Counted from the stretch's first letter, positions 1 to 64,000 are shown. The stretch is 64,000 nt of DNA from Octopus vulgaris (GCA_951406725.2 OX597828.1:7564001-7628000), one strand, 5' to 3'. Notes: generated from the letters alone by a model not told the origin. A program made the numbers and translations.

Positions 1-55
1 ACCGGCCCCCCCTGAGTCTATATGACTCGGGAAGGATCTTTGTCCTTTATACTAA

Positions 56-440
56 TCTCTCTCTATATATAAAGCTGAAGTTGTCTGTGTATGGCAGGTT
101 TGGTAGCCTTCAACTAACACTATCTCCTCCGAGACCCTGCGGCACAAGTTGACCAAAATTGAGAGTATGATAGAAGAAGGCTTGCTTTTTATTCCGTAGA
201 AAATAAAATTCAAATCGGATGTTAAGACCCAAAATTATTTACATCAAAAAGGTGTTTTTTTTTCCATGAAAATCCCTATTTTTTACGTTTTTTTTTACTG
301 CTCTGTCGCCATTTTTCGGTGTATTTCAACCAGAAAAATGTTCTCTTAAAGAGAATAACAAGCTACATAATGTAAAATTTTCACTTTTCAAAAATTCCAA
401 TTCTAAAGGGTCGAAACAAACCGCCGGGTGATACTGCTAG
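56..440 (+). mobile_element. Non-autonomous Helitron
   Basis: Begins A|TC (TCTCTCTCTATATATAAAG) and ends CTAG|T with no TSD. GC-rich subterminal remnant CCGCCGGG lies ~12 nt before the end; the hairpin appears partly deleted. Confidence 0.7.
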
Positions 441-714
441 TTCATTATAAAAACTTCGTAAAGCCGGCAAAGACGTAATTCGAACTGACGTAAGTTGAGG
501 TGTGCTTGTGTTAGCATATAAGGATTACTGTTCGCTATCTGTTTATATATCTAGTGCGCTGCCACACGATTGTTATGACGCACGGTCTTAATTGAATTAA
601 TTCTTAGTTCCAAAAATAGCTGCTTACCAGAGATAATCTTAAATGGCAGATTCCCGGCAGATGCGCAGCACAAAATAATTTTAAATATCTCAGTAATTTT
701 AATTACCTTAAATA

Positions 715-925
715 TTTGCGGAGAATCGTTAGCACGGCGGACGAAATCCTTAACGATATTTCGCCTGTCTTTGTGTTCTGATTTTAAATTCCACCGAAGT
801 CGACTTTGCCTTTCGTCATTTCGGAGTCGATAAAATAAGTACCAGTTCACTATTGTAGTCGAGGTAACCGACTCAGCCTAGCCCCTCCACCGAAATTGCT
901 GGCCTTGTGCCAAAATTTAAAATCA
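715..925 (+). mobile_element. SINE family B copy (diverged)
   Basis: Matches the copy at 55702-55933 (GAATCGTTAGCAC...GTCGACTTTGCCTTTC...TAAGTACCAG). Other copies approx. 9031-9250(+), 13905-14055(-), 15280-15480(-), 17416-17590(+), 23125-23212(-), 23535-23746(-), 26845-27050(-), 27055-27270(-), 37635-37750(+), 60240-60460(-), 61745-61950(-). Confidence 0.85.
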
Positions 926-1322
926 TTTACCTTAAAGAGTAGAATTCTTTGAATCTAATGTAATATTTTAAATGCTCTTTAAGTCAAAATGCTTCGTATT
1001 CGTGAACGCAAATCTGAATTAAGGGAACTGGATTTGAACTGAAAACCATGAGACTCTAAGCTGTTAATCGTAAAGTAGCGTGTCTCATAACTCCCACCCG
1101 AACTAACGAAAACTCATCAAAATAGGCTAATTACTTCAGGGACTAATGATTTTCACAAAGATGCAGAATGGTGTGAAGAAAGCTGACAAGGATATATTCA
1201 TTAAATTAAGCGAAATATAATGAGTCAACAACGTGTTTATATTTATTAGCACGAACGCAGCAATATACACCTTTTGAGGTGCAAAAAACCAACAATAATG
1301 CATAGACGTAAGCATACATAGT

Positions 1323-1380
<58 letters not shown>

Positions 1381-1393
1381 GCACGCACGCACA

Positions 1394-2289
1394 CACGGGC
1401 TGCGGTGAATGAATTGCCGTCAACATTACGCAAAAATGAAAATAACACTGACATCTCATTTTAACAGATATGTTTACCAAAAAAGTACATAAAAATATCT
1501 TGAAATACTAACGAGTAAATTTATTCAATAAAATCGCCATTGGCTTCAGCCACGACCTCCAAACGACTTCGGAATTTGCTGCAACTCTTCTGGACAGTCT
1601 CCTTGTTTAAGTTGGTGAATGCTACCATAATCCTTGCCTTCAGTTCATCTTTTGTGTTACAAGGAGTTTTGATGGTCTTTCGCTCATCTGCGCCCCACAC
1701 ATAATAATCAAGAGGTTTGCAGTCTGGGGAGTTAGATGGCCAGATGTTAGGAGTGATGTGGTCGCAGAACTTGTCTGACAGCCATGACAGGGTACTCCTG
1801 CTTGTGTGGCATGGTGCAGAGTCCTGTTGCTAGACATATAGTCTTCCAGCAGCCACCCTCTTGATCCAAGGTTGCATTATTTCCTCCAGGCACTTGACGT
1901 AGGCATCCGTGTTGAGTTTGAGGCCGCGTGGTAAGATGAATGGCAACATAACGTCGCCATCACTAGTGATCACTCCGAACACTATGATGTTGACTGGATG
2001 TTTGATTTTTATCACTCTTAGTACATAACCTCAGATTATACTGTCCTCGAATTGACACCCAAACGCTCTGAAATGTTCGTATCGGAGCTTCCGGCGCGAA
2101 TGCCGAAGCAATACAGCATGTCGTTTCCAAATTTCTGGCAGAGTGAATTGCGTCATGGTGCAGCTTTTCACACAATCAGTTCCCAACTGACCCTACTATA
2201 CTGTGTAGTTGACAACAGCAAAATCAAACAATGCTCTTGCGCGGAATTAAAAATATAAAATGGCGGCAATTTACCCATCGCACCATGTA
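1394..2289 (-). mobile_element. Internally deleted Tc1/mariner-superfamily maT (DD37D) transposon
   Basis: Minus-strand translation gives ...YV*QQDSAPCHTSRSTLSWLSDKFCDHITPNIWPSNSPDCKPLDYYVWG, with 37 residues between the last two Asp. W>stop at 1830-1832. N-terminal remnant MTQFTLPEIWKRHAV starts at 2156. Imperfect ~28-bp TIRs at ~1394-1421 and ~2260-2289. Confidence 0.9.
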
Positions 2290-2767
2290 TATGTGTGTGT
2301 GTATGTGTATGCGTATTTATATATATATACATATATGATAATATGGTGAATCATGTCAGTTAAAGCTACCCTACTACTAAAATATAGACTTTTTTGAACT
2401 TATAATTTTCTGTGTATATACATACAGATACAATACCAATATTCCACTGAACTTTTTAATAATTCTTTCTGTAAACTGTTCTTAACATTTTCTTAAGAAT
2501 GTATATATATTTTGTAATCTTTTGTGCCCAATATTTTAATGAACTTGTTAAACTTTTTTATATTTTCCCAAGATTTTCCCTTGTAAACTATTCTTAACAT
2601 GTTCTTATTATCAAAGAATGTATATATATATATATATATATATTGTAATATTTTGTGACAACCAGTACCTAACACAACCAAGCTTTTACATGTTCCTTTT
2701 GACAATCTTTTTCTAAAAAAGTGAAACCGGTTAAGTAAATAAACATCTTTTAAAAAACCTTCTTTCA

Positions 2768-2769
2768 TA

Positions 2770-2861
<92 letters not shown>

Positions 2862-2872
2862 TATATATATAT
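2768..2872. repeat. (TA)n microsatellite, one of dozens in the window
   Basis: Direct reading. Confidence 0.98.
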
Positions 2873-3515
2873 AACGAGTATGAGGGGTTTAGTTAACTGG
2901 TGATGTAAACGAATAGGTACCCTGGGTAAGTGCTATGGGTCATCCGTTAGGTTCCAAGTTCATAGCTGAGGCTGGAGCTAGGGATCCGTAGTAGGCTTCC
3001 GAATTAGCAGGCATGTATTATAATAGAGGGAAAAGGACAGCAAAAACCAAGGCAGGACAGGAATCTCAAGTCATTTGAAGTATTATAGCTGCTGCTGAGA
3101 TACCTCAAGTGATAGGCTAGCATGTCCGTACACTGTGTATTCCGTCATCAGAGACAAGGTGAGTATTTATGAAAGATCTAGACAGGGAAATTCACAGTTT
3201 ATAAGAACAAAAATATTTGATAGAAGAATGAAGAGTAAAACAGTAGATAGAAGAATCTAGACAGGAGAAGAAAGTTCACAGCTCATCTTCTTCCAGAGGG
3301 TATGAAAGTTGATCCGTACTTCCGTGAAGGCATAGGGCCTTAGATATAATCCCAAGTAAATCCAGGCTGTATTTTGACAGTATTTTGAACGTAGCATTCA
3401 TGCTGAAGGAATAGAATTAGTGGTTAGCTAGTATGAAAATGGACCACGTAGGTATATAGGGTATATAGGGTATATAGACATAACAACAACAACAACGACA
3501 ACGACAACAACCAGC

Positions 3516-3689
3516 TTATAAAGCACCTGCAAAAATACTAATGTTTCACCAGAAGAACAAAAAGGGTGCCGGAGAAGGATGTATGGCTGTAAAGAGCAGC
3601 TTCTGGTAAACTGAGATATTATAGATGACTGTGAGAGGAGAAAGATAAACCTGAACATGACTAGGATCGATTACCAAACAGTATTCGAC
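3516..3689 (+). pseudogene. R4/Dong-clade non-LTR retrotransposon reverse transcriptase fragment
   Basis: Translates [46 protein letters not shown], matching the R4-type RT motif EEQKGC...CKDQLL...WIDYxKAFD. Cut at FD by the inverted element. Confidence 0.85.
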
Positions 3690-3691
3690 GG

Positions 3692-3783
3692 TAATTTGGT
3701 ACGATCGTTTCACGCTACATCATTTTATTAAATGTTGTAAGTATTACAACAGTTTCAAAATGTTGAGCAATCATCAGCCATTA
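3692..3783 (-). ncRNA. Type I hammerhead ribozyme, long stem II
   Basis: Minus strand: TAATGG CTGATGA TTGCT...AGCGT GAAA CGATCG TA CCAAATTA. Palindromic stem III ACGATCGT, GUA triplet; the first stem II pair is U-U. Confidence 0.75.
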
Positions 3784-4357
3784 ATAGAGGTTTCCCATTA
3801 ATACATAATTTTCACATCAATTGATAACATTATAGAGAAGGTAGATATATAGACAAAGATGTCGATTTGAATTTTAAGAACATTAAGGTAGTAGAGTTTA
3901 TCAACTGACTGAAGAATATTCATAACATTCAGTTGTTTTGAACTGCTAGAAGGTTTGGGAAGAATGATCAATTGAAAGGAGATAGATATTCTCTATAAAG
4001 GGTCACTGTGACCATTTGACATTGACCTGGCTTTTTCTAATACAAAATCTGTTTGCCAAATAGTAGTAAACGGTCTCTGTATCATTACAACCCTCTCTCT
4101 TCCTTAATTTCTATATATAGAACTTTGACATCTATTTCACCCCTATTTCTATAAATAGAAAATCTTTCTTGTCTCCTTCTTCACAAACCTTCTTGCAGTT
4201 CAAAACAACTGAATATTCTGAATATTCTTCAGTCAGTTCATAAACTCTACTCCCTTAATGTTCTTAAAATTTAAATCGACATCTTTGTCTATATATCTAC
4301 CTTCTCTATAATGTTATCAATTGATATGAAAATTATGTATTAATGGGAAACCTCTAT

Positions 4358-4448
4358 TAATGGCTGATGATTGCTCAACATTTTAAAACTGTTGTAATAC
4401 TTACAACATTTAATAAAATGATGTAGCGTGAAACGATCTACCAAATTA
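4358..4448 (+). ncRNA. Type I hammerhead ribozyme, copy with a 1-nt deletion in stem III
   Basis: CTGATGA 4364-4370, GAAA 4430-4433, then CGATC-TA; inverted partner of 3692-3783. Confidence 0.65.
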
Positions 4449-4551
4449 CCGAAGTTATTCTTGTTGCTTATTTTGATTATAATCACCTCATGGATTTATA
4501 TGGATAACACCATACAAAATCTGGTGCATCTAACTTAAGTACCATATTCAT

Positions 4552-4592
<41 letters not shown>

Positions 4593-4596
4593 TATA

Positions 4597-4811
4597 GTTA
4601 ATCCAAACATGAAAACTTAAAGAGAAAGCACAACAACGCGAGGACGTGGAATAAATATAGTATTATTGGACGCTCAGGAAGGAAGGAAAGAAGGAGTGTT
4701 TAACGTTTCGAGCGGAGCTCTTCGTCAGATACATAGGAAAAGGAAAGATCCAAAGAAGGGAAGACGGAGGAAAAAAATCGCCAACGGTACACACGCGGTC
4801 ACATTTTGAAT
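4597..4811 (-). mobile_element. ~215-bp (TA)n-embedded element with minimal hammerhead (core 4697-4733)
   Basis: Minus strand: TGTAT CTGACGA A GAGC TCC GCTC GAAA CG TT AAACA. TA tracts on both sides; homologous over its length to 30658-30869. Confidence 0.8.
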
Positions 4812-5029
4812 GTATATATATATAGATATATAATATATCTATATATATATATATATATATATGTATTCATGTGTGTGTGTGTGTGTGTGTGTCCATGTAT
4901 GTGCGCGTGTACGTATGTGTTTGCATATGCACAAAGACACATACTCACAAGCATTAGAGAGAAAATACATGTGCGTTCATACACATGAGTACTACTAGGT
5001 AATATCTTAAGTTCTCCTACTGAGATACT

Positions 5030-5825
5030 TATCTGAGTGTGCTGTGTGACTTATAGAATTAATTGGGGTTATGATCAATATCTATGTGAATGAAATAGTG
5101 GAGAGAGTGAATCTCAAACACACCATATAAAGAAAATCGTTATTTTATATAAATATGGTCGTAAAACCTTCACTGTTATTGTGGTCCATTCTTGTTCCAG
5201 ATACTCCGTAGTTTTAATTAAACTCAGTATCTGAAGCCAGCGAAATACTTGTCAATTATACTAGAGTAAATAATGGAAATGAGAATGTGAGAATGTAGAA
5301 AATTCCTCACGGAGTGATGACCGTACCCTACGTAGCTATAGTGTACCCTTTGGCCAGGCATAGCACTCGTTCATCCACCCTGTCAGGGTTACGGCGAAGT
5401 CATTGGGCTGTAGCATGGCGGATTGTGAAGAGGTAAGTGAAGAGATCAGCTGAACCAACTTTGATTCTTATATTGATGCTGAACGGAGGAATCCTAGATC
5501 ACCAATCTCTATCAAGGGAACAGTTGAAGTGCAATCATAGGGGTAGTGTCCATGGTTGTGTAATTAGCTAATGAAAGATTCACTATAACTCAAGCTCTCA
5601 ATTTAAATTCACAATAATGGAATTGGATGACAACAGAGTGATGGGAATCAGCGGAAGCAGTGAAAGAAAAATGGAAATATCTCAAGATACCGGAAGAGGT
5701 CTGTAGATTCTCATCAAAGATTTTGTTTTATATATAGATTTTCAAGAAGGGAAACAGGAGGTAAGAGAACATCATTAAACAAGGAATTAAATGAGGCCAT
5801 AAAACAACTAGTAAGAACTGTATTT
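5030..5825 (+). mobile_element. Possible decayed Penelope-like 5' region
   Basis: Stem CAGATACT/AGTATCTG followed by GAAA TACTTG TC (3' half of a hammerhead, CUGA box missing). Downstream broken peptides DSYIDAERRE and SLNKELNEAIKQLV recall PLE N-termini. Weak. Confidence 0.3.
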
Positions 5826-6051
5826 TCAAAAAAAAAAAAAAAGGCGCAAAATAGAATCTAACATATTTCGCAGAATCAGCTTTCTGACGTCATGGTAACA
5901 CACCAGAAACTTAGAAAGTATATGCATGCGAAAATAGATATATTCATATAAATGTATACATATATACACACAAATATATACACACGCATATAAATAAACA
6001 CACATACACAGACACAAACACACAAACACATAGACACGCACCGGAACAGAA

Positions 6052-6114
<63 letters not shown>

Positions 6115-6892
6115 CACATACATACACACATACATACATACATACATACATACACACATACATACATACATATACGGACATAATATGCAAACACCTTTGT
6201 TTATGAGATACTTCTCTGAAGATTAATAACATGCAAGACTTCCCCGTACTTGTTTCCTATCAGCGATGGGTGCTTTGTTTCTTTGTTAAATAGAACACAA
6301 AGAATAACAGATTAAATAAATAAATAAATAAACGACTTATTAAACAGTAAAAATACGCATCTTTATACAAACACTCGCAAACCCATATATGTGTGTGTCT
6401 GTATGTGTGTGTGTCTGTGTGCTTACGTACTACGTCTGTATGTACGAATGCATGTATACATTTATGTATGCAAGTATACGCATGCATATTGCTATATATG
6501 TGTATACGTGTGTAGTTACATACATTCATATATATGCCTCTATATATATATATATATACATATACCTGGATGCTACCTTTACATGTATAAAAATTTATGA
6601 ATAACCAGAAAACATTACGCAAGTATACTTCCCACGCATATTACAGCCCATATTCAAACACACGCGTGCGCCATCATACAACAGCAGAATGACATATATT
6701 GCAAACCGACGCATGCGTAGACGCTTACGCATATATGCATACATGTTAATGTTTGTACGCTTCCTAAATATGTGTGAGTATACGTATCTCTGAATAAACA
6801 GACACATGTATATCTATATATACATACACAAATATATGCATATATGTATGAAAATATATACAACACGCAATATACATACATACATACATACA

Positions 6893-6928
<36 letters not shown>

Positions 6929-6980
6929 TGTGTGTATATATTTACACATATATATAATACATACATACATACATATACAT

Positions 6981-7012
<32 letters not shown>

Positions 7013-7829
7013 GTCCATAAAACCCACGCAGTACGTACGTATGTATGTATGTATGTAGGTATGTAGGTATGTATATATATATATATTTACATATATATAA
7101 CACATACACACACACACACACACACCCACCCACACACACACACATATATATATGTGTTCATACAAATATGTATACACTCATACATACATACGCGCATGTA
7201 ATAGCGCACAATGAAAGGTCAGGAACTGAATCAAGCTTATTTGATGTCCATATAATTGCAACTGGAATAGGTTTCTCTAAATTTATTTTGCCCACTCCTT
7301 CTCCCCAACCAATCTACGAACATACAGCGACAAAAAGTAACAAAAATAATAAAGAATCAACTCTTAGAAAACCCAAAAATAATTAGCAGAGCTTGGCTAA
7401 GAAATCACTGGAGTCCGTTCTGTCATTGGTTAGAATGCGATATTAGCCGGTGTGTTACGTAAGAGATTCGACCCGAAATTAACAGTGCTCTTTGAAATTC
7501 AATTTATTCTCTCCGAACGAAGCATTGTCAATATTATGTCCATAAAGTCAGGCGGTATTCCTTTGAGAACAAAGCCTAATTAAATTCATGCCGAAAACAC
7601 TGTAATGGGATGAAACTCTAACTAGAAAAAAATATATAATAAATAGAGAGAGGGGAAGAGAAAGAGGGAGAGAAGGAAAGAGAAAGAAAGAGTGAGTGAA
7701 GGGAGAGTGGGGAAGGAGAAAGGGGAGAAGTGAGAAAGAGAAGGGAGAGCATCAGAGGGAGGAGAAAGAGTAAGAGAGTACATGATGGGCAGGATGAGAG
7801 AGAGAGAGAGACAAAGTGAAACAGATAAT

Positions 7830-7903
7830 GTGGTGGCAGTGGTGGTGGTCGTTGTGGTGGTGGTGGTGGTGATGGTGGTGGTGGTGGTGGTGGTGGTGGC
7901 GGT
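7830..7903. repeat. (GGT)n microsatellite after a GA-rich tract
   Basis: Direct reading; source of the poly-Pro ORF 7618..8007. Confidence 0.95.
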
Positions 7904-8564
7904 GAAGCTGCAGATGAAATTAATAAGTTAAAATAATAGCGCAGCTGCCGCCGCCGCCGCCCTCTTGCGTTGGTGCACACGCCAATGCAGTGAAACGAGA
8001 AACACACACGCGTACTGTGGTGTCAGAAAGACGCATATAGCGACACTTAGAAACACACTCATTGTCATATCAGAAGCACATGCATATATACTGGTGCCTG
8101 AAACCCACGCATATAATGGTATATACACTGTTGTATAACAGAAATAGACTCACGTTGTAACAGCTATACATACGCATACATTAGTATGTACAGCATTATG
8201 TACTACAAGTACAAAAATATTCCGGTAAGAGAAAGACCCGCAAATAAAGGTATACATGCTGCTCTATACCAGAAATACATACACATTGTAAAAGCAAAAG
8301 AACATGCGTATAAATAACACTATTATATATATATCAGGCACGTGAAATATTGTAATAGTAGAAACAAGCCCATAGATTGGTATATATATATATATATGCC
8401 ATGGTATACAATAAATACAAAGATACTTTGGTAGCACAACATGTGCATACGCAGTGCACAAACAAACACACACGAATAATACGTCACAAGAAGAGGAGTG
8501 ACGTCATCCATCCCTCTTCTCGTAAAACTATATAATAAATACGTACTCTACTAAAAATATTACT

Positions 8565-8950
8565 CGCTTTTACTCTTTTACTTGTTTCAGTCATTTGACT
8601 GCGGCCATGCTGGAGCACCACCTTTAGTCGGGCAAATCGATCCCGGGACTTATTCTTTGTAAGCCCAGTACTTATTCTATCGGTCTCTTTTGCCGAACCG
8701 CTAAGTTACGGGGACGTAAACACACCAGCATCGGGTGTCAAACGATGTTGGCGGAGGACAAACACAGGAACACAAAAACACACACACACACATATATACA
8801 TATACATATATAAGACGGGTTTCTTTACGTTTCCGTCTTCTAAATCCACTCACAAGGCTTTGGTCGGGTCGAAGCTATAGTAGAAACACTTGCCCAAGGT
8901 GCCACGGAACCTGGAACCATGTGGCTGGTAAGCAAGCTACTTATCACACC
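8565..8950 (-). mobile_element. SINE family A copy
   Basis: Aligns to the full-length copy at 16239-16652. Confidence 0.9.
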
Positions 8951-9454
8951 CCCAACCAATTCTTCAGTTAATTGTTAAATTCTTAATCTATAGCATGACA
9001 TAAAAACAAACATTAATATTTATAAATTATAAGGCGGTGAGCTGGTAGAATCGTTACCATGCCGGGCAAAATGCTTAGCTTTATTTCGTCCGTCTTTGCG
9101 TTCTAAGTTCAAATTCCGCCGAGGTCGACTTTGCCTTTTATCATTTCGTGGACGATTAAATAAATGCCAGTTAAGCACTGGAGTCGATATGATATAATCG
9201 ACTTACCCCATTCCTCAAAATTGCCGACCTTGTGCTAAAATTTGAAACCAATATACGTATATAATAGAAGGCAAATATTGGATTAAAAATACTTTGAGAA
9301 AGAAAAAATTTAAGGCAGCTGATGGAACAGGAATCAACGTCTGTAATCAAGATAAGATTTGTGGGTTCGTGTCGCACGAGCAGCCTCAGAAAGTTTGAAA
9401 ATGTTCAAATATAAATGTCTATATACGTACGTAATATATACGTATACATGTATA

Positions 9455-10145
9455 TACTCTCTCTTTTACTTGTTTCAGTCATGTGACTGTGGCCATGCTG
9501 GAGCACCGCCTTTAGTCGACCAAATCGACCTCAGGACTTATTCTCTGTAAGCCTAGTACTTATTCTATCGGTCTCATTTGCCGAACCGCTAAGTAGCGGT
9601 GGACGTAAACACACCAGCATCGGTTGTCAAGAAGACACTTGCCCAAGGTTCCACGCAGTGGGACTGAACCCGGAACCATGTGGTTGGTAAGCAAGCTACT
9701 TATCACGCAGCCACTCCTATGCCTGGTGTTGGTGTGTTTATGCGGCCGCAACTTAGCGGTTCGGCAAAAGCGACCGACAGAATAAGTACGAGGCTTAGCA
9801 ACAAAAAAAAAAATTAAATACTGCAGTCGATTCATTCAACTGAAAATTCTTCAAGGCGGTGCCCCAGTATGGCCGCAGTCTAATGACTGAAATGAGTAAA
9901 AAATAAAATATACTCGCACGCACACACGCACACACAAACACTCTCTCTCTCTCACACCGCCTTTAGTCGACCAAATCGACCTCAGGACTTATTCTCTGTA
10001 AGCCTAATATTTATTCTATCGGTCTCTTTTGCCGAACCGCTAAGTTACGGGGACATAAACACACCAGCATCGGATGTCAAGTGATGTTTGAGGGACAAAC
10101 ACAGACACACAAACACACACACACACACACGCACACATATATATA
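9455..10145 (-). mobile_element. SINE family A copy interrupted by a templated insertion
   Basis: 52-bp direct duplication 9504-9555 / 9955-10006 brackets sequence matching the reverse complement of 52050-52458. Confidence 0.9.
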
Positions 10146-11086
10146 TACGTTTACAAGCATAATTCTGCTGTTTTTGTTTCAAAAAAGTATTTTTACATAG
10201 ACATGCTGTGCTAAAAACACAATATATATTGGAGCGAAACTTCTGTGGTGGATGGAATAATATATATCAATGCGAGATGTGGCATAATTGAATTTGTTGA
10301 CAGCAAGGAGAAGATTTTGTATGCGAAGTAAGGTAGAGAAAAGCAGGACAAAGGTTTATTTGTAGGCTGTGTATAGAGAAGCACGGATAGTTGAGACAAT
10401 TTTTCTCGTTTGAAAGAGGAAATTGCTTATTGCTGGGTCACAGTTTATCGTGTATGTAATAGGTGTTAAAATTTAACCTGTGTAGGGGTTCATGCGGCAG
10501 GTATGTCTTATTGATGTCACAAATTATGTTGGTTGAAAATTTTCTTATGAGACCCTAGATTCTTGTATATACAATGAATGAGTTGCGCTATTTTAGGGTT
10601 CATATAAAAATATTTATAGATGATTCTGATTTGATTTGTAACACAGCATATGTCAGAAGGGGTCAAAGCTAGAGTTGACGCTATTAGATTTTTAAGAAAG
10701 GAATTCAGATGTTAAAAATAAAACCGGTCGGATTGATTTTCTTACTATAGGTTATTTATAAGAGAGCTCTGATATGTTTCTCCTGGGACTTTCAAAATAT
10801 ATAAATAGAGACAAATGCATGTACCTACATATTCAAATAAATGCATTTAGATAATGTATGATTTCGTGGCTATAAGAGTGTATAAGCTGAAAGAAATATA
10901 TAAATACACCATTTACACACACACACACACACGCGCGCAGACACACGCCTACGTGCTCACGAATATACACACATATACAGGATCATACATGCGTAGTATA
11001 TATATATGTGTATATACATACACATGCAAATATAGATATTTACAGACGTACATACGTAGAATACATCAAGTTACGCATACATATGC

Positions 11087-11130
<44 letters not shown>

Positions 11131-11214
11131 TCAAATGTGCATATCTACACATACGCACATGCCCATCTCTCATCACATTTGTACACGCAGACACGTATGT
11201 ATACACACACACGC

Positions 11215-11271
<57 letters not shown>

Positions 11272-12272
11272 CGTATTTTTTATCATATGGTTAAGAAGTA
11301 CGCATCACCGCTATGGAGTTTCATGTTCGATCCCAATGCCTGAGTTTGGGGACGTCCAGTTTAGCCTCAGCCCAATTAATGCATGAATGTGGTGGGAATT
11401 TCGTGCACTTCAAAGACCTTGCTCTGTGTTAATGTCACATAATCTAGCTGTGGGACAGGTAGGGACATTCACATTATCTTGCTGTTTTTATACTTTTTGC
11501 TCATTACCAGGAGAGCCCTTGTGACCTAAGCCACCACTAGTATTACCAACCATGACTTCCTCCATCTGTTTTTCTTCTTTTTTTTTTTTGAGAAATTATC
11601 ACTCGGATTACATTATTCAACATGTTCATTCTTCAAGAGAAACCGTCATATGTAAGATGATGGAGATTTGGCTAGTATTTCTAGCATAATACTGAACCAT
11701 ATAGAAGCTTCTAAATCGGCTTGTTGCTTTTATAGTCGAACTGTTTGGAATAGGAAAACAATGAAAGGATGTTGTAAGTGTTGTTTACACTGTAGGTTTA
11801 AAGTGAGCGTTCTTGTGTTTAACCTATGGGGAGACTACAATCTGCAGATGGAACACACACGAAATGTTTGTTTGCATCGGAGTATAAAGGGTAATAAGAG
11901 TGTTCATGTGGCGGGCGGGAATAAAGGAAAGAGGATGGGAAAGAAGACATGGGGGAGAGAGGGGGGATAGGGATGGAGAGGAAGGGAAGGGAAGGTTAAA
12001 GAGAGGAGTATAGGGATAAGGGTAGTGGTTGAAGGAAGGGCTTGATGGATGGGGATTTATCTAAATTGAAGCATGAGAGTAAAAACAAGCATGTAGAATT
12101 TTAGATATAGTGATTGATAAAGAAATGAAAGAGAAAGAAAGAAAGACAGTGAGGGAAAGAAAGAGGTGTCAGAGGGTAAGAGGAAACTTAAATCAGTAGA
12201 TTGTGTGTGTGTGTGTATGTGTGTGTTTATATTTATGTATAGATGTGTGTGTGTGTGGAGAGACAAAGAGAG

Positions 12273-12311
<39 letters not shown>

Positions 12312-12954
12312 ACGCGAGAAACGGAAAGCAGATTAATTTTGTGAAGAAGTAAGGAAGGTATAAAATTGTGGTAAGAAAAGGTGATATGGAGAGAGAGAGA
12401 GAGAGGGAGAGAGAGAGTTTGGGTGAAGTGTGTGAATGAACGAGTATACCTGTGTTATTTTAAATTTTGTGTATTTTCGTTTAAATTTTACGTATACTTG
12501 TGTTATTCTGTGTGTGTGTATGTGTGTGCACTTCGATTCATACACACACATACATTTGACTATGAAAAAAATCAATAAACCATCCATAAAAAAAGGGAAA
12601 AGTGTTAGGGTCTGCTTAAGGAGATTGAAGAAAATACAATAAAGACTTTTGGGATGAGAGTTTTAAGAGTCGTATAAATGAGATGAAAATAATGTTTTAC
12701 ACACTTCCTGGGTCAAACTAGACTTAAACATCTCACAGCTAACACAGTAAGCTTAACTGAAATCTAGGGTAAGTCAGGGGATTTTAACCGTATATTCTAG
12801 TCAGCTGCTGCCCCTGCTTTACCGAGCATATGAACTTTGTTAAGTGAAAAATCGTTCTTCTACCTCCTTATAAACTTTGCTAACAACATTTGGTACTATA
12901 TGTACACACTTACACACGCGCGCACGTCATCTATGCGTATACGTATGGATGTAT

Positions 12955-13176
12955 GTACTCGTTACTCTTATACTTGTTTCAGTCATTTGACTGCGGCCAT
13001 GCTGGAGCACTCCCTTTAGTCGAGCAAATCAACCCTAGGACTTAGTCTTTGTAAGCCTAGTACTTATTCTATCGGTCTCTTTTGCCGAACCGATAAGTTA
13101 CAGGGACGTAAACACACCGGCATCGATTGTCAAGCGATGTTGGGGGGCAAACACACAAACATATACACATACACAT

Positions 13177-13207
<31 letters not shown>

Positions 13208-13352
13208 GGACGGGCTTCTTTCAGTTTCCGTCTACCAAATCCACTCACAGGGCTTTAGTCGGCCTGAGGCTAAGGTGCCACGCAGTGGGACTGAACCCAG
13301 AACCATATAGTTGGTAAGCAAGCTACTTACCACACAGCCACTCCTGCGCCTA
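12955..13352 (-). mobile_element. SINE family A, near full length
   Basis: Head, internal TA/CA tract and tail present; short internal deletion near 13272. Confidence 0.92.
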
Positions 13353-40772: not shown

Positions 40773-41727
40773 CACTCCTACAGAAACACGCACATGCGCG
40801 CGCACACACAGGCACATATACACACACACATACCGAAAGAAAAACATACATAGTCAAAATAATACATTGATGCAGACTCTTGCATATTTGAGTCTCCCCA
40901 CCTCTGTCTCTCCCTCTCCCTCACTCCCCTCCTCTCACTTTGTGTGTGTTTGCTGAGTATCATATATATATATAAGACAGCTGTGACTAACGTTGAAATC
41001 TTATCCATATAAACCAATCGAACCAAGGTTCAAATCTAAAAAAATGCTCTCACAAAAATTATCAGAATGAATATTATTTATATGCAGTAGATCCCACATT
41101 CAGCTACCAATGTGTTTTTTTAATGTAAGTTGATACGATATAGGCATAGAAAGGAGAAGAAGAAAGACAAGCACGCATTGCAATCAGCCAGGAAGAATGG
41201 TGGAGTAGGGGATGAAGAGTTATCTAGCGTGAAGGCGATATACATCATCTAGTCCCTTTGGGGTCAAAAGTTCGTGCTAGGTAAAGAATGCAATTTGTAT
41301 ATAAAGAAAGGAAGGGTTTGCAAAAAAAAAAAAAAGAGAGTTTATATATATATATATCCATACATACATCAATACATGTACATATCAACGTATGTTAAAA
41401 AAGAAACGTATATAAATGTACACACATACACACATTCTCTTTTTTGTTTCAGACTGCGGCCATGATGGAGCACTGCCTTTAGTCGAGGAAATCGACCCCG
41501 GGACTTATTCTGTGTATGCATAGAACTTATTATATCGGTCTGTTTTGCCGAACTACTACGTTCGGCAAAAACGTAGTAATTCAGCATTGATTTGAAAATC
41601 CCACTAGAATGGGAGAAAGCGCTAATGATCTAAGTGATATGAAATATATATATATATAAAATGTAATATACAAATAAATATCTGTAAATATAAACCATCC
41701 GATCTTCTGAGTACCTCATTTCTTCTA

Positions 41728-41784
<57 letters not shown>

Positions 41785-41844
41785 CATGTTTATATGCAGT
41801 TTGTGTTGCAATATTCCGGATGTGAAATCGTGTATTGAAACCGA

Positions 41845-42255
41845 TCTTGTATTTCGGAATGGTCATTTCTTTTTCTTTTCGTCAAAGAAACACACGTACT
41901 ATATATTTTTTTCTTCGCTCATATATTACTGTTCTTATTTTATTGTTTTAACTCATGTCGAATGTCCGGAAATATTTCGTCGCATATCTGTTATCTCTTC
42001 AGCGAAACTTTTAGTTTCCGTGTGTATTCTTGTTCCACTTACTCCGGAGCAAGAAGACACACGGAAACGAAAAGTGACGCTGAAGAGATCACAGATGTGT
42101 GACGAAGTGGAGCAACAACGTACCCGGAAACGAAAATTGTCGCTGAAGAAGTCACAGACGTGTGACGAAATATTGCCGGACAATGGACATAAGTTATTGT
42201 GCTTATTTGACCAAAAAAAGAAAAAAAGAAAAATTAACCATACCGAAATACCACA

Positions 42256-42257
<2 letters not shown>
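41845..42257. mobile_element. Palindromic element with three hammerhead cores
   Basis: Inverted ends GTATTTCGGAATGGT / ACCATACCGAAATAC, centre ~42040. Cores at ~41965-42005(-), 42077-42106(+, truncated) and 42136-42184(+: CTGAAGA A GTCACA GACG TGTGAC GAAA). 63-bp tandem duplication 42046-42108 / 42109-42171. Confidence 0.78.
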
Positions 42258-42323
<66 letters not shown>

Positions 42324-42417
42324 ATATAGATACTTTCATATAAGAGACCAAAGTGTACGCACGCCGCTATATATATGTATCTACCCCTTTTGATGTTTGG
42401 GAATTCTCTGATGTTTT

Positions 42418-42503
42418 TTCGGCTGACGAGTACGAGCCATCTATATTTACTGTATTTTTTGTAGCTTATTAAAGATGTCCTCGTACGAAACAATTGTACC
42501 GAG
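42418..42503 (+). ncRNA. Type I hammerhead ribozyme, fully canonical
   Basis: TTCGG CTGACGA GTACGAG...CTCGTAC GAAA CAATTG TA CCGAG. Stem I 4 bp plus G-U, perfect 7-bp stem II, palindrome ACAATTGT, GUA triplet; predicted cut after 42498. Host element ~42340-42642. Confidence 0.9.
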
Positions 42504-42640
42504 ATTTTAATCCATTCTTGTTGCTTTTTTCCTATTTGTAATCACCCCACTTGTCGTATGGTTAACACCATATAGATTTCCGGTGCATCCTAGTTAAGGA
42601 CCATATTCATGTGAATTCATTAGAATTCACTTGAATCTAC

Positions 42641-42719
<79 letters not shown>

Positions 42720-42865
42720 GGGACGGCGTGGATTTCCACCCCGGCATCTGAAACTCGGAGTTTTATCATGGCTACCAAATAATTGTCACATATTACATTT
42801 ACAGATAAGTAAATTTACGTAATATCGAGGTTTCTTTCATTATTTTGTTGTCTTACCATTTTTAT

Positions 42866-42920
<55 letters not shown>

Positions 42921-42923
<3 letters not shown>

Positions 42924-43085
42924 CGAAATGGGACAAGAACGCAAAACATCCAGATAGACGATACAAAGAAAACAAGGACGGGTCATTCGGAGTTTTCTTT
43001 CCTCAGTCGAGTTCCAGATCATCTTTGCAATTTCGGCTGTTATACTCAAGATTGCTCCAATCTGGCCAGCCCCAAGGAAAAACGA
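42921..43085 (+). mobile_element. TA-abutting short repeat; longer inverted copy at ~49505-49835
   Basis: GAAATGGGACAAGAACGCAAAACATCCAGA...CCAATCTGGCCAGCCC.AAGGAAAAA matches the reverse complement of ~49630-49835. Class unknown. Confidence 0.7.
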
Positions 43086-43377
43086 TATGTGTGCGTGCCT
43101 GCTTGTGTATAAATATATACACTCGCGCGCGCGCAACACGTATCCTGTTGCCTGATAATTGTAATAATCAAATGAATAGATGTCTTTTGCTGTTGCTGTT
43201 CTCGTATCAAGAAATGTTTAGGTGCGATTGTGGGGTACGGGGTGTGGTTTTGATTTGGGAGTGCTGATAGTGATGATAGTGATGGTGGGCCTGGTCGGCT
43301 TGTTGGGCGGTCGGGTGGTTGAGCGGAGAGAAAACGAGGTGGAATATCTTGAAAAATTACAAGAGCAAATATTTTAA

Positions 43378-43790
43378 CGACCAACGGCAACGATGGTGAT
43401 GATGATGATGATGATGATGTTGATGATGATGAAGACGGCGATGATAATGATGATGAAGGTGATAATGGTGTTGGGGAGATGGTGATGGTGATGGTGTAGG
43501 TGCTTGCTGCGGTGTGGAGGCTCGGTTTGTGATGATGACAATGTGGAAGAGGAAGAGGAGAACGATGGTAGTGTGATGATGATTGTGGTGATGAAATTGA
43601 TGACGATGATGGTAGTGATGGTGGTGGTGGTGGTGGCCGTGACGGTAATGGTGATGTGGGATTGGGGATTATGATGATGGTGATGATGAGGATAGTAATG
43701 TTGATGATGGTGGTGATGATGATGATGACAATGATGCTGTATGTTGAGGATGATAATAACAATGGTTTTGATGGATCTGATGGCGATCAA
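43378..43790. repeat. Degenerate (GAT/GGT)n tract
   Basis: Direct reading; source of low-complexity ORFs 43046..43762 and 43374..43790. Confidence 0.93.
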
Positions 43791-43864
43791 GAATCAGAAT
43801 GCTGTTTGTTGGCGATACAAAGGATGCTAAAAAATATGTAAGATATTGTGTTTCTATTTTACAG

Positions 43865-43980
43865 GTTTGCGATACCCCCAGCTCGCCAAGCTACCCAGAT
43901 ACCCACCCGACTATCCTACCCTGTTACTCCGTTACACACGAGAGGAAGAGCCACAAATAAATCTGAAGAAAAATAGATAA
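43865..43980 (+). other. Candidate terminal exon of an unidentified gene
   Basis: Acceptor TTTCTATTTTACAG|G, then non-repetitive GC-balanced sequence open in all three frames to stops at 43958-43980. AATAAA at 43956, 43995 and 44006. No protein recognised. Confidence 0.3.
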
Positions 43981-44077
43981 AAAAAAAACAAGTGAATAAA
44001 AAGTAAATAAACATTACAAAATATGAAACATTCAGCTGTTGTTTAATGATGCTGTGAATGGATGTATTTCAATGTGT

Positions 44078-44121
<44 letters not shown>

Positions 44122-44174
44122 TCTATGTGTGTGTATATATATATATACATATATACAAACACATATTTATATAT

Positions 44175-44216
<42 letters not shown>

Positions 44217-44855
44217 TTGTATATGTGTGCTTAGTTTCACCCCACCCTCCCTTGTCTTAAATTTGTTCTATTCTTTGTTTTTCTTTATTTTTAGTTATTT
44301 ATTTTTGGGAGTTTCGTTTTGGTATCAGAACCCTCATAACTGAAGTAGTGTAGGTCGTGAATCTAATGTGTATATTGTCTTATGCATAAGCATACATACA
44401 ATTCCCTTACACACGGGCATGCGCACACACACGCTTCCCGACTACATGATTCCTAGTTCAATCCCACTGCGTGGCCCCTCCGGCAAATATTTTCTACCAT
44501 AACCTCGGGCCGACCAAAACCCTTCAAAGTGGATTTGGAGAACGGAAACTGAAAGAAGCCCGTCGTGTATATGTATGTATATGGACATGTATGTGTGTGT
44601 TTGTGTGCATTTGGTGTCTGTGTTTGTCCTTCACCACCGCTTGACAACCGGTGTTGGTGTCTTTACGTCCCCGTAAGAAGCACATCAGCAAAAAAGACCT
44701 ATAGAATAAGTATTTAGGTTTAAAAACTGCTGGGATCAATTCAGTCAAGAAGAAATTCTTGAAGGTGGGACTTCAGCATGGCCGCAGTCTAATGACTGAA
44801 ACAGGAAGGGGATAAAAAAATCCAGGTTTATATATATATATATATATATACATAT

Positions 44856-44887
<32 letters not shown>

Positions 44888-45086
44888 CTATATATATATT
44901 ATGTGAAATAGAAAGATGAATAATCTTGTAGTAGATTAATCAAAAGTTTAACCGATACCTTAGTAGCAAAAATCACAGCAGTAAAACAGCACGGTTGGAG
45001 GTTTCGCCATGGGCTCTTAGGAGCATAGTTCGATTTGTTTTTGCTCCGCCTCTGTTCTGTTTTTGTTTTTCCAACGGATTTCCTAT

Positions 45087-45175
45087 TTTCTTCCTGAAGA
45101 GAAAGACACAATATGGTCCCATTATTCCATCGGATTTTGGTAATTTGTGCCTTTCGAAACACGTGTAGAATGAAA
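45087..45175 (+). ncRNA. Type I hammerhead ribozyme, fully canonical
   Basis: TTTCTTC CTGAAGA GAAAGACACAA...TTGTGCCTTTC GAAA CACGTG TA GAATGAAA. Stem II 10/11 bp, palindrome ACACGTGT, GUA; predicted cut after 45167. Host element ~44898-45230 lies between TA tracts. Confidence 0.9.
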
Positions 45176-45224
45176 TAAAACGATTTCTGTTCAATCTGCG
45201 TTCAGCTCCATTTCTTCAATTCAC

Positions 45225-45276
<52 letters not shown>

Positions 45277-45284
45277 CATACACA

Positions 45285-45335
<51 letters not shown>

Positions 45336-45622
45336 GTATGTATGTATATATGCGCATATACATCCATATATCTAATATAATAAATGTGACAATTAATTTC
45401 TGTGTGTCAGTGTGTCACACTTCGACCACCTCTCTCACTTTTCAATGACACTTCCTCGTGCTGGGATGAGAGTAACAGTAGACACAGAGACGTTGAGGGC
45501 GGTGGCGAAGGCAGAAAGTGTGAGAGAAAGAAAGAAAAAGAGAGTCAAAGAAATTTAGGGAGAGCTGATGATGTTTTATTGAAAGAAGTAGTGTTGATGG
45601 TGGCAATGACAGTAATAATGAC

Positions 45623-45692
<70 letters not shown>

Positions 45693-45985
45693 ATGTGAGA
45701 GAAAGAGGGAGATGTACAACTTTCCTGGCCAGAAATTCCTGTGGCCATCATACTGAACCAACTACTTAACGCTATCTTTAAAAAAAATTCTTTTTTGCTT
45801 TCTTTAATACATGCATACATACATACATCTTATTTTGATTACAATTTAATGACTTCAAGTATTTAATTATTTAAGTATTATTTTATTTTTCACTCATGTA
45901 TATTTAGGATTTATATATATATATACTCACACACATATTAAAGTATATTTATTAATTAATTATTTTATTGTGCTATTTTATTTTT

Positions 45986-46072
45986 AACCTGATGAGCGAT
46001 TATATTTATATAAAAGTGATTTCTCTACTACTATAATCATTTCTTGAATATAGCCGCGAAACACGTGTCGTT
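45986..46072 (+). ncRNA. Type I hammerhead ribozyme, canonical core
   Basis: AAC CTGATGA GCGATTATATT...AATATAGCCGC GAAA CACGTG TC GTT. GUC triplet, predicted cut after 46069. Downstream 46100-46220 is homologous to 51133-51252. Confidence 0.85.
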
Positions 46073-46352
46073 TTTCTACCTATTATATACGATTTAATTA
46101 TTATTTTTGCAATTTACTTATTCTTTGCATTTTATTGTTATTTTAATTTTAACTTTTCTATTATATGTAATTTTCTAGATGGTGTAATTTAATTGTGCAT
46201 TTTGAATTGATAAAAGGTGTTCTTTTTCTAATTTTATATATATATATATTATATTGTGTGAAATTTGATTTAGTATTTCTAAATTGAATTTCATTCCTTG
46301 TAAGTTTGAATTTTATTCCCTCAAATAATAATAATAATATTATTATTATTGT

Positions 46353-46431
<79 letters not shown>

Positions 46432-46606
46432 CATATATATAAAGCTTACTTGGAAATGGAAGCGTGGCGTTCGATCATATAATAATATAAATAATATATA
46501 AGTACATGCATATATACATACATACATACATACGTACACACACACACACACATATATATATAGAGAGAGTGAGAGATACATACATATCTATATTTATATA
46601 TATATT

Positions 46607-46651
<45 letters not shown>

Positions 46652-47756
46652 GTATATTTATACATATACGTATATAAATATATACGTGTATGTGTATATG
46701 GATATGCACACATTTGAGTGTGTGTGTGTGCATGTGTGAGCGTGCTTGCGTATGTGTGTGTGCATAAGTACTGTTTTAAATGAGGAAAGGAGTTGTCAAA
46801 TTGACATTAAACGGACAATATTTCGTTTCATATCTCATTCGATGTTATACAATTCATGAAATGTTATGTAGTACTTGTCATAATATTTGAAAACTTGTAA
46901 TAATTCGATAGCCTATTCGTTTCCTCAAATGCCATGATTTGAAGGCACCATCGACCAAATGAATGCTTTGGGATGTCTTCATTAGGGCGTTTAGACCGAA
47001 CATTTACCTATCTTTTGATAAAAGATATAGAGGTAATTTGAAATAAATTTAAAATAAAAGCCAGTTGGAATTTATCATATAGATGAAATTATTGACCGTA
47101 GATTTGACCATCAGCCATTTAATGACTTTTGTGGCGGCGATAACAGTAAGATAAGATTAGCAAAAAAAAATAATAAATAAATCTACGTCTTTAATTTACC
47201 CTCCTGTTTCTCCTGCTATCCCATGAAAACCATTCGCACACACTAACATGAAAGCATGCCCCTACTCACACACACAAATTGCAATTCTAAGATGACCGTG
47301 CATATAATATATATATTCTTTTATTATTTTACTGGTTTCAGTCATTTGACTGCGGCCATGCTGGAACACCGCCTTAAAGGGTTTTAGCCGAAGAAATCGA
47401 TCTCAGGACTTATTCATGGTAAGCCTAGCACAAATACAGACAGACAGACACACACACACACACACACACACACAAATATATGCATACACACACATATATA
47501 TATGTATATATATATATTTATGTGTGTGTATCTGTGTGTGTATCTGTGTGTGTGTGTATGTGTGTATGTCTGTGTTTCAGTTTTTGTTAACCATATCCAT
47601 TCATTCATAAGGATTTGGTAGGCCTGAGGTTAAAGTAGAAGACACTTGCCCAAGGTGTCACGCAGTGGGACTGAACCAGGAACTAAGTGGCTGAGAAGCA
47701 AGCTTCTTACCATACACCCACGCCTGCACCCCCCTCTCTCACTCACTCTCTCTCTT

Positions 47757-47836
<80 letters not shown>

Positions 47837-47988
47837 CAGAAAACGGAGAAAACCTCAGATGAGCAAAAAAATACTCTACGTGCATAGTGCGCCTGCATAG
47901 CCATACCCAGATATAACACGGATAACTGATACCGATAGTATATACGGGTATATTTTATCCCTTAGTCGGTTATTATAATCGCTAACTC

Positions 47989-48034
<46 letters not shown>

Positions 48035-48699
48035 GTATGTATATATATATATATGTATTATATGGACAAAAATACACGGATACAGATACAAGCAAACGCA
48101 AAAATGCTTACACTTACGCACACATACATGTGCATATAGACACACGCTTTCATCGACATACATGAATACACATGCTAACATGAATTCACTTCCGCATACT
48201 CGCACTTACACACACACACACACACACACACAAACAAATACACATGCATGCATATGTGCCGTTCTCATCAAAGGAAGAAACTTTTTGTTTACGATGATCG
48301 CAGAATATGTCAAAACACGTTAAGAAAATCGAATCTGTTTTCGCAAAATGACATGACAAAACGTCGCCGTTAGCGAGGCTGTTGCTTGCAAACAGCGAAT
48401 TGACGTGAAAACGTGAGAAATACGAAACCAGTTAGACAAGAACACACACATACACAGACCGACATACACACGCGCATATACGTACATGCATGTATTCATA
48501 AGACAGGCTCCAATCAGGTTCTCTCTATCATATCCACTTAAAAAACTTTGATTCGCCCGGGGCTATAATAGAAGTCACCCGCCCTCTGTGCTGCTCAATG
48601 GGACTGAGCCTGATAATATGAGCGAATTTCTTAGCACACATACATACACACACACGTACAAACACATACACAAGCACAAACACATACATATACACATAT

Positions 48700-48891
48700 T
48701 ACGAAAATGTTAATCCCGTCACATATTTTTCCTTCGCTTTTTTTCTCTCTTTCTCCATTTGTTTTTCTCTCATTCCTTTCTGTCGCAAAGCGTAGGCTCG
48801 AAACGTCAAAGACCTTTCCATTCTTCCCAAACGTCAAACTAATTCACCCGCTTGTTTGTTCCCTCACCTGTCTTTATCATTTGTTTTCTGT
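48700..48891 (+). mobile_element. Short element with decayed minimal hammerhead (48776-48811)
   Basis: CTTT CTGTCGC A AAGC GTAG GCTC GAAA CG TC AAAG. Two core substitutions; 3' end abuts TA; related to the 4597 and 24976 elements. Confidence 0.65.
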
Positions 48892-48909
48892 ATATATATA
48901 TATATTAGA

Positions 48910-49179
48910 TGTTGATACACATCGCTGGTCACAATGCGTTCGCATTGTTTCAGCCTTCGAATGACGCCACCCCGCTGGCTAAGTGAGCAGGCCAACAGAA
49001 GAAAGAGAGAGAGAAAGAGTGGTGAAAGAGTTCAGCAGGGATCACCACCCCCTGCCGGAGTCTCGTGGAGCTTTTAGGTGTTTTAGCTCAATAAACACTC
49101 ACAACACCCGGTCTGGGAATCGAAACCGCGTTCCTACGACCGCGAATCCGCTGCCTTAACCTGGCCATTGTGCCTCCAC
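48910..49179 (-). mobile_element. SINE family C, tail type 3
   Basis: Head and body align to 27404-27590; the 3' ~90 nt are unrelated. Confidence 0.85.
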
Positions 49180-49224
49180 TTATATATATATATATATACA
49201 CACATACACACATACATACATACA

Positions 49225-49260
<36 letters not shown>

Positions 49261-49282
49261 GATTTTGTTGAATTTTCTGCTG

Positions 49283-49341
<59 letters not shown>

Positions 49342-50588
49342 TGTTTTTTGAGAATGAGATAAAAATCCAAGGCTGGGAAGATTTTAGAACATTAGAAGGT
49401 CTTACATTTATAAATAAAAGGTCTTTCCTGTGTATGTGAAAGTTTTGTATCTCTGCCGTAAGACTTCATTTCCATACGCGCCACCTTAATTCAATTAGTC
49501 CTTAGTCGAAAGACTCCTGTTATTATTTTTATTGTATTTATATTTGTGTAACATTGTCCGTTTTTTCCGTCCTTGTTTTTGTATACAATCGCTGCTTTCT
49601 TCCAAGGAATCTAATGCTCTTAGCTTAGTTTTTTTCCTTAGGGCTGGCCAGATTGGAGCAATCTCAAAAATAATTAGCCGAAATTGCGAGGATAATCTGG
49701 TGCTTGACTGAGGATCGAAGGCTTCGAATGATCCGTCCTTGTTTTCTTTGTATCGTCTATCTGGATGTTCTGCTGTCCCTTGTTGTATCACCTAACTGTC
49801 TGGATGTTTTGCGTTCTTGTCCCATTTTATATTTCATATATATATATATATATATAGCGGCGTACGTACACTCTGCTCCCCCCTCTCTCTCTCTGTATAT
49901 ATATATGTATATATATATATATTTACATACATACATGCATGCATGCATACATACACATACATATTCACAAACATGCTGGTCTATGAGCCGCAAGACTCAA
50001 ACTCACTGCTATCCTCAACCTTATTAAAATCTCTTAAGGAAACCAATAATGCAAGCTTAATAAAAGTACTTAACAATAATTCTTCCTCAAAACCATCATT
50101 ATGTGTTAAGCACATCGAAATTTCTTTAGCGGATATCCTTCTGAAAAAATATCAGCCCATAAATTTTGATGGGTCCAAGGTAATTAGTGATTTGTAGTTA
50201 TAGAATTAAGATCAGAGAAAGTTCAAAGTAATAATTTTACAGTAAAATTGTTCCACAGTAAACACATTTCCTTAACATTCTATTCAAGTCTATAGAAAAT
50301 TCAAACAATCTGACAAACAGGTTTCCCCACTTTCTTCCTCACACAAGATATCAACCGACTATAAGTGTACAAATATTTATTGTCTTGCCTAGTTGCTTTC
50401 GTATCACATGTTCAGCAACTAACTATTGACCAGAAAGTCAGAATTTTTTTAGTGTTCTCTGATCAGAACTGCTTGAATTATTTGATATCTATATGCGATA
50501 GTCTCAAAGTTCACTGTACCAATCGTTTGGCATGCGGCTCCGTGAAACACTGAGTTGTAACTAATGCACACTTAGAAACTAATATGTT

Positions 50589-50646
<58 letters not shown>

Positions 50647-50663
50647 AATATATATATACATAT

Positions 50664-50940
50664 ATGGATGTAGGACATCACAAAAACGTAAGCAACATGA
50701 CATACAAAGACAAACTTGGGTATGCAAACACTAAGAGAAACAAATGGAAAAATAGTGGAGTTATATAAAGAACAACCATTCATCAGCCGTCGACTGTCCA
50801 TCTACTCCTCATTTCGAGCACTGACGTTAAATGCTCGAAATGAGAAGTAGATGAAGGGTCGTTCTTTGTGTTACTTGTCTCTTTTCTCTCCTTGTCTTCG
50901 TATTTCATGATTTTTACGTTTTGTGACGTCCTGTATCCAT
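50664..50940. mobile_element. TA-embedded foldback element
   Basis: TIR ATGGATGTAGGACATCACAAAAACGTAA vs TTACGTTTTGTGACGTCCTGTATCCAT; central 22-bp stem 50799-50820 / 50832-50853 with one mismatch. Confidence 0.8.
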
Positions 50941-51014
50941 ATATGCATATATACATACTTACATATATATATGTAAGTATATATATGTATGCATATATGC
51001 ATATGTATACATAC

Positions 51015-51065
<51 letters not shown>

Positions 51066-51392
51066 TATTATTATTCAAGGGAATAAAATCAAAACATATA
51101 TAATTCTACAAATTATATACCTTTTTTTTACCTTTTTTTTGCAATTTACTTAATCCTTCACATTTTATTGTTATTTTAATTTTAATATTTCTATTATATA
51201 TAATTTTCTTGATGGCGTAATTTAATTGTTCATTTTGAATTGATAAAAGGTGGGTTTAAAAAAAAAATTATATGGTGGTGCTATTAAGTTAGACATGGCC
51301 GAAACATATCTAAGTTTGGTCGAAACATATCTAAGTTTTACATATATACACACATAATTATATGACTGAACGCCACTCATCCATTTCAAGTA

Positions 51393-51442
<50 letters not shown>

Positions 51443-52910
51443 TGCATGTATTTAAATATATACTCATGCGTGCGCGTTGTGTATTCGGAGAAAGTATGGC
51501 ATTGCCGATGACCTTTGTGATCTTCTGGTGAAGTTAAGTTCAGTTTGACCTTCTGTTTATTACTGGAGTTAATTGCTAAGATTGGCGGGCACTTTTAGGG
51601 TAGTGCTTGGAATGGTGAAATTCAGTCGGAATGACAAGTAGAGTAAAAGCCATTGATCTCCAGCTGGGCTACTTACGAGTAAGTTGGGGTTACTTTTGAC
51701 GAGTGGAAGGGATAAAGAAGGAAAGGAAATATATCAGCAAGTACATCAGTAGGTTAGTGGATCAGTTTTTATTCCCTTCTTGGTCTCTAACAGGAAATGC
51801 GACCAAGCTGGGGCACTGGACTCGAGTGTTTTAGTCAATTATAGTGCAATGATGCCAGTATTTTATCGATTTTATCGATCATTATCGAACACTTGAGTTC
51901 CCATTTCGTTAAGTCAGTTTAGATTTATCATATTTTAGTGGCGTAAAGTGTATTTGTAAATGTGTATAAAACACACGCTTAGAAACGCACATACATAAAT
52001 AAATACATACACACACAGTAACACAGTGTGTGGGTGTGTATGTGTGTGTGTGTGAGAGAGAGAGAGTGTTTGTGTGTGCGTGTGTGCGTGCGAGTATATT
52101 TTATTTTTTACTCATTTCAGTCATTAGACTGCGGCCATACTGGGGCACCGCCTTGAAGAATTTTCAGTTGAATGAATCGACTGCAGTATTTAATTTTTTT
52201 TTTGTTGCTAAGCCTCGTACTTATTCTGTCGGTGCTTTTGCCGAACCGCTAAGTTGCGGCCGCATAAACACACCAACACCAGGCATAGGAGTGGCTGCGT
52301 GATAAGTAGCTTGCTTACCAACCACATGGTTCCGGGTTCAGCCCACTGCGTGGAACCTTGGGCAAGTGTCTTCTTGACAACCGATGCTGGTGTGTTTACG
52401 TCCACCGCTACTTAGCGGTTCGGCAAATGAGACCGATAGAATAAGTACTAGGCTTACAAAGAATAAGTCCTAGGGGCGATTTGCCCGCCTAAAGGTGGGG
52501 CTCCAGTATGGCCGCAGTCAAATGACTGAAACAAGTAAAAGAGTAAGAGAGTTTATTTTATCGTTTTGTCGGGAAAGAAGGCAGTGCTCAAGAGCCGTTT
52601 CAAGGCCTGCTGAGGGAGTAAAGGATGCTGAAACAAGTCTTGTTTTAAATGCAACAAAGTAGATTCCACAAAATTACCTGATGTCCAGACGATGGTATTG
52701 AACCGGGTGAGAAATTATGTCTAGCATCGTATACATATGTTGCGATTCAAGGGTAGATTTTGTGATCATAATGTGAAATTCAGATTTTTGACCTCCCTAA
52801 ACTTTCACACATACATACATACATACATACATACACACATATATATATATATATATATACATACATACACACACACATACACATGCATGCATACATACAT
52901 ACATACATAT

Positions 52911-52995
<85 letters not shown>

Positions 52996-53074
52996 CATAC
53001 ATACATACATACATACATACATACATACATACATACATACATACATACATACATACATACATAAAACGAAAACA

Positions 53075-53845
53075 AAGTGGCAGAGGCTCAACAGCGATCC
53101 AGACTATCTTTAAATGTCGTATTATTTCCTTTCAGCAACATCTTTTAACCACCAAGTGTCGAAGTGCATCCCTTCGTTTTCATACATGAGGCTGATAACA
53201 TCATAAGAATTGGAAGGCAGCTCCTTGAGCAGCATTCTTGTCTGATAGCTTTAAACACATACTCAAAGAAATCGCACGCTTCTACTGCAGCGTATCACCA
53301 GATGAAAAGATGAGCGTATATATAAGCAGAAGACCATGCATGTATATTCTAGTTTCTACTAGTTTCAGAGATGACTGCAACATTGATCATCAACGTAGAC
53401 TATCGTGGGCCAACAAGCGGGTTACTACCTCCCACTTTGAAGGGTATGCGTTTGCAATCCAGGAACAGGAAATATCAACCAAATACCTGATGCACAAAAG
53501 GGCCAGAGATGCAGCAAATACAGAAAAATGTGACAACCGATGCGTACCTTGTGGGGTTAACACCGTAGATATCACGCAGATCATAAGCTGTTGTTCGAAA
53601 ATGTCATCATGGTATATCTACCGATGAGACATGATGTTCTGGTTAGTACACGAGACCCATCGAAAGGATAACCCTGAGGAAAAAGAAAATAACAACCCAA
53701 TGTATGAAGGAAGCCATAGCCACTCATAATAAAAAGGAGCAGTGGTGGAATATCCTGGTGAAAACTTCAATAAAATGTAAGCAATAGACCTGATATAATG
53801 ATTTGGGATAGAGAAGAGAAACTGTATACGATTGGGGAAATTTCG
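53075..53845 (+). pseudogene. R4/Dong-clade non-LTR retrotransposon C-terminal fragment (thumb, CCHC knuckle, RLE)
   Basis: GRGSTAIQTIFKCRII; EGYAFAIQEQEISTKY; RCVPCGVNTVDITQIISCC (H>Q); MRHDVL; WWNILVKTSIKCK; RPDIMIWDREEKLYTIGEIS (PD..E nuclease motif). Frameshifted. Confidence 0.88.
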
Positions 53846-54648
53846 CTAAGGCGGTGCCCTAGCTTGGCCGCAGTCAAATGGCAGAAGCAAGTAAAAGATA
53901 AATGATAAAAGATATATAGGCACACACAGAAACCAATGTAGGCACGTATGTATGGAGAGACATAAGTGCATATTCTTTTGTTTACGGTTCGTGTATATTT
54001 GGATTGTTGACATGTGTATTCAGATTTATGGAAGGGAGACATTTGTAAGTGATTGTCTATGAATTGTGTGTGTGTGTGTGTGGGGGGGTGCGTGTGTGTA
54101 TTCGAGTGTATTTGTTGTTACGGAGTTGAGTACATGTGTATGTTTGTACGCCTGTTTGCGTATATACTATTTGTATATATATATTTATATATATATTTGT
54201 ATGGATGTGTATGTGTGTGTGAACGTTTGTATGTGCATGTACCTGTGTATGTGCGTGTTGGTGTTTGGATGCTCGTATGGGAGTGTGTGAGAGAGAGAGA
54301 GAGAGAGAGAAAGAATGACAGACAGAGGGGGAGAGAGAGAAGGGAGAGACAGAGAGAAAGAGCGTGGTAACAAAATATTAGGTACACATGAGTGATTCTA
54401 TGGATGTTCATTTTTAAACAAGCGCCTGTGTTATGTGGGCGTATATGCAGTATTTTCTTCAAGGAAGTTTATGGAAGAAAGATGTTTCTGTATATATGTA
54501 AGCAAAATGATATGTATGTATATATGTAAATGTGAGTGTGTATATGTGTGACTGTGTGTGTGCGTGTGCGTGCGAATTTATGTGTATGTGTATGTGTGTA
54601 TGTGCATATATGTGTATATTTATGTTTATGTGAATATATATATGTGTG

Positions 54649-54739
<91 letters not shown>

Positions 54740-55701
54740 ATGTATGTATACGTATATGCTTGTTTATGTGCGTGAGTGTGTGAACGAGTACTTATGTTTG
54801 TTTGTGTAGTGGGAGGCCAATGTTTGTATTGGCGCTTTTATGCATATCACAAAGCGGGTCATACCTATTCATCGCATATGCTAGCGATTTTCTGAGCGTC
54901 TTTTAGTATTCATGTCCATGAATACGAGATTTGACCCAGGAAATGATGGTACCAGGAAAAGCTGCTTTGAATCAAATGTCAAGATGTCAAAAGTGTAAAC
55001 TTCCGTGGCCGTGTCAGCCCACACAAATCCAGTAACCCTAGTTCAAATCCCAGTGGCACCGAAAGGATAATACATCTCCATCTTATTTTAGAATTTCCAT
55101 TAATGCTCCTAATGTTTATTAAATAGACGTTTTATTTTTTTAAAAATATTCCTGATTGAATATAGGGAAGAAAACGCAAGGTTAGGATGAAAGTCTGTAG
55201 ATAGAAAACCTGTCTGAAGACGGAAACATCCACTAAGACCATTGTCTCAATTTGCTAAGATTCATGTTGTCCTTAAAGATGTATTACACACATCATGACG
55301 TTGCATTTTCTTTCCACTAACCAAATACATATAGACAGGCAAACATGCACACACATATACATGCATACATACGTAATGCATATATATACATACTAACATG
55401 CTTACATACATACATGCATGTATGCATGCACATAATGTGCACAGATGCGAGTGTGTATATTTACGCATGTATGTATGTATGATTTTTCTTCGAGTTTTAT
55501 CTAAGTCCATCTGAAGAGAGTTCAAGCCGGTCGCAAACAAAGCAACAAGATTTTTTTTCAATTAAGAGAGTATTCGGTGTTTGCAAATATGTTGTGGAGT
55601 TCCTGTGTTGCTTGAGCTGTCGATGTCTGTATGTGTCTTTTACTTGTCTCAGTCATTAGACTGCGGCCATGCCGAGGGATAGTCTTGATGGTATTTAGTC
55701 T

Positions 55702-55933
55702 AAGGCGGCGAGCTGGCAGAAACGTTAGCACCCCGGGCGAAATGCGTAGCCGTATTTCGTCTGCCGTTACGTTCTGAGTTCAAATTCCGCCGAGGTCGAC
55801 TTTGCCTTTCATCCTTTCGGGGACGATTAAATAAGTACCAGTTATTCACTCGGGTCGAATAATCGACTTAATCCGTTTGTCTGTCCTTGTTTGTCCTCTC
55901 TGTGTTTAGCCCCTTGTGAGTAGTAAAGAAATA
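55702..55933 (+). mobile_element. SINE family B, full length, nested in an old SINE-A
   Basis: TSD GGTATTTAGT(C/T)TAAGG at 55690-55705 and 55934-55949; A box AGCTGGCAGAA, B box GTTCAAATTCC. Confidence 0.92.
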
Positions 55934-56094
55934 GGTATTTAGTTTAAGGAACAGACCCCAGTACTTATATATTTTGAAGCGTAGTAGTTATTATATCCGT
56001 CTCTTTTGCTGAATATCTATGCTACGTTGACATAAACAAACCAATCTTGTTGTAAAGCGGTGGTGATGGACAGACACAAGGACACACACACACG

Positions 56095-56295
56095 ATAATT
56101 AATGCCCTCAAAATTTGAGTGTAGAGGAGAATGCTACGTGTCTCTTACAAGGACCGTCGAACAAATGAATAGGTGCTACAATACGTAGGTGACAGACAAC
56201 AACTCTTGAACATTGTGAAAAAACAAAAGCTCATCTATTATGGACTTATTCGAAGAAGTAGAGGTCTGGAAAACATTATCACGCAAGGAAGAGTC
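56095..56295 (+). pseudogene. RTE-clade (BovB-like) LINE C-terminal fragment
   Basis: RRMLRVSYKDRRTNE*VLQYVGDRQQLLNIVKKQKLIYYGLIRRSRGLENIITQGRV matches the RTE post-RT pattern RRxLRxxWxxxxxNxxVL...KLxYFGH. Confidence 0.82.
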
Positions 56296-56579
56296 GTATA
56301 CAAATGGATTGTTTCAAAAGTGGCAAGGCAGCTGAAGAACTCGTGCTTAATCGGTAAAACTTTTGTGGTAGTGTCACCGAAGCGTTGCAGGCGTGCCTTA
56401 TATGACGACGATATATTTAAGACAGCCTTCCTTCAATTTCCATCAACCAAAAGTACATCACTTTGTACGGCACGGGGGGCTATAGTAGAAGATATCTGCC
56501 TAAGGTGCCACACAAACTCCACTCGTAAAGCACTGGCGAGTACAATCACAAGCACAATGACACACAAACCCATAAAGTT

Positions 56580-56649
<70 letters not shown>

Positions 56650-57470
56650 TTACCAGGTAGGAGTTGGCGAATGATGTGAATATTAATTACGGTTCAGTTC
56701 AGTCTATTCTCACTGGAAATTTGAGTATGAGACATGCGTCTGACAAGTTTTTGCCAGAACTGGTTTCAGTTGACCAAAAAGAAGATTGGGCTTCAGATGC
56801 GCAGAACCTCCTTGAGTGTGTCGAGATCTTCTTATAAGTTTTTAAAAACGGTCATGACTGGGAGCGAATAGGGCGTCTAGGCTATGACCTCAAAACCAAA
56901 ACACAGTCTTCACAGTGGAAGACCTCAAGCTCTTCGAGATTGAAATAAAAAGCCTGTGAAGACACTATTTACTGTTTTTTTGTGACTGCAAGGGTTTAGT
57001 TCCTCACGAGTACGCTCTACCTGGTCAGACAATTAACAAGGCATACTACTCTGACGTGTTGCAGCGCTTACGGGATGCTTTTCGTTATTGCATGTGTCCG
57101 GTGCGTGGCAACACCACCATGTCAACGTACCTGTCCATTCAGCGCAACTTCTGCCGCGGTTTTTGACCAAACACAACATTCCCCAGGTTTGACAACCACC
57201 ACATTCTCCAGATCTCGCCCCTGGCAACATTCCCCTCATTTTAAAAATCAAATCCAGCTTGAAAGGAACACGATTTTAAGATTTTTTAGAGAATACGACG
57301 AGGCAGCTGCTCGCTATCACGACAAAGGAGTTCCATGAATGCTTCCGTGAATGGAAGCAACACTGGATAAAGTGTGTGGCTTCAGAAAGGGACTATTTCG
57401 AATTATTAATATGTGTTGTAGTTATCTTTTTTGTTGCACCAGTTCTAATCTTTTTGATCAGACCTCATTT
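56650..57470 (+). mobile_element. Decayed mariner transposon, 3' two-thirds
   Basis: Broken frames read FLKTVMTGSE, GYDLKTKTQSSQWK, GQTINKAYYSDVLQRLRDA, PPHSPDLAP, WIKCVASERDYFE; TIR remnant TTTTTGATCAGACCTC. Confidence 0.9.
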
Positions 57471-57566
57471 ATAAACAAGCAAACAAACAAACAAACATAC
57501 ATATATACATACATACATACTTACGTTCGATTTTACAACACACAAGCACACATGCACACACATACA

Positions 57567-57645
<79 letters not shown>

Positions 57646-59458
57646 TGAATCTGAATATCATTTATTTCACCAAAATCAGTTTTAATATAATCATTTGGAC
57701 ATCACGACTTCTACTAGTCCCATCTTCTAAATTATCAAAACAATTAGAGCATTGTTAAACTTTACCAAAGGATGAAACAAAAGCCCATACACAAGACTTG
57801 ATGCCCAAATAATGGACTTACTCTAATATATCATGTAATACGGGGCCGTTTATGCTGCATGAAATAGCAGTTAAATCCCTTCAAATCATATATGATCTTA
57901 TAGAAATAATCGGACACATTTGTACAATGGCAATCACTCAAAACCTGTATATTATAAAGACCGTAGTTGCACGGCAAGAGACACAGCATAGTCTTATTGC
58001 ATCAATATAATGAATTTCAATTGCCAGGTCCCTAGGGGTTGCCTAATGTCCTTTCTAGGAAAGCTTAGACTTTGGTTTCTTTATAAGAAACTCTTCTGCC
58101 TATTGACATTCTGTTCTGATCGTTTAATCTTCCTGAGGATCATTATCTTTTATCTTCTATTCATTTTAGTCACTGGATTGCGGCCATACTGGAGCACTGC
58201 CTGCCAAAGGTTTTAATCGAAAGAATCGACACCAGTACTAATCTTTAGGCATGGCATTTATTTTATCCATCTCTAATACGTGGGACTTAAACAAACCAAC
58301 ACCGGTTGTCAAGCGGTGGTGGGGACAAATACAAAAACAAAGACTCACACACACACATACATATACGACGAGCTTTTTTCAAACATACATTCACACATGC
58401 ACACAAGCTCACAAACACATGCACATACACACATGTATACATCTATAACGGGATTCTTTCAGTTTCCGTTAACCAAACTACTCACAAGTATTTGCTCTGC
58501 CTAGGGCTTTAGTAGAAGACACTTGCCCAAGGATTTCAAGCAATGGGACTAAACCCGGAACCATGTGGTTGAGAAGCAAGCCTTTTACCACATAACTCAC
58601 ATCGGTATCTGTAACTTGGTTCATTATATACAAAATATATCAGGATGGTCATGGACGGAATGCTTGTGGTTATGGCTTTACCTCATCTGACTCAGATTAT
58701 GGATTTGCGTGTACTGACTCAGATCTAGACACCAAGCATAACAAAAATATATGACTGCCTAACTGTGACGATTTATATCTGTGATGAGATAGCAAAATAA
58801 TATTAAAGGAAACGCAGGAAATATATACATATATAAAAATAAAATAAAAAATTTGAAAGAAATCAGAACAGAATAATATATCTAAAGAAATAACACAATA
58901 AATTATGTTTTTTTAAAGCTTTTCATTGATAGTGATGTTTTTTTTCTTTTTACAATGTATATTATTTTGGTCTTGAATATAAATATGTTTGCCTATTTAT
59001 ACATACACATTCATGTATATATATGATAGCGTATATATAATTTCTCTATGTAAAATATATGTGTATGGTGCACATATATATATATGCACACATACACACA
59101 TATATGAAGATATATATATAAAGCGAGAGAGATACATATGTATAGGCGTATGTATGTATATCTTTCTTTGATTGATCTCCGACGTTTATTCAATAGGTAG
59201 GTAATTATAAAGTAAATATAAATATATATCATTGAATTGGTACAAGAAAAGACAGGAAGTTCAGTGCAAAATATTGCTGCCTAAACAATATGGGACAAAA
59301 ATGTGTATATAATACATAAAGCGCGATGAAGTAAACCTTTTCTGCTGTAGTTCATCGTATCAAATAACTTTAAAAGAAATATAAGGTCCAGTTCGTTAAA
59401 CCTCACATATCTAATTCTACATTATATGTGTGCGTGTGCGTGTATGTATATGTATGTT

Positions 59459-59490
<32 letters not shown>

Positions 59491-59491
59491 G

Positions 59492-59555
<64 letters not shown>

Positions 59556-62424
59556 GTATATATATATGTATGTATGTATATATGTATGTATATGTATGTA
59601 TCAGTAAGTATGTATATATGTATTTATATACGGATATATACATAAGGGCGTGAATATATTTTTGGGGTAATTCTTTGCACTTCTTAGTTAGTTCATTCAT
59701 AATGAATGTTTAGATAAGCACTTAAACAGGCTTGCCAAGTACTGCTGTTATAATTGTTAGCTACAAAGGGTAAAGCTGGTTTATTTGTAGAAGAGTCACT
59801 GTTGAAAAATTACCTGGTTTTGCCAGATCCCAGTAACATAAACCGTAAATTGGAATCTAAAACACTTGATAAATGAAGAAAGAAATTTTAAATCATTAAA
59901 AATACGTTCATAATGATGAGAAAAGTTTTACTGCCTTAACGTATAATTCTCGTCACGAACGGTAAGGGAGACAACCGAAAGATTATAATTTCTTAAAAAT
60001 AGAATGGGGAAGAGAATTTGATTTTTGGCTGAATGCTTACAAGTGCGAACCTATTACACCTGGGCTGCTGAATATAACTTAACCGTCATTTATAGAATGA
60101 CTAGATAAAGTATAGTTTTTTTTTTGTGAATGAGTACTGAATAGTGTAATAACTTGAAAAAGCTACCCCTAGGTAAAAACCTATGATTGCATCAGTATAA
60201 GGGCTTGAACTGAAAAGAAATTTAATCCCCAAGAAAAATATTGGTTTCAAATTTTGGCCCAAGGCCAACAATTTTGGGTAAGTCAGTTTTATCGACTTCA
60301 TTGCTCAGCTGGTGGTTACTTTATCGGTATCAAAAGGTATAAAAGGCAAAGTCGGTCTCAGGGGATTTTGAAGACAGATCATACAGTCAGACGAAATGCC
60401 GTAAAGCATTTTTACCTGGTTAACGATTCTGCTGACGATTCAGCCAGTTTAGCGCCTTAATCCAACCCCAAAGGATATTGATCTCATGACTTAACAGCTG
60501 CCTGCTTCCAGTTTTTCATCCACTCTCATTTGTCCAAACCTTCAAGATATTTGAAGATATATTTTGATGAACTAGTGTAGGTCATTTTTGTCTTAATTGT
60601 GTTTGCAATGAGACTTGCAAAGATTAAACTATATCCTGCACTTAAGATTTCCTTTTACAAATTATGGTTGACTGAATTTTATCATCTATATTTAATGGGA
60701 GAAATATTCACAGATCTATTATTAGACAATCCTGAAAATATTGAATGGTCAATATGAAAATGTATTAGGTACTAAAACTGATCTTTAGTGGGTAGGCACC
60801 ATAGAATGGTAACGAATGATCATTTAACAAAAAAAATGCTGAGGAAGACCCATTTTTGTTGTAATTACTTTTTCACTGGTCAGAAAGTTTGATAAAGTTC
60901 AATAAATATCTATTTAGCTACATTTATCCAGATATTCAAAATATCGCTAGGGTTTCCAGATCGCAAGAAAGGCAAAGATTTTGATGTAATTACGATTCTT
61001 CTGGATCTGGCTGCTAGGTTTGGTAGTATTGAGCGATACGATAAAGCTGGGGATTATTTATGCTATGATTTCAATTGGCTGGACGATCACGATAACTTCA
61101 AATATTCGAAGGAACAAAAAAAGGCATCCGAAAGGAAGACAAGGATTGTGAGGAGTAGCGGATTGGAGGAACGAATGAAATGAAGTACTTAAATCAAAAC
61201 AATTTCACTTGTCCAATTGATATCGAATAAATTTCTGTAACACACTAATGTAAACTTAGACTAATCATGTAAGATAATCCAAGTTAAGCTACAAATGTTA
61301 ACGTACATATGACTGCCAGCTGGTAGAGTTTCGGAATTGTCTTGTATCTTCTGTCATTCTTTCCTTCTAGAAGCAATCGTTTGCTCAAACTTGAAATGAG
61401 ATGTTTTCCACCAATTTCAGTTGCTCAAGATATGCCGTAACTCACGATACTGTTCCAACGGGAGTTGATACGTAAATCAAGGTTATTGACAGTGTATTTC
61501 GTTCACAGTTTCTAGCTTCCTACATAGATCAAAAGATTTTAATTTATATGGTCATCTAAGACATTCTACAATGAGGATCCGAAAATCTGGTTCCTTTAAT
61601 ATCACAAATATACAGTTATGCTGATATCAAGAACACAATATTGTAATTTATCCCTTGTCAGTTGGCAACTAAAATCCAGGATGACCAGATGACTTTGGAC
61701 AAAGCAACAGCAACACAATTTTCACGCTAATATATAAAATCATTGTTTTAAATTTTTTTATTTAAGGTCAGCAGTTTCATAAGAGAAGAAAGTCGAATAA
61801 ATCGATCTCGGTGCTCAACTGACACTTATTTTGTCGGCCCCGAAAGGATAAAAGGCAAAGCTGGTTTAAGCTTGGAACGCACAGAACCAGACGAAATGCT
61901 GCCAAGCATTTTGTCCGATGAGTGAACGATTCTTCCAGCTCGTCGCCTTAATATGTAATATTATAAAAGCTACTGGAAAAACCTTATAAAGCCGTGCTGT
62001 GACAGGGTAGAAAATCCATATCACGTTGAAATACTTAACCAACTGTAATGGGTAATAGGTGTTAGATGTTCGATTCAAAACAGCTGCGATCATTTTTCAA
62101 CAATTCTCTTGCAAATTGTCTAAGACAAGGGATAAACTGGAAGCGGTTGACTAATTTTCAGTGGAGGAAAGAAGTGGTTTACGAACGGGATTTAATAGCA
62201 GCGGAAATGTGAATGTACAGAGAAAAAAAATCGCCTTTGAATTATTTGTTCCACAAACTGTGCTCGACGTTTACGATGATTTGTCTATGAGATTGTTAAA
62301 AGATAAAGAAAGTTCTTTTGGTTACACACAGGCAGTGACCCGGGAACAAAATTTTCTGGGGTGATGCAAAACCAGGTCCAAATATTTAACAGAAAAAGTG
62401 GATTTTTTTCAGTGTTAACATTAA

Positions 62425-62915
62425 ATGTCCATAGGCTGAAATGCTCATAGGCTGAGCAAGACACTCTCATGGAATGTGACTAAATGAAGTTCCTTATTTA
62501 ACATAGTTCCTCTTACTGCTCACACACTTCCATAAGTAGTTGCAGTGTTCGGATCGCACTGGTAAAGACGATATTCTGTTGGTCAAGATAGTCATCGACT
62601 GCAGATGAAAGGTCTTCATCCCATCGATACTGGTGCCCAGCTGTGTTTTTCATGTTGGGAAATAGAGATGATAATCAGATGGAGCCAAATCCATAACATA
62701 AGGAGGGGTATCAACCAGTTCAGAGCCAGTCACGCGCAGCAGCCATTGAAACGAAGGACTTGTGTGCTGAAGCATTACCCTAATGAAGCAAGATTCCATT
62801 CATTAGTTTTTCTGGGCGCTTGGTCTTGATAGCCTTTCGAAACTGCCTTAAGAAGTTGGCGTTGAACTTACCATTGCTGCTGTGATCATTTTGAAGATAG
62901 TCAATAAACAGTATT
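62425..62915 (-). mobile_element. Decayed mariner transposon, 3' part (second family)
   Basis: Minus strand: GILLH*GNASAHKSFVSMAA...ELVDTPPYVMDLAPSDYH...FPNMK. Confidence 0.85.
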
Positions 62916-64000
62916 TTTTGCATTAACGTATAGAATATGTAATAATGTGAAGTATATATTGTATATTAAAATGTTTAATTTCCGAAATATATCAAGCGAA
63001 ACAAACATAAGTCGTATAAATACAAATTGCAAGCATTTGAAAATGTGAGACACTACATGGCAAATCTAACAAAAAAGAATATAGTAATGCTTGTGTTCCG
63101 AAGGTATGAATAATTCTGTTAAGGAAAATACATTGGTTCTCATTGTAGCTTGTACATGGTGATGCGTGAGGGGTAAACACAAAGCATGGCGTCAAAGATC
63201 TTTGGTGATAATTCTCTCCTCTCTGGGTATCTCAAAAGAAATTCTTTATTTATAGCCATCTGTTAGTTCGAAATAGACCGCACATTTTTTTATCTGGCAA
63301 GCGGTCTATTTCGATGACTTAAAACATTCAATTGGCACAAACGGATATGGTCATGTGAACACTTCTAGAAAACACGCAAATTACGCCAATTGGCAGCTAC
63401 TTAAGCCTAGACAGCCAAATAATAAACATAGCATTTTCTACACTTTCATATGAGACATAGAAGAAACAAGTAACCTTCCACTCTACAGCGACCAACCACG
63501 GGGTACCAAATAGAGCATATACAAAGTAAAAAGGAAAACATACCCTCCATCTGGATTACAAGAGATGGTGCACAACAAACATCTGACAAACATCTACACG
63601 CAACGAGTTAAAAGTAGTTTGCGCCCCGGCGGGATCTTCAACAATTTTGACAATCTTTTGGACTTTCATACAAACAGAATGGTTTGACTTTCACTTTCCA
63701 CAAGGTATATTTTGTGTGAGACACCAGATGGTGCAGCTTTTGAGCACACAGCTCCTTCTTATATTTTAAGATAACCTTGCAATATAAGAGGGAGCGCGCA
63801 ACTCCTTATAATTGAAGATAACCTCGTAAGGTTATCTTATATGTTGGATCAAACAGAGTTTTTGTTTTCTCTTGAGGTATTCAGCATATTAGAGACAACG
63901 AAGTATCACTACAGCCGCAAGAGATACATGGGCATCAGCAGCCGCAGTTCTCTGCACACCAACATGTGACCACGTCCTTTGTTGAGGTGATGCATAATCA

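Follow-up and report, generated by a model that had tools for sequence, protein, structure and literature searches.

Type I hammerhead ribozymes with a short, palindromic stem III are described at the ends of metazoan Penelope-like elements (PLEs) (PMC4209133; PMC6765202), and inverted 3'-end copies of PLEs have been described beside forward copies (PMC8557442). In the report on minimal PLE hammerheads (min-HHRs), a single motif gave no cleavage and dimers gave low cleavage (PMC4209133), and the PLE hammerhead of Anolis is reported to cleave only with the element's protein, with no RNA-seq ends reported at its site (PMC11167929). The role of hammerheads at PLE ends is described as still unsettled (PMC8557442). 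Monomer activity with a stem III of 2 bp, equal to that of the motifs studied here, is known where loop contacts exist (PMC7229834; PMC6155905): a type I hammerhead of Acropora cleaves as a monomer at 0.8 per min, and a monomer of the axolotl hammerhead HHR_Amex2 cleaves 22% in an hour (PMC7229834). The giant squid genome is reported to hold 235 Rfam hammerhead loci (PMC6962438), and viral type I motifs with a helix II of 6-8 bp have been termed long (PMC13725137).

We analysed a 64-kb stretch of Octopus vulgaris DNA (GCA_951406725.2 OX597828.1:7564001-7628000; hereafter the window, with positions counted from its first letter). An earlier, sequence-only reading had proposed three complete, unrelated hammerheads on one strand within 3.7 kb, able to cut plus-strand transcripts. 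Hammerheads in PLE ends are already known; what is uncommon here is a long stem II arm that all three motifs share. We consider it likely that the three are leftover 3' ends of three different, Hydra-clade-like PLE families at (TA)n runs, that the parent elements used them as double hammerheads, and that they are near-silent at this locus.

Three complete type I hammerheads lie on one strand

Both strands of the window were scanned with a descriptor, which returned exactly three strict type I hammerheads on the plus strand and none on the minus strand, in agreement with the initial proposal:

42417-42504, plus strand: HH1, type I hammerhead; stem I of 6 bp, arm at 42430-42486, palindromic stem III, predicted cut after 42498
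45084-45177, plus strand: HH2, type I hammerhead; arm of 55 nt at 45101-45155, palindromic stem III, predicted cut after 45167
45986-46072, plus strand: HH3, type I hammerhead; arm of 62 nt at 45996-46057, same palindrome as HH2, predicted cut after 46069

Each motif has the core CUGANGA / GAAA / UH, three helices and an open stem I. CUGANGA starts at 42423 in HH1, 45094 in HH2 and 45989 in HH3, and the predicted cut-site base H17 ends a GUA in HH1 and HH2 and a GUC in HH3. The full cores, the G-C first pair of stem II (G10.1-C11.1, present in all three) and the long stem II insertions had been noted before and were found again here, with half-core spacings of 57 nt (HH1), 55 nt (HH2) and 62 nt (HH3). 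Stem I runs without interruption for 6 bp in HH1 and for 3 bp in both HH2 and HH3, continuing in HH2 through a 1x1 mismatch into a further 6 bp, and proximal stem II is 7, 5 and 3 bp, respectively. Stem III is built alike in all three: the pairs A15.1-U16.1 and C15.2-G16.2 together with the tetraloop form a perfect 8-nt palindrome, and one identical palindrome is common to HH2 and HH3. The motifs are therefore intact as claimed, but the initial reading had given no weight to this stem III of 2 bp with a palindromic tetraloop. Its view that the motifs are unrelated also held, as local alignment scores of 20, 25 and 24 fall within the shuffle range.

No bulge-free, fully palindromic match arose in 150 shuffles that kept dinucleotides within 1-kb blocks. 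With a relaxed descriptor, the shuffles averaged 0.08 matches against 5 in the real window. A core-only pattern gave 26 metagenome matches, which we read as chance because stem I and stem II both reached at least 3 bp in none of the 26. Rfam models gave no hammerhead family at gathering score anywhere in the window, no hammerhead even at E<=10 over the HH2 element, and none among the 150 matches listed of 268.

The minus strand holds a fourth long-arm motif, at 3777-3700, whose core is complete. Three of the four long-arm loci fall inside 3.7 kb on one strand (P=0.009 for uniform placement of four loci, calculated post hoc), a clustering that could be explained by shared (TA)n targets, by the post hoc choice or by purging of one strand.

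A long stem II arm is shared by unrelated motifs

The arm inserts are predicted rods, with z-scores of -3.4 (HH1), -1.7 (HH2) and -2.9 (HH3), and the arm of the minus-strand motif, at 3712-3770, has a z-score of -3.9. A single layout is common to the four arms: a proximal helix, a small mismatch, a second helix, an internal loop and a terminal hairpin.

We compared this anatomy with that of the closest described motifs. HH1-HH3 resemble the metazoan PLE terminal-repeat hammerheads (Cervera and de la Pena 2014, PMC4209133) in being type I, with a full core, G10.1-C11.1, a short stem I and a palindromic stem III, and in occurring mostly as single dispersed copies; the U-rich 5' flank, the AU-rich 3' flank and a stem I of 3 bp agree with the consensus published for PLEs. 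They differ in that the published descriptor permits a stem II of 3-7 bp and a loop 2 of 3-10 nt, whereas the arm here is 55-62 nt, and in that HH1-HH3 lack the extra nucleotide after CUGANGA (PMC4209133), which is present in the minus-strand motif at 3777. An arm of this length also departs from the canonical metazoan arrangement, in which a helix II of ~4 bp carries a short loop 2 that touches loop 1. HH1-HH3 fall outside the descriptor published for min-HHRs, which requires 2 nt from GAAA to UH and a loop 2 of 3-10 nt; a short motif at 25089 matches it. A second published descriptor takes a core spacer of <=17 nt, and relaxed searches were also made on Naiad, Chlamys and Hydra elements in the same work (PMC8557442).

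Compared by eye, Hydra-clade PLEs (Craig et al. 2021, PMC8557442, File S2, including Hydra-1_Obim of Octopus bimaculoides) have a similar AC...GU stem III, a hammerhead near the 3' end and (TA)n targets; in those rows, however, loop 2 is 3-10 nt, and no Hydra reverse transcriptase or endonuclease was found here. A long loop 2, ~28-35 nt by eye, is seen in the type I PLE motifs PLE-X1_sMoe and PLE-X1_sTam of Selaginella, marked non-canonical in the same File S2, but those elements are from plants, endonuclease-less and rDNA-targeted, and have another stem III (PMC8557442). The arm common to three unrelated families is the unusual part of the motifs at our locus, and it escapes Rfam and the two published descriptors. 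In the mostly open-access literature that we searched, we found no description of animal PLE hammerheads with arms of 55-62 nt. Many hammerhead variants were reportedly described by Lunse et al. in 2017, and these may include the long-arm form.

The motifs lie in different elements beside (TA)n runs

The stretches that carry the three motifs, together with the one relative found for the HH1 element, are as follows:

42318-42642, plus strand: HH1 host element; 5' limit approximate, (TG)n run on one side and (TA)n on the other, kin of 4174-4555
3700-4555, no single strand: relative of the HH1 element; inverted duplication with arms at 3703-3967 and 4174-4438 (265 nt, 96%)
44900-45229, plus strand: HH2 host stretch; 330 bp flanked by two (TA)n runs
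at least 45985 to ~46345, plus strand: HH3 host element; a high-depth dispersed repeat over the part examined (to 46232)

The HH1 element aligns to 4174-4555 with a score of 80, against a shuffle maximum of 29. This relative carries a long-arm hammerhead on either strand, namely the complete minus-strand core at 3777-3700 and a plus-strand copy at 4364 with a 1-nt loss in the palindrome. Across 11 named pairs, HH1 and the relative show three changes on both sides (one each in stem I, stem II and the palindrome), one on one side, two broken pairs and five unchanged pairs, a tally drawn from two independent sequences. The HH2 stretch has no relative within the window. The HH3 element has a same-strand relative at 51104-51252 (87%) and, at 51064-51098, an inverted relative of its 3' end (86%); inverted 3'-end copies adjoin forward copies. 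A (TA)>=5 run follows the motif at a distance of 63-166 nt on the 3' side in all seven loci measured, against a background of 0.22 for each, the seven having been picked by us and two of them sharing one run.

The abundance of the HH3 repeat was assessed by contig comparison in four (X1, X6, X8 and X10) of 24 listed runs, none of which is recorded as RNA, over the 520-nt stretch 45713-46232, which covers HH3 alone of the three motifs. Matching contigs numbered 1954 in X1 (organism A), 2092 in X6 (organism B) and 549 in X8 (organism C), counts that include those of a second repeat within the stretch, at 45713-45784. Summed depth in X1, which gives the abundance of the repeat and not its copy number, reached ~89,000 over the 3' half-core of HH3 and ~600,000 over the 3' flank, compared with depths of 14-120 in the eight listed X1 contigs. 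Positions 45798-45984 were skipped as repeat. The drop in depth toward the 5' half-core is possibly an edge effect. HH3 is a member of a very abundant repeat in three organisms.

The family also provides a view of the HH3 fold. At 46073, A makes up 89-92% of depth and forms a fourth stem I pair that is absent from the HH3 copy; at 46046, A makes up >99% of depth and turns a G-U pair into A-U. The majority letters at these two positions fit the predicted fold. At 46056, A makes up 94-98% of depth; it can pair with position 45997 only if the family carries U in place of the C of this copy, no row being given for 45997. No variant row was returned at 46057-46072.

For the separate repeat at 45713-45784, each of the four runs gave a summed depth in the thousands, and the window contains no relative of it. 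A short repeat end, inverted with respect to the end of the HH3 element, lies beside (TA)n at 46429-46497, 29227-29295 and 51354-51394.

The window is rich in microsatellites and SINE-like repeats, which we take to be cephalopod in character. The spacers between HH1, HH2 and HH3 consist of microsatellites, a SINE-like repeat and a decayed motif on the opposite strand, and hold no tandem repeat unit:

42921-43082, minus strand: decayed hammerhead-like repeat inside the HH1-HH3 cluster; CUGAGGA at 43006, second half-core altered, 86% copy at 49631-49773

Other decayed hammerhead-like repeats with one half-core are found at 29764-29938, 50660-50930, 49631-49773 and 48765-48830. Short, ordinary PLE-type hammerhead motifs occur at 4728, 25089 and 30741. 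They belong to a ~210-bp, (TA)n-flanked family with a short PLE-type minimal hammerhead (4594-4809, minus; 25060-25153, minus; 30659-30872, plus), whose copies have a common 5' end and 86% identity between 30659 and 4809, which suggests a SINE-like non-autonomous element. The copy at 4594-4809 and the inverted duplication at 3703-4555 share one (TA)n run, tail to tail. Just upstream of HH1, 41801-42251 is MITE-like, with a 61-nt unit in direct and inverted orientation and a 32-nt outer inverted pair. The window further contains a tRNA gene at 33552-33623 on the minus strand (anticodon UUC, 68.5 bits) that abuts a (TA)n run, and, at 26329-26546, a long GC-rich hairpin with a below-threshold MIR841 match that is likely a DNA-transposon-type inverted repeat. 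A protein-like reading frame of 95 aa lies at 60896-61183 on the plus strand. No host gene or strand could be fixed because this frame (60896-61180) has no homologue among longer proteins.

Predicted cleavage and transcription at the locus

We estimated the cost of the active monomer fold with a nearest-neighbour model that leaves out tertiary contacts. This cost is 2.8 kcal/mol above the ensemble for HH1, 4.9 kcal/mol for HH2 and 8.0 kcal/mol for HH3, which makes HH1 the best monomer candidate under the model. The sequence-only reading had called the three motifs the best activity candidates, and they are indeed the top-scoring ones in the window, with HH1 the best folded; that ranking is tempered by a stem III of the dimer type and, in HH3, by the lack of a stem I pair that is kept by ~90% of its family depth. 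Cross-pairing of stem I strands between neighbouring motifs, as in a double hammerhead, amounts to only 0-1 bp, and neighbours therefore cannot complete each other in cis. With a cross stem I of 1 bp, HH2 and HH3 do not qualify as a cis heterodimer either. From the fold costs and by analogy with described PLE motifs, we predict that HH1-HH3 cut poorly alone and that any host RNA would be cleaved slowly at most, HH1 being the likeliest exception; the motifs are probably near-silent in place. Their inactivity is uncertain because efficient monomer cleavage is known for some type I hammerheads of invertebrates that likewise have a 2-bp stem III.

A plus-strand transcript carrying a candidate exon had been given as an example of one that could be cut:

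43865-44011, plus strand: earlier candidate exon; acceptor-like AG, each of the three frames with stops, AATAAA three times

Frame 1 of this exon gave three matches, to repetitive proteins only and unconvincing, and frames 2 and 3 gave no candidate homologue in a search of longer proteins only, which is weak evidence. As a coding exon it is unsupported. The three AATAAA (43956, 43995 and 44006) lie upstream of HH2 and HH3, and a mature transcript would therefore likely end before both motifs. Were the exon a genuine terminal one, HH1 would fall in an intron, with HH2 and HH3 beyond the likely poly(A) site.

Of the alternatives to the reading that we prefer, the one that survives best agrees with it on origin and returns to the initial view on activity: the motifs would be PLE relics whose arm docks on stem I or on a flank, so that single copies cut any plus-strand pre-mRNA or read-through RNA. 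Such docking would fit the complete cores, an arm whose length and layout are common to three unrelated families, the low cost of the active fold of HH1 and the known activity of 2-bp stem III monomers when loop contacts exist (PMC7229834; PMC6155905). Contigs of the HH3 family in X10, a run guessed to be RNA, could likewise point to transcription, but they are short, depart from the HH3 motif at 2-5 letters and lack specificity for this locus. The pairings found between the arm loops and 30-nt flanks were limited to 3-6 bp rich in A/U and G-U, none of them a convincing pseudoknot, and the costs of the active folds of HH2 and HH3, like the state of the candidate exon, also speak against it. 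We regard monomer cleavage through a docked arm as unlikely.

Probable origin as PLE 3' ends

Several features point to PLEs as the source of HH1-HH3: (i) the short palindromic stem III, of the dimer type; (ii) the (TA)n target, together with inverted truncated copies; and (iii) dispersed multi-copy status, seen directly for HH3 and through one relative for HH1. The case for this origin rests on anatomy because no remnant of a reverse transcriptase or GIY-YIG domain is found near the motifs: none of 127 reading frames reached the Pfam cut-off, and five weak matches in four frames were all far under it. Short 3' fragments need not retain such a frame. A Naiad origin was also considered and is unsupported; the 3' ends of octopus Naiad elements are labelled HHR_half_core, and in Naiad_Ovul the half-cores stand, by eye, in the opposite order (PMC8557442).

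We propose that different Penelope-like families inserted at (TA)n microsatellites, each leaving a short 3' end with a hammerhead. The original target of each hammerhead would be the precursor RNA of its parent element, cut most likely when two same-family copies pair through their 8-nt palindromes to form a double hammerhead, perhaps with help from the element's protein. At this locus each copy stands alone. The double hammerhead of avocado sunblotch viroid (PMC6155905) offers a parallel, being type I-like with an unstable helix III and with helices I and II lacking short closing loops; its cleavage is dimeric, as we infer for the parents of HH1-HH3. The viroid differs in being an RNA replicon that carries its two copies on a single molecule, whereas the copies here are genomic and single.

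It is very unlikely, in our judgement, that the elements are instead monomeric copies of non-LTR retrozymes, spread via small circular RNAs. The HH1 and HH2 elements are non-coding, AT-rich and ~330 bp long and carry a type I hammerhead, and dispersed monomers are reported to be common among retrozymes (bioRxiv 10.64898/2026.07.22.740005). Animal non-LTR retrozymes (Cervera and de la Pena 2020, PMC7229834; bioRxiv 10.64898/2026.07.22.740005) are likewise short, AT-rich, non-coding repeats whose type I motifs have a stem III of 1-2 bp with a tetraloop. They are, however, tandem, with contacts between loop 1 and loop 2, whereas HH1-HH3 are single, unrelated and long-armed, with no tandem arrangement and without the canonical short loop 2. 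Moreover, the motif here is internal to an element with a fixed 3' tail that ends at (TA)n, and depth climbs toward the 3' flank. Retrozymes are themselves traced to PLE ends in the preprint (bioRxiv 10.64898/2026.07.22.740005), and this alternative hence overlaps with the PLE reading.

We give hardly any credence to the idea that the cluster is one domesticated host unit that cuts a transcript into pieces (~2.67 kb and 0.9 kb between sites) or ends it: the one-strand clustering and the palindrome common to HH2 and HH3 (duplex of -10.3 kcal/mol) would suit such a unit, but cross stem I is 1 bp, HH3 departs from its family majority toward a weaker stem I, the spacers are microsatellites, a SINE-like repeat and a decayed opposite-strand motif, and the same-strand pattern would also be expected if a gene on the minus strand had purged minus-strand motifs. 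A host regulatory cassette at this locus has little support.

If HH1-HH3 derive from PLE 3' ends, as we favour, the 55-62 nt arm may be a conserved part of the parent-element ribozyme. A bolder version of this idea, which we hold to be improbable, is that at least three unrelated families carry a conserved multi-helix arm as a functional module, either a surface for docking or a site bound by the element's protein, that removes the need for a second copy; very many scattered copies, including HH1-HH3, would then cut host transcripts. Deleting the arm would be a clean way to test what PLE hammerheads require for cutting. The long-arm form lies in a repeat of very high depth, and hammerhead counts based on Rfam or on short loops would accordingly miss a large set in such genomes.
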